The position numbers and the translations under genes are program-made. 64,000 nt of DNA from an uncultured delta proteobacterium (GTDB lineage Bacteria; Desulfobacterota; Desulfobacteria; Desulfobacterales; B30-G6), in the NCBI GenBank assembly GCA_963701385.1, contig CAVOZW010000017.1:1481-65480 (forward strand), in the 5' to 3' direction. Positions 1-64,000 of this stretch are shown in pieces (position 1 is the stretch's first letter; every line of letters starts with the position of its first letter). The notes beneath the pieces were generated by a model that worked only from the letters and a program-made list of their open reading frames with translations, did not search any database and had not been told where the DNA came from.

Positions 1-816
1 CTCCACAATTTTAAGCGCCTTATTCAGCTCTAACACCATTTCAGCCCCGGTTTGGAATCGATCGTCAGGATTCCTTGACAGGCTTTTCATGATCATATCC
101 GAAAGCGATTGAGGTATGAAGGGGTCGATCTGTACCGGCGGGTCGGGTGTATCCTGTATGATTGCGCTCAAAATGGCGGTTATGTTGCCGCCATTAAATG
201 GCCGCCGCCCGACAGCGAGCTCATAAAGAATCACACCCAAGGAATACAGATCTGAGCGGCCGTCGATCGGTGAGCCCATCGCCTGTTCTGGTGACATGTA
301 TACGGGTGTTCCCAGTAGTTCACCAGCCTGGGTTTGCTGCATCGCTGAGGGATCTTCAATACGAGCAATACCGAAATCGGTAAGTTTAACCCGTCCCTCA
401 TCGGTCAGGATTATATTTGAAGGTTTGATGTCCCGATGAACAATTTTCTTTTTATGCGCATAGTCCAGTGTCTCAGCTACCTGTACACCGATATCGATTA
501 TTTTATCAATTTCAAGTCGGCTACCGCGCATCACTTCATCAAACGGCTTTCCCTCGAGGTATTCCATCGCAATGTATATGGTGTTATGGTCCTGACCAAC
601 ATCATACACCGTAACGATATTGGGATGAGAAAGTCTGCCGATAGCCTTAGCCTCTTTTACAAATCTTAGGACAAAATCCTCACTTACCATCCGGTCTGGA
701 CGAAGGACCTTCAAGGCGACTGGCCTTTCGATCTGGGGATCGTGGGCTAGATATACCACTCCCATATTACCTTTCCCCAGCTCTTTTTGGATCCTGTATC
801 TTCCGTATTCTGTCAT
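1..816 (-). CDS. Hanks-type Ser/Thr protein kinase, catalytic domain; the 3' end runs off the window
   Basis: Reverse translation from the ATG at 816-814 reads MTEYGRYRIQKELGKGNMGVVYLAHDPQIERPVALKVL...HRDIKPSNIIL...DFGIA...GTPVYMSPEQ. These are the G-loop, catalytic Lys, HRD, DFG and APE-like motifs. There is no stop inside the window, so the ORF track omits it. Its ATG overlaps the PP2C stop codon (ATGA). Confidence 0.9.
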   Translation of the reverse strand, partial: MTEYGRYRIQKELGKGNMGVVYLAHDPQIERPVALKVLRPDRMVSEDFVLRFVKEAKAIGRLSHPNIVTVYDVGQDHNTIYIAMEYLEGKPFDEVMRGSRLEIDKIIDIGVQVAETLDYAHKKKIVHRDIKPSNIILTDEGRVKLTDFGIARIEDPSAMQQTQAGELLGTPVYMSPEQAMGSPIDGRSDLYSLGVILYELAVGRRPFNGGNITAILSAIIQDTPDPPVQIDPFIPQSLSDMIMKSLSRNPDDRFQTGAEMVLELNKALKIVE

Positions 817-1544
817 TCACACACCATCGAAAGAACCACGGTAATATTATCGTTTCCACCCGCGGATAATGCCTTGCCGATGAGGTCTTCCACTTTTTGG
901 TGTAGTCCGGCGCCGGTTGTCAGAACATCTGCAATCGCATTACTGTCAACCATATCCGTTAAACCATCAGAACAAATTAGGTATTGATCGTCCTGGCGAA
1001 TATTTCCCCGGATGATGTCGAGTTGTAGGTCCGCTTCGACCCCCACTGCCCTGAGAATGATATTCCGCATGGAATGAACTTCCGCTTGCGGTACTGATAT
1101 GAGTCCCTGATCCAGCTGTTCCTGAACCAATGAATGGTCTTTGGTGAGTTGTTTAAGTCGGTTGTTTCGGAACTGATACGTCCTGCTGTCGCCCATGTGG
1201 CCAATGACAAACCGGTTTTTTGAAAAGACAAGCAGTTCTGCGGTACATCCCATTCCTTGTAAATGGGGATTTTCATCAACATAATTTAAAATGCTTTGGT
1301 TTGCATGCCAAAAAGTCCGTTGAACCGCATCAATTTGATCTGCTTCAGACGTATGGCTGCCGGATGATAAATTTTCGCTGGCTGCTTGAGCAAAAAATCG
1401 GCTGGCGCGCTCTCCACCCGCCATACCGCCCATGCCATCGGCGACCAGACAAAAGCCTCGGTCCTGATCAAATAAGAATATATCTTCGTTGTTTTGACGC
1501 ACCAAACCAACATCTGTTTTTCCGAAAAAGCGTATCATATTCAT
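813..1544 (-). CDS. PP2C-family Ser/Thr protein phosphatase
   Basis: 243 aa. N-terminus FGKTDVGLVRQNNEDIF, then ADGMGG and a C-terminal GGNDNITVV, all typical PPM/PP2C motifs. Translationally coupled to the downstream kinase. Confidence 0.9.
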   Translation of the reverse strand: MNMIRFFGKTDVGLVRQNNEDIFLFDQDRGFCLVADGMGGMAGGERASRFFAQAASENLSSGSHTSEADQIDAVQRTFWHANQSILNYVDENPHLQGMGCTAELLVFSKNRFVIGHMGDSRTYQFRNNRLKQLTKDHSLVQEQLDQGLISVPQAEVHSMRNIILRAVGVEADLQLDIIRGNIRQDDQYLICSDGLTDMVDSNAIADVLTTGAGLHQKVEDLIGKALSAGGNDNITVVLSMVCE

Positions 1545-1752
1545 TACACCGACATGTAAAATTGATGGAGGGCATTTAATATTTATTAATATATCAATTT
1601 GTTGTCAAGCAACTTCTTTGTTCACTCGTTACGGCCTTATCCTCCGGCCCATGGTCGATTTCGAGAGGCTTTCGGATTCAATCCGCTGACCGATTCTGCT
1701 GTCTATCCATAATCTTCTTGACACTCCATCACCTCGTACCGTAACAAAAAGT

Positions 1753-2646
1753 ATGCCCTCCGTACCCAACATAATCGTTCAGTTAGTGCACATAGCTGGC
1801 CCACTGAAGGGGGAAATCCAGGAAATTTCAGATCCGGAAATCGTAATCGGCAGACGCTCATCATGCCAGGTCCAATTCCCAAAAGACCTCGCCATTATAT
1901 CCCGCAGACACGCAACCATCATAAGGGAAGGAAACCGCTTTCGCCTAATCGACGAAAGTGCCAACGGTACTTTTTTAAATGGAAAAGGAGTTAGCGAAGC
2001 TCAACTTAAAGACGGCGACGTCATCATGTTTGCCAAGGACGGGCCTAAACTGAGTTTTCTTACTAAGATGGATCAGACTGTTGCATCCAATAAACCTGTT
2101 AGGGAAATAGATCACCGACCTTCAACATCTGGCGGTGTCTTCTCGCCGCCGGCCTCTCCGATGATATCAGATTCTCATTCACCAGAATCCGCCGAACCCA
2201 CCCCGCGAAAAACAAAAGCGCCACTTGTCATTCAATATGGGCCGACGCTACAATCATATAATGAATTGCCGATTACCATGGGCAGCGATGCCGACTGCGA
2301 TTTTGTAATGCACCACCCCTCGGTGTTGCAGAGACATGCACAGATCTTTTTCAGTGAAGATAACTATTGGATTAAAGACTTGACCGGCAAGCAGTCCGTA
2401 TCAATCCACGACGCACCCATTGATAAACAAGCAATGCTGAGACCTGAAGATGTATTGACATTGGGCAACCAGGGTCCGACTTTTCGTTTTCTGGGCGGCG
2501 GGCGTCTTGCTGAAATCGAACAAACTGATTCTACACCGGCCGCCGATCAGACCGAAGGGAGCCGCGAGCAAGCGGACTTGGGGAAATCCAACACCAAGAG
2601 CAAAAAAAGGTCGGCTTCACTATTCAGAAAATTCTTTTCCAGTTGA
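1753..2646 (+). CDS. Protein with two FHA domains
   Basis: 297 aa. FHA1: IVIGRRSSCQVQF...ISRRHATIIREGNRFRLIDESANGTFLNG. FHA2: ITMGSDADCDFVM...LQRHAQIFFSEDNYWIKDLTGKQSVSI. A Pro/Ser-rich linker and a basic C-terminal tail. Divergent from the PP2C/kinase pair. Confidence 0.85.
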   Translation: MPSVPNIIVQLVHIAGPLKGEIQEISDPEIVIGRRSSCQVQFPKDLAIISRRHATIIREGNRFRLIDESANGTFLNGKGVSEAQLKDGDVIMFAKDGPKLSFLTKMDQTVASNKPVREIDHRPSTSGGVFSPPASPMISDSHSPESAEPTPRKTKAPLVIQYGPTLQSYNELPITMGSDADCDFVMHHPSVLQRHAQIFFSEDNYWIKDLTGKQSVSIHDAPIDKQAMLRPEDVLTLGNQGPTFRFLGGGRLAEIEQTDSTPAADQTEGSREQADLGKSNTKSKKRSASLFRKFFSS

Positions 2647-2819
2647 TACCTCAGGCACACGGTCATACGGTCTTCCGCCGTTGACATACCGATACGCATA
2701 TGTGATCTCAAAAATGGTAACTGCTATTGCGGCCGGCATAAGACCACAGGTATAAAACGAAATCGTTTGAGGAGACGGTTTTAAGCCGGCGCTTAACCCT
2801 CAACCTATAAAGAAGCCCG

Positions 2820-4385
2820 ATGAAGCAATACAATCCAATCAGTTTTAAAATACTGGCGATGGCACCATTTCACCATCCAGCAAAAAATAACGGGCCAAAA
2901 TGTGCTATCGCAGTAAATGCCATGGCATTGGACAGCGTCATGGCCGAACTCAAGCCTAATTTCAAGCTGCCTTTGCCACAAACCCTTTGTCCCAAAGGTG
3001 GGATCGAAATCACTTGCTCGTGGCTGCAGGACTTTCATCCGGACTCTTTGGCACGAAATACGCCTTTGCTGAGGCATCTACTGGAGGCCAGAGGCTTCCT
3101 GGAAAAGGCCCGGGCATCAAACAAACCCCAAAGGGAGATAAAAGACCGCCTGAATCAATGGCCAGATCTGCCGGAACTCACCCAAGGCCTCAATATATTA
3201 AAATCAGACCCTGCATCCCAACCGCTGGATCGTTTATTGGAGTTGGTCGACCTTCCCCGGGAAATATCGACATCCACGATAAAAAATACAAGGTTCAATG
3301 GGAATGTAGAAACCATCATCCAAAAAACATTTGAGGCCATATTTCAGCACCAGCCTTTCAAATCGGCAGAGGCGGCATGGCTCGGATTAAATCTGTTACT
3401 GCAAAAAAAAACCGGCCATAAACAAGTGACAGTTTACCTAGCCTCAGCGTCCCGTGACACGCTCCAGGAGACCCTGAATCGACTCCTGCCGGAAATGATT
3501 GACAAGCCACCAACCCTTATCGTTGTTGATTTGCCATTCAGCAACTCGGCGCGCGATCTCGAGCTGATTAAGGCCGTTGCCACATTTTCAGAAACACTTC
3601 TGGCACCGTCGCTGTTATGGATCGGTCCTGAATTTTTCCATCTTAAAACCTGGAATGATCTAAACAAACGACCGTATTTGCCCCATTTTCTTGAGACGAC
3701 CCCCTATGCCAAATGGCGGTCGTTAAAACAGACCGATATGGCTAATTGGCTTATCGTCACCTGCAATTGTTTTGTTCTGCGCTACCCCTACGGGCCGCAT
3801 AACAAACCCAGTTTGTTAGATTTTGAAGAAACCGGCCTGCCCTGGTTGGCACCGGTGTGGGCAATTGCCGACCTGATTGTTCAAAGCCATCTGAAGACAG
3901 GCTGGCCGACGCGATTTACGGATTGGCAGCGGTTCCGTGTGGATGGCCTGGCAATGCAATCCGGTTCCACGGGCCGGTACCCCACAGAAACGATTTTCAG
4001 CATGGATCGCGCCGATCAATTGATACGATCGGGCATCACGCCCCTGATCGGCATTGCGAACAGAGACTTTGTGTGCACACCCATGGAAACCAGTCTGGGT
4101 GGCAGATCGATAGGCGATCAAATCTATCTTTCAATAATAATTGATTATATTATCAAATTGCATGAAAGTGGACAAATCGACTCTAAAGATGACATGCTTG
4201 AAAATGATATTCGGAAATCACTGATTCAATTTCTGGGAGCCAGCCTTGAGCCTACCGCCGATGCCTTGTATGTTTCCACCGGACCGGTCGATTCCAACGG
4301 TCGGTTTCCGTTGGCTATAAGGATCTTACCTGAGGGAACCATTCCGCCACTGAGACATCCCATCGAACTGACTTTCAGCTGGTAG
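2820..4385 (+). CDS. Single-chain TssB-TssC (VipA-VipB)-like sheath paralog
   Basis: 521 aa. The N-terminal ~100 aa is colinear with the window's TssB: FKILAMAPF vs LKILVMGDY, and LQDFHPDSLARNTPLLRHLLEARGFL vs MKDFQPEQVVKNTPELNKLLELREAL. The rest is colinear with TssC: FKSAEAAWLGLNLLL vs FQKLESSWSSLKYMV, APSLLWIGPEFF vs CPFIAAADPQFF, and YAKWRSLKQTDMANWLIVTCNCFVLRYPYG vs YVKWQSFRDSDDARNVALALPRFLLRLPYD. Confidence 0.6.
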   Translation: MKQYNPISFKILAMAPFHHPAKNNGPKCAIAVNAMALDSVMAELKPNFKLPLPQTLCPKGGIEITCSWLQDFHPDSLARNTPLLRHLLEARGFLEKARASNKPQREIKDRLNQWPDLPELTQGLNILKSDPASQPLDRLLELVDLPREISTSTIKNTRFNGNVETIIQKTFEAIFQHQPFKSAEAAWLGLNLLLQKKTGHKQVTVYLASASRDTLQETLNRLLPEMIDKPPTLIVVDLPFSNSARDLELIKAVATFSETLLAPSLLWIGPEFFHLKTWNDLNKRPYLPHFLETTPYAKWRSLKQTDMANWLIVTCNCFVLRYPYGPHNKPSLLDFEETGLPWLAPVWAIADLIVQSHLKTGWPTRFTDWQRFRVDGLAMQSGSTGRYPTETIFSMDRADQLIRSGITPLIGIANRDFVCTPMETSLGGRSIGDQIYLSIIIDYIIKLHESGQIDSKDDMLENDIRKSLIQFLGASLEPTADALYVSTGPVDSNGRFPLAIRILPEGTIPPLRHPIELTFSW

Positions 4386-4657
4386 GGCAGCTTCCAACGG
4401 GTCGCGGCCCCAGAGGAATATCAACCGATTTTCATTTATGCGAGAAGCCGGAAATCGTCTGGCCGCGAAGGGGTCGACGACCTAAATTGACACGGTATTA
4501 CCTAAGTTGAGCGATTGTTGAGGTTGCTGTAGCTACAAGGAAGATGCGATCCCGCCATAGTGAACTATGCGGGATGGCATTTGGCGCTGTAGATGCGGTA
4601 AGATCGGCAATCCCAACGGGTTTCAAATTTTAAGAATTGAAACGCTCATCTTAGGTA

Positions 4658-5458
4658 TTATTTAAGTTGAACCATATACATATCTGCCCCCGCTCCCTCG
4701 GTGTAGGGACCGAAAATAATTGTATCTGGAAAACCGGCCACTTGTGCATAATAAGCGGTTTCCGGATTGATCTCATTTTGAACGGCCCAGGCGGTAAATT
4801 CCTTTTTACCATGAGTGATCTTCATGCCCCTGAGAGGATGCTCCAGAACGGATTTCTCAGGGAGCTTTCCAGTGGTGCCCACAGCTTGAAAGCTGATGTC
4901 AGCACCACAAACACCAAAAATCACGCCCGGCCATCTTTCATGTTGTGGTCTTACTTCAAACCACTGACCCACTTGTTGGTTGCCATGTATATCAATATGA
5001 TAATAGATATCTTTTGGCTTGGTAACCGCATGGATCTTGGCCACTAATTTGGCGCCCAGAGACGTATCTAACGCCTTTAGAATATCGATGCTTTCAAGGG
5101 GTGTCGGCAGCTTATCCGATTTGATGGTATTTTCACCGCTTTGCAGGATTATGATGGGGAAGACTGGTCCCCTTTTGGCATGCACCGCAATTGTGAGCAG
5201 CGAAAGACCATATCGAATCGAGGGCTTCGAAAAATCTTCGGCCTTGCCCAGTATCAACCAGAGGGCCGGTTTTTTGTCAATCAGAGCCTCAAGTCCACTG
5301 ATCCATGCCATTGATTTCAAGTCATCCAGCCAAATGTTTCCCGTGGTTTCCAAACCGTAAGTTTCCAGACCGGCAATCAATTTGGCGACTGTTTTTCCGG
5401 AAATACCCAGTGAGGTAAGCCATATAGGTTGCATGGTTACTCCTTTCAGTTGGAACAC
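4658..5458 (-). CDS. Hypothetical protein (alternating beta/alpha N-terminal half, beta-rich C-terminal half)
   Basis: 266-aa ORF with plausible coding composition. The internal Met at 5434 (MQPIWLTS) is an alternative start. I recognise no family. Convergent with the fused sheath gene. Confidence 0.5.
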   Translation of the reverse strand: MFQLKGVTMQPIWLTSLGISGKTVAKLIAGLETYGLETTGNIWLDDLKSMAWISGLEALIDKKPALWLILGKAEDFSKPSIRYGLSLLTIAVHAKRGPVFPIIILQSGENTIKSDKLPTPLESIDILKALDTSLGAKLVAKIHAVTKPKDIYYHIDIHGNQQVGQWFEVRPQHERWPGVIFGVCGADISFQAVGTTGKLPEKSVLEHPLRGMKITHGKKEFTAWAVQNEINPETAYYAQVAGFPDTIIFGPYTEGAGADMYMVQLK

Positions 5459-6021
5459 TCTTAGACGGATTGCGGCCTAGCCCCCGGCTCTATTCTCGAA
5501 GCCACAGCAAAGACGCGATCCCGGCAAGCAAAACCGCCATGGTTGACGATAGTAATCGTTTAAAGGGGGCCCAAAGGAAATAATAGCACGCTGGGTAGAT
5601 AAATATCGTTTTGAGGAAATCGGGTCAACACAAATTGAGTGAATTATATTGACACCTTAGAACAGATATGTTTTAATTTATCTACTTTAACTGAATTTTC
5701 CGGTGAAAAAGCAGAAATATCATCCTATCGTGGGCCAAAACACGTTCCTGTGAACAATGGGGCAAACGGGTAATACCGTGATCCTTCAATAATATTTAAT
5801 TTAATCTTCGGACATGCCGGGTCCCCCGTTCCAACTGCAGCCCGGAATCTGTTATAGCATAACTTAGAAGCGCGCATACATCCACGGGTTAGCCCAAGGC
5901 TCTCTATGATGGCGGTCATTTCGAAACGCCATCCCTTGAATCACAGTAATGGATTAGCTTCTATAATGAGCATCGGAATTGCCAACTGACGCGTCCATTC
6001 ATTCCTATTAAGAGGTGTATC

Positions 6022-7290
6022 GTGCACTTTCTAAAATCATCCGTCCTATTGGTTTTATCGACGCTACTGATTTTTTCATGCAGCACTCCGAAAAAAGTGT
6101 CCCAAAAGCCCCCGCTTAAATTCCATGGATTGACCATCGCCAAAGGTATTGAGAAAAGGGGTTCGGTAGCAATGCCGGTTGATCCGACAACCCAATTCAG
6201 TCCCCAGGATGAGGTGGTAATTGCCCATATAAAATTAGACAATCTTTCCGGCAAGCACAATTTCCGATGGGATTGGCATGCCCCCGGCGGCGAATTATAT
6301 TATTCGACAGCTGATTTTGCATACAACATACCGGATAAACAGTATTCGAAGGAAACCACCGCTTGGCATAGTCTTAATTTAAAAGGGGATAAGGCTTCGA
6401 GTTTATTCGGTAATTGGGAGGTAAAGGTATATATCAATACCGACCTTGTTGACAGCAAACGCTTTGTTCTCACAGCCGTAAAGGATTCGATTGAACTGAC
6501 CGATGTGGTTGTTCAGAATCCGTTTCCCAGTGATTGGGGACTTGTTATTGGAATTGAAGAGTATGCGCACCTCCCAAGCGTTGACTATGCAACCAAGGAT
6601 GCCTTGATCATAAGAGATTATTTTATAAAAGTGCTGCGGATTCCCGAAGAAAACATCATTGCCCTCTTCGGCAGCGATGCCACAAAAGCGCAGATGGAAG
6701 GCTACCTTGAACAGTACATACCCAGCAATGTCAAATCGAATTCCACCCTGTATGTGTATTTCGTGGGACACGGTGCCCCCGGGATGAAGGACGGTGATCC
6801 CTATTTGGTACCATTTGACGGCGATACGCGGTTTATCGAGCAAACCGGATACAAGCTTCAGAAGCTGTATAACGATTTAGGAAAAATGAATATCAAACAG
6901 TCGTATGTTTTCCTCGATTCGTGTTTCAGTGGCACCGCCAACCGGGCAGCCGAAATGCTGGTAAAGGGAACCCGGCCGACATTGATGCAGGTAAAGGAAG
7001 TTGAGATCAAAACCGGCTCGGTCATTTCCCTTAGCGCAACCTCAGTCGGCCAGACCAGTAACGCCTATGCGGAGACCGAGCACGGATTATTTACCTATTA
7101 CCTGCTAAAAGGGCTCAAAGGTGCAGCGGATGCCGATGAAGACAGTTGGGTCAGCATCAAGGAGATGTATGAATACGTTTCCCAACATGTACCCAGGGTA
7201 GCTCGTCGAATGGGTACTGAGCAGACACCTTCAATTTTGCCGCCTGTAAATCAATTGAAGGATGTGGCCATTGGTCGCGTGCTTAATTAA
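6022..7290 (+). CDS. Caspase-like (peptidase C14) lipoprotein
   Basis: GTG start preceded by AAGAGGTG. Lipobox LLIFSCS. Caspase His/Cys dyad context YVYFVGHGAP and YVFLDSCFSG. Confidence 0.8.
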   Translation: MHFLKSSVLLVLSTLLIFSCSTPKKVSQKPPLKFHGLTIAKGIEKRGSVAMPVDPTTQFSPQDEVVIAHIKLDNLSGKHNFRWDWHAPGGELYYSTADFAYNIPDKQYSKETTAWHSLNLKGDKASSLFGNWEVKVYINTDLVDSKRFVLTAVKDSIELTDVVVQNPFPSDWGLVIGIEEYAHLPSVDYATKDALIIRDYFIKVLRIPEENIIALFGSDATKAQMEGYLEQYIPSNVKSNSTLYVYFVGHGAPGMKDGDPYLVPFDGDTRFIEQTGYKLQKLYNDLGKMNIKQSYVFLDSCFSGTANRAAEMLVKGTRPTLMQVKEVEIKTGSVISLSATSVGQTSNAYAETEHGLFTYYLLKGLKGAADADEDSWVSIKEMYEYVSQHVPRVARRMGTEQTPSILPPVNQLKDVAIGRVLN

Positions 7291-7314
7291 TCTGCAATAT
7301 CTTGTGGTAACCTC

Positions 7315-8220
7315 ATGCGGAATTGCACGTATAAAAAACACCTAACCATCTGTTTTCGAATGGTCATTTGCGCACTGATTACGGCATACATAGCGGTGCC
7401 ACTCCAGTTACCTCAGTTATACGCCAATCAGAATCCGTCCCATCAGGACATCACCTGGGTAACAGTTGAAGGCTCAGCACCCATCGTCGGCAACAACCTC
7501 GAACAAGCCAGAGATAGAGCTATAATCGAGGCAGAGAAAAACGCACTAGATTCAGCGGTGGTTTCGGATATCTCTCTTGATGCCTTGTTGGTTAACCTTA
7601 AGCTGTCCGGCAGCATGGTCGGAGCGATTCCGTATGGAGAAATTGTCGAAACCGTTATTCTGGAAGAAGGACCAACACCTTCTGAAAACAACTCCCCAAA
7701 CGCCGCTGGCACCCATTACAATCTTAAAGCCAAAATCGGGGTGGCGGTAGAAGTTACCGGGTCAGACCCAGCCTTCAATATTGAGGCCACTCTGAATAAA
7801 ACCGCGTTCATAGACGGTGAGGAGATGACCATAACACTCAAAACCACTGCCGATTGCTTCTATGCCATATTTATTATGTTCGAAGACCAGAAGGTCCTCA
7901 AACTGATCCCCAATCGTTACAAAACAGACAATTACTTGGCTGCCGACACCGCGTACACCCTACCGAATGATGAGGATCGTGCCAGAGGAATTTTATTAAA
8001 GGTCGTTGCGCCGGAAGGAAAGAAAAGCGCATCAGAATCGGTCTATGTGGTGGCATTGAAACAACCCATAGATTTTAATTCAGATAAAATACAAGAGGCC
8101 GTATTGGGATTGTATGACGGTCAAACCGCCTTCATCAAGGACCTGATCAGACAGATTGTTCATATTCCCTTGCGGGAAAGAGCTGAAAAATTGATACAAT
8201 ACCAGATTCGTAAACCTTAG
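7315..8220 (+). CDS. Exported protein with an LPP20/FlgO-like N-terminal domain and a DUF4384-like C-terminal domain
   Basis: 301 aa. N-terminal hydrophobic segment, then VTVEGSAPIVGNNLEQARDRAIIEAEKNALDSAV. C-terminal TADCFYAIFIMFEDQKVLKLIPNRY resembles DUF4384, a domain often found next to caspase-like genes. Confidence 0.55.
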   Translation: MRNCTYKKHLTICFRMVICALITAYIAVPLQLPQLYANQNPSHQDITWVTVEGSAPIVGNNLEQARDRAIIEAEKNALDSAVVSDISLDALLVNLKLSGSMVGAIPYGEIVETVILEEGPTPSENNSPNAAGTHYNLKAKIGVAVEVTGSDPAFNIEATLNKTAFIDGEEMTITLKTTADCFYAIFIMFEDQKVLKLIPNRYKTDNYLAADTAYTLPNDEDRARGILLKVVAPEGKKSASESVYVVALKQPIDFNSDKIQEAVLGLYDGQTAFIKDLIRQIVHIPLRERAEKLIQYQIRKP

Positions 8221-8462
8221 TCGGAAAAGAATAAATTACTTTGCGTTGCAACGATGCTACCACGTTATACCGTATCAATAGACGGATACCAAACACTAGT
8301 ACAACGCACCATATGTAGAGCGGAATTGTACGCAATCATGAGAATGGAATAAAAACCGATCCCGGATTACCGTGGTCGAAATATACGGCACATCCATGAT
8401 TTAGGAGTTGACTGTCGGCGAAAGAGCCCACTATCTACTATGGCCCCCTAAGGAGACATGCG

Positions 8463-8798
8463 ATGGACCTTTTGAAAAAACTGCTTATTTATTCTGTTTG
8501 TATCGTTTTTTTGAGTATTCAATGCGCCGGCCAGGTTATGGCCGGCTATTATGCCCAGAATAATTCAGGCGCCGGAATTACCGAAAAGGCACCGCAAGTC
8601 TTGTCAACCCCTCCCCAGGAGATCCCCTTTGCTGAAGGTAAAAAAGAAACAGGTGACAAAACCTTGCTTTACGTTGCCGGCGGCGGTGTCGCCCTGATTG
8701 CCATCGTTGCCGTTGCTCTTGGCGGTGGTGGCGGTGGCGGTGGCGGAGATGATCCAGTTCCAAATTCAGATCCTGGTTCAGTCGATTTTTCGTGGTAA
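8463..8798 (+). CDS. Small exported/membrane protein with a poly-Gly tract
   Basis: 111 aa. Signal-like N-terminus, TM-like LLYVAGGGVALIAIVAVAL followed by G9. Lies 40 nt upstream of the ELWxxDGT gene. Confidence 0.45.
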   Translation: MDLLKKLLIYSVCIVFLSIQCAGQVMAGYYAQNNSGAGITEKAPQVLSTPPQEIPFAEGKKETGDKTLLYVAGGGVALIAIVAVALGGGGGGGGGDDPVPNSDPGSVDFSW

Positions 8799-8838
8799 TC
8801 ACTTTGAAATTTAATTTCTTAGTATTGAGGAAACTAAA

Positions 8839-11800
8839 ATGCATTCTTTACCAAAAGCAGGCATCATACTGAAATGGGTCTTACAATCTATTATTTTTAG
8901 TATCTTATTTTTCATCTTAGCTTGCAGCAATGATTCTAGTAGCACTTCAAAACATAGAATTGATGTAGGTGGCTCCGTAGCCTTTAGTGTGATCTGGAAT
9001 AGGTCTGATGAGGATACCAGCCTTATTGGCCATAGATCTTTAGATGATTGTTTAGATATAGAGACCGTAGAAGCAACTATCTACGATCAAGGCAACACGT
9101 CATTAAGTCACGGCAGGGAACCATGTTCAGATCATTATATGTCTCTCGAAAATGTAGAGCCCGGAACCAATTTGGAATTAGTTGTATTCGCTCTAGACGC
9201 GAATGACGATTGTTTGTACCGGGGAAATGAGACCATTAGTGTAACCTCGGGCCAGCGAACCACCGTGCAAGATCCAATTGTGGCCGAATCCTTTGTTCCT
9301 GTGGCAACAGCATCTTCAGAAGGGACAACGGTTACCATTACTTGGAACCCTGTTGAAGGCGCTTCTTCTTATAATCTATATTGGGCAACCAGCACCGGCG
9401 TATCAAAGATCAACGGCAATAAGATTGAAGGAATTACGAATACCTATTTCGAGCATCAGGATCTTGCCTCCAACCAGTCCTATTTTTATGTTGTTGCAGC
9501 AATGGACCAGTATCAAAATGAAAGTGTTTGCTCAGATGAGGTCCAGGCATTAACTGGAATTGAGGTTGTGAAAATTTTTTCGTCTGGTAAGAATAAAGGA
9601 AGTAATCCTCGCAACCTGTTAAACGCAAATGGCCTGCTATTTTTTTCGGCGGAAAATACACATTCCTGGAATATCTCAGAATATAAAGGCGTAGAGCTTT
9701 GGGCGAGTGACGGGACAGATGCTGGAACATACCTTGTTGAAGATATCAATATTGGAATAAAAAGCAGCTATCCGGATAATTTTACAATTGTCAATGGAAC
9801 ACTTTATTTTACCGCTTTTCGTTCGGGTGAAGGGGAAGAGTTGTGGAGAAGCAATGGTACTGAAATAAGCACTACACTCGTTAAGGATATAAATCCCGGC
9901 GACTCTTCTAGCGATCCTTCATCCTTGACCGATTTAAATGGTAGGCTCTATTTTACTGCTTGGGTCGACGACAAAGGAAGAGAGCTCTTTAGAAGCGACG
10001 GCACTGCTTCAAACACAGAAATGGTCTCGGAAATCAACCCCGGTGGCGGTAGCAGTTCACCATCAAATCTGACCATTTTTGATGGTGATCTGTTTTTTTC
10101 GGCCTATGATGGAGAGAACTATGGGCTCTGGAAATTAACTGGCGATTATTACTGGTCCACTCCTTCTCAGGTCGATATTCCTGGTGGCAGTAATCCTGGA
10201 GATTTGACTGAATGTAACGGAATGCTCTTTTTTGAAGCTCGGGATCCTGACCATGGTTATGAGCTCTGGGTATACGGCGGTAGTGATGGACCAAAACAAG
10301 GCACCTTTATGGTACGCGACATCTACCCGGGCACCAACATTTCAAGTTATCCTGAAGATTTTATATGTTCAAACGGGGTTCTTTTTTTCGAAGCCAATAA
10401 TGATAGCAATGGAAAAGCATTGTGGAGAAGCGATGGTACAGAATCAGGGACATATATGGTAAAAGATATAAATTCACAAACAGGATATTATGATACCATA
10501 AGCTACATGATGGCTATCGATGGGATACTATACTTTAGCGGTGATGGAGACGATTACGGCAGAGAACTATGGCGTAGCAATGGAACCGACTGGGGTACTT
10601 ATATGATATTGGATATAAATCAAAATGGTTCAGGTGGCAGCTACCCATACGAACTGCAAAATGTAAATGGAACATTGTTCTTCAGGGCAGATGACGGCAC
10701 CGGCCGGGAGCTTTGGAAAAGCGATGGTACTCAGGGAAACGCTGAAAAAGTTAAAGACATTTATCCAGACGGTTCATACGTTAATCACGACATCGGCGAT
10801 TTTGAGACAATGGATGACACACTTTTTTTTAGAGCGGATGATGGCCGGAATGGAACGGAACTCTGGAAGAGCAATGGGACAGCATCCACCACAGAAATGG
10901 TTAAGAATATAAACACATCAGCCGACAATGATTACGCTATCTCTTCTGATATAATTGAAGTAAACAACACGCTTTTCTTCTCAGCCAAAGATATGGATTA
11001 TGGCAACGAACTCTGGACAAGTGATGGCACAAATTCCGGAACAACTGTAATTGATATAACCCCCGGAAATGATGGCACCAATATTACTCAACTGACCAAA
11101 TCGAACAACATGTTGTTTTTCAGAGCAGATACAGAACTAACTGGCTCGGAAGTTTGGGTTAGTGATGGTACAGAATCAGGCACTATTAATCTTGAAATAT
11201 GCCCCGGCACTTGCTCAAGCTCACCTTGGTACCTTTTGGATTACAACGATAGGTTATACTTTCAGGCACAAGGCACGGATTCAGACAGTGAACTATATAT
11301 TAGCGATGGAACGATTGCAGGAACAAAGATATTTATGGATTTAGATCAAACAGGGTCGAGTTATCCTAGATTATTAACAAAATTTGATGAATTCTTTTAT
11401 TTTTTTACACGAGACGCTTCCTCTAACTACAAGATCTGGCAGAGTGATGGTACTGAGATAGGGACCTTCTTTATTACGAGCTTTTCTTCAGATAATACCT
11501 ACATCTATCCCCACCTTCTGTCATATGCTGGTGATCAATTGTTCATGATTATTGAGGATGATTACTATGCCGAGCTTTGGACAAGCGATGGTACCGAAGC
11601 CGGAACTGAACGGGTCACCGGCGTTGGCCCTGGTGAATATTTTTCTTACGGCAATCCAATTGATTTTGATGGGGTGTTTATCTTCACTAAAAAAGAAGAT
11701 TACTATTATGAAACCAATCGCACGACGCTTATCAGAAGCGATGGTACCGAGGCTGGTACATACGATCTTAAAGATATAACCACCACGAATACGATTGGTC

Positions 11801-12201
11801 CTTCCGCTGATTTTTTCAATAGTTATTTCAAGGACTATACCGTACTTTTTAAGAACAAACTTTATTTTGCCGGCTATGACGAATCAACTGGCACTGAGCT
11901 ATGGACCAGTGACGGCACCCCAGAGGGAACAAATATACTCAAGGACATAAACCCGTCAGGACATAGTTTTCCATGCCATTTTACAGTTGTTGAGGATGTG
12001 TTGTTTTTTACCGCAGACGATGGGGCCAATGGGCTTGAATTATGGTCAACCGATGGAACAGAAGCGGGCACCCTGCTTTACAGGGACATGAATCCCCTCG
12101 GGCACAGTTACCCTAAAAGCCTGACCAATATTGACGGCGTGTTGTATTTCGAAGCGTATGACAGCCTAAATGGTTATGTTCTAAGGAGATTGACATATTA
12201 A
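8839..12201 (+). CDS. ELWxxDGT-repeat protein with an N-terminal signal/TM segment and an FN3-like domain
   Basis: 1120 aa. FN3-like TVTITWNPVEGASSYNLYWATS. About 17 copies of the motif (ELWASDGTDAGT, ELWRSNGTEIST, ALWRSDGTESGT ... ELWSTDGTEAGT). Confidence 0.85.
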   Translation: MHSLPKAGIILKWVLQSIIFSILFFILACSNDSSSTSKHRIDVGGSVAFSVIWNRSDEDTSLIGHRSLDDCLDIETVEATIYDQGNTSLSHGREPCSDHYMSLENVEPGTNLELVVFALDANDDCLYRGNETISVTSGQRTTVQDPIVAESFVPVATASSEGTTVTITWNPVEGASSYNLYWATSTGVSKINGNKIEGITNTYFEHQDLASNQSYFYVVAAMDQYQNESVCSDEVQALTGIEVVKIFSSGKNKGSNPRNLLNANGLLFFSAENTHSWNISEYKGVELWASDGTDAGTYLVEDINIGIKSSYPDNFTIVNGTLYFTAFRSGEGEELWRSNGTEISTTLVKDINPGDSSSDPSSLTDLNGRLYFTAWVDDKGRELFRSDGTASNTEMVSEINPGGGSSSPSNLTIFDGDLFFSAYDGENYGLWKLTGDYYWSTPSQVDIPGGSNPGDLTECNGMLFFEARDPDHGYELWVYGGSDGPKQGTFMVRDIYPGTNISSYPEDFICSNGVLFFEANNDSNGKALWRSDGTESGTYMVKDINSQTGYYDTISYMMAIDGILYFSGDGDDYGRELWRSNGTDWGTYMILDINQNGSGGSYPYELQNVNGTLFFRADDGTGRELWKSDGTQGNAEKVKDIYPDGSYVNHDIGDFETMDDTLFFRADDGRNGTELWKSNGTASTTEMVKNINTSADNDYAISSDIIEVNNTLFFSAKDMDYGNELWTSDGTNSGTTVIDITPGNDGTNITQLTKSNNMLFFRADTELTGSEVWVSDGTESGTINLEICPGTCSSSPWYLLDYNDRLYFQAQGTDSDSELYISDGTIAGTKIFMDLDQTGSSYPRLLTKFDEFFYFFTRDASSNYKIWQSDGTEIGTFFITSFSSDNTYIYPHLLSYAGDQLFMIIEDDYYAELWTSDGTEAGTERVTGVGPGEYFSYGNPIDFDGVFIFTKKEDYYYETNRTTLIRSDGTEAGTYDLKDITTTNTIGPSADFFNSYFKDYTVLFKNKLYFAGYDESTGTELWTSDGTPEGTNILKDINPSGHSFPCHFTVVEDVLFFTADDGANGLELWSTDGTEAGTLLYRDMNPLGHSYPKSLTNIDGVLYFEAYDSLNGYVLRRLTY
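9694..12075 (+). repeat. Coding tandem array of ~17 ELWxxDGT repeat units (about 45-60 aa each)
   Basis: The motif E-L-W-x-S-D-G-T-x-x-G-T recurs through the ORF translation. Confidence 0.8.
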
Positions 12202-12232
12202 TCACATTGAGTATGTTTCTCGATGGTTTGTT

Positions 12233-14128
12233 TCAGGGCACCAGGACCACGCGAAAGCCGACGGCCTCGGCGGCAAAACCGGGTGGGAAACCCACCCGCG
12301 TGGCCGAGCGGCAGTCGTGTGCCTCGCTGAAAAAGTGGCCCCCGCGCATGACGCGCTCGCTGCCCGAAGGCGGGCCGGTTGGATCTTTGGCTGGACCGTC
12401 TGAATAGGTACCATACCAATCCTGGCACCACTCGGTCACGTTACCGTGCATGTCAAACAGCCCCCATTCGTTGGGCTCGAGCGTTGCCACCTTAATCGGG
12501 CCCTTTCTATCCTGCTTGAAGTGGGCTTTGCATTGGTCAAAATGTGGCCCGAGAGATCCAAAATTGCTCTGATCGGTTGACAGGCAATTTCCGTAGGCAA
12601 AAACGGTTTTGGAACCGGCGCGGCAGGCATACTCCCACTGCGCTTCACTGGGCAGCTTATAGACACGACCATCCATCTTTTCGAGCCATTTTATAAATGC
12701 CTGGGCATCATTCCAGGTGACACAGGCCACTGGATGCGCATCGGTCAGTGTTCTCTCATCAGACGGATTGGGATCCTGCCAATTGCCGCCAGGCTGCTTT
12801 TTCCAGCGACCGCGCTTTGTGCCGATCCAGCAGGCCTTGGAACGGTCTGCCTCGGTTTGATAGGCAGTGGCTTGCACAAATTTTTTGAACTGGCCGATGG
12901 TGACCTCGCTGGTCTGCAGAAAATATGGCTTTGAAATGCTAACCTGGTGTAAATTTTCATCATCACCTTTATAGCTTTGGTCTTGGGGTGTCCCCATACT
13001 GAATGTGCCGGGCATGATCCTAACAAAACGCATACCCAAGAAATTGGTATAGGTACCCGCATCCTTTTTCAAAACAACTTTCAGTCTTTTTTCCTGCCCG
13101 GCCTCTAAGGTGATCCATTGTTTACTGTCCTTAAAATCTTTGGCAGACACCTCGATATGATATTGCCCCGGTTTCAAAGCAATACCCTGGCTGAACTTCG
13201 GTTTGATGTTGAGTATCCTTATACGAGCTTCTTTGGGTTGGGCGTCGATATATAGACTTGCTTCCTTTGGCTTTGGCATTGCCTTTAATTTCATCATGAT
13301 GAAATCGCCGGCAGCCAATTCAGCTTTTCTACTTTTGGCATACTGGGGATGCTGGCTGCCTTTGGTGCCCCGCTCGACCCACTGGGAAAGAAAGTGGCCC
13401 AGTTCCGACCCGGTGATATAATCGTCATAAATAACATTGGCATCACCCAGAAACCCCTGAATGGTATATTTCTTGAAAATGCTTCGATCGGGCACTGGTT
13501 CGTCCGCACGTCCGGCAATGATATACTGTCTTATGGGATTGGTACTGCGGTTGCCGATGGGTTTAATCGAAGGAACGGCCAAATCAAATTCCTGGCCGGA
13601 AAACGAGCAATCGAACAGCATCAACACTTGCCGGGACCGTATTTGCAGAGAAAAGGCCTCAATCGCCCGGGTGCTGACAGCTTTATTCTCAAATCCCTCG
13701 GGGTCGATGCGCATCAGGGGGCTATCGATGGGTATGATCCAACCCTGGGTGCTTCCATCCGGCATGATCCGCGTCTCACCGTGCCCGGCGAAATAGAACA
13801 AAAGGCTCCGCTCTTCATCCTGCCCGGTGACATATACAAGGTCATTCAAAGCACCTTTCAATTCCAGAGATGTGGGATCTGTCAGCAGCGTTACCGAAAT
13901 GCCATTGTGTGTCAGCAACTGTGAAATCTCTCTGGCATCCTGGATTGCATTCGGTAAAATCGGCCAGCTGACGTAATTGCTCACACCCACGACCAAGGCG
14001 TGGTAGTCTCTGGCCAGATATTTGGATCTGACCGGTTCCGCATCAATTGCTTTTTCCTGGGCCAGCACATCTTGAACCCCGGTGGACATAAGCAAGATGA
14101 AAAAACAAATCCTTAAAAACTGATGCAT
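12233..14128 (-). CDS. Secreted caspase-like (C14) domain fused to an FGE-sulfatase (SUMF1-type) domain
   Basis: 631 aa with a signal peptide. Caspase dyad context LLFYFAGHGETR and VLMLFDCSFSG. C-terminal FGE-sulfatase motifs: MPGTFSMGTP, HPVACVTWNDAQAFIKWL, YKLPSEAQWEYACRAG, GLFDMHGNVTEWCQDWY, RVMRGGHF, GFRVV. Confidence 0.85.
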   Translation of the reverse strand: MHQFLRICFFILLMSTGVQDVLAQEKAIDAEPVRSKYLARDYHALVVGVSNYVSWPILPNAIQDAREISQLLTHNGISVTLLTDPTSLELKGALNDLVYVTGQDEERSLLFYFAGHGETRIMPDGSTQGWIIPIDSPLMRIDPEGFENKAVSTRAIEAFSLQIRSRQVLMLFDCSFSGQEFDLAVPSIKPIGNRSTNPIRQYIIAGRADEPVPDRSIFKKYTIQGFLGDANVIYDDYITGSELGHFLSQWVERGTKGSQHPQYAKSRKAELAAGDFIMMKLKAMPKPKEASLYIDAQPKEARIRILNIKPKFSQGIALKPGQYHIEVSAKDFKDSKQWITLEAGQEKRLKVVLKKDAGTYTNFLGMRFVRIMPGTFSMGTPQDQSYKGDDENLHQVSISKPYFLQTSEVTIGQFKKFVQATAYQTEADRSKACWIGTKRGRWKKQPGGNWQDPNPSDERTLTDAHPVACVTWNDAQAFIKWLEKMDGRVYKLPSEAQWEYACRAGSKTVFAYGNCLSTDQSNFGSLGPHFDQCKAHFKQDRKGPIKVATLEPNEWGLFDMHGNVTEWCQDWYGTYSDGPAKDPTGPPSGSERVMRGGHFFSEAHDCRSATRVGFPPGFAAEAVGFRVVLVP

Positions 14129-14172
14129 CCCGATTAGATCCTTATGGCATGTTGTTCATACGGTCATTGCGT

Positions 14173-15636
14173 CTACTGGGTTGCGCCAAGCGGGTTCTCG
14201 AAATTAAATCCGAAAAGGCCCGGATTTTCACCGATCACTGCCGCTGAAAAAATATAGAAAACATAATCGTAGGTTTCTTTTGGGATTCTGTTTCTATACC
14301 TTGTCAGCATCTGCCAAAAATTGCGTTCTCTGGGATTTTGCGGCATACTTTGAATCAAATCGATGACCCGGCGTTCTCCCCAGTTATAGGAGGCCATGAC
14401 CAATAGTCCCGAGGCTTGCGCTTCGGTTGTATAAATATCGCTGAGATATCGGGCCGCGGCCAGCGTCGATCTGCCGAAATGATGCCGCTCGTCCCTGGGA
14501 TCGGGTTTACGCTCCTCCACCAGGGGTCCGGGCCTCAATCCGTAGTTAGCAGCGGTGGTGGGGATAAATTGCCACATACCCTTGGCTATACCCCAGCGTG
14601 TTTTGGGACCGCAGGCATTGATGTCAAACCCGCTTTCCTGAAGCGCCAGATAAAGAAACTGAGGCGGCAGGCCGTACTCTTGCATGGTATAAATGATTTT
14701 TGGAATATAGTGATTGTCCCTTGCCCTTTGAATCGCATTGTTCAATCGTTGGGTTGCTTTCCACTTCTCAATGTAAACCATGACCTCTTCAACAAACTCT
14801 TTGGGTGTATTAATTTCACACTCACCAAAAGACCTGGCCATCCTCAGGATCAGTTGTTCCGCTTCACTGATCCCCTTGCCATACACCTTGAGAGTGTCTA
14901 AAAATTGGTTGTAGCTGTCCTCCAGCTGCATCTGCCTGGCTCTGAATTGTATGATCTGCTCCCGTGATTTGCTGCTGTCCGTCATGGCGACCGATTTCAT
15001 AACCTTGGCGAGTTCTATTTCGAGTGATCGCATGTTGTAAAAAATATCGGCCGCTAATTTACGCTGTTTGTTTGCCTTCAAGGTGTTCATAACGGCGTAT
15101 CCGCCGGTTATCAGCAGAAGACTTACCACCAGAGCGATAATCCAGGTATACTTTCGCTTTTGCTTTTTGTGGATCTCGGCAAAAGCCTGCCGAACCATCA
15201 TGGTGTGCGCGCCCACGGTGTCGTCTTTGGTATCGCCGAAATAGTGCTTTTTGTAATGGGTGAGCGTACGGGAGTCGGTAGTGGTGGTTTCCTTCTGCGG
15301 TATTTCCGGCACCGTCATTTCCAGGACGGGGCCGGTGGGTCCCAGTTGTACCTGGTGCTGACCGGTTAGCGGGGTGCGGTCGATTCGGTTCCCATCGACA
15401 AAGGTGCCGTTGCCGCTGTTATTATCCTCGATCCACCAGTTTTCATGCTCGATGAAGACCCTGGCATGAACCCGGCTGACCATGAGATTTTTTATCTGTA
15501 TATCACAGTTTTTCTCACGCCCGATGCTGAAATTTTTGCTGAAAGAACCCTTCTGATAATCAGATTCGCCACCTTCGAACTTGACCTGGATCTCAGGAGG
15601 AGATGGAGACGAATTGTTCATGGAAGGGATACTCAT
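14173..15636 (-). CDS. FHA domain - TM helix - lytic transglycosylase (SLT) domain fusion protein
   Basis: 487 aa. FHA: FSIGREKNCDIQI...VSRVHARVFIEHENWWIEDNNSGNGTFVDG. TM: YTWIIALVVSLLLITGGYAVM. SLT: FLYLALQESGFDINACGPKTRWGIAKGMWQFIPTTAANYGL, containing the catalytic Glu-Ser motif. Confidence 0.8.
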   Translation of the reverse strand: MSIPSMNNSSPSPPEIQVKFEGGESDYQKGSFSKNFSIGREKNCDIQIKNLMVSRVHARVFIEHENWWIEDNNSGNGTFVDGNRIDRTPLTGQHQVQLGPTGPVLEMTVPEIPQKETTTTDSRTLTHYKKHYFGDTKDDTVGAHTMMVRQAFAEIHKKQKRKYTWIIALVVSLLLITGGYAVMNTLKANKQRKLAADIFYNMRSLEIELAKVMKSVAMTDSSKSREQIIQFRARQMQLEDSYNQFLDTLKVYGKGISEAEQLILRMARSFGECEINTPKEFVEEVMVYIEKWKATQRLNNAIQRARDNHYIPKIIYTMQEYGLPPQFLYLALQESGFDINACGPKTRWGIAKGMWQFIPTTAANYGLRPGPLVEERKPDPRDERHHFGRSTLAAARYLSDIYTTEAQASGLLVMASYNWGERRVIDLIQSMPQNPRERNFWQMLTRYRNRIPKETYDYVFYIFSAAVIGENPGLFGFNFENPLGATQ

Positions 15637-15795
15637 AGTGCTACCATTAACACCCTGTTATATTTATTTAATATATCTTTTTATGACATATGAATGCCAG
15701 CTTATCAATTATCATTTGTGGGATTTGGGCAACAGCCCGTCAAGATGTGACCCCTAATATGCTTTTTTTCGGAAATTTTCATGGCTTTATTGAAT

Positions 15796-17223
15796 TTACG
15801 GAGCAAGACAAAACAGCTTGCGGGTACAGGCAAAGCACACATTGCCATCAGTTGTAATCACCGGATTGCTCGTTATGGGTTCGTTGTCCGGTACCACGAT
15901 TTCCCAAACCGGTTCGGGTCCTTCATCGATAAGCCACAACCGGCCCTGTTGCTTAACCAGTATCTTGTTGTTGACTGTTGCTGTCACCAAGGGATCCTGG
16001 CCACCGTTGAATCCCAAGTTCCATTCTAGTTCCTCGGACTTAGCAGGCAATGGAAACTCCCACAGTAGCGCCCTGTTTTGGACACACAGAATGCGGTCCA
16101 GGGTGGCCACCAGAATCCGTCCGTCTAGCAATGTCACGGGAGGTTGCACCGGTTTCCCGGTTGGTAGATCAATCTCGACCAGTTTAATACCCGTGGGTGA
16201 AAACCTTAACAGGTGCATGCCGGTCACCCGTTGCTGGAGTCCCCAAATCGTATCTTCGAAATCCACCGAGACCATGCCTGCCATCAACTGGGTTTCGATC
16301 TTCCCGACCTCCTGTCCGTCCATATTGATCAGTTGCACCTGATCTTCCCGGCATAATACAACAGTGCCATCAGAAAGCACCGGCGAACGGGCGCCGTATG
16401 CATCGTATTCCTTCATCCATTTGATGCTGTCCATCTCACCACCCAAACGCTTACGCAACATCACAATGTCCTTGGCGTTTGGATTGCCTGGATGTGCGTA
16501 GTTTTGGAACACCATCACGACATCATCATCTTTTTGGAAAAAAGCCAACGGCGACGAATCTGACCGCCATCCGTCTATGTGCACGACCATGATACGTTCG
16601 TCATCGTCATTCTCTTCATCGTCTTCGTCATCGTCATCAGTACCATACGGTACGTCGTCGTAATCCTCGTCCTCCTCCCCTTCAACGTACTGGGCGAGAT
16701 CCGGACCCCGCAAGCCGAGGCAGGTATCGGCCGCATGGATGTAGTTGCCTTGACCCAGTAAGGCAAACAGACTCGGTGTACTCGGCGTCGTGGCCTCTAT
16801 CAGCTCTTTGTCCAACTGTACAATCCAGTGCTGCATCTGGCCCACGGCGATCATGGCGTCTCCGTCACTGAGCAGCCATTCGGCGACATCCGGTGGGCTA
16901 CCGGCGTCCAAAAGTGAAAGTTCAATCGGCTTGCCAAGGCGCGGGGAAAACTGGGTCAAATTAATGCCGACCACACTGTTCAATTGAGCATTGGCAAAAG
17001 CTTGGCCATAGGAGGGTTGGGGTCGCATATTCATTTTCCTGTCCCTTTCATAACGGCCATCGAGACCGCTTTTTGTTGTCTTATTTTTCGCTCCAGCCCG
17101 CAGCACGGAAGCCTCCTCCGCTGAAACGCACCCCACACAAATGGCGATCACCAGTACGGCGCCCAGAAGCGTTAATATTTTTTTACGGTGTAATTGTTGC
17201 CAGGGCATTTGGTTTGCATCCAT
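15796..17223 (-). CDS. Exported protein with PQQ/beta-propeller-like repeats and a poly-acidic insert; candidate immunity protein
   Basis: 475 aa. Signal/TM segment KKILTLLGAVLVIAICVGCVSA. Acidic run EGEEDEDYDDVPYGTDDDDEDDEENDDDE. Its 5' end overlaps the stop of the upstream zincin gene; Met at 17208 is an alternative start. Confidence 0.45.
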   Translation of the reverse strand: MDANQMPWQQLHRKKILTLLGAVLVIAICVGCVSAEEASVLRAGAKNKTTKSGLDGRYERDRKMNMRPQPSYGQAFANAQLNSVVGINLTQFSPRLGKPIELSLLDAGSPPDVAEWLLSDGDAMIAVGQMQHWIVQLDKELIEATTPSTPSLFALLGQGNYIHAADTCLGLRGPDLAQYVEGEEDEDYDDVPYGTDDDDEDDEENDDDERIMVVHIDGWRSDSSPLAFFQKDDDVVMVFQNYAHPGNPNAKDIVMLRKRLGGEMDSIKWMKEYDAYGARSPVLSDGTVVLCREDQVQLINMDGQEVGKIETQLMAGMVSVDFEDTIWGLQQRVTGMHLLRFSPTGIKLVEIDLPTGKPVQPPVTLLDGRILVATLDRILCVQNRALLWEFPLPAKSEELEWNLGFNGGQDPLVTATVNNKILVKQQGRLWLIDEGPEPVWEIVVPDNEPITSNPVITTDGNVCFACTRKLFCLAP

Positions 17224-19946
17224 GTCTTGAGAAACTCGAGATCAGACTTCCGGAATCTTGTGTCCCACTTATTGCTTCCCCCAACCCTACGCATGGCGGA
17301 CAAACCCAAACAATAACGGAACACCGATACCTGGTTCGCGGTGTGAATCAGCTCCAATTTTTTGCCTACCCGTCCGGCCAGGCCATTGATGTGGCTTTTT
17401 GTAAACTTGCGAATGTCCATCTTGTTGTTGGCGGCAGTCACAGACTTGAGCCGCACCTCGAATTCAAAATGGCAATCTGCAGGCGCTGCTGGGGACGCAT
17501 CATAAACCGGCATGAAATAAATCAGACACTTTCGGAAATCCCCAGTGGTGGATTCCAAGGTGAACATCTTTGAGTGCAATTCCCGACTATTGAACTTCTC
17601 CACCGCATTTTGAAACCGCCTCATCTGGGCACGCTGGTTGTTCCACCCGGTGATGTTGTTGCCGTCCGCATTGACGACATATTTATAGTGGGTTTTTAGC
17701 CGCACCACCAACACCGAATCGTAAAGGCAAGTGCCGTTTTTGACATTGTACTGCATCTCATCGATTCCGACTTTATACAACAGCAGATCCATGGTGCCGG
17801 TCTTGCTGTGTTGAAAAGTGTTATCAGTGATTGCGGGATTGAAGAAGTTTCTGTATTTGTTGGCAAGGAAATATTTCAGATTCCTGGTGGCACTGATTTT
17901 GTATTCAACATCGTACTCCCTTTTGCCGACCAGGGTCTGCACATTATTCGTTTTATTTACCCAACTGGCAAACTGCCAAAAATGTCGCAGCCGCAAACCT
18001 TTGTTGGTGAGCATAAGACTAACCTTGGTGGGCAATGAATAGGGTAAGGCCCGACGGGCTTGGTCAAAACGGGGGAGCACCGGTGACGTCCAATCGGAGT
18101 TGATGAGACTACCGGTGGCCGGGTCGGCGGTCGGCTCCAGGTATTCGTCCGGCAAGCCTACGGCATGGCCGATCTCGTGGGCCATGGTATACCAAGGGAA
18201 ACCGAGACCGTCAGCGGCATCAACGCCGGGCCCACCGCTCTGCTGGTAGTTACCCTTGGAAAAATTGGCTATGGTGGGCCCCATGGAATCACGGTCCGCC
18301 GGATTGGGATTGTACACCCTCACGTTGCAATGAAAAGGTGCCGTATCCCGAGCACTCAAATAAAACCGCACACGGATGGCCCGCTTTGGATTGGGTACCG
18401 GGGTGCCATGGGGCCGCATGATGTACTCCTTATGGTTTCCGGGCCTCCCCGGGTCGCAAGGGTGTTTGCCTTCATGCCGAATGCCGGTGTTCGTATTCCC
18501 AATCTTTTTGAAATTAGTAATAGCCGCGGCCATAACCCCATCGGCCCAATATTTGGCACACCAATGAACCAAAAGGTGGGATATCCGTTCGCTGCCTTTG
18601 CCCCAGCAATCATGGAAGTAATGCAAATCATAATTGCCGATCCCGGGCACAAACGGGTCTTTTATTCCGAGTTCACAAGGATGGTCATTGAACACCGCAG
18701 CGCGAATCCCGATGATGTGGCCCTTGGAGGTGTCTCCTTTGATGGTTCGTTCGTTGGTAAGATCGAAGAAGTCGTTTTTAACGCGTACAGCACGGGTGCA
18801 CTGCTCTGCCTTTTGACCGTCAACATAGAAATATTCGTCGCCCAAAAAATAGTTCTTATCCACCACTGGGGTGTTTTTGGTCAAATAAGGCTCGTTGGTC
18901 TCCGGATTACGGATGCCCATCAAGCGGTCAAAAATGGTAAATCGGGTGCCATTAGTCCAAGCCACGGGCAAGCGGTCACTTCCCACCAATACGAAGTCGT
19001 CGAGGAAGAATGTGAGGGGTTTGGCCTTTTCGGTCTGGAGATTGCCGTCTTTGATGAATTCTTTGTATTTCTTGACATCCGGCCCCAATTGGGTACGCTG
19101 GTTCTCGCTTTTCCAGATCTCCGGCAATGGGTAACGCTTAAGAAAATCGGGATACCCAAGTTTCTTGAAGTTAGCTTCTGTAATATGAGCGACCTTTTTC
19201 TCATCGGTCTTCAAAAACCGGTCTTTGCCGCACTTGGCAACCAGATAGATGTCCTCTTTGTCGTATTTTTTTCTGGTAACGCAAATGGCCACAATACCCT
19301 CATCGTTGAGGGGCGTAGCCGCACCAAGAAAATCGTCCTTGGAAAAGGTGTCTTTGTCCCAGGCTTTAACAAGAATGCCTCTAGGCAATCCCTCCACGCT
19401 TTTGGTGTGGCCGTTGTAGTATTCGTACTTCAGGTAGATCCAGTCCCATTTGTGGTTAACTACGATCTCCCAGGGTTTATCTGGGGTGCCGAGTTTGTTT
19501 TTGGCGAATTTTTTGATTTTCCCTTTTTTAAACTCACCGCTTCGGTCGTCGTGGAATTTTTCGTAGTCCTGGCTCTTCCACACCTCAGGAAAGCGAAACA
19601 CGCGTCGGTTGTCCCAAGGTTTAAGGTCCTTTTCCGCAACCAACGCAACGTTTTCGATGTCGAGGTACTCCTTTTTGGAAAAATCGACCTCAAAACAAAG
19701 CTCTTTGCCGTAATAGTCCCGTTCCTTGTAAGTTGCAACGCCCTTGTCATCGGTCTTGGCGCTTTCGATGAGGTCATCGTCATCCATAATTTTAACGGCA
19801 ACATCTTTGGGAAAAGGTTTGTTCTTTTCCTCAATGGGATCGAAATACATGAGCTTGATCACCACCTTGACGATGATCTTCTTGCGCAAGGCAATGACCT
19901 TTTCGATGGCGTCGATCTTTTGCAACAGAAAAATATCTTCCATCAC
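17172..19946 (-). CDS. Large putative zinc metallopeptidase (HExxH zincin), candidate T6SS cargo
   Basis: 924 aa. Motif FPWYTMAHEIGHAVGLPDEYLE (HExxH followed by G..DEY). The N-terminus carries a small beta-sandwich-like module also seen elsewhere in the island. 4-nt overlap with the upstream 236-aa gene. Confidence 0.6.
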   Translation of the reverse strand: MMEDIFLLQKIDAIEKVIALRKKIIVKVVIKLMYFDPIEEKNKPFPKDVAVKIMDDDDLIESAKTDDKGVATYKERDYYGKELCFEVDFSKKEYLDIENVALVAEKDLKPWDNRRVFRFPEVWKSQDYEKFHDDRSGEFKKGKIKKFAKNKLGTPDKPWEIVVNHKWDWIYLKYEYYNGHTKSVEGLPRGILVKAWDKDTFSKDDFLGAATPLNDEGIVAICVTRKKYDKEDIYLVAKCGKDRFLKTDEKKVAHITEANFKKLGYPDFLKRYPLPEIWKSENQRTQLGPDVKKYKEFIKDGNLQTEKAKPLTFFLDDFVLVGSDRLPVAWTNGTRFTIFDRLMGIRNPETNEPYLTKNTPVVDKNYFLGDEYFYVDGQKAEQCTRAVRVKNDFFDLTNERTIKGDTSKGHIIGIRAAVFNDHPCELGIKDPFVPGIGNYDLHYFHDCWGKGSERISHLLVHWCAKYWADGVMAAAITNFKKIGNTNTGIRHEGKHPCDPGRPGNHKEYIMRPHGTPVPNPKRAIRVRFYLSARDTAPFHCNVRVYNPNPADRDSMGPTIANFSKGNYQQSGGPGVDAADGLGFPWYTMAHEIGHAVGLPDEYLEPTADPATGSLINSDWTSPVLPRFDQARRALPYSLPTKVSLMLTNKGLRLRHFWQFASWVNKTNNVQTLVGKREYDVEYKISATRNLKYFLANKYRNFFNPAITDNTFQHSKTGTMDLLLYKVGIDEMQYNVKNGTCLYDSVLVVRLKTHYKYVVNADGNNITGWNNQRAQMRRFQNAVEKFNSRELHSKMFTLESTTGDFRKCLIYFMPVYDASPAAPADCHFEFEVRLKSVTAANNKMDIRKFTKSHINGLAGRVGKKLELIHTANQVSVFRYCLGLSAMRRVGGSNKWDTRFRKSDLEFLKTWMQTKCPGNNYTVKKY

Positions 19947-20653
19947 GACCTCGCTACCGGCTCGATTTGGCCCCAGCCCATATTCTCAAAGGCAAAGTAT
20001 TTTTCGCCATCCTTACCCGGATCCACCTCCAACCAGTAACTGAGGTTGGGAATCAAGTTCTTGAAAATTAGGTCCACACAATCATCTCCTTTTTCAATGT
20101 CGTCGGATGTAGTTTGGACCTGTTCATACTCACAGTCATCGACATTGCGGCCCCCAAATAGGGTGAATTTATCGTCCACGCTCTCCGCCTGGTTGGGATC
20201 AATGGGCAGGCGCACGTAAAGGCTGTATCGGACCACGGTTTCTTCGGTCGAAACAGGGATAGGACCCTCTGCTTCCGGTTCAAACGAGGGTACGGTCGTT
20301 TCGGCGACCATAACCTGCGTCCCCGACCAGGTGGGCATTGTCGACGGCACCTTGACAATCCGCAGGCGGCCTAGGATAACTAAATCCGCTAAGCGGTCGA
20401 CAACTGCCTGGTCGTTTGTTCGACGCAGGTAACTGCCTGTTGCTCCTTCTTGAACTACCTGCCTAAGCATTATAATATTGAAATAGTCCTTGAGAAAACC
20501 GCTCAGAAAGGCCCTGACACTTGAGCGCCCTGAAAACCGAATAAAATCAATTCCCGCCCTCGAATCGTGACCTGCAATCATCTCGTAAGACATGCAACCC
20601 TTACGAATAATTTTTTGCGCACTTGTATTCATTGTTTCTTCTGCAAAATCCAA
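19943..20653 (-). CDS. Hypothetical protein; its C-terminal domain is paralogous to ORF 26288-26803
   Basis: 236 aa. The C-terminal half is YSLYVRLPIDPNQAESVDDKFTLF...VDLIFKNLIPNLSYWLEVDPGKDG. It aligns to YYILIEMDDIDPAINDDEATLE...LRLEFSGVIPGKQYSLEYDLNKDNDG of the 171-aa ORF. Confidence 0.5.
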   Translation of the reverse strand: MDFAEETMNTSAQKIIRKGCMSYEMIAGHDSRAGIDFIRFSGRSSVRAFLSGFLKDYFNIIMLRQVVQEGATGSYLRRTNDQAVVDRLADLVILGRLRIVKVPSTMPTWSGTQVMVAETTVPSFEPEAEGPIPVSTEETVVRYSLYVRLPIDPNQAESVDDKFTLFGGRNVDDCEYEQVQTTSDDIEKGDDCVDLIFKNLIPNLSYWLEVDPGKDGEKYFAFENMGWGQIEPVARS

Positions 20654-20869
20654 TGAATTGTTTTCCTAAATATGCCGGTCTTTTCGCATTCCCCCAAGAA
20701 CTAATCTATTCCATAGAGACAGTAAACATTATGTATTTAGCCAATCCAAATAGCGTAAACTAACCGTTTTTTCACCTGAGTGAATCTTTTTCTATTTCTA
20801 AGCCGCATTTAGATTTGAAACCTGATATACGAGTCAAGAATTAGTCAGTAGCAGACTTGACCCCTATAG

Positions 20870-22762
20870 TTATTTAAATTCTCGTATATCCTGGCGGGTG
20901 AGTTTAACGCCTTCAACTGGATTTCTATCGCCAGTTCGCCACATTTTTTCCGGCAGGGTAATACCTAAATTGTCAGCGGCAGCTTTTGAAATCAGGCCGG
21001 TTTCATCGTCAATCACATCTTTCAGGCGCCACACCCAGAATGTGCCTTTGTATGTTTTAATTCTATCCTCACCGGATAAATCGGGATCGCCGCTTTCGGT
21101 TAAAACCTTTCCAAAATTAACCAAATATTTTACTTCATCCCTTCCTGCTTTATTTGTGACGCGATGGAATATTTGCCCGTTGCTATCAACCAGGGGAGAC
21201 CCATTGAAAAATTTGAATTTTGTTTTCCCGCTAACGATAACCTGGTCGATAATTGATATTAGGTTATCCAGCGAAGATCCAGCACGATTTATCGCTGCTT
21301 CATCGTCAATAATACTATTTAACTTATTTATTTTTGGTTTTCTCTTTTTCTTTAGTTGAATGATTTTTTTGTTGTTCGCTTTAATACTGTTTATGTTGTC
21401 CTGAATTTTGCGTTTTTTGGAGCGATCTCCTTTGTCTCTATTGATTTCATCGCGGCGTGTTTGCGTGTCATTTTCAAGCAAATCGATTTTGGTGTTAATT
21501 TCATTAATCTCATTCTCGAGCTGACTACGAGAAAGATAGAGATCCCGTTTGTTAATAATCTTGTTATAATTGGAATAATCATCAAACAAAAATGCGCCTG
21601 GCCCCGGCCCATTTGCTTGTATTTTGTATAGCCCTTTTTCGCAAGGATCGTCTGAACCATTGTTAAAAATATATTTTTGTTGGCAATTAATTTTATCACC
21701 TAGCTTGAATACCATCCATACGTGGCCTTTGCTTGCGCAGGTGTATATTGTTCCATCTTCCTCATTTAGCGCAAGCTCATAAAAATCTTTTGCCTTCCAA
21801 CGATGTTGGTCAGGATCGTTAGCAAGGTCAAAGGTGTCTTGAAAATCATTTATTTCATTGAAGACGCCGCCACTATAGCTGAGCAATGTAAAAAAGTTAC
21901 CGTATCCATTTGGCTTTTTGTATTCGCCATCAACTACAAAACCATCCGCGTTACGTTTTTCTCGCAGTTCGCCTGTTGGCGCTGCAAGCATTGAGCGGCT
22001 TGTGCCGGAGGCGGCAGTGTAATATTGGTTATAGTTCAACCAGTATGCGAAAAAAATCCCGGTAAGTGTTGAGCATACGGATGCGCCGTAATCACCTTCG
22101 TTACCAGTTGCGGAGACCATCAGTTTTTTGTTTTTTCCCTTTACTTTTAAGTGCCAGCCATCGGGATCGTCACTGCGAAAAGCGCCATCTTTATATCGTT
22201 CTATTCCTCTCCCATAAACAAGATTATGTTGCCATTCCATGAACTTTTCGAATTTTGTGTACTTTTTTACTCTTCTGAAAATAAATTTCAATTTTTGGTC
22301 TTCAGTGGTGGAGCCGTTTAATTCATGAGAAAGTGCTATCTCAATCTGGCTCAGATGCACATCTCCGCTCATGTTAGGTAATTCGATTGGTATTGTTATT
22401 TGCGGAAGTTTTAAAATTTTCCTCTGTAGTTTTCGGTACTCGTATTTACACTCAATTTTCAGGCAAGCGATAACGGAACCATCATCCGTGAAATTGCCAA
22501 ACTGATCAAACGAATACGTGATACCTTTGTGAATCAGTTTAGAATTGTCCTCATCAAGTTCATATTTTCGTTGTACTGGCCGACCAATCGCCTTGGCCTT
22601 TAGCTGGATTTCGTTTTCGACACTCGGGCTATCCTGTTTGATCTTTAGAGTGACGTCTCTAGTTGTGATTTTTACTGTTATCACGTCGCCTGAGTAACAG
22701 TGTGGATCCGTTCCGCTGACACGGTTTGGTAGTTTCCATACAACTTTATTGGCCATCTTCAC
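20870..22762 (-). CDS. Hypothetical large protein, candidate T6SS cargo (possible Cys/His hydrolase core plus Lys-rich coiled coil)
   Basis: 630 aa from AT-rich DNA. Candidate nucleophile context GDYGASVCSTLTGIFFAYW and a downstream CASKGHVWMVF. Lys/Asn-rich helical stretch ENEINEINTKIDLLEND...KKKRKPKINKL. Confidence 0.4.
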   Translation of the reverse strand: MKMANKVVWKLPNRVSGTDPHCYSGDVITVKITTRDVTLKIKQDSPSVENEIQLKAKAIGRPVQRKYELDEDNSKLIHKGITYSFDQFGNFTDDGSVIACLKIECKYEYRKLQRKILKLPQITIPIELPNMSGDVHLSQIEIALSHELNGSTTEDQKLKFIFRRVKKYTKFEKFMEWQHNLVYGRGIERYKDGAFRSDDPDGWHLKVKGKNKKLMVSATGNEGDYGASVCSTLTGIFFAYWLNYNQYYTAASGTSRSMLAAPTGELREKRNADGFVVDGEYKKPNGYGNFFTLLSYSGGVFNEINDFQDTFDLANDPDQHRWKAKDFYELALNEEDGTIYTCASKGHVWMVFKLGDKINCQQKYIFNNGSDDPCEKGLYKIQANGPGPGAFLFDDYSNYNKIINKRDLYLSRSQLENEINEINTKIDLLENDTQTRRDEINRDKGDRSKKRKIQDNINSIKANNKKIIQLKKKRKPKINKLNSIIDDEAAINRAGSSLDNLISIIDQVIVSGKTKFKFFNGSPLVDSNGQIFHRVTNKAGRDEVKYLVNFGKVLTESGDPDLSGEDRIKTYKGTFWVWRLKDVIDDETGLISKAAADNLGITLPEKMWRTGDRNPVEGVKLTRQDIREFK

Positions 22763-24200
22763 CCTCCTGCGATCGGTTAAGGGTGATTATTTCGGGGTCA
22801 TATACTGATGATGTCGAGGCAATATCAAATTTGCCGAGTCTGGTTTCGATGGTATACATTTCTGACGGTAGCATGTCTTTAATGATTGTACCATTATCAT
22901 TTGTTTTCCCATTCGCGACAGTGGCACCTTCGCTATCAATGATGGAATAGTCGAGTTCTGCTAGCGGTTTATCAAGTTCATCGACAAGCACGGCGGAAAC
23001 ACATTGAAAAATCGCGAAGTGGGTCCGGCTTCCGGTTAAATAAAGTGGAATATCGATGGGAATTTCACCGCTAAAGGCTTCTTCGTTCTCTTTTAAAACG
23101 ATCTCGGTTGTTTCCTCATCACTGGTCGCATCTGTGTCATCGACTTGATCCTCATCAAAGTCATCGGCCTTATCAGCGTTATCATATATGTCAGCCTCAT
23201 CTAATTCTTCACTGGCTGCTGATAATTTTGAAGTTTGCGTGTGAGGCGTCGTCGATGCCGCAGTCTGTACTTCTACTGTCGTCGCGCTTTCCATGTTTAG
23301 GCTCGGCAGTTCATTTTCTACGACCGGGATCACTTCGAGTAATTGCTCAAATTCCACGTACACCTTACCTGGCGGAATATCATCCAGTTTAATCAGGCCT
23401 TCTGCATCGGTTTTGCCCTTGATTTCCTGGTCGTCTGCCAAATACAGGATGTATGGTTCGTCTGCCAGTGGTTTGTTTAGTCCATTTGTTAACAATATTT
23501 CAATATTGTCCTGAAACTTCAGTAGCCCAGATTCCTGCTTATCACCAAATATCTTACCATGGAAATCAATCAGAAAGAAGTATTCAGGGGGATTATAATT
23601 TTCTCCATACTTCTCTTTTTCTTCCTGAGTAGGTATCTCATCTATATCTTCATGATATTCGTATTCCCACTCTGCCTCTATCTTTTTATTCTGCACCCGG
23701 CATGGAAATTTGGTAATGAAATCGTGGGCACCTTCCTGATCGTATTCATAGATAAGAACCATAACCTCTGTTTCATCCGGAAGATTTTCAACATCAGCAC
23801 TAAGCTTTACAATATCGCCCCGCCTTGCTTCCTTCTGCCCCCACTTTTGATGAGTCACCTCAACCGACGGGATGATCCTGACCGGCGCCGATGTCAATTC
23901 CAGACCGTGATCGGGCAGCTTCGCCGTAAAAGAAAGTTCTTCTTTAGCTTTCTGAGTAATGACAACGAAACCAGCAAAATGATCTCCAAAAACGATCCCT
24001 TTGACTTTTTCAATTATTTTGCCTTTTTTGTCTTCGACCTTTATTTCGATTTTGGAACCGTTGCCCACAAAATGGGTCATCACATCAAATGCGATCTTCT
24101 CATTTACAAATGCCATGCCGCTTTGCCAACTGGCGTGCGTGATTTTCGAATCGAGCGTGATCGTCTGGACTTCGTCCGTTTTTTTTTGATATTCCTTCAT
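22746..24200 (-). CDS. Multi-module protein paralogous to the PAAR C-terminal extension
   Basis: 484 aa. It shares WGQKEARRGDIVKLSADVE with the PAAR protein (WSQDEARVGDVVKLTAEVE). It also shares IEAEWEYEYHED...PEYFF and LKFQDNIEILL...PYILYLADDQEIKGKTDAEG...PPGKVYVEF with ORF 27344-27751. Contains an acidic linker. Confidence 0.5.
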   Translation of the reverse strand: MKEYQKKTDEVQTITLDSKITHASWQSGMAFVNEKIAFDVMTHFVGNGSKIEIKVEDKKGKIIEKVKGIVFGDHFAGFVVITQKAKEELSFTAKLPDHGLELTSAPVRIIPSVEVTHQKWGQKEARRGDIVKLSADVENLPDETEVMVLIYEYDQEGAHDFITKFPCRVQNKKIEAEWEYEYHEDIDEIPTQEEKEKYGENYNPPEYFFLIDFHGKIFGDKQESGLLKFQDNIEILLTNGLNKPLADEPYILYLADDQEIKGKTDAEGLIKLDDIPPGKVYVEFEQLLEVIPVVENELPSLNMESATTVEVQTAASTTPHTQTSKLSAASEELDEADIYDNADKADDFDEDQVDDTDATSDEETTEIVLKENEEAFSGEIPIDIPLYLTGSRTHFAIFQCVSAVLVDELDKPLAELDYSIIDSEGATVANGKTNDNGTIIKDMLPSEMYTIETRLGKFDIASTSSVYDPEIITLNRSQEGEDGQ

Positions 24201-24253
24201 ACTATTCGAATCATTTTCATCGGCACGAATATTTCGTTGCCAGGACGAGGTCG

Positions 24254-26248
24254 CTAAACATCCAGTTTCTTAGCCTGGTAGCCACTATAGGCTGATGTAA
24301 AAAAATTGTGCACATAGGCTTCGAAGTTCTTATCGCCCACGATCTCGTTGATCATGGCATCATCTCCCGGGTTTTGCTTTTTCAATTCGATCATCAAGGG
24401 GTGTTCTTTGACTTTTTTTAATTCGATAAAAAAATCATAATAGTCCGATACCCATTTGTTCTTGGATGGGTCATTTTTCTTAAACTCTGTTTTCATCGCA
24501 GCGAGGTAACGTTTCTCTTCGATGGATTTATAATCGAATATCCCCTCGCACAGTGCGCCGATGAGCGAAACGGCTATACCCACTCCCACGAGAATAGCAC
24601 CGAGCGGTGCAAATGGTGTTAACATCAAAACCGAACCTCCCAAAACAAGCCCTTTTCCCGCGTATGCAACTACAGAATAGGCGTACTTTTTGCCATCACC
24701 GGTATCAGCTGCAGCATACATATCGTAGATCGAGATTCCCCAATCTGCTGCTGCCCCAGCAACTCCAGCCGCCTTAGAAACGACAGCTCCTTTTGGGATT
24801 CGATTATTTATTACAGGGATATCCATGATATCCGTTGTTACACCATAAATTGCAGTAGCCTTATCGATGGTGTCACGATTGTTCTTGCTCTCCTTTTGCA
24901 ATGCTGCAAGAAGTGATATGGCCGACACACCAGCTTTAATGCCGCCTTTGATATTGTCCGGTACAGGATTTGTTTGTTTCTCGAAAAAGCCATCCACATT
25001 TACTGGTGTCCCGTGAATGAGAGAACGATCTAACTCCTGTTGCAGCTCACCGTAGTCGGTAATAATCCCTTTCGCTTCGAGAAAATAGCAGACGCCTTTG
25101 AAATCTGTGCTGAGTGATCTAAGCTTTGAAGCTAATTGATAATTTCTGGCTTCAGCCACGATTTTTAACATATTCTGTATGTTACCAATCCACTTGGCCT
25201 TTTCTTCTGCTTTCTTTATGGCACTTTTGGCCTTGCCTTTAGCCGAGTCTTCGACCAGCTTTTTAAACTGCTCTTTGTACAAAGAACGGGAGGTATATGT
25301 TCCCGTTTGAAAAAAGGAAATTAGCGCATCATCGTAGATCTTGATGATTTCATCAGTGGGTATGAAAGTGGAACTCGAATTTCGTTTTTCCCAATCCGTT
25401 ATCTTGTATTGATAATTGTGGATTTGAGATCGAAAGATCGCATCGAGGATGGCGACCGGCATCTGAATCCTTTTTTTGTATCTTCGGGTTTCGCCTTCTA
25501 TAAAATTAGTCAATACCCTTCTCGTTTCCTCTACACAAGCTACATTGATAATCGTGCTTTCAATGTTGTCGGAGTAAAATATTTTATCCCCCGTAGATAT
25601 CCTTCCTTTTACTCGTCGTTCTTTTTTGTGCGCCCTTAATGATAGTGATATCTGGATATGGCGTCCACGCCCCTTCACCACATTATGGGCCTGATCAAGA
25701 AGGCACGCACAAGCCATGGCTTTACCGATACAATTGTGATACGCCTTAGTCGTTTTCGTCAATATTTTAGTGTAGTGCTTCAGTCTCTCAATATAGATAT
25801 CGATTGGACAACACAGAAAAATCGCCTTATTATCTTTGTTGATGAAGCCACGAAATGCAAGGTTGTGCTTATTCAGATAATCAACGTTTACCGATTTGGC
25901 AGTCACATATTTGAAAGGCCAGACAAACAAGCATATTTCTTGATCTGAAGAAAAGGTAACAGGTTGATATCTATATTTATAGTGTTTTTTCATTATCCAG
26001 GGATGCATGAGCTGAGAGACCATGAATTTCTTGTTTTTAAATTGCAGGTCTGAATCGCACGTATACATGATCCCCTTGTTGTCTGTCCTGGCAACTCCTC
26101 CGAAAATTTTGCCCATGTTGACAAAATCATTTTTAGTATATGCATAGACAACCCACTGGTTCGTTATCGGGACTGGAAGACGTTTCCCCTTACGAACGAA
26201 AGACTCACCTGCATAGAACAATTTCGGTTTTATCGCTTGGCCTGCCAT
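24254..26248 (-). CDS. Hypothetical large protein with C-terminal glycine-zipper/TM segments, candidate membrane-targeting cargo
   Basis: 664 aa. C-terminal AAGVAGAAADWGISIY and VVAYAGKGLVLGGSVLMLTPFAPLGAILVGVGIAVSLIGALC. I recognise no catalytic motif. Confidence 0.4.
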   Translation of the reverse strand: MAGQAIKPKLFYAGESFVRKGKRLPVPITNQWVVYAYTKNDFVNMGKIFGGVARTDNKGIMYTCDSDLQFKNKKFMVSQLMHPWIMKKHYKYRYQPVTFSSDQEICLFVWPFKYVTAKSVNVDYLNKHNLAFRGFINKDNKAIFLCCPIDIYIERLKHYTKILTKTTKAYHNCIGKAMACACLLDQAHNVVKGRGRHIQISLSLRAHKKERRVKGRISTGDKIFYSDNIESTIINVACVEETRRVLTNFIEGETRRYKKRIQMPVAILDAIFRSQIHNYQYKITDWEKRNSSSTFIPTDEIIKIYDDALISFFQTGTYTSRSLYKEQFKKLVEDSAKGKAKSAIKKAEEKAKWIGNIQNMLKIVAEARNYQLASKLRSLSTDFKGVCYFLEAKGIITDYGELQQELDRSLIHGTPVNVDGFFEKQTNPVPDNIKGGIKAGVSAISLLAALQKESKNNRDTIDKATAIYGVTTDIMDIPVINNRIPKGAVVSKAAGVAGAAADWGISIYDMYAAADTGDGKKYAYSVVAYAGKGLVLGGSVLMLTPFAPLGAILVGVGIAVSLIGALCEGIFDYKSIEEKRYLAAMKTEFKKNDPSKNKWVSDYYDFFIELKKVKEHPLMIELKKQNPGDDAMINEIVGDKNFEAYVHNFFTSAYSGYQAKKLDV

Positions 26249-26287
26249 GCTATTACAATATCATCCAAATTCTATTATCAGAACGTT

Positions 26288-26803
26288 TTACTCCTCATAA
26301 CCGTCTGCCTGTTCGGACTGCAATATCGCCTCGTCATCCGCATCGATATCCGGCTCCTGGTACAATTCATCTATTTCAGATGAAACAAATCCAGACTCGC
26401 TATAAGGCAATGCACCGTCAACAGATATATCTTGGTGCTTTGTGATTGGCCTCTTTTTATCCAGGTCCTCTTCTTCGATCAGCAATTCATGGAAAACGAT
26501 GAATCTGCCGAGGTCGTTTCCATCATTATCCTTATTCAAGTCATACTCTAAGCTATATTGTTTCCCTGGAATGACCCCGGAAAATTCCAAACGCAGATAT
26601 TTGTCATCGACTTTTTCGCTTTTTTCAGCCACCTTAATGGTCTTTTTGTACTTTTCATCAGATGACTCCAGAGTGGCTTCATCGTCATTAATGGCCGGAT
26701 CAATGTCATCCATCTCAATCAGGATATAGTAGGTTCCGCCCAAATAAAATTGATTTCGCTTACCACTTCTGGCTTTGCGCTTTTTGGTTTTATAGTTTTC
26801 CAT
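26288..26803 (-). CDS. Small acidic protein, paralog of the C-terminal domain of ORF 19943-20653
   Basis: 171 aa. See the alignment given for 19943-20653. Lies immediately upstream (39 nt) of the 664-aa gene. Confidence 0.5.
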   Translation of the reverse strand: MENYKTKKRKARSGKRNQFYLGGTYYILIEMDDIDPAINDDEATLESSDEKYKKTIKVAEKSEKVDDKYLRLEFSGVIPGKQYSLEYDLNKDNDGNDLGRFIVFHELLIEEEDLDKKRPITKHQDISVDGALPYSESGFVSSEIDELYQEPDIDADDEAILQSEQADGYEE

Positions 26804-26850
26804 TTTTCTAGTTAGCCAGTTTAAACATCATGTAATGTAGCTCACCCGCT

Positions 26851-27324
26851 TTATTGAGATGGTACATCAAAACTCATCAGTATCTTATCAACTTTTCCTC
26901 TTAGCATTTTCCACGTTTTTTTTGAAAATGTGGCATTGAGTATATAACCTGTGTTATTTCTCGTCAGGTAAATGGCTCGCTGGTAAACTTCCCTGTTATC
27001 AACCGGACACCACTTATAGACAATATCAACTCCTTGAATTCCACTTAAAAATGTGATCTTTCCCCGTTTCAGTTCCTGGTAGCCTTGCATTTCACCTTCC
27101 ACAGCCCTGATATTTTTAGCAGCATACTTTTCAAAATTCTGTTCGTCGATATTATTTTCGATCGTTACATAAATATTGTGGCGGATACCATCCTCTTCAG
27201 GACCTTCATAGCGGTATACCGACTGATCCTTCCAATCCGTTGGCAATCTTAAATTGAATCGGTTATTTAATATAATAAAAGCAGAGTTCTGATTGTTTTG
27301 GTCTGTTTTCTTCTTCTTGAACAT
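26851..27324 (-). CDS. DUF1795 (DcrB/Eag-family) T6SS effector chaperone-like protein
   Basis: 157 aa. The pattern FNLRLPTDWKDQSVYRYE...NIYVTIE...QGYQELKRGKITFLSGIQGVDIVYKW...YQRAIYL...YILNATFS...KILMSFDV matches the DUF1795 layout as I remember it. Lies directly downstream of the PAAR gene. Confidence 0.6.
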   Translation of the reverse strand: MFKKKKTDQNNQNSAFIILNNRFNLRLPTDWKDQSVYRYEGPEEDGIRHNIYVTIENNIDEQNFEKYAAKNIRAVEGEMQGYQELKRGKITFLSGIQGVDIVYKWCPVDNREVYQRAIYLTRNNTGYILNATFSKKTWKMLRGKVDKILMSFDVPSQ

Positions 27325-27343
27325 GCAGCACCGACTTGTTTTA

Positions 27344-27751
27344 TTAATCAGGTTGGTTGGCTATATTCGGAAACTTCACATCACAATTTCCGGGAGGAAC
27401 TTCTTCCTCTTTTCTATATCCATTTCCATCAAGCTTGCCTTTTCTAATTTCGCCGTTGGCTAGATACAGAATATATTCCTCATTTGGAATTGGATTATCC
27501 TCGTTGTCCAATAGCTCGATTTCAAGATAATCTTTGAACTCCAGAATATCCGACCTGGTCCTCTGGTTCTTAACTTTTACAAAGAAATAGTATTCCGGTG
27601 CCGAGTAGCCCTTTTTCTTGTCGGATTCTGAGTCCTCGTCCTCATCTTCGTGATATTCGTATTCCCATTCTGCTTCGACTTTGCCTCCGTCTACCTCTGG
27701 CTTCGATCTCCTCGATAAAATCGTCCGAACCAGTGATATCTCTGTTCCCAT
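27344..27751 (-). pseudogene. C-terminal extension module of the PAAR protein, detached by an in-frame TGA
   Basis: 135-aa ORF in the same frame as the PAAR ORF, separated only by TGA-AAT. Contains VEAEWEYEYHED...PEYYFF and LEFKDYLEIELL...EYILYLANGEIRKGKLDGNG...PPGNCDVKF modules homologous to ORF 22746-24200. Its first ~30 codons match the paralog better in another frame. Confidence 0.45.
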
Positions 27752-27754
27752 ATT

Positions 27755-28435
27755 TCAATCCTGGCGGTTGTTGCCATCCTCGAAACCTTCCACTTCTGCG
27801 GTCAGTTTAACCACATCGCCGACCCTGGCCTCGTCTTGCGACCACTTGGCGTTATAAACCGCGAAAAGCTTGACCGTGTAATCACCTTCGTCCGGCAGCC
27901 CGCTTCGTTTGATGCGGCCGTCGCCGGTCAGGATTCCTTTGGAAGTATTCCCACCCGGGTCGGTCAATTCGTACTCGACTTCGGTGATCGGGTTGCCGGC
28001 CGAATCCACGAACTGGCAGTCGATCCAGTGGGGTCCTTCTTTTTCGGGGCCTGGCTCGCCCACCAAAGCGGAGTAGGCGCTGGCCTTGGCAGCCGCTGCA
28101 GCACCGCCGCCCCCGCCACCACCGCCGCCCCCGCCAGTCTCGCCAATCAGGACCGTCATGCAGCCCAGGACGATGGCGTCGGGCGGGCCGGTGCAGACGG
28201 CCATGTCGCCCATACGGGCTGCCGGCATACCACCGATGAGAACCCCGGCGCTCCCCAGGGATATGGGCCCACCCACATGGGGCACCGGTGCGGGTGCCGG
28301 CGTCACCATGGGGCACACATGCATATCGCCGAGTCGCGCCGCCGGCATGCCACCAATGAGCACGGTGGGGCATCCGGCCACGATAGTGCCGCCATGGGCG
28401 GTCATGTCGCCGATTCTGGCCGCGGGTTTACCCAA
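27755..28435 (-). CDS. PAAR-domain protein (T6SS spike tip) with a poly-Gly linker and beta-sandwich-like extension
   Basis: TTG start with GGAGG 5 nt upstream. Three PAAR motifs (PAARIGD, PAARLGD, PAARMGD), then a G11A5 linker. The C-terminal module ends WSQDEARVGDVVKLTAEVEGFEDGNN. Confidence 0.9.
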   Translation of the reverse strand: MGKPAARIGDMTAHGGTIVAGCPTVLIGGMPAARLGDMHVCPMVTPAPAPVPHVGGPISLGSAGVLIGGMPAARMGDMAVCTGPPDAIVLGCMTVLIGETGGGGGGGGGGGAAAAAKASAYSALVGEPGPEKEGPHWIDCQFVDSAGNPITEVEYELTDPGGNTSKGILTGDGRIKRSGLPDEGDYTVKLFAVYNAKWSQDEARVGDVVKLTAEVEGFEDGNNRQD

Positions 28436-28554
28436 TGATTCCTCCCTGAAAAATTATTATTTTTTGAATTCTGAATGAATGTATTCTATGCATTGTAGAA
28501 AATAGCCATCTCGCCAACTCAAAACGAAAAACTTACAATTCACAATTGCCCTGC

Positions 28555-30771
28555 CTAGTTGATCATCACAATCGCTCCGGATATGGTCGTCTTGGCACCA
28601 CCCTTGAGCTCCGCCATGGTACTGCCCTCGACCTTGGCCGACAGGCCGCCCTTGGCTTCCATATTCATGCCGCCCTCGATCTTGGCGTCCATGTCGGCCT
28701 TGATCTCAACATTCATGGCCTTGAGCGAGATTTCGTTGGCCTCCAATGCGATTTTGCCGCTGGACGCCGTAATGTTGATATCCCCGCCCGACTCAATGGT
28801 GATGGTGGAGCCCGCATCCAGCTTGACGATGTTGCCGCCGGCATCCTCGATGGTCACGTTGTCGTTGTCGTCGTCCAGGGTGATGTGGTGGCCGCTGCTG
28901 CTGGCCAAACTAATTTTCTTTTGATCGTCGTCCAGGATGGCGCTGTGACCCTCTGTTGTGGTCAATTCTATTTTCTTGTTCTCGTCGTCAAACAGGAATT
29001 TGTGGCCGTCCGTGGTCTGGGTGGTGATCTTTTTGTTCTCGTCGTCAATCTCCAGCGTGTGCCCGTTGGTCGAGCTCAGCACGATCTTCTTGTTCTCGTC
29101 GTCGAACAGCAGCTTGTGGGCGTTGGTGGTCTCGATGGCGATCAGCTTGTTTTTATCGTCCATGGACACTTTGTGCTGGTCGCGGGTTTCGATGGTCAGG
29201 ATCTGCTCTTTTTCATCCATGGTCAGCTTGTGGCCGTAGGCGTTCAACAACACCACCCGGGTTTCCTTGGATTTGTCTTCCATCAGCAGTTCGTTAAACG
29301 ACCCGCCTCCCGGGGTGGTCTGCGAACGCAGGGCGCTCTTGGTCTTTTGGTCCGGCAGCTTGTAGGGCGGCGTGTTGGTGCCGTGATAAACCCGGCCGGT
29401 GATCAGGGGTTTGTCCGGGTCCCCTTCCAGAAAGTCCACCACCACCTCCTGGTCGACGCGTGGGATGTGCATGGCGCCCCATCCGGCCCCGGCCCAGATC
29501 TGACTGACGCGGATCCAGCAGGAGCTTTTTTCGTTTTTCTTCCCCACACGGTCCCAGTGGAATTGCACTTTCACACGACCGTGTTCATCCGTGTAGATCT
29601 CTTCGCCGGCAGGCCCCACTACGATGGCTGTCTGGATGCCCTGAACAATGGGCTTGGGGGTTTTGCGCAGGGGCCGGTAAACCACGTCGGAAGGGATGCC
29701 GCTGAACTTGTTGCTGTAGCTGAATCCCTCTGTACCGGCCTGCTCTTCCAGCACCTGGGGCTGGGATCCGAAATGGCTGATGTCGGTTAACAAATACTCC
29801 TTTTCAAAACTGCTCAGATCGTGCCCTTCCAGCTTGAAGGTAAATCCGGGAACCAGGCGCGGGCAGTTGCTCTGTCCTTCAACGCTTTCCAAAAAGACAC
29901 GGCCCTCGTCCAGACGGATGTTGGCCAGGGCATCTCCGCGAGCATCTTCGATGTAGTCGCCCGGATAGTCGTACTGCTCGATCTCGGTATGGGTATTGGC
30001 TTCCTTGTGCCGCAGCAGCTTGGCCGAGGGTTTCAGAAAATTGAAATCTTTGAGGGACACCTTTCCCGTGGATATTTGGCGCGAGTGCGCCACAGTCTGG
30101 ATGGTTTCCTTGGTGACCACCATACCGGCCCCCGTCCGGACCGCGATTTCCACCTGATTGTCGTCATTTTTCTCACCCTGGATAGGCCGGTAGATACCGG
30201 CACTGTCGGCAAAGACCAGCAGGTGATTTTCCTCGTCGTGCTCGAAAAAGTAGAAAATGCCTTCCGCCTCTGCCAAACGGGAAATAAAATTCAAATCGGT
30301 TTCGCGGTACTGGACACAATAGTCCATTTTTTCGTAGCTACCCTGCAACCGGAATTCGAATCGGTCCGAAGTGATGCCGGCTTCGGTCAGAACCTCCTCG
30401 ATAATTCCTTTGACGTCCTTTTCCTGGAATATGCGGCAGTCCTGCGCCAGGGAGAGCAGCCAGAGGGTCGGTACCAGTGTGGCTTTGTACAGAAAAAATC
30501 GCCTGGTGCTGCCGGTTTGCCAGAATTTATTGACGATGCCGTGAAAGTGACGCTCCGAATCCGTTTTGAGGCCAAAGATCGATAGCAGACCGATTTCACC
30601 GACGACATCGTCAAAGGTCACTTCCACCTCGTCATCGCGTGTGGCCAGTGTGAGATCGACTTCAAACGGTGTGGAGATGTCCTCTCTGGCTGAAAAAGCC
30701 ACGACCCGGAGTTGCCGCCCGCCGGCCTTGAATAGAAAGCTCTCCTCGTCCGCCGATCTGAAATCAGCCAT
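28555..30771 (-). CDS. vgrG: VgrG (TssI) spike protein
   Basis: gp27/gp5-like sequence: FHGIVNKFWQTGS, YCVQYRETDLNFISRLAEAEGIFYFFEH, VKVQFHWDR, WIRVSQIWAG. C-terminal beta-helix repeats. ATG at 30771 with GGAGGA upstream is preferred over the track's TTG at 30783. Confidence 0.93.
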   Translation of the reverse strand: MADFRSADEESFLFKAGGRQLRVVAFSAREDISTPFEVDLTLATRDDEVEVTFDDVVGEIGLLSIFGLKTDSERHFHGIVNKFWQTGSTRRFFLYKATLVPTLWLLSLAQDCRIFQEKDVKGIIEEVLTEAGITSDRFEFRLQGSYEKMDYCVQYRETDLNFISRLAEAEGIFYFFEHDEENHLLVFADSAGIYRPIQGEKNDDNQVEIAVRTGAGMVVTKETIQTVAHSRQISTGKVSLKDFNFLKPSAKLLRHKEANTHTEIEQYDYPGDYIEDARGDALANIRLDEGRVFLESVEGQSNCPRLVPGFTFKLEGHDLSSFEKEYLLTDISHFGSQPQVLEEQAGTEGFSYSNKFSGIPSDVVYRPLRKTPKPIVQGIQTAIVVGPAGEEIYTDEHGRVKVQFHWDRVGKKNEKSSCWIRVSQIWAGAGWGAMHIPRVDQEVVVDFLEGDPDKPLITGRVYHGTNTPPYKLPDQKTKSALRSQTTPGGGSFNELLMEDKSKETRVVLLNAYGHKLTMDEKEQILTIETRDQHKVSMDDKNKLIAIETTNAHKLLFDDENKKIVLSSTNGHTLEIDDENKKITTQTTDGHKFLFDDENKKIELTTTEGHSAILDDDQKKISLASSSGHHITLDDDNDNVTIEDAGGNIVKLDAGSTITIESGGDINITASSGKIALEANEISLKAMNVEIKADMDAKIEGGMNMEAKGGLSAKVEGSTMAELKGGAKTTISGAIVMIN
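28860..29240 (-). repeat. Coding ~57-nt (19-aa) tandem periodicity of the VgrG C-terminal beta-helix
   Basis: Successive repeat units: HKLLFDDENKKIVLSSTNG, HTLEIDDENKKITTQTTDG, HKFLFDDENKKIELTTTEG, HSAILDDDQKKISLASSSG, HHITLDDDNDNVTIEDAGG. Confidence 0.75.
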
Positions 30772-30772
30772 G

Positions 30773-33403
30773 TTATCCTCCAAAATCTATCGTAAACATG
30801 CCGTCCTCATTCAGATCCAGGTTGATCTGCGACGGCATTTCACCCTCGCTCATGCAACTCAGGATCTCCTGGGACATGCGTGGCATGATGCTGCCGCTCA
30901 TGATGTAATCGATATTCCTGGCACCGGTTTCAACCTCGGTGCAGCGAGCCGCGATCTGTTCCACCACCGCCGGAGAATAGACCAGCTTCATCTTATGGTT
31001 TTCGGCCAGTCTTCTGACCAGCTTTTCCATTTTGAGGGCCACGATCTCCTTGAGGACATCGGTCTTTAACGTCAGGTAGGGAATCAGGTTCATGCGTGCC
31101 AGAAGGGCGGGTTTGAAATGGTTGCTCAATATGGGACGGATGGCTGCGCTGATGCTTTCCAACGGCGGAACTTCATCACCGGAGCACATTTCCGTGATCA
31201 CATCGGTGGCCAGGTTGCTGGTCAGGAAAATGACCGTGTTCTTGAAATCGATCAGCCGGCCCTCGCCATCGGAGAGCATGCCTTTGTCGAAAACCTGGTA
31301 AAACAGGTTCATCACCTCCAGGTGCCCTTTCTCCACTTCGTCGATGAGCACGACCGAATAAGGCCGTTGACGAACGGCTTCCGTGAGGACACCCCCCTCA
31401 CCATAGCCCACATACCCGGGCGGCGATCCGATCAAGCGGCTGACGGTGTGTTTCTCCTGGAACTCGCTCATGTTAATGGTCACCATAAAATTTTCGCCGC
31501 CAAACAGGAGGTCGGCCACCGCCAGGCCGGTTTCGGTCTTGCCCACGCCGCTGGGACCGGCCAGCATGAACACACCCATGGGCTGATTGGGATCCTTAAC
31601 CCCGGCCTTGGCAGCCTTGATCACCCGGGTGAGACTATCCAGGGCCCCATCCTGGCCCTTGATGCGTGCTTTCAAATTCTCCCCCAGATTGATGATGCCC
31701 TTGGCCTCGTCCTTCATTACTTTCCCGAGGGGTATTCCCGTCCAGTCGGAGACCACCTTGGAAACAACGTCCGGATCCACTTCCGTGCGCACCAGCGGTG
31801 AATCACCTTGGATCCGCTGCAGGTCTTCCACCGCCGCGTTCAGTTCCGCTTTCAGGTCCGCCGCCGTCTCCCCCTCCGCCGCAGGCTTTTGCCCTGCTTC
31901 GTAAAGTCGCTGCCGAATCTCAATCACCTTTTGGGCCGCGGCCTGCTCTTCCAGCCAGCGCTCTTTGAGCGAATCAACCTCCTGGTTAAGTTTATCCAGT
32001 TCGGTCTGGGTCTCCTGGGTGCGCTCTTTATCGATCTCCATTCCGTGAAGCGCGTCGCGCTCGAGGGCCTTCTGCTCGCGCTGGAGCGCCTGCATACGGC
32101 GCTCCTTGTCTTCGATCACATCGGGTTTGGCGGTCAACAGCACCTTTACCCGCGCCGCACTGGTATCCAGCAGATCGACGGCCTTGTCCGGTAGCTGACG
32201 CCCGGAGATGTAGCGGCTGGAGAGCTCGGCCGCAGCCACGATGGCATCATCACGCACCACCACGCTATGGGCGGCCTCGTACTTGCTCTTTAGACCCCGC
32301 AGAATCAGCGTGGCAATCTCTTCGGACGGTTCGTCCAGTTTGACCAGCTGGAATCGGCGTGCCAGGGCCGCATCTTTCTCAAAATATTTCTTGTATTCCG
32401 ACCATGTGGTGGCAGCCACGGTGCGCAGCTCGCCGCGCGCCAGGGCCGGCTTTAGCAAGTTGGCCGCGTCAGACATCCCAGCGGCTCCTCCGGCGCCGAT
32501 CAGTGTGTGGGCCTCGTCGATAAAAAGAATGATCGGTTTTTCGGATGCCTTGATCTCGTTGATCACCGACTTCAGACGATTTTCAAACTCGCCCTTCATG
32601 CCGGCCCCGGCCTGGAGCAGCCCCATGTCCAGTCCCAGAATCGACACGTCGTGCAGCAACTCGGGAACGTCTCCCTCAACAACGCGCAAAGCCAGCCCTT
32701 CCACAACCGCCGTCTTGCCCACCCCAGCCTCGCCCACCACGATGGGGTTGTTTTTGCGCCGGCGGGCCAGGATATCCACCATCTGGCGGATTTCACGATC
32801 GCGCCCGAACACGGGGTCGATCTCCCCGGCCGCGGCCTTAGCCGTAAAGTTGTCGCAAAATTGGTTCAGGGCCGTTCCCTCGCCGGCTGTCACAGCTTCG
32901 CGCTGCTCGGTCGCAACGACCGAGGGCTTTTCCGTCGATCCTTTGACCGAATCCCAGAATTGAGACCTTAGCGCATCCCGGCTGATGGCCTCAAGAATGT
33001 CAACATAATCCCCGGTGGCGAACTGGGTAGGCCTGTTCAGGAATGCCAGCAGCAGGGCCCCGGAGCGCACCCGGGTCTCTTTTAAATCGACGGATCCCAC
33101 CAGCCAGCCCTCCTGGAATAACTCCATTAAAACCGGGGAAAAAACCGGTTTGGCAGCATTGCCGGTCTTGAATTCCTCCAGGGAGCGGTCGATGGCCTTC
33201 TGCAGGCGACCGGCATCAATGTCGAAATGGCGCAGGATCAACGGAAGATCTGACCGGGCGTCCTCCAACAGCTTGGAAAGCAGGTGTTCGATGGTCACTT
33301 CGTAATGGGTGCGTGATACGCATAGTCCGGCGGCTGCTTCAAGCGATCGGGTGCAATGGGTGTTCAACCGGCCTAACAGGGACTTGATGTCGACCGAAAT
33401 CAT
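30773..33403 (-). CDS. clpV: ClpV (TssH) AAA+ ATPase
   Basis: 876 aa. Walker A motifs GEAGVGKTAVVEGLA and GPSGVGKTETGLAVA. Walker B motifs ILFIDEAH and VVLIDEVEK. ClpV-type N-domain. Confidence 0.93.
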   Translation of the reverse strand: MISVDIKSLLGRLNTHCTRSLEAAAGLCVSRTHYEVTIEHLLSKLLEDARSDLPLILRHFDIDAGRLQKAIDRSLEEFKTGNAAKPVFSPVLMELFQEGWLVGSVDLKETRVRSGALLLAFLNRPTQFATGDYVDILEAISRDALRSQFWDSVKGSTEKPSVVATEQREAVTAGEGTALNQFCDNFTAKAAAGEIDPVFGRDREIRQMVDILARRRKNNPIVVGEAGVGKTAVVEGLALRVVEGDVPELLHDVSILGLDMGLLQAGAGMKGEFENRLKSVINEIKASEKPIILFIDEAHTLIGAGGAAGMSDAANLLKPALARGELRTVAATTWSEYKKYFEKDAALARRFQLVKLDEPSEEIATLILRGLKSKYEAAHSVVVRDDAIVAAAELSSRYISGRQLPDKAVDLLDTSAARVKVLLTAKPDVIEDKERRMQALQREQKALERDALHGMEIDKERTQETQTELDKLNQEVDSLKERWLEEQAAAQKVIEIRQRLYEAGQKPAAEGETAADLKAELNAAVEDLQRIQGDSPLVRTEVDPDVVSKVVSDWTGIPLGKVMKDEAKGIINLGENLKARIKGQDGALDSLTRVIKAAKAGVKDPNQPMGVFMLAGPSGVGKTETGLAVADLLFGGENFMVTINMSEFQEKHTVSRLIGSPPGYVGYGEGGVLTEAVRQRPYSVVLIDEVEKGHLEVMNLFYQVFDKGMLSDGEGRLIDFKNTVIFLTSNLATDVITEMCSGDEVPPLESISAAIRPILSNHFKPALLARMNLIPYLTLKTDVLKEIVALKMEKLVRRLAENHKMKLVYSPAVVEQIAARCTEVETGARNIDYIMSGSIMPRMSQEILSCMSEGEMPSQINLDLNEDGMFTIDFGG

Positions 33404-33499
33404 GGGATGACCTCCTTACCCGGTTGGTGCGGAATTTCAATTTCTAAGGTTTTGTGGCTTTTAAGCATTTCACTTGGACCCTTGAATGCTGAAATTTTG

Positions 33500-34510
33500 C
33501 TAGTTCAGTCGGGGCGTAAAGACCGTGCGCACTTCCTCCGGATAATCACCCGAAAATACCCAAGTGTTGGTGCCCAGCATGGCGTGCTGCGCATTGCCCA
33601 AGCATACGGTCTTTGCCTGACCCCTTGCCAGGATCAGTTCCAGGTCGTAGGCCAAGGGCTCGGTGAGGTAGAGCCTGGTTAGAAAGGCTAGCCGTTCATA
33701 GGCCTCGTTACCCGAAAAAAAGGTTTGATACACCTTTGCATTCACTGGACCCACCTGGATGCGGAACTTGCCCATGCGGTCGGCCAGCTCATGACCCAGG
33801 TATGCGTTTTTGCCCAGGGTGCCCCCGGATATGCCCAAACAGCAGCGCTGGGTTTCAGGAATCCTGGCCTTGTGTTCAACGCAGGGAATGATTGTCAGCG
33901 GAATATTACCCAAAGCATCCCGCAGCAGTGCCTTCAAACCCACGACCGATCTTGGAAACTGGGAAAAAAGCCCGGTGTAACGTAACAGCCGGTACGGTTC
34001 GGGGATCTCTTCACGAAACCCCTTTTCACCCAGCCCCAGCAGACAGAACAAACGCTCCAAGTCTGGTGCATGCTGCATTTCCAGGACCTGCAGATATTGC
34101 CGATATTTTGCCCAGCACCTGAACAGCAGCTCGTACAGGCGGTGGTTGACGATGTCGATGAAATCCCTGGAGACCGATTCATCATTGGCCTCTTCAGCGA
34201 TGAGCTCTTCTGTGTAAAAAGTTGGCAAGGGTGATGCCGTACCGTATAGCCCGAGGATGTTGGCTGTGATCAGGAACTGAACGGCCTCGGCGTCATTGCG
34301 TTCCTCAACTTTTTCCACGTCCGAAGCCGGAAAGGCCATGGAAAGATTGGGCCTGACACGGATGTTGTTCAACTCCCGGCGTCCTGCAGGACCCTTCTTT
34401 GCGGTGCCTGCCTGCAGATGACCCAACAGTCGGATAACCTGATAAAAGGAGAAGGCATGCCCCTCTTTTAGCAGTTGGCGTTTCAGATCGGTTTTGAATG
34501 CCGTTGTCAT
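33500..34510 (-). CDS. tssG: TssG baseplate protein
   Basis: Motif FSFYQVIRLL near the N-terminus. ATG at 34510 overlaps the tssF stop (ATGA), so it is preferred over the track start at 34543. Confidence 0.85.
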   Translation of the reverse strand: MTTAFKTDLKRQLLKEGHAFSFYQVIRLLGHLQAGTAKKGPAGRRELNNIRVRPNLSMAFPASDVEKVEERNDAEAVQFLITANILGLYGTASPLPTFYTEELIAEEANDESVSRDFIDIVNHRLYELLFRCWAKYRQYLQVLEMQHAPDLERLFCLLGLGEKGFREEIPEPYRLLRYTGLFSQFPRSVVGLKALLRDALGNIPLTIIPCVEHKARIPETQRCCLGISGGTLGKNAYLGHELADRMGKFRIQVGPVNAKVYQTFFSGNEAYERLAFLTRLYLTEPLAYDLELILARGQAKTVCLGNAQHAMLGTNTWVFSGDYPEEVRTVFTPRLN

Positions 34511-36243
34511 ATGAGCACACGGTCCCCTACCCGAGCCGGCCACTGAAAGATATCGCCTTTGAGCTTCTCCTTGATCGAAAACCGGGTAAACGTGTTCATC
34601 GAAGCGTAGGAGCCTAAAAAATAGTCGAGGACACCGCCAAACAAGTAGAGATCACCCACACTGGAAAAGTGATCGTGCCGCGCCCCCACCTGTACTTCCA
34701 TCCCGCGCATCATGGCACCGGAAACCAGGCGGTTGGATGGGCTGGAAATGACCTTTTCGATGCCGTTGATGCGCTTCTGATTGGCCAGGAACGCCGGTCG
34801 ATCCCGATTCGCCTCGAAATTATAGAGATCCAATATGGCCCTTAAATTTTCGGCAGTCGCCAAGGAAGTGTAGTTCAGGGAGAGATGAGATAACAGACGC
34901 CACAAAAGGTTGGTTCCCAGGGGCGGCAGGATGTTGCTGGTCGGCGGCCGCAGGTTTTTGAATTCCACATATTCGGGCGTACTGCCGGTGGGTATGCAAA
35001 TGTCGCCCACGCGAATACCTTCAGGCAGGTATCCGTTGGTGCACTGGAGCTGGATGGACAGGGTTACCAGCACCGTCGGATTCGTCCCTGGCGGATATAC
35101 CGCCGATAAAAACATATCGAATCCGCTCCTTACCGGGGACGTTTTTACACGTGTGTGAAAGACGGGGTTAGCCTCTGGATCGGGTGTGAATATCTCGAAG
35201 GGAGCATATACGGTCTCGCGTGCGCTACCCTGGGCAAAGCCGATCACCTTCTCCACCGAATAGACCTGAAAGTGGTCGTCATTGGCCCCGGACGGTCGTA
35301 CGCGGTATTCTGTCTGGCGATGGTCAAGCCGGATCGGATCCGCGTCATATGGAAAGATATTAATCACCGGTGCGGCGCCGAGAACAAAATCGCCCTTACG
35401 GATATTCGATGGAACGAAAGGCAGTTGATCAAAAACAAAGGATATTTCGAACCGGTTGCCCTCGCCCCTGTTCTGCCATCTGCCCCACCCTTTCAGATCC
35501 AGAAACAGGTATTTCTCCGGCAGGATGAAATACTCTTGAAGGATCCGGTAGCCCGGGAAGGAATTGCCCGGATAGGGCAGCAGGCATTCATCGTCGGAAT
35601 ACCCCACTGACTTCAGGTTGTCCGGGGTCAGCATGGCGGCTTCGCCTCCCCCATCCAGCGGTTGGATGACAATCTCCCGCAGGTATTGTCGCAGTAGCAT
35701 AAAGAGGTCTGGGGCCGGGGTGGTTTCGCCGCTTAAATACAGACGCAGGGAATCCGGGTTCCAGTCCTTCAGACTGGTGTTGTGCAGCTCCAGGGTCAGC
35801 GAGATGGCCGGCGGTTGTCCAGCAGTCTCGATATAGGCGGCCTCCAAAATCTCCAGGGGATAAATGGTTACGGGATAGCAGGTCTGAAACAGACAGGGGG
35901 TTCCTTCCACCGGCACCGAAGCCACCTGCACACCTGCCGGAATGGTCATGGTCTGTTGCAGGGTCGGCTTGGGGGTAAAGGCAACGATGGAGGCTGCCGG
36001 AATGGGTCTCAAGTAGTGGGGCCAAATCAGCTGAACCAGCTCATGGATGAGCTCTGGAAACTCGTCGTCCAGTTTCTCCCGCAACAGGGCCGTCAGAAAG
36101 GCCACACCCTCCAACAGGCGTTCCACGTCCGGGTCCGCCGACCGGCCGCTCAGCATAGGCGCTACGGCGGGATGGGCCTTGGAGAACTCCGCCCCGAGTT
36201 CTCTGAGATTGGCAATTTCATCCTGGAAATATCGATTGAACAA
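34507..36243 (-). CDS. tssF: TssF baseplate protein
   Basis: 578 aa, TTG start. N-terminus FNRYFQDEIANLRELGAEFSKAHPAVAPML...DPDVERLLEGVAFLTALLREKLDDEFPE is typical of TssF/ImpG. Confidence 0.9.
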   Translation of the reverse strand: MFNRYFQDEIANLRELGAEFSKAHPAVAPMLSGRSADPDVERLLEGVAFLTALLREKLDDEFPELIHELVQLIWPHYLRPIPAASIVAFTPKPTLQQTMTIPAGVQVASVPVEGTPCLFQTCYPVTIYPLEILEAAYIETAGQPPAISLTLELHNTSLKDWNPDSLRLYLSGETTPAPDLFMLLRQYLREIVIQPLDGGGEAAMLTPDNLKSVGYSDDECLLPYPGNSFPGYRILQEYFILPEKYLFLDLKGWGRWQNRGEGNRFEISFVFDQLPFVPSNIRKGDFVLGAAPVINIFPYDADPIRLDHRQTEYRVRPSGANDDHFQVYSVEKVIGFAQGSARETVYAPFEIFTPDPEANPVFHTRVKTSPVRSGFDMFLSAVYPPGTNPTVLVTLSIQLQCTNGYLPEGIRVGDICIPTGSTPEYVEFKNLRPPTSNILPPLGTNLLWRLLSHLSLNYTSLATAENLRAILDLYNFEANRDRPAFLANQKRINGIEKVISSPSNRLVSGAMMRGMEVQVGARHDHFSSVGDLYLFGGVLDYFLGSYASMNTFTRFSIKEKLKGDIFQWPARVGDRVLI

Positions 36244-36261
36244 GGCCCTTCCCTTTCATCT

Positions 36262-36440
36262 GAATCCTTGAGCCCTCGAATTTTTGGGAGGGCTAAAAAA
36301 ATTCAAATCGTTTCTATCATTCTTACAAGTGACAATCCTTGTGTTATGCTATCACGCATTCGGCTCAGGGCTAAAGCCCTGTTCAACATTAACCATCTGC
36401 TGGTGGTTTCACTTGAACCCTGGCATCCTTGAATCCTCAA
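36262..36440 (-). promoter_or_regulatory. Structured tssE-tssF spacer with four GGA motifs (CUCAAGGAUUC, ACACAAGGAUUGU, UUGAGGAUUCAAGGAUG) and two AGCCCU-type hairpins
   Basis: Read on the minus strand from plus-strand gaatccttgag (36262-36272), acaatccttgtgt (36332-36344) and catccttgaatcctcaa (36424-36440). Hairpins are cagggctttagccctg and agccctc-N10-gagggct. Confidence 0.3.
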
Positions 36441-36485
36441 TTTTCCCACCGACACAAGTGGTGTTATCAGCTCGGAAGATGAATT

Positions 36486-36893
36486 TTAGCGTTTTACCCT
36501 GACCTTCCCATCCGCACCCAGTTCACTCTCAAACACGACCGGTTCATCCCCGATATAGAGCCGACCCAGAATCTTGAATGTCAACGAAAGCCGGTCCTCC
36601 TCCTGGGGGATAAACTTCACCCGGGGGCTTTTAAGCCGGGGCTCGTATTTTTCGATGGCCTTGCAGATGGACCGTTCGAAATCGCGCATGGAAAAAGGAA
36701 AGGTGTTGCGAAAATCGGTGAAATCCGGAATACCGTAATCCGCTGCAATGGGTACATCTCCCTGCCGCGTGTTGAGGATCAACTGCAGATGCCTGAGCAC
36801 CGATACGATGACCTTTTTGGGATCCTCGGTTGCGTTTCGCCCGGGATTTTTTCCCTGAGCTCGTATGCGCTCCAGAAGTCGTTCTTCTCTCAT
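36486..36893 (-). CDS. tssE: TssE (gp25-like baseplate wedge protein)
   Basis: 135 aa. LLERI...SVLRHLQLILNTRQGDVPIAADYGIPDF is typical of GPW/gp25 TssE. Confidence 0.88.
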   Translation of the reverse strand: MREERLLERIRAQGKNPGRNATEDPKKVIVSVLRHLQLILNTRQGDVPIAADYGIPDFTDFRNTFPFSMRDFERSICKAIEKYEPRLKSPRVKFIPQEEDRLSLTFKILGRLYIGDEPVVFESELGADGKVRVKR

Positions 36894-36957
36894 TTTTTAA
36901 CCCAACGATATAACAGCAATTTTAGACATAATTATAGTAATTGCTTAACTACTAAGC

Positions 36958-37464
36958 TCAAGGTTGTTCCCAATCATCCTCTGCAGTCGTGCTAAGTTCC
37001 ATTGAATCCCATTCGATCTTTCGATACGAAAAATACACATCTTCCATCTGCTCAAGATGTGCTTGGGTTGCATCCTGAAAGTTGGGTACCCAAGAATGGA
37101 TTTTTGTTATATTTGCTTGCGTGAGTTTAACGGCAAAGAAAGGCTCCGGGTCAGATCCCTGGATTCTTTGAAATAGAAATTCGACCTCTTCTAATTCATC
37201 GCTTGCGCAGAGGGCTTGATATAGCAGGGGAGAACTTTTATCAAACTGCTTGGTGATCATAATCTGACCATGTTGCCTTTTTCCAGTGGCTTGCCCGGTG
37301 GCTACGTCTGTCGGTAACACAATCGTATGATCCCAAGCCCATACCAGAATCCAGTCTTCTCGACCTGCTACCGCGTTTTTTCTAATACTCTCTTTTGAGC
37401 CTGCTCCCTCGGAAAGAAGTCCTTTCGATTTACTTTGGATTTTCATCCAACCATTGCTCGACAT
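36958..37464 (-). CDS. hcp: Hcp (TssD) tube protein
   Basis: 168 aa. DWILVWAWDHTIVLPTD...TGKRQHGQIMITKQFDKSSPLLYQAL...VYFSYRKIEW matches the Hcp family pattern. Confidence 0.88.
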   Translation of the reverse strand: MSSNGWMKIQSKSKGLLSEGAGSKESIRKNAVAGREDWILVWAWDHTIVLPTDVATGQATGKRQHGQIMITKQFDKSSPLLYQALCASDELEEVEFLFQRIQGSDPEPFFAVKLTQANITKIHSWVPNFQDATQAHLEQMEDVYFSYRKIEWDSMELSTTAEDDWEQP

Positions 37465-37672
37465 AACAACCTCCCTTCAACCTAATTTTATAGATTTGTT
37501 TGACCTTCGATGATCATAACAATCAAATAACTTTAAAAAAAATGCAATCTTCTCAACTGAGCCTCGGCATTCACCTCCTTGTTAAAGATCGAGTTCAACG
37601 CGCTAGATCGGTATGGTTCTTCTGTATAATACGTCTTATAATTGCCATATAGACTGTCCCAATGAGTTGTAA

Positions 37673-39160
37673 TTAGTCCTTATCCAGCTTGCCCACCAGG
37701 GACAGGGTAAAATAGGCGCCCATGTATTTGAAATGGGGCACCACCTTCATGCTCACCTTGTACCACCCGGGATCACCCGCCACATCCTCCACCGTGATCT
37801 GTGCTTTGCGCAAAGGTCTGCGGCTGCGGGAATCAGCACTAGGATTCTCCTGGTCGGAAATGTACTGGCTGATCCAGCTATTCAGTTCTTTGTCCAAATC
37901 GGCGCGCGACTTCCAGGAGCCGATGTTCTCGCGCTGAATCACTTTTAGATAGTGGGCCAGGCGGTTGGCCACGAACATGTAGGGCAGTTGCGTCCCCAGC
38001 TTGTGATTGGTTTCGGCCTCTTTGCCCTCAGGCGTGTTGCCGAAAAATTTTGGTTTTTGGGTCGAGTTGGCTGAAAAAAAGCAGGCGTTATCACTGCCTT
38101 TGCGCATGGCCAGGGCCATGAAGCCCTGTTCGGCCAGCTCGAACTCCCGCCGGTCGGAGATGAGTACTTCCGTGGGAATCTTGGTCTGAACCGCGCCCAT
38201 GGATTCGAACTGGTGTACATTCAGATCCTCCACGGCGCCGCCGCCCAGGGGTCCGATGATGTTGGTGCACCAGCGGTACTTGGCGAAACTGTCGGTCAGT
38301 CGGCTGGCAAAGGTAAAGGCCGCGTTGCCCCACAAGTAATTTTCATGGCCTGATGAAACGTTTTCTTTGTAATTGAAGGCCTTGACCGGATTGTTTTCCG
38401 GGTCATAGGGCAGTCTCAGCAGAAAGCGGGGCAGGGCCAGGGCCACGTTGCGGGCGTCGTCGGAGTCCCTGAAGGACTGCCACTTGACATACTGGGGCCC
38501 TTCAAAGATAGACTCCAAGTCCTTCAGTTTGGGCAGCTCGTTGAAGTCGTCGATTCCGAAAAACTGCGGATCCGCAGCGGCGATAAAAGGACAGTGCGAC
38601 ATGGAAGCCACGCTGGCGATGTTCTGCAGCAGCTTGATGTCCTGGGGACCCGGACCGAAATCGTAATTGGCCACCATGTTCCCATAGGGCTGTCCGCCGA
38701 ACTGACCGAATTCGGCCGTGTAGACCGTGCGGTACAGGCCGGACTTGGTTACCTCGGGTGCATCCTCGAAATCGTCCAGCAGATCCTGCTTGCTGATATT
38801 CAAGAGCTCCAGTTTAATGTTTTCCCGGAAGTCGGTCTTGTCCACCATGTATTTCAGCGAGGACCAGGATGATTCCAGCTTCTGAAAATCTTCGTTGTGC
38901 AGAATGGCGTCTAATTGCAGACTCATTTTATTGTCGATCTCGGCGATCATGTCGTCAATGAGGGCATTGGACACTTTGTCGACCTTGCGGCCGGGCTCGA
39001 CAATCTGGGCGATAAACGCCGCCAAACCTTTTTTGGTTAAAGCGTAGCCCTCGTCTGCCGGCTGAAGCTTGGTGGCGGTGACGATATCATCCAGCAGAGA
39101 AGGCGTTTCGGACACCTCTTCTCCTGTGGTGGCCCCTTCTTTTTCGAGTTTTTCAGACAT
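37673..39160 (-). CDS. tssC: TssC (VipB) large sheath subunit
   Basis: 495 aa with conserved blocks FQKLESSWSSLKYMV, CPFIAAADPQFFG, YVKWQSFRDSDDARNVALALPRFLLRLPYD. Confidence 0.93.
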   Translation of the reverse strand: MSEKLEKEGATTGEEVSETPSLLDDIVTATKLQPADEGYALTKKGLAAFIAQIVEPGRKVDKVSNALIDDMIAEIDNKMSLQLDAILHNEDFQKLESSWSSLKYMVDKTDFRENIKLELLNISKQDLLDDFEDAPEVTKSGLYRTVYTAEFGQFGGQPYGNMVANYDFGPGPQDIKLLQNIASVASMSHCPFIAAADPQFFGIDDFNELPKLKDLESIFEGPQYVKWQSFRDSDDARNVALALPRFLLRLPYDPENNPVKAFNYKENVSSGHENYLWGNAAFTFASRLTDSFAKYRWCTNIIGPLGGGAVEDLNVHQFESMGAVQTKIPTEVLISDRREFELAEQGFMALAMRKGSDNACFFSANSTQKPKFFGNTPEGKEAETNHKLGTQLPYMFVANRLAHYLKVIQRENIGSWKSRADLDKELNSWISQYISDQENPSADSRSRRPLRKAQITVEDVAGDPGWYKVSMKVVPHFKYMGAYFTLSLVGKLDKD

Positions 39161-39174
39161 GCCTTCCCCCTTTC

Positions 39175-39660
39175 TTATTCTTCAATTTTCAATTCTTTTA
39201 ATATTTTTTCCCGGGAGGCGTCGTCCCCGATCAGTGCCTGAATCTTTTTACGGAACTCGGGCCGGTTGCCCATGGGTCCCTTAAGCGCATTCAGGGCCTC
39301 CCGCAGCTCCAGCAGCTTATTGAGCTCTGGGGTATTTTTGACGACCTGTTCGGGCTGGAAGTCTTTCATGGATTCTATTTTGAGGGACAGGGCCATTTCC
39401 GCATCGGGCTCTTCGGAGAGCTTATTCTCCACGGTCAAATCCAGATTGAGTGTCTGGGCTTTCATCACCTCGTTGAAGTTGTCCTTGTCGATGTTGATCG
39501 GCTCCCGTTCCTCGACCATGCGGTCATCTTCTCTAAGCGTGTAGTCTCCCATCACCAGTATTTTCAGGGGCAGCTCGACTTCCTCCTGGGCACCGCCGGT
39601 GGCGGGGCGATAAACAATATTGACCCTTTCCTTTGGCGCCACTGATCCTTCTTTTGCCAT
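39175..39660 (-). CDS. tssB: TssB (VipA) small sheath subunit
   Basis: 161 aa. PKERVNIVYRP...ELPLKILVMGDYT...DFQPEQVVKNTPELNKLLELREAL. Confidence 0.93.
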   Translation of the reverse strand: MAKEGSVAPKERVNIVYRPATGGAQEEVELPLKILVMGDYTLREDDRMVEEREPINIDKDNFNEVMKAQTLNLDLTVENKLSEEPDAEMALSLKIESMKDFQPEQVVKNTPELNKLLELREALNALKGPMGNRPEFRKKIQALIGDDASREKILKELKIEE

Positions 39661-39782
39661 GGTTTCCTCCTTTTGGAATGGTGTTATATATTAGGTTTTA
39701 GGTTTTAAGTCGTTCTCCAAACGAATAATCAACGATAAACAATTAGCGGTTATTGGTACTTCACCTATTTAAAATTCAAGAT

Positions 39783-39817
39783 AATCCTTCCCTTGGATCC
39801 TGGAATCCTTGAACTTC
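39783..39817 (-). promoter_or_regulatory. Cluster of three AGGAU motifs (UUCAAGGAUUCCAGGAUCCAAGGGAAGGAUUAU) immediately 3' of the tssA stop, in the tssA-tssB spacer
   Basis: Plus-strand aatcctt (39783-39789), gatcctg (39796-39802) and aatccttg (39804-39811), read on the minus (mRNA) strand. Confidence 0.3.
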
Positions 39818-41473
39818 CTATTTTAGGCCCAAGGCCTCCACCGGATTCAACCGATTGATCCGGTTTAATACGGCCTCAGCTTTTTCTTGGTCGTCCTGCT
39901 TTTTTTGGGCCTTGTATCCCTGCCAGACGATTTTTAGGGCCTTGAGGGCCAGTTCCGGGTCCCAAGTCTCGAGCTGAAATCGGTCGATGCCTTCGACCAC
40001 CAGCTCCAGTTGCGGCAGTGCCATGGGGGCCCGTTTGGCCGCCACCAGGATCTGGCACAAGGACATGCGCCACAGCATGATTTCCTTGTGGGAAGCGGCG
40101 TTCTTCATTTCCTTCTGCAGCAACCCAACGGCTTGTACGATTTTTTTCTTGCCGGCTAGATCTTGGGCCTCCTGCAGCGTCTCCCGCATGTGGTCCTCCT
40201 CCTTCTCCGAGCCAGCGAACCCAGCCGTGGGTATCGGCGCTTCCATGGCCATGCCTTCGCCAAGCGCGATGTCCTTCAGCCAGGCAATCGTGTCCATGTC
40301 TGCGAAGGGCATGCCCGTGGCAAACGTAAGTTTGGTAATACCCGGGAAGCGGTGCGCGAAATAGGCGGTTTCTTGGCAGACTGTATCGTGGGCCGCCTGG
40401 TAATCGGAACCCAGACCGGCAAGGGCCTCGGCCACCATGCGATTCAGATCTAACCAGAAAAATTCTTGTGAGACTTTTGGCTCGGCGCCCATGAGCAGAT
40501 CCATCCAGGCGTTCTGTGACCGGATGTCATTTAGGGCCTGCACGATGGGTAGGGACGGAGGTGGGTGTAGTGTTCTCCCATTCGTAGCCGACGGCAGCCT
40601 CTCAACGTTCAACCATGCTTGTTGACGCCGGATACGAAAAGCCCGGGCATCGCTCCAATCGCCTTTGTTTAGCAAATCCGCGGCCTTGCTCAGGTAATTT
40701 TGGCCGCTGGAAATGAGTTGCTTTGGATCCACCTCTGTTTCGGCCGGTTTGACCGGTGGGACCATAGGAGAAGCCGACGCCGGTGTCGCTGGTGACGGTC
40801 GACCCGCAGGGAGGTCAGGTTTCTCTTTTGTCCCTGCTTCAACAGCGGGCGACGGTTCTTCCGACTCGGCTGGTTCAGTGGCCTCAGACACTGGGCTGGG
40901 TGCCGCCGGTTCCGCCGGCAATCGTTCAATGTAGTGTTTCAGCTTGACTAGCATGGGCGGCTCAGGCATGTGCTCGCTAAGCAGATTGTCCAGCCCATCC
41001 AGGTTGGAGACCATGGTCTCCGCGGTTTCCGCCGCGACCGAGGGGACATTCTGGTCTTCCAAGGCGCTCATGGTCTTCTCGAGCCACCATTCAAAGGCAC
41101 TCAGGCGGCCACGCATGCGTTTTTTGTCCGGGAACAGCTGGTCCCAGAAATTGGCCGCCAAGTCGTGCATCACCGTCAGCCCCACGGCCAATCCCTCTCC
41201 TTTGTCGGCGCGCACCTGACTGACCGCAAAATAACTGGCCACCAGCAGATCCTTGGACTTTTCGGCCAGAATTTGGGCGGACAGATCGCCTACCTTCTTC
41301 CAATTGACACCCCCGGAAGCCGTGGGCGAGGCAAGCTTGTCAATCTCGGCCTGAAGCGCTTCAAATTCAGGTTCATAGCGCGCATCCCACCCGGTGGGCG
41401 CTTCGGCACTGATGGGATCTTTGCCCAGCTTGAAATAATCCATGATGGTTTCCTTTAGGTTACTCTGAGCCAC
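39818..41473 (-). CDS. tssA: TssA (ImpA_N domain protein)
   Basis: 551 aa. N-terminus LGKDPISAEAPTGWDARYEPEFEALQAEIDKL (ImpA_N), then a Pro/Ala-rich linker and a C-terminal helical domain. Confidence 0.85.
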   Translation of the reverse strand: MAQSNLKETIMDYFKLGKDPISAEAPTGWDARYEPEFEALQAEIDKLASPTASGGVNWKKVGDLSAQILAEKSKDLLVASYFAVSQVRADKGEGLAVGLTVMHDLAANFWDQLFPDKKRMRGRLSAFEWWLEKTMSALEDQNVPSVAAETAETMVSNLDGLDNLLSEHMPEPPMLVKLKHYIERLPAEPAAPSPVSEATEPAESEEPSPAVEAGTKEKPDLPAGRPSPATPASASPMVPPVKPAETEVDPKQLISSGQNYLSKAADLLNKGDWSDARAFRIRRQQAWLNVERLPSATNGRTLHPPPSLPIVQALNDIRSQNAWMDLLMGAEPKVSQEFFWLDLNRMVAEALAGLGSDYQAAHDTVCQETAYFAHRFPGITKLTFATGMPFADMDTIAWLKDIALGEGMAMEAPIPTAGFAGSEKEEDHMRETLQEAQDLAGKKKIVQAVGLLQKEMKNAASHKEIMLWRMSLCQILVAAKRAPMALPQLELVVEGIDRFQLETWDPELALKALKIVWQGYKAQKKQDDQEKAEAVLNRINRLNPVEALGLK

Positions 41474-41475
41474 AA

Positions 41476-42222
41476 TCAGGGTTCTTCAACATCCGCCAAC
41501 GACCATAGACGTGTGAAATCCCCCGCATTGAGCGAACGCTTATACAGGGCCAACGCGAGCCGCTCCGGAATGCCACCCATGAACAGGGCGTTGGGCGTTT
41601 CAATCCCTTGGTCCGCAAGCAAGGCACCCCAAACCTGGACTGCGCTGGTGGGATCCGCTGCGCTGCATCCATCCAGGGCTAGCCATAACTCCCCGTTGTC
41701 GGTTAATTGAAGAGCCTTTTGCCTGGCAGTCTGTTTCTCCTGCAGTCCTGTTTCCTGTGCTGGTTTAGGGCCCCGCTCATTAGGAGCCGGATTTGGAAGA
41801 TTACCCACCTCAACTTCCAATTGGTTTAGATGATCGAAGCGTCGTGACGAAATATGCTCCATCTGATTCCAGACCGAGCTAAGCGCTTGAAACAGAGACG
41901 CCCACCCGTTTTCCCAGCCTTTGATGACACCGCTTCCCATGACCAGGAGTGGGTAAGGCCTGCCGATGCCGTCACTGCTGTCTTTCAGGAGACCGCAAAG
42001 CAACTCCCCTTTCCTGGTCCCCCTGGACCAGAATCGCCAGGATGATTGACCGAATGCCTTTTTGTTGCTGCCGGTAAAGTCCCGGTACCCCCTTTCCACC
42101 CATTCGCTGAAGGCCTTCATCAAAGGGGTTGCCACCCGAAATGCAAAATAGTCCTTAGCCGCAGGGTGCTTACCGCAGGCCGCCCATTTCCAATCGATTT
42201 TCGGTTTTAGGAGTCCCAGCAT
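41476..42222 (-). CDS. tagF: TagF-like (DUF2094) T6SS-associated protein
   Basis: 248 aa. The N-terminal WAACGKHPAAKDYFAF resembles the TagF G(K)xPxxxDF signature. Located between tssM and tssA. Confidence 0.6.
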   Translation of the reverse strand: MLGLLKPKIDWKWAACGKHPAAKDYFAFRVATPLMKAFSEWVERGYRDFTGSNKKAFGQSSWRFWSRGTRKGELLCGLLKDSSDGIGRPYPLLVMGSGVIKGWENGWASLFQALSSVWNQMEHISSRRFDHLNQLEVEVGNLPNPAPNERGPKPAQETGLQEKQTARQKALQLTDNGELWLALDGCSAADPTSAVQVWGALLADQGIETPNALFMGGIPERLALALYKRSLNAGDFTRLWSLADVEEP

Positions 42223-45200
42223 CTCACTATTATCTGTGGTACCTTACCCGGGGCCGACCGCAGTAGTTTTAAAACCGGTTCATGCCCTTGCAGCTTGTAC
42301 CTCACCGTTATGTAATTAACCCCAATTCTTTTTAAGGCCTGCGCTTCCTTAGGAAATTCTTTGGGGAAGAACACCCGCTTGCCCCTCTCAAAATCTTTTA
42401 GAAATTCCGGGAATGCATCGAATCCTTGATATTTTTTGGTGAGAAGAATATCGCCGACCTCGATTTTAAACGTCACGTCACCACACGATTGGGGCGAATA
42501 TTGAAATGTTTTACTGACGGGGTAATTCTGATTAACCAACTGGACCTTGCTATCGGCACACTGCAATTCCACTAATGTTAAATGGGGTTTGACTTCGGCG
42601 TCCCGATTGGCGCCAGTCGGTTCGGCATTGATGGTCACTTTGTAATTATTTTTAACATATTTGGCTGATTTGGCACCTTTGGTCAAATATACAAGAAAGT
42701 CTTTTTCGAAATCGACCTGCCGGCCGTGCACCTTTTTAGCGTAGTAGCCTTTCTCTACACTGCGATTGATAAACGGTTTTGCCGGGCCATTGATAAACTT
42801 GAGCGCCAGGCCTCCCTCTCCCATCAATGTCTGATTCATGTTGCTGCTATCGGACATATCCTGAAGTTCCACCAGCGTATCCTGTTCCCAGATCTCCTGT
42901 AGGCGGCAGGCTGTTTCCTCGAGTACGTAGCGGTAGAAATAGTCTTTGGGGCCGGCTATCAGGTGCCAGATGGTTTTAGACTCCTTATCAGTGGTTTTGA
43001 GTATCGAACTCAGATTGTCCAGTGAATTGTCAGCCACGTAGTAGGGAATTTTGCTGGTGGCGGCATCATCGCTGAAAATGTCTGCAGCAGCCTGATAGGC
43101 CACCGCCCGCGATGAGTAGGCCGGCTTCAATTCTTCGATGGCTGTTTGATATGCAGCAATAATTTTTCCCGCCAGCAGTCTTTTTTCAATGCTAAGAGTG
43201 CCCGCTGCCTTGTCGCCTAAAGCTTTTTCGGCCTTTTCAATCCTTTTGCCCACCGATTTGACCGCTTTTTTCAGAATGCCGCTTTTCTTAGACTCGCTTT
43301 CGGCAACTATTCTGGCTTGTTGACGAATCGCTTTGAAATCGTCCACCAGAGCTGTCCAAGCCGGTCTATCCTGACCCTCCAAAATCGGTTCCAGCTCCCG
43401 CGACATGCGGCTGAGCAGTCCGAAATAAGGTCCTTCGTCCGTGGCCATGCGTATGCCGGCTTCCTGAAACTGCTCCGGCAAGCTCATCTTGTCGGGTGCG
43501 TTCAGAAAAGCCGCCGCAAAGGTGTGCCAATATCGAAAATAACTGTCGGAGTACCAGGTTTGAAATGCGGCTTTCTGGTTAGCGATCAGCAGGGGATCAA
43601 ACAAAGCCGCCTCGATTTCACCCAAAAAGGCATCGATTCCAACTTTGCCCTGGACATTAAAGGCAGGGGGTACGAAGAGATCGTGGGCACCCCCCAGTTC
43701 CGCGCCCCAGAATTCGGCCATGGTCGTGGCCGTATAGCCAGGATCAGCATTTATCCAATCGGCCAGCCAGTTGAGCTTGACCCCCTTTAAAGTCAAGACA
43801 TACTTTAACCAGTTCTGCAGATCGGCCATCTCCTGATTGAGGCCGCTGGTATCCTGCTGCCACAGCAGATAGTAAAGGTTCAGCTTAGAAATTTGCTCAA
43901 CCATCTCGGGTAAAAGGCTTTGATCCCTATCATCGTCCGCCAGGTTGAACGTCGGCTGAGAATGGACCTTCAGCGATGTCAGCGATTCGCCCGCCATCCT
44001 GGCCTTGAGCAGGTTGATTCGCTTCACCAGGTAGGCCACGTGGCTGCCGATTACGGCCTGGGGGGTGGCCGCGGAAAACTGGGTCAGCGAATCGGTCATC
44101 TTTTTCTCTAGGGGGGTCAGAAAGCCGCTTCGAAACTGGGTGCAATATTTCTGTTTCAACGCACCCTCAATATCACGGCTCTGATGGAGACCGAACCGGG
44201 GAATCCACCACCGACTGTTCTGCGTTTCCACCCTCGATACAGCCTGTTGGAACCGGTCCATGATGACGATATCGCTCAGGAGGTCTCCCTGCAGAACCGG
44301 AGCCTGCGACAGTTCATTGGAAACATCTCTCAGCGTCTTCAGGTTTTTTACAAACGAAAAACTCAACAGCCCGCAAAGGGCGATGATGATCGCTACCCAG
44401 GAGGTCAAGCCCAAATTGCGGGTCAAATGTTTCCATTCGATGGCCCGCTGGGTCAGCGAAAAGAGACCCCTGTCCCCGGGCAATATACGTGCAAAAAAAT
44501 CATGTAGAAATAGCCCTTTACTGCTGGCCGTAAGAACTTCTTTCTCATCGATCAAGCCCAGGTCTTTTAGAAAATGCGAATAGGGCGTGCCCTCCTGGCG
44601 GCCACTGCTGAAAAAGATACCTCTGAAATTGGGTGTTTCCTGGTAGGGATTTTCCTGGAAGGTGCCTTTTATAAACGCACCGAGGCCGTCTTTTATCTTT
44701 TCAAATTCCTCGGGAAATATCAGCAGACTCGGGTCAATTCCTTGGGGATCCGGTTTTTCGAACAGGAGCAGCCGAATCTCACGCAACCTGTCGCCAATGG
44801 TACTGACGGTCTTTTTAACAACTGCATCGGTATCGTTGGATCCGTCAGTATTGACGACACCCATGGCCTGCGCATGCATTTTCTCGGTCAGACGATCACA
44901 AAACTGGATGGTCCCTTGAATGAGATCACATTTGGTCACCAGAACATATACGGGAAATGTCGCTCCCAGGACGCGGGACAATTCATCGATGCGACGACGA
45001 ATGCTTTTGCCCGCAGCATCGAGATCCTCGTCGGAAGCGCTCAGGAGCTTGTCGGCGGCGACGGTGACAACCAGACCGTTCAGGGGTTCCTTTTTCCTGA
45101 ATTTTGTCAAAAGGGTTAAAAATTGTTGCCATTCATCTTTATCGCGCCCTTCATCCACCGGAATGGCATACCGACCTGCCGTATCAATGATTATCGCCTG

Positions 45201-45455
45201 CTCGAAAAACCACCAGTCGCAGTTGCGAGTGCCTGATATGCCGGAGGTGCGACTGATTTCAGCAAATGGAGATGACAGATTGGCACTTTTTATGGCGGTT
45301 GTTTTTCCAGATCCGCTTTCACCGACGATCATATACCAGGGCAGTACATATAAGGGATTGCCGCGTTTCTTGAGGCTGGAATGTCGCAGGGCCGCCATGG
45401 CCTCCTTCCAGCGATCCTGCAGTTCCTGTGACTTCTGTTTTATCTTTCTTGTCAA
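42207..45455 (-). CDS. tssM: TssM (IcmF) membrane-complex protein, lacking the N-terminal TM hairpin in this frame
   Basis: 1082 aa. LYVLPWYMIVGESGSGKTTAIKSA (Walker A), a third TM segment LTSWVAIIIALCGLLSFSFV, and a long periplasmic domain. The frame opens only 3 codons upstream of a TTG at 45455, after a TGA at 45462-45464. Confidence 0.9.
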   Translation of the reverse strand: MTRKIKQKSQELQDRWKEAMAALRHSSLKKRGNPLYVLPWYMIVGESGSGKTTAIKSANLSSPFAEISRTSGISGTRNCDWWFFEQAIIIDTAGRYAIPVDEGRDKDEWQQFLTLLTKFRKKEPLNGLVVTVAADKLLSASDEDLDAAGKSIRRRIDELSRVLGATFPVYVLVTKCDLIQGTIQFCDRLTEKMHAQAMGVVNTDGSNDTDAVVKKTVSTIGDRLREIRLLLFEKPDPQGIDPSLLIFPEEFEKIKDGLGAFIKGTFQENPYQETPNFRGIFFSSGRQEGTPYSHFLKDLGLIDEKEVLTASSKGLFLHDFFARILPGDRGLFSLTQRAIEWKHLTRNLGLTSWVAIIIALCGLLSFSFVKNLKTLRDVSNELSQAPVLQGDLLSDIVIMDRFQQAVSRVETQNSRWWIPRFGLHQSRDIEGALKQKYCTQFRSGFLTPLEKKMTDSLTQFSAATPQAVIGSHVAYLVKRINLLKARMAGESLTSLKVHSQPTFNLADDDRDQSLLPEMVEQISKLNLYYLLWQQDTSGLNQEMADLQNWLKYVLTLKGVKLNWLADWINADPGYTATTMAEFWGAELGGAHDLFVPPAFNVQGKVGIDAFLGEIEAALFDPLLIANQKAAFQTWYSDSYFRYWHTFAAAFLNAPDKMSLPEQFQEAGIRMATDEGPYFGLLSRMSRELEPILEGQDRPAWTALVDDFKAIRQQARIVAESESKKSGILKKAVKSVGKRIEKAEKALGDKAAGTLSIEKRLLAGKIIAAYQTAIEELKPAYSSRAVAYQAAADIFSDDAATSKIPYYVADNSLDNLSSILKTTDKESKTIWHLIAGPKDYFYRYVLEETACRLQEIWEQDTLVELQDMSDSSNMNQTLMGEGGLALKFINGPAKPFINRSVEKGYYAKKVHGRQVDFEKDFLVYLTKGAKSAKYVKNNYKVTINAEPTGANRDAEVKPHLTLVELQCADSKVQLVNQNYPVSKTFQYSPQSCGDVTFKIEVGDILLTKKYQGFDAFPEFLKDFERGKRVFFPKEFPKEAQALKRIGVNYITVRYKLQGHEPVLKLLRSAPGKVPQIIVRCWDS

Positions 45456-45702
45456 GTGATCTCAGATAGGATTCGTCCTGTTCGATGACCTGATGCACAA
45501 AATTTTGCTCGCGTCGACGCAGCAACAATTTTCGGACAAGGACAATCACCAGGCAGATGCCCAGAATTCCCGTAAGAATAAAACAGCCTGTCCACCAGGG
45601 CCAATGCATAAGCAATACCCCCCCGAAGACCAAGGCAATGATGAGCGCCACACTGGTAATAATCAAAAACCACTTCAGCAATTTTAAAATGAGCTGCTTC
45701 AT
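45319..45702 (-). CDS. TssM N-terminal fragment (two TM helices) encoded in a different reading frame
   Basis: 127-aa ORF. It encodes WFLIITSVALIIALVFGGVLL and WWTGCFILTGILGICLVIVLV followed by RKLLLRRREQNFVHQVIEQDESYLRS. It then runs out of frame over the tssM 5' end (137-nt overlap). Starts directly after the tssL stop. Confidence 0.6.
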   Translation of the reverse strand: MKQLILKLLKWFLIITSVALIIALVFGGVLLMHWPWWTGCFILTGILGICLVIVLVRKLLLRRREQNFVHQVIEQDESYLRSLDKKDKTEVTGTAGSLEGGHGGPATFQPQETRQSLICTALVYDRR

Positions 45703-46380
45703 CTAGGGTACCGTGCTGAGCAGGGTTTGACTGATATTGTTCAACACAAACTGATATATGAAAAACATCCCCCCCAAAAGAATCAGGGGAGATAGTATGC
45801 CCACCAGGGAGGCCAACGAAAACCGATGACCTTGCTTCCCTGAAGGTTGCCGTTCCTGATCACTGGGGTAGGCCTCCGGAAACAACCGGCCATGATCGAG
45901 GGTTGGCACGCCCATCGATCCGCCAGATAGCACTTTTAAATTGGAAGTCTTGAGTTGTTCCAGTAGATAGTCATCGCCTTCGTTGCAATACTGTCCGGCA
46001 AATCCCATGGCGAGGCAGATATAATAAACTTCGCGAACATCTCTTTGGTGAGGTCCAATGCTGTTCAGCTTTTTGAAAAAGAGCTCTCCAGCATCCGCTG
46101 TCTGGTAGTAGCGGCGCTGAAGCTGCTCCCGCATCCAGTCTGTTTTACCCTCCCATTGAGAGCTCAACAACCGTTCGTCTATCCAAGCAAACACCGCGAA
46201 TCTTGCCAGGTCATAATCTTCCCTTGAAAAATTCCCTTGGTTACAAATCGCTTCACTTTCGGTAATCAGGCGCTGGATATCGCCTTTAACCTGATCAAAA
46301 GTGGGCTGCCGAGAAGTGTTTGATTTTGTCACGTAGGCCACAAATGCTATGAGCTTGATAAAACAGTCCGATAATCGCAT
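45703..46380 (-). CDS. tssL: TssL (DotU-family) membrane-complex protein
   Basis: 225 aa. FAVFAWIDERLL, GELFFKKL, EVYYICLAMGFAGQY, and a C-terminal TM helix. Confidence 0.88.
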   Translation of the reverse strand: MRLSDCFIKLIAFVAYVTKSNTSRQPTFDQVKGDIQRLITESEAICNQGNFSREDYDLARFAVFAWIDERLLSSQWEGKTDWMREQLQRRYYQTADAGELFFKKLNSIGPHQRDVREVYYICLAMGFAGQYCNEGDDYLLEQLKTSNLKVLSGGSMGVPTLDHGRLFPEAYPSDQERQPSGKQGHRFSLASLVGILSPLILLGGMFFIYQFVLNNISQTLLSTVP

Positions 46381-46382
46381 GT

Positions 46383-47765
46383 TCAGCTCCCAACCGCCAT
46401 CAGTTCGACCTTTAAATCACCCGGTGCCGTATCCCAGTAAAGCGCCAAGTTGTTTCCTTTTTGAACCTGCGACCACTGATCATGGTGATGGTCTATCTGA
46501 AAATAGAGTGAATTGGCGCGTCTCGGTAATTCTTGAGGCGGTATCTCGAGATGTTCCATTTGAATACCTGGGAGAGACCGGGCAATCAGCAACGGTAGTG
46601 TTTCGCGAGTTCCCAGTTTTGAGATCGAGAGAATTGTTTGAATGAGTGCCTCGATGTCAGCTTCGGTTGAAAACACCAAATAAAATCGGTTTCTTCCCTC
46701 GAAGATGGCCGGGGGCAACTCGGTTGAAAAATAAGTACCATCGTAGAGTAATTGCATGGCATATTCTGGTCCCGCAGTAATCTCATCCAAAAGCCCGGTT
46801 ATGAGCCGTTGAATCCCCGCAAAACACTGCCATAAGCGTTGATGATCATATCTCTCAATCAAAGACGTCCCATCTTCAAGCTCTCCCAGCATGGTGATTT
46901 TTTCTGAAAATGATGAAAGATCTCCGACCAGCTGTTTCAAAACACCATACACCATCCAAGGATGCACCTGCTGGGTCTCAATAAAGTGAAACAGCAAGGG
47001 TGTATAACGGTTCAAAGACCGCAGCGCCAATAAAAAAACCATATCTCTGGAACCAAATTCGGCCGTATGTATGCCCCTATCTCGCTTATAAGACTCCAGT
47101 TGCCGACCTCTCGAGGCGATTTGATCCCGCACCTCCGTTAGGACATTGAGAAGGACATTTGATCCGGTTATGACAGGGCATGGTGGGATGTACTGATCCG
47201 ACAAGACAATGGCATCACCCGATCGTTCTAACCTGGCAACGGGTATCAAAACATATTCTCCCAGCCTGTCTTTCTCTGTCTCCCAAAATATCTTTAATAA
47301 GTAGTGCAGTCGTTTGACCTGTGCATTGGGGCCGTCATGATACAGGTCTTTGATCTCTTCAGCGTCTGTTGTGGCTACATAGCGCGTGGTCACATCTGAT
47401 ACATTTTCCAGGCTGGGTAGAACCGTTGCGTTTTCACCATTTTCATTCCACTTTTTCAGACCAATGTAGACCTGAAACGGTTTGCCACCATCCAGCCAGT
47501 CGTCTTTAAAGGATCGAGCAGCAACCAGGGCATTGCCGGGAAAAACCACATGGGTCATGTCCGGGAATACCATCTCGGCACCGATCAGATTAAAAATGCC
47601 CCTTCCCAGGGAAGCCTGCTGGATGTCCAAGGCTGCGATGCCCCAAAAATGCGGTGCCATAAACTCAAAAAGGGGCCTCGGCAATGTCTGTTGATAGCGA
47701 TCATTCAACTGAAGATGCTGTGGCTGCAAAAAAAGGCCTTGATGCCAAAATAGTGGTTTTTCCAT
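46383..47765 (-). CDS. tssK: TssK baseplate protein
   Basis: 460 aa. The N-terminus PLFWHQGLFLQPQHLQ is typical of TssK/ImpJ. Confidence 0.88.
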   Translation of the reverse strand: MEKPLFWHQGLFLQPQHLQLNDRYQQTLPRPLFEFMAPHFWGIAALDIQQASLGRGIFNLIGAEMVFPDMTHVVFPGNALVAARSFKDDWLDGGKPFQVYIGLKKWNENGENATVLPSLENVSDVTTRYVATTDAEEIKDLYHDGPNAQVKRLHYLLKIFWETEKDRLGEYVLIPVARLERSGDAIVLSDQYIPPCPVITGSNVLLNVLTEVRDQIASRGRQLESYKRDRGIHTAEFGSRDMVFLLALRSLNRYTPLLFHFIETQQVHPWMVYGVLKQLVGDLSSFSEKITMLGELEDGTSLIERYDHQRLWQCFAGIQRLITGLLDEITAGPEYAMQLLYDGTYFSTELPPAIFEGRNRFYLVFSTEADIEALIQTILSISKLGTRETLPLLIARSLPGIQMEHLEIPPQELPRRANSLYFQIDHHHDQWSQVQKGNNLALYWDTAPGDLKVELMAVGS

Positions 47766-47770
47766 TTGGA

Positions 47771-48307
47771 CTAGTTTCCTTCAACCATCTGTAATTGTTT
47801 TGAACCCAGGTGTATGACAAGGTTCAACGGTGCCGCTTTGTTTGTTAAAGTACGTTTGAAAATCCCTTTTTTCTCGATGACGGTTGGAATATCGAACATA
47901 CGCACGACACGCTCTTTTTTCAGTTGGTAATACCCTGCAACAACGGCGACATATTTGGCGCCTTCGGCACGATCCAGGATAAAGGTCTGATTCTGACCCG
48001 GATAAGCGATTAGCTTTTTTGTATTGGCCACGCTTCCATCAAAGAGATTACATTCCAGCAGTTTGCGGAGTCCATCCTGATCCGCCGTCATTTGGTTGAA
48101 CGAATTCTGATTGTTCAACTGATAAACACAAATTAACAGGGTGTGCGGCATGCCGTCGACGAGATTCAATTGGCCATCATTTCTGAGTTCTAGGGTGATC
48201 TCCTGCGGCCCTTGAACCCATTCAGGTGGTGGTGGTTTCTTAGCGGCACAAGAAAATATAAATAAAAAGCCCACCGAAACAACAACTGCTTTTGTGATTG
48301 CTTTCAA
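47771..48307 (-). CDS. tssJ: TssJ outer-membrane lipoprotein
   Basis: 178 aa. Lipobox FIFSCAA, then LLICVYQLNNQNSFNQ, typical of SciN/TssJ. Confidence 0.8.
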   Translation of the reverse strand: MKAITKAVVVSVGFLFIFSCAAKKPPPPEWVQGPQEITLELRNDGQLNLVDGMPHTLLICVYQLNNQNSFNQMTADQDGLRKLLECNLFDGSVANTKKLIAYPGQNQTFILDRAEGAKYVAVVAGYYQLKKERVVRMFDIPTVIEKKGIFKRTLTNKAAPLNLVIHLGSKQLQMVEGN

Positions 48308-49056
48308 CGTGATTCCTCCTGAATTTCTGAAAATTCACGACAGTTCTTTTCAAACTCTCTTAACAGCTTGTCCTTAAATCTCTCGGATTGCAACCAATTT
48401 TTAACCACTTGATATTTATCATTAAATTGTTCAAAGCAATCGGCTTTTTTAAACACGCCGATTTTCAGACCACCGGTCTCTTCTGACATCATTTTTCCCG
48501 GATCCAGTTCCTCCAATATTTGTAATACAATCGATTTGGCTGCCGTTGAAAATGCCCGGTGTGACGTTAAAAAGGCTTGGTTGATCTTGCTGATATAGCT
48601 CTCAAGGGAATCCGATTGAGTGGTTCCTTCGATCTGTGATCCGATAATTTGCCGAATGGTTTCCTCCCCTTTGGTATAGCCATAGAGCCTCGTATTGATG
48701 CTTTCTATCAAGGAATTAAGACTGTTAAATACTAGATTGAACGATTCTATTAGTCGATCCGAAAATTCCTGAGGCGTTAGGTCATTGGCGGAAATAGATC
48801 TACCTAAAAGTAGAGATATCAAACTTGGAAGCGCGTCGCCATTTTGGGGCTCATGTGTCACCGTATCTATGGACACAGGTTGATTCAAGGATACCAATCT
48901 TTCCAAGCATGCAATCCTCTCTTTCATGCTTAAAGATGTCAGTACGTTGTCGAGATAGGACTCGACCAGCGTTTCGGCGCTCGAAGGCGCCGAAGAACAT
49001 ATGCCTTCAATATCTTCCATTATTTGTTGCATATTGATTTCTGCGGTTCTTGCCAT
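48304..49056 (-). CDS. Hypothetical T6SS-associated protein (possibly TagH C-terminal-domain-like, without an FHA domain)
   Basis: 250 aa, 4-nt overlap with tssJ. The C-terminal ILEELDPGKMM...FKKADCFEQFNDKYQVVKNWLQSERFKDKLLREFEKNCREF resembles my recollection of the non-FHA C-terminal region of TagH/ImpI. This is unverified. Confidence 0.3.
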   Translation of the reverse strand: MARTAEINMQQIMEDIEGICSSAPSSAETLVESYLDNVLTSLSMKERIACLERLVSLNQPVSIDTVTHEPQNGDALPSLISLLLGRSISANDLTPQEFSDRLIESFNLVFNSLNSLIESINTRLYGYTKGEETIRQIIGSQIEGTTQSDSLESYISKINQAFLTSHRAFSTAAKSIVLQILEELDPGKMMSEETGGLKIGVFKKADCFEQFNDKYQVVKNWLQSERFKDKLLREFEKNCREFSEIQEESR

Positions 49057-49057
49057 A

Positions 49058-51259
49058 TCAATCCTTTTTGGAAGGTTTTTGGATAATCGTCTTTTCTAAT
49101 TCATCATCCGCTTTGTCGTTGCCCACCAATTTCGTTGTGTCTTTGAATTGATCGGCGCTCTGCTTTTTATTATTTGTTTTAACGAACTTTGACATGATCT
49201 GTCGGTCAAAGGGGGAGCTTTTTGCGGATGCATCCGTTTTTGATATAATTATTGTTTTTGGAAGGCCTTCATCCAAAGCATCGGCATTCGAGGAATTCAT
49301 ATTCGATCCAGTTATTGGTACGATGATGGTTTCCTGTGACTCGATACTTTCATCGTTTAATCTATTTTCAAATCCGCCCCGTGCTGAGCTGCCATTGGCG
49401 CTTGAGGCAGGCGAGGGCTTATTGTTGTATTTGCGTTCATCAAAATGCGCTGAGCTTTGAAACCTGTCAGCTGAGATAATGACGGTTTCATAAATATCTG
49501 CTTCTTCTTGATCATCGATCGTATGAATCTGGGGTGCGTCTTGTGTGGGAATGGGTTCTGGGCGGGACTCATTTGATTCAACTTTAGCTGCAAAAGCTTC
49601 GCGCCATTTCTTCAGGATATGCATCAAAATGTTTTGGGGATCCTTGTCCATGGAGGCCGTTTTGGGCGATGAGGATGGCGGGGATGGTCTGTTCTGAAAC
49701 AGCTTTTCTTTTACATCCGATCGTAATTTTTCAAGTGAAATATAAAATGCGTGTATCGATCCATTTGAATCTAGTGTTATGTTTCCTTTTAACAATGACA
49801 TTCCCAGTTCAAGGGATTGATCCCAAAAAGGTGCCAAGGTTTGATTCACACTTCTCTTTTCTGGATTCCAAAAAATATTTTCTGGCGTTAAATTTAGAAA
49901 ACCGGTTCGGATCAGATCAAGATTACCGGAATTTATGTGTTCGCCTGATAGATCTTCAAGCATCTGGCCGATTCCACGGGATACCGTATCCGCATCCTGG
50001 GATTGATTGACCAACAGGGCATAAAACCAAATTGTTCCAATATCGTAAAGAGGCCTGGATTTAAGCTGGTTGCGAATTTCCAGCGTGCCGGTAGTACACG
50101 GCCCAACACCCAGAAAACTCACTTTAAAATTCCACATAAGCGGGTGGAAAGCGTCTGGGTCAACGACTTTGATCCAAACTCTGCTGAGCGATAATTCCAG
50201 ATCAGGATATTCATCGGGCATAAAATTCGGAAAACAGCTTTGGAAAAGATTTGAAAGAAAGGATAACTTCAAATAAAGAATTTCAAGAAACAACGCGTCG
50301 TCTTTATCCATAAATAAAATTGGCCGGCTGCCAAAACGTTTGATAACAGACGAAAAATATGGCGTTTTTCCCGGATCCGGGTCAGCAGCATACCGATCTC
50401 TCAAGTCCATAGCAGATGCACCGGATATCAACATCAGGGAATCACGCGCGTTCAATGTTACCGCAGGAAACATGAGCATAAAAAAGGGGTAAAAAGAAAA
50501 GGGAATTATTCTAGAGCCAACCAAGTCCTTCGAACGATAACAAGCGCTTCGTTCATTACAGTCGGAACATGGGATGTTCACTTTAACCTTATCTTTAGTG
50601 TCGAAAATATGCCCATACCCAGCCAGCAACTGGCTCAAATCCTTTATTTGTTCTCGTTGGCCACCCTCCTTTGATGGTACATAAAATGACATATTCTCAT
50701 TTTGATGGCAGCAGGTTGGGCAGTATAAATATCGTTTTAGGGATGTTGCGTAGCGCTGCAAGTCGCCTTTTTGTAATAGATCATCATCAATGCATAACTG
50801 TAACTGCTGTAAGCAGGTTGGGCACGGCGGATGAAAAAAGCGATTTTGTAATTTGCAGTAAAAAAGCGATGCCATCGGCAGAAGCCTGCCGCTATCGCTG
50901 ATATGTTCTTTATGCAATATAAGCTTGGTTGGTTGATCCATCATGGCATAAAAATCAAAGACCGATTGCCATGCATCCACCACCGCCTCATTCTGCAATG
51001 ATTGAAAACCATCGTGACTGGCCTGGATCAGATCCTTTTGCACCATCAGGCACACCGATTGAATCTTACTTTTTGCAGGGGTGAGAATGTTAGCCCCAAT
51101 CAAGCGAAACATGGGATCGTCGTCATTCAACACCAAAAAGGGTGACATCGAATCTTCTTGACTACCGATTTTCAATGCAGAATCATTTAATTCCAAATAA
51201 AAAGGTCGGCTGTCATCTAACAGCGGAAGTAGAGATGCTGTGATGTATGTCTTTGGCAC
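49058..51259 (-). CDS. Hypothetical protein, first gene of the T6SS operon; CxxC pairs and a disordered C-terminus with [EK]T[IV]II repeats
   Basis: 733 aa, GTG start with GGGAGGGAA upstream. Cys pairs HPPCPTC...YCPTCC and PCSDC...AC. C-terminal motifs ETVIIS, ETIIVP, KTIIIS, KTIIQK. I recognise no family. Confidence 0.5.
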   Translation of the reverse strand: MPKTYITASLLPLLDDSRPFYLELNDSALKIGSQEDSMSPFLVLNDDDPMFRLIGANILTPAKSKIQSVCLMVQKDLIQASHDGFQSLQNEAVVDAWQSVFDFYAMMDQPTKLILHKEHISDSGRLLPMASLFYCKLQNRFFHPPCPTCLQQLQLCIDDDLLQKGDLQRYATSLKRYLYCPTCCHQNENMSFYVPSKEGGQREQIKDLSQLLAGYGHIFDTKDKVKVNIPCSDCNERSACYRSKDLVGSRIIPFSFYPFFMLMFPAVTLNARDSLMLISGASAMDLRDRYAADPDPGKTPYFSSVIKRFGSRPILFMDKDDALFLEILYLKLSFLSNLFQSCFPNFMPDEYPDLELSLSRVWIKVVDPDAFHPLMWNFKVSFLGVGPCTTGTLEIRNQLKSRPLYDIGTIWFYALLVNQSQDADTVSRGIGQMLEDLSGEHINSGNLDLIRTGFLNLTPENIFWNPEKRSVNQTLAPFWDQSLELGMSLLKGNITLDSNGSIHAFYISLEKLRSDVKEKLFQNRPSPPSSSPKTASMDKDPQNILMHILKKWREAFAAKVESNESRPEPIPTQDAPQIHTIDDQEEADIYETVIISADRFQSSAHFDERKYNNKPSPASSANGSSARGGFENRLNDESIESQETIIVPITGSNMNSSNADALDEGLPKTIIISKTDASAKSSPFDRQIMSKFVKTNNKKQSADQFKDTTKLVGNDKADDELEKTIIQKPSKKD

Positions 51260-51601
51260 CCATTCCCTCCCTTCTGGGCGTTACTCAATGACTGTTCAAT
51301 CTATCTTTTACAGTAAAAGGGAGCTTAATGTTTAATGTTGGAAAACTTGATAGCCATTTTCACAGTATCCATTATATACCTCTCGGTGTATTTTTAAATC
51401 AATGATTGTTCTAATTTCGAACGTGTGAAATGCAACAGATGAGAAAGGATGAGGGAAGGATCTGATCCACATTTATAGCAACGGGTGCAGTTCAAATAGA
51501 TACAGCATGAATCAGGTCCTTCTATTCTCCAATAAATTTGAACCATTAGATATAATTTACAAACAAATACACAGAATTGTCAAGCAAGATGTAGTATATA
51601 G

Positions 51602-51796
51602 TTGAGCATCCGGGGTGTTTTTTTGTATCAGTATCAGAGCGGACATTGGTATTTTATCGCTTTCAGCGCGCAAACTCATGTAAAAGGCAGCCTTAAGATA
51701 AATATAGATTCCAATATGATAACATCTAATTATCGCATAGAACCATTGCGACGACAAATCATACCTGCATTTGGTGATCGTAGGTTAACGGCTTGA
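51602..51796 (+). pseudogene. Possible 5' remnant of a tyrosine recombinase/integrase gene
   Basis: The 64-aa ORF RGVFLYQYQSGHWYFIAFS...NYRIEPLRRQIIPAFGDRRLTA resembles an integrase N-terminal arm-binding/SAM-like region and is then truncated by a stop. The surrounding DNA is AT-rich and non-coding. Confidence 0.3.
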
Positions 51797-52082
51797 ATAA
51801 TTGTAAACAATTAAGGAGCCATACCCATCTTCATCGATGCGGCGGCCACAACGGTTCCTAACGTACTCAAACAGTTGCCCAGCTTCAAACCGAACATCCG
51901 CTGGTCTCTATTTATCATAACTTGGACTTTATGGATAACCACATTTTATGAAGTAGGCATCATATGCATATAAATTAGCTTGTTTGGATATTTTAGGGCA
52001 TTTTCAAAATCGACTCTAATATACCGAAGTTACCGAGAATCCATGAATAATGCCTATGAGCAAGGTAAGCCCACAAAAATTT

Positions 52083-52403
52083 TCATTCTTTTCCACCGTT
52101 AGCATCATTCCCTTGCCTCTTCCATTCCGGGAAAAGTCTGTGCCCTTCAAACACAGTCAAAACTACGATTCGATCTGGAAAAACCTGGTAAACAATACGA
52201 TAATTGCCTTCTATCAGTTCACGTATGTCTTCACGTGAAAATTCTGGCACCATGCGGCCCGATTCTGGCACAGGGAGGATATTCCGAGCTCGATCCCTCA
52301 AACGAGCAATCCATTGCTTGGCAGCAGTTGGGTTATCAGCAGCAATGAATCGGCGAATGACCATCAATTCTTTTTTAGCTGTGTCAGTCCAAAAAAGCTT
52401 CAT
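52083..52403 (-). CDS. parE: ParE/RelE-family toxin
   Basis: 106 aa. LFWTDTAKKELMVIRRFIAADNPTAAKQWIARLRDRARNILPVPESGRMVPEF...YRIVYQVFPDRIVVLTVFEGHRLF. 4-nt overlap with the upstream antitoxin. Confidence 0.8.
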   Translation of the reverse strand: MKLFWTDTAKKELMVIRRFIAADNPTAAKQWIARLRDRARNILPVPESGRMVPEFSREDIRELIEGNYRIVYQVFPDRIVVLTVFEGHRLFPEWKRQGNDANGGKE

Positions 52404-52663
52404 CGATCTATGCCCAGTTCCTCATCTGCCACAATCCGTCCTTCTTGCACATCTGCCATTCCCGATTTTACGGCATCGACAAAGCGAGCTCGCTCCGTAA
52501 GAAAGTCGAAATCAGCTGGTGCAATCAGAACGGCTGCGGCCCTGCCATTTTGGGTAATTACAATAGGGCGATGTGACTTTTGAACCTCATTAAGCATCTT
52601 GGACGCCCGGTTTTTAAAATCTGACAACGAGATGATAGATTGGGAAATGTTGATAGGTTTCAT
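52400..52663 (-). CDS. Phd/YefM-family antitoxin
   Basis: MKPINISQSIISLSDFKNRASKMLNEVQKSHRPIVITQNGRAAAVLIAPADFDFL. ATG at 52663 with GGAG upstream is preferred over the track's GTG at 52675. Confidence 0.8.
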   Translation of the reverse strand: MKPINISQSIISLSDFKNRASKMLNEVQKSHRPIVITQNGRAAAVLIAPADFDFLTERARFVDAVKSGMADVQEGRIVADEELGIDR

Positions 52664-53183
52664 GCGCAACTCCACATTTAATTTAAGTTAATATTGATAT
52701 CTAATATAGGCTATATTTCGACCAAAATCAAGCGTCATATTAAGGCGATGTTGTGAGCTATGTATTATGAAAATAATCCGCTAATAAATTTGTTGGTGCT
52801 ATTATAATTTCAATTTTGTACCCATTTTGTACCCTTTTGAGCTAGGTGCATGCACACGCATGGCGTGCATGTTGTCGGAATCATTAACTTTTTGATGCTG
52901 GGTTTGCAGCCGAAAAAATGAGCTGAAAAACTGGTGACGGTTGAAAAGTGCTGTGTTCTCAATTGGTTATAGTGGTTTGGATTTGGGAGTTTCAGAGAAT
53001 GGAGTTCAAGGGGTCGGAGCCCGACTGAAGCGGGTAAAGCAACCCTCCAATAAGGAGGCTTGTGCGCCTCTGGCGCATTCCAATCCCCCGCCACACTAAG
53101 GGCGGGTAAATCTCATCCCGACCAATAAAATCAATGATTAATGGGGGTTAGTGACGATATCCGACGTTTTGTTGCAAAATCAA

Positions 53184-54656
53184 TTACACTGCATGCATAC
53201 AATTAATCAATTCTCTGACTGTAACGGTCGCTAGACCGGAATTGATATCGGACATGGCGTAGGGAATGACCAACTCGTTGTTATGAATTATCGCACCACA
53301 GGAATAAACAACGTTGGGAACATATCCCTCGCGCTCTTTCTCACACGGGGCAAGCAACGGCTCCTCTAAACGAGCGATAATTTTTGTTGGATTTTCAAGA
53401 TCAAGCAGTATGGCGCCGATGCAATATTGACGCATCGGCCCGACGCCATGAGTGAGCACAATCCATCCATCATCAGTTTCGAGGGGTGAACCACAGTTGC
53501 CGATCTGGATAAATTCCCATGGAGATTCAGGTTCCTGGATGATTTTAGATTCTTGCCAGAAATGGATATTGTCTGAGAACATTATATGATTATTTTCACC
53601 GTCCTGACGCGAAAGCATAGCATATTGATCGCCAACTTTTCGTGGAAAAAGGGCCATACCCTTGTTTTGTGCGGCTTTACCGTTGAGCGTTAAAATGTTG
53701 AACTTGATGAAATCCTTTGTTTCAATCAACTGCGGTAAAATCTTGCCGTTATAAGCGGTATAGGTCGCATAATAAGTAACCTCTTGACTGTTATCAAAAA
53801 ATTGAACGAACCGGGCATCTTCAATGCCTCTGCTTTCGTTTTTCGAAACGGGAAAGATCACCCGTTCGGATATGCGATGATCGGTGTGGAAACTCACCTC
53901 ATAATTTGAATCTGCAAGCCAGCACATGACCTCGAAGGTTCTGTTTTGGTCCACTTCAGAAAACAGCGGCTTTACGCGAAGTATACCAATTTTTTCTAAT
54001 AACTCATTATAAGTAAAATCTTCCGACAACTGCTTAAGAATATGTGCGGTTATCTCATTACCAGCCCCCATCTCATTCAGCTTGAGCTGGAAAGGATTGC
54101 GCTTGTAAACCGGATCTAATTGCAGATCCGGCGTTTCCACAAAATCACTGATCGGGTCGAAAAGGAACGTATTGTGCCGATCAAGAACGCCGCTGCGAAA
54201 GACAATTGACGAAACATGGCCTTCACCCGTTGCCCGCAGGCTCATGATAAAGCGCAAGCTGCCTTTTTTCAGATTACTCTGATCAGGATGGGGAACAATG
54301 GAAGGGTTAAAAAGGGCGGCCGATTCAATAGAGAATTCCTTTGTAAAGTAAGCTCCGATGAGGGCCCTTTTAACATCGCTAAGCATTGTATCCCGTGGCA
54401 GATACTCCTTCACAACATTAAAGTGTCGCTCAAAAATGTGTTCGATATCTTCGTGCCGTCCGGAAAAATCTACCATTACTTGCGCAATTAATTTTTCGGC
54501 TGCCGTGTTTGACAAGTTCATTACCCGCTGAATTATTTTAGGGATACGATACCTCTCATCGGGAAGGTGAAGCCGGGTGATCACCCGTGATGTGTCCCCA
54601 ACGATCTTAGTTGCTTTTCTTTTAACTTTGAGCTTTTGACGCTTTTTAGAGGGCAT
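53184..54656 (-). CDS. GH130-like glycosidase/phosphorylase with an N-terminal extension
   Basis: 490 aa. DDGWIVLTHGVGPMRQYCIGAILLDLENPTKIIARLEEPLLAP...EGYVPNVVYSCGAII...VIPYAMSD. Confidence 0.7.
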   Translation of the reverse strand: MPSKKRQKLKVKRKATKIVGDTSRVITRLHLPDERYRIPKIIQRVMNLSNTAAEKLIAQVMVDFSGRHEDIEHIFERHFNVVKEYLPRDTMLSDVKRALIGAYFTKEFSIESAALFNPSIVPHPDQSNLKKGSLRFIMSLRATGEGHVSSIVFRSGVLDRHNTFLFDPISDFVETPDLQLDPVYKRNPFQLKLNEMGAGNEITAHILKQLSEDFTYNELLEKIGILRVKPLFSEVDQNRTFEVMCWLADSNYEVSFHTDHRISERVIFPVSKNESRGIEDARFVQFFDNSQEVTYYATYTAYNGKILPQLIETKDFIKFNILTLNGKAAQNKGMALFPRKVGDQYAMLSRQDGENNHIMFSDNIHFWQESKIIQEPESPWEFIQIGNCGSPLETDDGWIVLTHGVGPMRQYCIGAILLDLENPTKIIARLEEPLLAPCEKEREGYVPNVVYSCGAIIHNNELVIPYAMSDINSGLATVTVRELINCMHAV

Positions 54657-54786
54657 ATCGTTGTTTCCTTCGTGTCGATTGATATTTGATACACTTCATC
54701 ATAAGTCTGTTAATCATGATCGATCTTCAGTTTCAGCCTATTCTCCAAGTTGATTTTCCGGTCTGCGATAATTCGACAATGACCAT

Positions 54787-55728
54787 CTACAGCGGAGGCC
54801 GGGAAGCCGAGAGGCAGAGCGCTACCAATTCATCAATGACGGCGATACCGACGCACATAACCGTATCCGCGCCGCCCCAGTATATTTTTACCGTACCGTC
54901 GTCCTCCGGAACAGCGCCGCAGGTAAAAACAACATTGGGCACATAACCATTTACTTCCCAAGGATCCTCAGGCTGCAATATCCATTGATCGGAAACGCCG
55001 ATGATTTTCGCCGGGTCCTTATGGTCGTGCAGGGCCGCACCGAGTCGATACACCGTTCCGGACATGGTTTTGAAAACGCCATGGTAAATATGAAGCCAAC
55101 CTTTGTCGGTTTTGAAGGGCGGTGCGCCGGGACCGATTTTCATTTCATCCCAGTGATAGGCCACCGGCTTCATAATCACTCGGGAATCGCCCCAGTGCAC
55201 CAGGTCTGGAGAATAGGAAATCCAGATCGACCAGGGCGAAATCTCGGAATGTGGCCGGTCCAAACGCACATACCGATCGCCGAACTTTTCAGGGAAAATG
55301 ACCACGTTGCGGAGGTCGGCCTGGGTGATCAGCGCTATGCGCTCCACTTTTTCAAAATCCCGGGTACGCGCCAAGGCAATCCGCACACCGTGGCGCGAAT
55401 AGGCGCTATAGGTCAACAGGTACTCTCCCTCTAAAGGGCAAATTCTGAGGTCCTCGACCCCAAACGCCTCATATTCGGCAAAAACAGTGTCCGTTGAAGG
55501 GATAAGAAAGGGTTCGGGATGAACCGTAAACGAAAAACCATCCTCGCTGTCGGCCCTGCCGATGATGGAACGTCCGTTTAGCAGATGCGACCTGAACAAC
55601 ATAATGTAACGATCGTTGTGTTTGACGATGCCTGCATTGTGAACGGTCGCCACAGGGTACGGCACATCCTTTCTTGTCAGTATAGGATTTTTTTTAAAAC
55701 GCCTTATGATTGGATGATACGTTTTCAT
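54787..55728 (-). CDS. GH130-family glycosidase/mannoside phosphorylase-like protein
   Basis: 313 aa. DKGWLHIYHGV...YRLGAALHDHKDPAKIIGVSDQWILQPEDPWEVNGYVPNVVFTCGAV...VKIYWGGADTVMCVG. Confidence 0.75.
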   Translation of the reverse strand: MKTYHPIIRRFKKNPILTRKDVPYPVATVHNAGIVKHNDRYIMLFRSHLLNGRSIIGRADSEDGFSFTVHPEPFLIPSTDTVFAEYEAFGVEDLRICPLEGEYLLTYSAYSRHGVRIALARTRDFEKVERIALITQADLRNVVIFPEKFGDRYVRLDRPHSEISPWSIWISYSPDLVHWGDSRVIMKPVAYHWDEMKIGPGAPPFKTDKGWLHIYHGVFKTMSGTVYRLGAALHDHKDPAKIIGVSDQWILQPEDPWEVNGYVPNVVFTCGAVPEDDGTVKIYWGGADTVMCVGIAVIDELVALCLSASRPPL

Positions 55729-56744
55729 AGTGGTCTGGCCTGTAAAATCATTTCATAGACTTGTATGTATTCATCGACCATGCGGTCGATAGTAAAATGT
55801 CGTTCAACATGGCGACGACAGCATGCACGGTCAATCTCATTTATACGCGCAACAGTCTCAACGGCCTCGTCCACGTTGTTGACCAGGAAACCACTTTTGC
55901 CGTTTTCGATAACTTCAGGCATGCTGCCCCTATCAAAAGCGATCACGGGCGTACCGCAGGCCATGGATTCGATAACGGACAGACCGAAAGGCTCATCAAA
56001 CTGTATTGGGTGCAATAGCGCACAGGCTTTGCCGAGAAGTCGGTTGCGCTCAACCGGTCCGGCACTGCCGGTATAAATCACCTTGTCGTTGATTATGTGA
56101 GGGGCGACATATTGGTCATAGTAAGCCTGGTCCTGGATAATACCCGCCAATATCAGTTTTTTATTGCATGCCCTGGCGATTTCAATGGCTTGTCGAGCGC
56201 CCTTGTCATTGTGAATGCGTCCGAAAAAAAGTAGATAGTCATCCGGGGCAGGCTGAAAATCAAACTGTCTGATATCAATGCCGTGATGGATGGTTTTGAC
56301 ATAATCAAGATCCGGCGATCGGTCGGCATCGCTGATGGAAACATAGAATACTTTTTGGTTGTATTTTTTATAAACGGGTAGAATCCCGGGTGATGAAAAA
56401 CCGTGAATAGTGGTCACCACCGGGGTGTTGGTCAGGCCGGTATAGGTCAGTGGCAGAAAATCAAAATTGTTATGTATAATATCAAAATCTTCAGCATGCT
56501 CAAAGAGTTCTGAAATGTGCAGGCACTCCCATACTTTTGGTATCAGTGAGCGATCTTCTTCATAGCCCTGTGGGCAAATCGCATGCAGTGTGCCGCTGGT
56601 CTTGGAATCCGCGGTTGCAAATAAGGTAACATCATAACCGTGGGCTACCAGCCCTTCGGTTAGAAGGGAGGTCACGCTCTCCCAAGGGCCATAATGCCGC
56701 GGCGGTGTGCGCCAGGCAATGGGTGAGAGCATGGCAATGTGCAT
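55725..56744 (-). CDS. GT4-family glycosyltransferase
   Basis: 339 aa. EPFGLSVIESMACGTPVIAFDRGSMPEVIENGKSGFLV (E-x7-E region). 4-nt overlap with the downstream GH130 gene. Confidence 0.8.
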   Translation of the reverse strand: MHIAMLSPIAWRTPPRHYGPWESVTSLLTEGLVAHGYDVTLFATADSKTSGTLHAICPQGYEEDRSLIPKVWECLHISELFEHAEDFDIIHNNFDFLPLTYTGLTNTPVVTTIHGFSSPGILPVYKKYNQKVFYVSISDADRSPDLDYVKTIHHGIDIRQFDFQPAPDDYLLFFGRIHNDKGARQAIEIARACNKKLILAGIIQDQAYYDQYVAPHIINDKVIYTGSAGPVERNRLLGKACALLHPIQFDEPFGLSVIESMACGTPVIAFDRGSMPEVIENGKSGFLVNNVDEAVETVARINEIDRACCRRHVERHFTIDRMVDEYIQVYEMILQARPL

Positions 56745-56758
56745 GATGGGTCCTTTTG

Positions 56759-59083
56759 TTAATCGGTTTTCTGTGACGACGGCTGGTTTAAAATCTCGTC
56801 TGCATATAGCTTCTGCAATGTCATCAGCGATAGCAACCAGGCAAGGGACGATTCGGCACCTTGATTCTGATTGATGCCGTCCGCCATCAACCCATCTCTA
56901 CAGCCGCCGGTCTTGGGATCATAGAGCGGCATATTCAGATCGTTGTGGCCGAGATACCAGTTAAAACACATGACCGCATTATCAATCCATATTTTGTCTC
57001 GGGTAACATTAAAGGCTTCAATACAGGCTTCGATCATGGAATTCGCCTCGATGGGCTGCTGATCGAAGCGGGCCTTGAGGCCGCCTTGTTTATACCATCC
57101 CATATTGCCGACCGGTACAAAGTGGTTGTCTTCGGTCTGGATGGTGAGCAGCCACTTGAGGGATCTGAGTCCCATATCGATCATATCCCTACGTTGTATC
57201 CATTGGCCGGATAGGAGTAGGGCATGAGGCAGTTTACCGTTAGCATAGTTTAGAGCGCCCTCAAGCCAAGGCCAATCTTCCGTTGCATTGTTCATAAACT
57301 GATTGAAAAGCCTGTCGGCAAGAACTTCCCGAATCCTGCGCACATCACTATCGCCGGAAAATTTATGCAGATAGGCATGTATGCCCACCAGACAAAAAGC
57401 TATGGCACGCGGCGACTGAAATTTCTCGACAGCTCTCAATGCTTTGTTGAAAAGGGTTGTACTCATTGCAAGATACCCGGGATCATCAAGAAAAGCCACT
57501 GCTTTACCAAGGCACCATAGCGCTCTGCCATGTGAATCTTCGGACCCGATCTCCTCCATCCACTGCCGTGAATAGGTCATGAAATTGCGAAAACGCCCTT
57601 TTTTTTCATTATAGGCATACAGAAGGAATCCGAGATAATGACCGCTGAGAAAATCAAGTCCCAAGCCGTTTGTTGGCAGGTATTTTTCGCCCATGGCAGC
57701 TACCAGCAGCGCCCTGGCATTATCATCGGTACAGTAGCCGTGGGTGCGATCGGGGATAGTATAATTGGCATGTTGCAAGATGCCGGTATCATCGGTAAAG
57801 GCTTTTAGGTGATCGAGCTTGATCTCCGGGAGCTCGAAATTCGTGATGGCCTTGATGTTTTCAACATAGGAATGCCGGGGCCGGGGGTTCCGGATGCGGT
57901 TTTGCCGCACTTCACTGAAAACCTGCAGGTATTTTCGGGATACTTCCTTCCAGACCGCCTCACGGCTGAATGTATAGGCTTTTTTACGCATGGCGTGCCG
58001 TTCGACATCGTTGTCCAGAAGTCCGATAATTTGTTCCGCCATGGCATCTGAATTGCCGAAAGGTACAAGACGGCCCCGGCCTTCGGCAAGCATCTCGGTG
58101 GCATACCAATACGGGGTTGAAATGACTGCCTTGCCTGTGCCCATGGCATAGGCAAGGGTACCGGAGGTAATCTGGGCTTCTTCAAGATAAGGGGTTACGT
58201 AAATATCGGCTATGCCGAGAAACTCACATAACTCTTTCAGTTCAACAAAACGATTTTGAAAAATGACATGCTTACCGATATCAAGTTTGCGTACGAGCTG
58301 CTGCAGCATGATACGGTATGCCTCCCCGTGTAATTTTAGAATATTCGGGTGTGTTGCGCCCAGGATAATATAGACCACATCGGGGTGTTTTTTGATGACC
58401 GCCGGAAGCGCCTGCAATACATTTTCAATACCTTTGTTTGGGGAAAGCAAGCCGAACGTTAGCAGTGCCTTTTTGCCTTCCACGCCAAACTTGTCTTTGT
58501 AAAAGCTTGAATCAATAAAAGGCGTATCCGGAATCCCGTGATGGATAAAGACAATTTTCTCCTCGGCCACGGCATATATATCTTTGAGGAAGTCAACGGC
58601 CTTACGGCTCATTACCACCAGTTTATCGGACAGATCGGATAGCTTGCCCATCACGGCACGATATTCCGGTGCGGGGTCCTTCAAAACCGTGTGTAACGTG
58701 GTCACTACCGGCATGCGCAAATCACCCAATAGCCTCAGCAAATGGCTGCCGGCCGGACCGCCGAAAAGACCGTACTCATGCTGCACGCAGACAATATCTG
58801 TTTGACTGATATTGAGAAATTGAGCAGCGACACCATAATCATTCAAATTGTTCTGGTTGATCTCGAAGCGCACTTTTTCCGGATATGCATACCCCTCAGG
58901 TTTATCATTCATGGCAGCCGCCCAGCAGTAAATATCGGGGGCTTCCGCTGATAAGCTCTCAACCAGATCTGTGGTGAAGGTTGCGATACCGCACTGGCGG
59001 GGCAGATAGTTACCGAGCACGGCAACCGAGTCAATTCCCTCATAATATTTAATGACAGATGTCATATCCGCTACCTTATTCAT
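56759..59083 (-). CDS. GT4 glycosyltransferase fused to a C-terminal alpha/alpha-toroid (glycoside hydrolase-like) domain
   Basis: 774 aa. N-terminal GT-B features (IATFTTDL, VVTTLHTV, TPYLEEAQITSGTLAYAMGTGKAVISTPYWYATEML). The ~370-aa C-terminal domain is rich in W/Y helical repeats. Confidence 0.65.
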   Translation of the reverse strand: MNKVADMTSVIKYYEGIDSVAVLGNYLPRQCGIATFTTDLVESLSAEAPDIYCWAAAMNDKPEGYAYPEKVRFEINQNNLNDYGVAAQFLNISQTDIVCVQHEYGLFGGPAGSHLLRLLGDLRMPVVTTLHTVLKDPAPEYRAVMGKLSDLSDKLVVMSRKAVDFLKDIYAVAEEKIVFIHHGIPDTPFIDSSFYKDKFGVEGKKALLTFGLLSPNKGIENVLQALPAVIKKHPDVVYIILGATHPNILKLHGEAYRIMLQQLVRKLDIGKHVIFQNRFVELKELCEFLGIADIYVTPYLEEAQITSGTLAYAMGTGKAVISTPYWYATEMLAEGRGRLVPFGNSDAMAEQIIGLLDNDVERHAMRKKAYTFSREAVWKEVSRKYLQVFSEVRQNRIRNPRPRHSYVENIKAITNFELPEIKLDHLKAFTDDTGILQHANYTIPDRTHGYCTDDNARALLVAAMGEKYLPTNGLGLDFLSGHYLGFLLYAYNEKKGRFRNFMTYSRQWMEEIGSEDSHGRALWCLGKAVAFLDDPGYLAMSTTLFNKALRAVEKFQSPRAIAFCLVGIHAYLHKFSGDSDVRRIREVLADRLFNQFMNNATEDWPWLEGALNYANGKLPHALLLSGQWIQRRDMIDMGLRSLKWLLTIQTEDNHFVPVGNMGWYKQGGLKARFDQQPIEANSMIEACIEAFNVTRDKIWIDNAVMCFNWYLGHNDLNMPLYDPKTGGCRDGLMADGINQNQGAESSLAWLLSLMTLQKLYADEILNQPSSQKTD

Positions 59084-59256
59084 TTTTGGTTTATGTGATC
59101 ATACAGGGTGTAACGGAAACGATCAATAAAGATTTTTTTAACGTTTTAAAGATGTTTCTGACACCGCCCTATAGATTACGAGGGAAAATAATTCATTGAC
59201 AAATATCATTTTTATGATATTTTATTATCATAAAAAACAGAGTGGAGGAATTTGAT

Positions 59257-59520
59257 ATGCCAATTATAAAACCGATTTCAGATCTTAGAAACAGAACAAA
59301 TCAAATCTCGGAGCTTTGCCACCGCCAAAATCAACCCGTATATATCACAAAAAAAGGTAAAGGGGATTTGGTGGTAATGAGTCAGGCCCATTATGAGGGT
59401 ATTCTTGGTTTGCTTGAACTCTATCAAAAGCTCGGGGATGCCGAAGCGTTGGATGCTGCAGGTGAAAAGGGAATTACACACCGTGAAATGATGCGACGCT
59501 TGAGAGATAGCATTTCATGA
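59257..59520 (+). CDS. Phd/YefM-type antitoxin
   Basis: MPIIKPISDLRNRTNQISELCHRQNQPVYITKKGKGDLVVMSQAHYEGI. ATG at 59257 with GGAGGAA upstream. 4-nt overlap with the toxin gene. Confidence 0.75.
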   Translation: MPIIKPISDLRNRTNQISELCHRQNQPVYITKKGKGDLVVMSQAHYEGILGLLELYQKLGDAEALDAAGEKGITHREMMRRLRDSIS

Positions 59521-59822
59521 GCAAACAGTACCAAATTCGGTACTTACGCACGGCAGAAACAGATCTGATCGGTATTTTTGAATATATTCAGAAAGATAAC
59601 CCTTCAACTGCCATCAACCAACTCGAAAGATTTGATAAGTCCATTTCTCAATTATCAAAAAATCCGTATCTGGGTGCAATACCTAAAGACGATAGGCTAA
59701 AAAGATTCGGGTATCGGATACTCATCATCGACAAATATCTTGTTTTTTACGTCGTGAAAACAAATACGGTTCAAATTAGACGCGTAATTCATGGCGCTCG
59801 ACAATATAGCTTTCTCCTCTAA
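59517..59822 (+). CDS. parE: ParE/RelE-family toxin
   Basis: 101 aa. YQIRYLRTAETDLIGIFEYIQKDNPSTAINQLERFDKSISQLSKNPYLGAIPKD...YRILIIDKYLVFYVV...VQIRRVIHGARQY. Confidence 0.75.
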   Translation: MSKQYQIRYLRTAETDLIGIFEYIQKDNPSTAINQLERFDKSISQLSKNPYLGAIPKDDRLKRFGYRILIIDKYLVFYVVKTNTVQIRRVIHGARQYSFLL

Positions 59823-59887
59823 CTTATCAGAGAAGCGCCATGGTAGATCATAATCGATGTTGGGTCACCGATCACTATCACGGGAAG

Positions 59888-60235
59888 CTAATCTTTGAGT
59901 ATCCAGAGCGTCTTGAGAAATCCGGAAACAAAAAAGTCATTCATTGCGATTAAAAGGGCATCCGCGCCAGGCCGGACAGGGAGGTGAATATTGGCAATGG
60001 CTTGTTCCCAAGAAATGGGTTCGAATTTATCCTCCACTCGCTTTAAAGGCTCGGTGATGCGATCCTTGGGATACTGGTGATAAATTACGTTCAGGCCCTT
60101 GCGGCAGGCATAGCCCTGGCTTCTAGGGTTTGATTTGTCCGGTTTCACTTTAACCATGCGGTCGTCTTCCACCAGAATTTCAAGACCACAGTTTTGTGCG
60201 CATAGGACACATCCTGTTTTATGCCATTTCCCCAT
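59888..60235 (-). pseudogene. Truncated molybdopterin (bis-MGD) oxidoreductase, N-terminal 4Fe-4S domain only
   Basis: MGKWHKTGCVLCAQNCGLEILVEDDRMVKVKPDKSNPRSQGYACRKGL...EPISWEQAI is the CxxCxxxC...C Mo/W bis-MGD 4Fe-4S motif. It jumps to VRPGADALLIAMN and stops at ~115 aa, whereas such enzymes normally exceed 600 aa. It abuts the TA pair. Confidence 0.6.
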
Positions 60236-60396
60236 TTTTTGACTCCTTATACATCCTGTGAAGGGAAACGCCGTGAATTCCATTTCTGTCGAAAGAACCT
60301 CAAACAGCTTTTTATTGAAGAACCTCGCAGCAAGCTACGAGGTTCTTCAATACACTCCGATATAATTTAAACGCTCCCAATTCCAAGGTCAGTTTT

Positions 60397-60756
60397 TTAG
60401 GAGAAACGAGGCGAGGTTTGAGTCGAATGGGCAGCTTTCAGTGACCCAGCCGTGAATTGTTGAACAACTTGCGAGACCGATCCTGTTGCACCGGTTACGA
60501 CAATTATTCCGGCTTTTTTTAAAACCTGCAGGGCGTTCGGGCCGCAGCTGCCGGTCAATACGACCGAGGCCCCCTTTGTAGCGATGAGTTGTGCCGATTG
60601 AATCCCAGCACCACCGGCATGTTCAGTGTTTGCATTGGCTAGCACCTCAAATTCCAGGGTGGCCGGGCTGACAATCAGAAAATAGGGGCATCTTCCAAAG
60701 TGCGGCTCCACGGCATCGTCCAGAGTCTGTCCGGTCGATGAAACTGCGATTTTCAT
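60397..60756 (-). CDS. NifB/NifX-family (dinitrogenase FeMo-cofactor-binding domain) protein
   Basis: 119 aa. MKIAVSSTG...VEPHFGRCPYFLIV...GGAGIQSAQLIATKGASVVLTGSCGPNALQVLKKAGIIVV. Confidence 0.75.
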   Translation of the reverse strand: MKIAVSSTGQTLDDAVEPHFGRCPYFLIVSPATLEFEVLANANTEHAGGAGIQSAQLIATKGASVVLTGSCGPNALQVLKKAGIIVVTGATGSVSQVVQQFTAGSLKAAHSTQTSPRFS

Positions 60757-60850
60757 ATTTTCCCTCCTTTTGTATTCTGTGGTTTGTCAAAGATTCTCTT
60801 CATTCCCTAAGAAATGATGCAGTTCATTATAAAACCCACTCCGTCTGACG

Positions 60851-61354
60851 CTACTCCACAACCCAGACCGTGCATTTTCGCGCATGGTTGACAATCTTAC
60901 TTGAGATACTGCCAAAAAGAAACTCCTCACTCCGTGAAAGGCCCTGTCTTCCGACCACGATGGTGCTGTATCCGGTTTCATCATGCTCCAAGAGGATACA
61001 CTTGGCCATTGAAGGACAATAGCGGACAGTTGAACGTATTGATACATTTTCCGGGGCAAATCCATTCTTGATTAAAAGTTGTCGATAATCTTTCAGCATA
61101 ACATCGATTTTTTTCTCGTATTGAGTGAACCATTTTTCTTTCTCGGTAGATGTAGGAAAGTAATCTTCCTCTGGTTCAGGAATTACGTGCAGAATACGAA
61201 CCTTGAAGCCCACTAATCCTCCCAAAAGCTGTCCAACGTAGGAAACAGCCCGGCGTGCATTATTCGATTCATCCACGGCAATTAAAATATTTTTGTTAAA
61301 TACTTTTTCCTCATTTTCAACTTTTGTCCCGCTTTTGCCCATGTGTCGCTCCAT
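60851..61354 (-). CDS. Universal stress protein (UspA family)
   Basis: 167 aa. ILIAVDESNNARRAVSYV...STIVVGRQGLSRSEEFLFGSISSKIVNHARKCTVWVV. Confidence 0.78.
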   Translation of the reverse strand: MERHMGKSGTKVENEEKVFNKNILIAVDESNNARRAVSYVGQLLGGLVGFKVRILHVIPEPEEDYFPTSTEKEKWFTQYEKKIDVMLKDYRQLLIKNGFAPENVSIRSTVRYCPSMAKCILLEHDETGYSTIVVGRQGLSRSEEFLFGSISSKIVNHARKCTVWVVE

Positions 61355-61400
61355 ATTTTTTTTGGGTTAGTGAAAAAATTTCGCCGGAACACAATGACAG

Positions 61401-62384
61401 TCAACTACCCGACACTCGTTTAAATTCTTCGAGGTCGTGCAGTAATTGAGCTGTGTTTTCATAAAACCAGTTGGCTCCTTTTGAAAAATGCATTAACACC
61501 TGATTGAACGATTCTGGAATATAGGGATAGATTTTTTTTAAATTAGCTACCCGATTGTGGAATACAATGTTTAAATCTTCATCTCTCAGTACGTCGAGAT
61601 AGGGGCTACTCTTATTTTTCAAATCAAACAACAGCACATCCCCTTTACCAGCAAGAAACATTAGAATGTTTCCCAACCCAAAAAGATCATAGCCGTAAAT
61701 ATTTTCCCGATGCCTATAGTTAAAATCGAAATCAATCCAACGATACCGACCTTCTTCACGGTCGATAAATATATGATCCCGTCTGATGTCACCGTGTTTT
61801 TCGCCATTTTTGTGCAGGAAATCGATTGCTCGGATACACTCCATATAATGATCAAGAATCTTAGGAAACAGTTCCTTAAAATAATGATAGTGATCCAAAT
61901 TCAAACTTTCTATAAATTCAGAAAGCGGTCGACCATGGATTAGATCAATAACGCGCACAATGTTTCCTTTTTCATCGGCAACGGCAAATCCCTGCATGAA
62001 ATTTTTATGGCCGGAAACCAGGTCTAAAATTCGTGCCTCTTTTTTCGGGCTTCGAAAGCATTCGAATTCAATGCCACCTATATGTGCCTTAAAACTTTCA
62101 TAAAATACGAGTTTAATAATTTTATAAGCTCCATTTTGCAAATCGATGGCACGCTTGACCCAGAATTTAACGTCATCATCAATCCCGAACCGCCCTTCTT
62201 TGGCATTGTGGCGAACAAGATAGGGTCTGCCCATTAGAACAACTACATCCCCATATTCCACACGAAAGAAATCCGTGGTGTCCGTATGAATTTGGAAACG
62301 ATGAGACTCCCTGGAAGGCACAAGCCATCGAGAAGCCATTTGGCGTATGTTCTCTTGAGATATCACAGTTGCCATTTTGTCCAC
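61401..62384 (-). CDS. Protein kinase-like fold protein (atypical kinase)
   Basis: 327 aa. FLHKNGEKHGDIRRDHIFIDREEGRYRWIDFDF resembles the catalytic-loop and DFG-like region of atypical/RIO-like kinases. Confidence 0.5.
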   Translation of the reverse strand: MDKMATVISQENIRQMASRWLVPSRESHRFQIHTDTTDFFRVEYGDVVVLMGRPYLVRHNAKEGRFGIDDDVKFWVKRAIDLQNGAYKIIKLVFYESFKAHIGGIEFECFRSPKKEARILDLVSGHKNFMQGFAVADEKGNIVRVIDLIHGRPLSEFIESLNLDHYHYFKELFPKILDHYMECIRAIDFLHKNGEKHGDIRRDHIFIDREEGRYRWIDFDFNYRHRENIYGYDLFGLGNILMFLAGKGDVLLFDLKNKSSPYLDVLRDEDLNIVFHNRVANLKKIYPYIPESFNQVLMHFSKGANWFYENTAQLLHDLEEFKRVSGS

Positions 62385-62495
62385 ACCTCATCATCTCCCA
62401 AAGCAAAAATGTCGTATTCGCGTTGGATTGTTGCTTGTGACACTTTCCATAAACGCAGGGTGTCGTGCACCCACAAACCGTTTGATATTTAGGAC

Positions 62496-63311
62496 TTAAA
62501 ACCCAAATGTAAACCGTGAACTAGCCTTGTGAACGACCTGGCCGAAGTCCCTCATCCAGCGGTATTCTTCTTCTGACAAGGGGCCTTTTTCCCGGAGATC
62601 GCTTATATTCTCCTGCAGTTGCCGGCGGTTTTTAGGACCGGTTAGGACCAGATCGACATGGGGATTGGACAGACAGAAACGGTAGCAGTCGGATGCGCTC
62701 ATTACAGGGCCGCCCCAGCCCTTAGGTCGCTTGAGCAGGCCACGCCAACGTGTGGCTGTATAGGCGACGACAGCAGGTTGGCGTTTGGCAAGGTGGGGGA
62801 AAATGTCTATCTCGGCACCTGGATGAGCGGCATTGTAACGAATCATCAGCATGTCTAAGGGAGACGCTTGGGCAAGCATGCCTGCCCGCTTCCGGTCGTG
62901 AATGCTCACACCAATGGCCCGCACCAGGCCCGAGGCGCGAAGGGATACCAGCGCGTCAATCGTGGATGGTGTCCAGGCACTCGTACGGCCAAGCCAAAAA
63001 AGCTGAAAAATGTCGAGATATTCCGTGTCGAGCTGCTTGAGCAACCGTTCACAGGCGCGCCTGATAGCGCCTCCAAAATATCCGGTGGTTGGTCCGCACG
63101 CCAGAACAATGGATTCCCTGTCACGCTTTAAGGCTGCTTTGAGTGACTTGGTGACCCGTCGTGCGGTGGGTGTCCAAAAGACATAGTTTACACCCTGATC
63201 CAGGGCCCATGCCAGATCCTGGCCCTCAATACCGAAGTTGGTAGCTAAACCGAGCCGAAACACCCGACGCCCGAGGGCGGGAACATCCCGATACAAAAAG
63301 TCGTCACTCAT
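62496..63311 (-). CDS. Aldo/keto reductase family oxidoreductase
   Basis: 271 aa. LGLATNFG, YLDIFQLFW, IDALVSLRASGLVRAIGVSIHD, MIRYNAAHPGAE, which is an AKR-like layout. Confidence 0.6.
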   Translation of the reverse strand: MSDDFLYRDVPALGRRVFRLGLATNFGIEGQDLAWALDQGVNYVFWTPTARRVTKSLKAALKRDRESIVLACGPTTGYFGGAIRRACERLLKQLDTEYLDIFQLFWLGRTSAWTPSTIDALVSLRASGLVRAIGVSIHDRKRAGMLAQASPLDMLMIRYNAAHPGAEIDIFPHLAKRQPAVVAYTATRWRGLLKRPKGWGGPVMSASDCYRFCLSNPHVDLVLTGPKNRRQLQENISDLREKGPLSEEEYRWMRDFGQVVHKASSRFTFGF

Positions 63312-63367
63312 AGGTGCTTATCCTTTTTGTTCTGTGTATTGTCTTGATAAAAACCTTAAAGGACGTG

Positions 63368-63991
63368 CTAGAATGTCTGTCTTTCCAAGACATCCCAACA
63401 AGTACCCGTGCAGACACCATCATTGGATATGAATGAGGCTTCCTTGGTTAGGGTTCCGTTGCCCTGCAGGACGAATTTTCCTTTTTCTATATACCCCCCT
63501 GGACCTTCTATCCCACCATTGAACGCAAATTCATTGCCGCAAACAGTCCCCTCAAATGAAGCTTCCACGTCGTCCGTGTATTGTGCGCTGTGACCCTCTT
63601 GGGTGATCCAGAGCGTGATGGGCTGATCGGTTTCATTTTCACTGCATTCCTCACCACCTGCGTATTCACACGAGTATGTGCCAACCCATGTTCCGGCAAA
63701 ATTTTCGGGATCCTCGTCACAGGTGGTGACATCAACGGAGTAATTCTTGATGCTTAATGTCAAATCGATGGGCGACGATATTTCTATGCACATGGCAAAG
63801 GTGCCGAAATTAATCAGATCCACTGTTGAGGGTTCTGCAGAAACGCTTGCCGTGTCGAATGTCTCGGGTTTTTCTGTACCTGTCACGGTATAAGGGCCGT
63901 ACAACCATCCATCTTCACAGATTGTGTTCAGATCTGCCGAAGTGCCAAAACGCAGGGATACTTGCCATTGGTAAATAGGCGCCTTTTGCAT
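63368..63991 (-). CDS. Hypothetical Cys-rich protein (may extend upstream beyond the window)
   Basis: 207-aa ORF. There is no stop between the Met at 63991 and the window edge. I recognise no family. Confidence 0.35.
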   Translation of the reverse strand: MQKAPIYQWQVSLRFGTSADLNTICEDGWLYGPYTVTGTEKPETFDTASVSAEPSTVDLINFGTFAMCIEISSPIDLTLSIKNYSVDVTTCDEDPENFAGTWVGTYSCEYAGGEECSENETDQPITLWITQEGHSAQYTDDVEASFEGTVCGNEFAFNGGIEGPGGYIEKGKFVLQGNGTLTKEASFISNDGVCTGTCWDVLERQTF

Positions 63992-64000
63992 GGCGCTTGT

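Follow-up and report, generated by a model that had tools for sequence, protein, structure and literature searches.

Introduction

Transthyretin-like domains carried on a VgrG have been described as an effector-binding adaptor (reviewed in PMC10433429), and the T6SS protein considered here is comparable in that its PAAR domain is followed by an extension made up of beta-sandwich domains of a similar general kind. It is unlike the solved PAAR spike tips, to whose PAAR chains its PDB sequence matches are confined (e.g., 8gra_J, "T6SS spike protein Paar", and 4jiw_D), in that a PDB sequence search turned up no solved or named relative for its extension, which is built of three beta-sandwich domains in tandem and has an acidic loop, and in that its gene is interrupted in the contig analyzed.

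The interruption itself invites comparison with two further situations. The first is +1 frameshifting of the prfB type, with which the locus shares an in-frame stop and a continuation in another frame. This likeness is, however, superficial: the locus has no conserved shift site, no slippery codon combined with a stop and no upstream SD-like stimulator at the right spacing, it would require three shifts instead of one, and its orthologues are unshifted. The second is error in sequence assembly. Typical long-read errors are errors in homopolymer length, and a consensus may also fail by SNP doubling, although our literature search found no explicit description of SNP doubling in consensus calling. 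Residual indels and truncated ORFs are a recognised quality issue of long-read MAGs (PMC9262707), and the present locus is like the indel errors of long-read or hybrid metagenome assemblies in that isolated 1-nt indels split conserved genes and are missing from short-read assemblies of the same population.

Here, we analyze this locus by comparison with its homologues, its syntenic orthologues and near-identical contigs, and we consider it likely that the split in the PAAR gene arose during consensus building or polishing, as an artefact at sites where co-assembled haplotypes differ by SNPs.

Results and Discussion

Two Open Reading Frames in a Common Frame

The window, by which we mean the whole 64-kb stretch of DNA that was analyzed, carries the PAAR-extension gene on its minus strand at 27344..28435; as it stands, the gene measures 1092 nt, that is, 1089 nt plus 3 extra bases. 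It is written as two ORFs. ORF 1 (27755..28435, minus strand, 226 aa, TTG start) covers the PAAR domain and beta-sandwich 1, runs into beta-sandwich 2 and terminates near its start, at a TGA (27755..27757). ORF 2 (27344..27751, minus strand, 135 aa) begins with 20 out-of-frame residues (MGTEISLVRTILSRRSKPE...), and is true C-terminal family sequence from VDGGKVEAEW onward.

The original prediction had read the minus strand at this point as GAG GAT GGC AAC AAC CGC CAG GAT TGA AAT ATG GGA ACA and had placed the two ORFs in the same frame with the TGA between them, and both statements hold on translation, the TGA (27757-27755) and one AAT codon being all that separates the ORFs. Three-frame translation of the junction gives ...EVEGFEDGNNRQD*NMGTEISLVRTILSRRSKPEVDGGKVEAEWEYEYHED in frame 0, ...ATTARIEIWEQRYHW... 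in the second frame and ...LKYGNRDITGSDDFIEEIEARGRR in the third. The remaining sequence statements of the prediction are likewise accurate: the in-frame peptide after the stop fits the paralogue at 22746..24200 poorly, an alternative frame reads LKYGNRDITGSDDFIEEIEAR and, with one base dropped near 27694-27696, continues as VDGGKVEAEWEYEYHED, and the resulting identity to the paralogue is 17 of 27 residues by direct count on the translations.

The anatomy that had been built on these observations is another matter. That the junction contains frame changes stands, but alignment to homologues calls for three +1 shifts rather than two, and the two-shift model was dropped accordingly. The same alignment indicates that the "LKYGNR" part of the proposed peptide is not the homologous reading, and that what had been taken for a nonsense codon is an out-of-frame TGA within AGG ATT GAA (R I E), its bases falling in the intact frame within ATT GAA (Ile-Glu), which is exposed by the first extra base.

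Relatives of the Gene Are Uninterrupted

The protein collection was queried with a protein stitched from the three frames, which was one residue too long, at a threshold of E <= 1e-5. More than 2500 matches were obtained, the best 120 of which are all uninterrupted, with lengths of ~340-445 aa (mostly 355-367 aa) and a query coverage of 92-100%; the top match (P0001) has 362 aa and is 89% identical. Whereas these homologues read as a single continuous ORF, the window as written offers 226 + 135 aa, and it fits the family consensus across the junction, EGFEDGTxAxxEIWEQDIxGADDFIxEIETxVDGGKVEAEWEYEY, only as four pieces. Syntenic orthologues point the same way, with one ORF each in three loci from JGI metagenomes (L001-L003, 81-85% nucleotide identity), in a 7.66-Mb contig of an uncultured Desulfosarcina MAG (L004) and in L005, and with 79-89% protein identity between the window gene and its counterparts in L001, L004 and L005. 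More broadly, MAGs assigned to Thermodesulfobacteriota, Ignavibacteria, Zixibacteria, Fibrobacterota, Bacteroidota and further groups also carry the family, and in every case the gene is a single ORF (~50 species MAGs).

The suggestion that a longer PAAR-extension gene lies beneath both ORFs is therefore borne out, with an intact form of 362 aa in near-identical contigs and homologues. Two circumstances had been named that would have spoken for another reading. One was that orthologues would show two ORFs with a conserved stop and a conserved in-frame peptide, where nucleotide alignment instead shows one continuous ORF. The other was that a single uninterrupted ORF would emerge as the true sequence, and here the uninterrupted ORF is indeed present elsewhere (L006, L007 and the orthologues), with the comparative data pointing to an assembly error.

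These comparisons also bear on whether the split could be functional, such that two genes cooperate, one for a short PAAR cap and the other for an adaptor fragment. ORF 2 does have an ATG with AGGA 7 nt upstream, and the extension has a PAAR-less paralogue that is encoded by a gene of its own at 22746-24200. However, the same split is absent from the best 120 of the >2500 homologues and from the ~50 species MAGs, and the predicted strands at residues 223-231 and 238-248, between which the break lies, belong to beta-sandwich domain 2, which means that both products would have incomplete domains as well as out-of-frame residues. We thus regard a functional split as extremely improbable.

The paralogue (22746..24200, minus strand, 484 aa) has beta-sandwich domains 2-3 in common with the intact protein (P0121), to which it aligns with 42% identity over 173 aa (BLASTP, E=5e-40), and this alignment continues through the junction without a break. 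The paralogue was also considered as a donor in gene conversion, and this was set aside, as the nucleotide similarity between the two amounts to one 33-nt stretch only.

Three Extra Bases within 78 Nucleotides

When the coding strand of the window is aligned with five of the relatives (L001, L004, L005, L006 and L007), it contains exactly three 1-nt insertions, all within 78 nt, and the lengths of all other gaps in the gene are divisible by 3. The first extra base is a C (coding strand) at 27773, where GG[C]A ACA stands against GGA ACA in L007 and L006, with the Gly alleles GGC and GGA in tandem, and it moves the reading from frame 0 to the third frame. The second is a G at 27742, where CA[G]A GAT stands against CAA GAT in L007 and CAG GAY in L001, L004 and L005, with the Gln alleles CAG and CAA in tandem. 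The third is an A at 27696, where AG[A]G GTA stands against AGG GTA in L007, with the Arg alleles AGA and AGG in tandem, and it takes the reading back to frame 0.

The insertion contexts relative to L007 (GG[C]AACA at 27773, CA[G]AGAT at 27742 and CCAG[A]GGT at 27696) have one property in common, which is that each extra base lies between codon positions 2 and 3, turning the codon into its synonymous alternative, with the L007 allele (A, A and G, respectively) coming next. At two of the three sites, the inserted allele is known in orthologues (GGC in L001; CAG in L001, L004 and L005), while the AGA allele of the third site is in none of the fetched loci. By a rough estimate, three random insertions would yield such synonymous-allele pairs at third-codon positions with a chance of ~1-3%.

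The correct path through the junction accordingly follows frame 0 to EGFEDG, the third frame for TTARIEIWEQ, the frame of the original prediction for DITGSDDFIEEIEAR and frame 0 again from VDGGKVEAEW. Deleting these three bases (27773, 27742 and 27696) yields a 362-aa protein that is 89% identical to P0001 at 100% coverage, and the restored stretch TTARIEIWEQ-DITGSDDFIEEIEAR-VDGGK fits the family consensus GTxAxxEIWEQDIxGADDFIxEIETxVDGGK. Because the shifts pass through both other frames and sum to +3, the two ORFs look as if they were in frame.

This sum is also what might recommend programmed recoding, by which either three +1 ribosomal shifts or read-through of the TGA would give the full-length protein, since it leaves both ORFs in a common frame. 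The sites themselves do not lend themselves to such a process: at GGC-A, CAG-A and AGA-G, the P-site tRNA could not re-pair in +1 and there is no hungry or stop codon, there is no homopolymer for transcriptional slippage at any of the three, and the orthologous and near-identical loci are continuous, none of them having shift sites. Read-through of the TGA alone would replace two conserved beta-strands by 26 unrelated residues, and nothing in the family alignment corresponds to the peptide that continues in frame past the stop, NMGTEISLVRTILSRRSKPE, whereas read-through or selenocysteine insertion would call for a conserved peptide there. An Rfam search of the junction returned nothing above noise and no SECIS-like RNA element, and the local RNA fold is unremarkable (z = -1.33). 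The recoding site that had been offered as one explanation of the junction is thus scarcely credible, given a single frame in all relatives, the three +1 events needed, the lack of an Rfam element and an ordinary fold.

A Strain-Variable Patch Surrounds the Insertions

Near-identical contigs were found by exact look-up of the downstream DcrB-family protein, which gave three others, and were confirmed with the 171-aa protein encoded nearby. One (L007) comes from the short reads of run ERR11523668, as assembled in Logan; it is 99.70% identical to the window over 4041 nt (window 29453..25413) and has an intact 362-aa gene. Another (L006) is ENA ERZ25039514 contig_28161 (303,671 bp), with an intact PAAR gene identical to that in L007; it matches the window exactly from 30052 to 24532 save for the same 11 differences. 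On the ERR12037370 contig, a 172-residue frame runs off the contig end and stops just before the DcrB gene and, judging from its position, should be the C-terminal part of the PAAR protein, spanning the junction. The three insertions are therefore missing from L007 and L006 and, judging by position, probably also from ERR12037370, that is, from assemblies independent of the window contig.

The distribution of the differences is highly uneven. Over the 4041 nt shared with L007, the window shows 9 mismatches and 3 gaps, of which 8 mismatches and all 3 gaps lie between 28061 and 27659, the sole difference outside being a mismatch at 29064. The clustering of 11 of the 12 differences in 403 of 4041 nt has a binomial P of ~1e-10, and it defines a strain-variable patch (27659..28061, minus strand, 403 nt) in which the window departs from L007 and L006 by 8 substitutions and all three insertions. 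Of the eight substitutions, six leave the amino acid unchanged (GTA/GTG, ATA/ATC, GGA/GGG, TTG/CTG, ATA/ATC and TAT/TAC; P = 0.004-0.011 for at least 6 of 8 under random change), which argues that the patch represents a naturally occurring allele under selection rather than noise; A219E, one of the two replacements, restores a family-conserved Glu.

The broken form of the gene is far less well represented. Its two ORFs (P0122 and P0124) are on record in NCBI/ENA from a single 338,748-bp contig only, presumably that from which the window derives, and exact look-ups of both found no other contig on record. An intact version of the allele carried by the window (E219/T223) does not occur among ~15 billion catalogued proteins by exact look-up, and searches for exact patterns in species genomes and in JGI metagenomes yielded neither allele form.

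Taken with the allele pairs described above, these data suggest how the split may have arisen. In the consensus-artefact reading that we favor, the locus would be one gene for a 362-residue T6SS spike-tip protein in which a Gly/Ala linker joins a PAAR domain to three beta-sandwich domains, and the consensus would have been built from reads of two co-occurring haplotypes that are ~11 mostly synonymous SNPs apart in a 400-nt patch, the second haplotype presumably being an intact form as well. At the eight substitution sites (28061, 27986, 27950, 27931, 27780, 27768, 27714 and 27659), this second haplotype would carry GTG, ATC, GGG, CTG, GAG, ACC, ATC and TAC, respectively. At three of the SNPs between the haplotypes, both alleles would have been emitted side by side, the SNP being rendered as an insertion plus a match, whereas the organism would make one full-length protein without any recoding. 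From the sequence comparisons, we infer that the extra bases are consensus errors and not real mutations, and that the source is a long-read or hybrid assembly. The PAAR insertions are unlike typical long-read errors in that they lie outside homopolymers, at SNP positions of the patch, and this coincidence points to haplotype mixing rather than to base-calling.

Divergence between strains is also visible further along the cluster. Between the window and L006, which are otherwise mostly near-identical over 17 kb, there are dense, mostly third-position substitutions at ~33400-31700 (minus strand), in the N-terminal half of clpV, and this pattern looks like a mosaic of the recombination type between co-occurring strains.

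A Second Frameshift and a Possible Inactivation

Elsewhere, long intact ORFs fill the 64-kb window densely, and a codon-score frame-switch screen identified one other break, in tssM (IcmF-like; 42207-45702, minus strand). Here, a +1 frameshift lies between 45461 and ~45425: an N-terminal piece (MKQLILK...), which has two hydrophobic helices, is read in one frame and the remaining 1082 aa in the adjacent one, and neither frame contains a stop over 45461..45321; the span 45702..42207 measures 3496 nt, one base more than 3495. This surplus base probably belongs to the A-run at 45441-45438, and in this respect the tssM insertion, unlike those in the PAAR gene, is probably a typical long-read error. 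In ERR12037370, a near-identical short-read assembly with an identical TssL and equal lengths of the neighbouring genes, tssM is a single gene of 1164 aa. The absence of the tssM insertion from this assembly indicates that the window contig carries sporadic insertion errors, and in total the contig has at least four single-base insertions that are missing from independent assemblies. In addition, L006 contains many 1-nt indels, which fragment tssF, clpV, vgrG and downstream genes of the effector region, and its PAAR gene is nonetheless intact; being rich in errors and bearing a name of the "contig_N" kind, it shows that error-prone long-read-type assemblies of the same population exist.

The two broken genes can also be taken at face value, as a real and very recent inactivation in which the three insertions and the tssM +1 are genuine and the T6SS is being lost, leaving only a 226-aa PAAR protein with a truncated adaptor and, possibly, a non-functional 135-aa fragment. 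Two frameshifted genes in one T6SS cluster would fit such a loss, as would the intact PAAR domain of ORF 1, the AGGA 7 nt upstream of the ORF 2 ATG, from which the fragment could be translated, and the high quality that the rest of the window appears to have. Against this stands the fact that the flanks match the intact copies (bar 29064 in L007), so that three independent indels would have had next to no time to accumulate within 78 nt, and that ORF 2 is without decay, its protein being identical to the intact copy from VDGGK onward (115 residues). Furthermore, no order of the three events has a functional intermediate, so that selection cannot explain the net +3, and all three insertions sit at third-codon positions where they mimic synonymous allele pairs, for which the rough estimate of chance given above applies. 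The recent decay that the original prediction had proposed as its other explanation thus fits poorly with the identical flanks, the third-codon positions and the presence of both synonymous alleles; we retain real inactivation as a rival reading, albeit an unlikely one.

The three insertions could have become real in a single step had a ~400-nt recombination heteroduplex between the two alleles been processed in an error-prone manner, with the bases of both strands left at three mismatches. We consider such an event very unlikely. If true, it would be a mutational signature new to description, and, together with the tssM frameshift, it would mean that the T6SS of this strain is switched off.

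Returning to the reading of the split as a consensus artefact, its practical consequence for annotation would be that the two ORFs are merged into one 362-aa PAAR-extension protein, and the two pieces of tssM into one 1164-aa protein. The case also calls for caution, since an in-frame stop combined with homology in an alternative frame may mimic recoding or a fresh pseudogene where consensus errors occur at strain-variable sites of a metagenome. Comparison with near-identical short-read contigs offers a fast resolution of such patterns.

The Intact Protein and Its T6SS Context

The PAAR domain (PAAR_motif, PF05488) is recognised by Pfam at E=7.7e-25 and 87.4 bits against a cut-off of 27, in three matched stretches corresponding to PAAR repeats. 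The AlphaFold model of the intact protein is all-beta over residues 132-355, with a pLDDT of ~90, and Foldseek returned only generic tandem macroglobulin/Ig-like matches for the extension, with low TM-scores. We infer that the intact protein is the PAAR cap for the VgrG spike and, by analogy with the adaptor domains carried on a VgrG, its extension probably recruits cargo encoded downstream. The family that has this extension is widespread in Desulfobacterota, Ignavibacteria, Zixibacteria, Fibrobacterota and others.

The N-terminus reads MGKPAARIGDMTAHGG (28435-28406, minus strand), in which AARxxDxxxH is contiguous with the PAAR domain and is followed by no transmembrane segment; we take AARxxDxxxH to be the "prePAAR" motif of Eag-dependent effectors. 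The gene starts with TTG in all close loci. GC content falls steeply along the gene, starting at 0.68-0.71 over the PAAR domain and linker and reaching 0.37-0.42 at the 3' end, and it does so in the window (0.68 to 0.38) as well as in L001, L004, L005 and L007. A recombination or horizontal-transfer junction, which such a drop could signify, was ruled out, as the gradient is common to all orthologues; this distribution instead indicates an effect of amino-acid composition, with a Gly/Ala/Pro-rich PAAR part and a Lys/Glu/Asn-rich extension.

The gene belongs to a complete T6SS cluster on the minus strand, which contains tssJ, tssK, tssL (DotU), tssM, tagF, tssA, tssB/C, hcp, tssE, tssF, tssG, clpV, vgrG and PAAR. 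The vgrG spike gene, partner of the PAAR tip, is directly upstream (28555..30783, minus strand) and is syntenic with Phage_GPD/Phage_base_V genes in L001 and L004 (85% nucleotide identity, no gaps), and it is in turn preceded by clpV (30773..33403, minus strand). The order clpV-vgrG-PAAR is common to L001, L004, L006 and the window, and the clpV-vgrG alignment (4.9 kb) is without any gap.

Directly downstream lies a gene for a 157-aa DcrB-family protein (PF08786, Pfam E=1.4e-12; 26851..27324, minus strand), a putative Eag-type T6SS chaperone. PF08786 is the former DUF1795, the family of Eag chaperones. This gene follows the PAAR gene in all fetched loci in which the downstream gene was read (L001-L008), and its conserved position points in the same direction as a cargo-recruiting extension.

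Beyond the DcrB gene (20870-26803, minus strand) are ORFs of 171, 664, 484 (the PAAR-less paralogue) and 630 aa, none of which has a significant Pfam effector match. The 664-aa ORF has a hydrophobic, Gly/Ala-rich C-terminal segment, and the 484-aa paralogue has a long acidic linker. The genes that lie beyond the DcrB gene vary between L001, L004 and L005, as in swappable effector modules.
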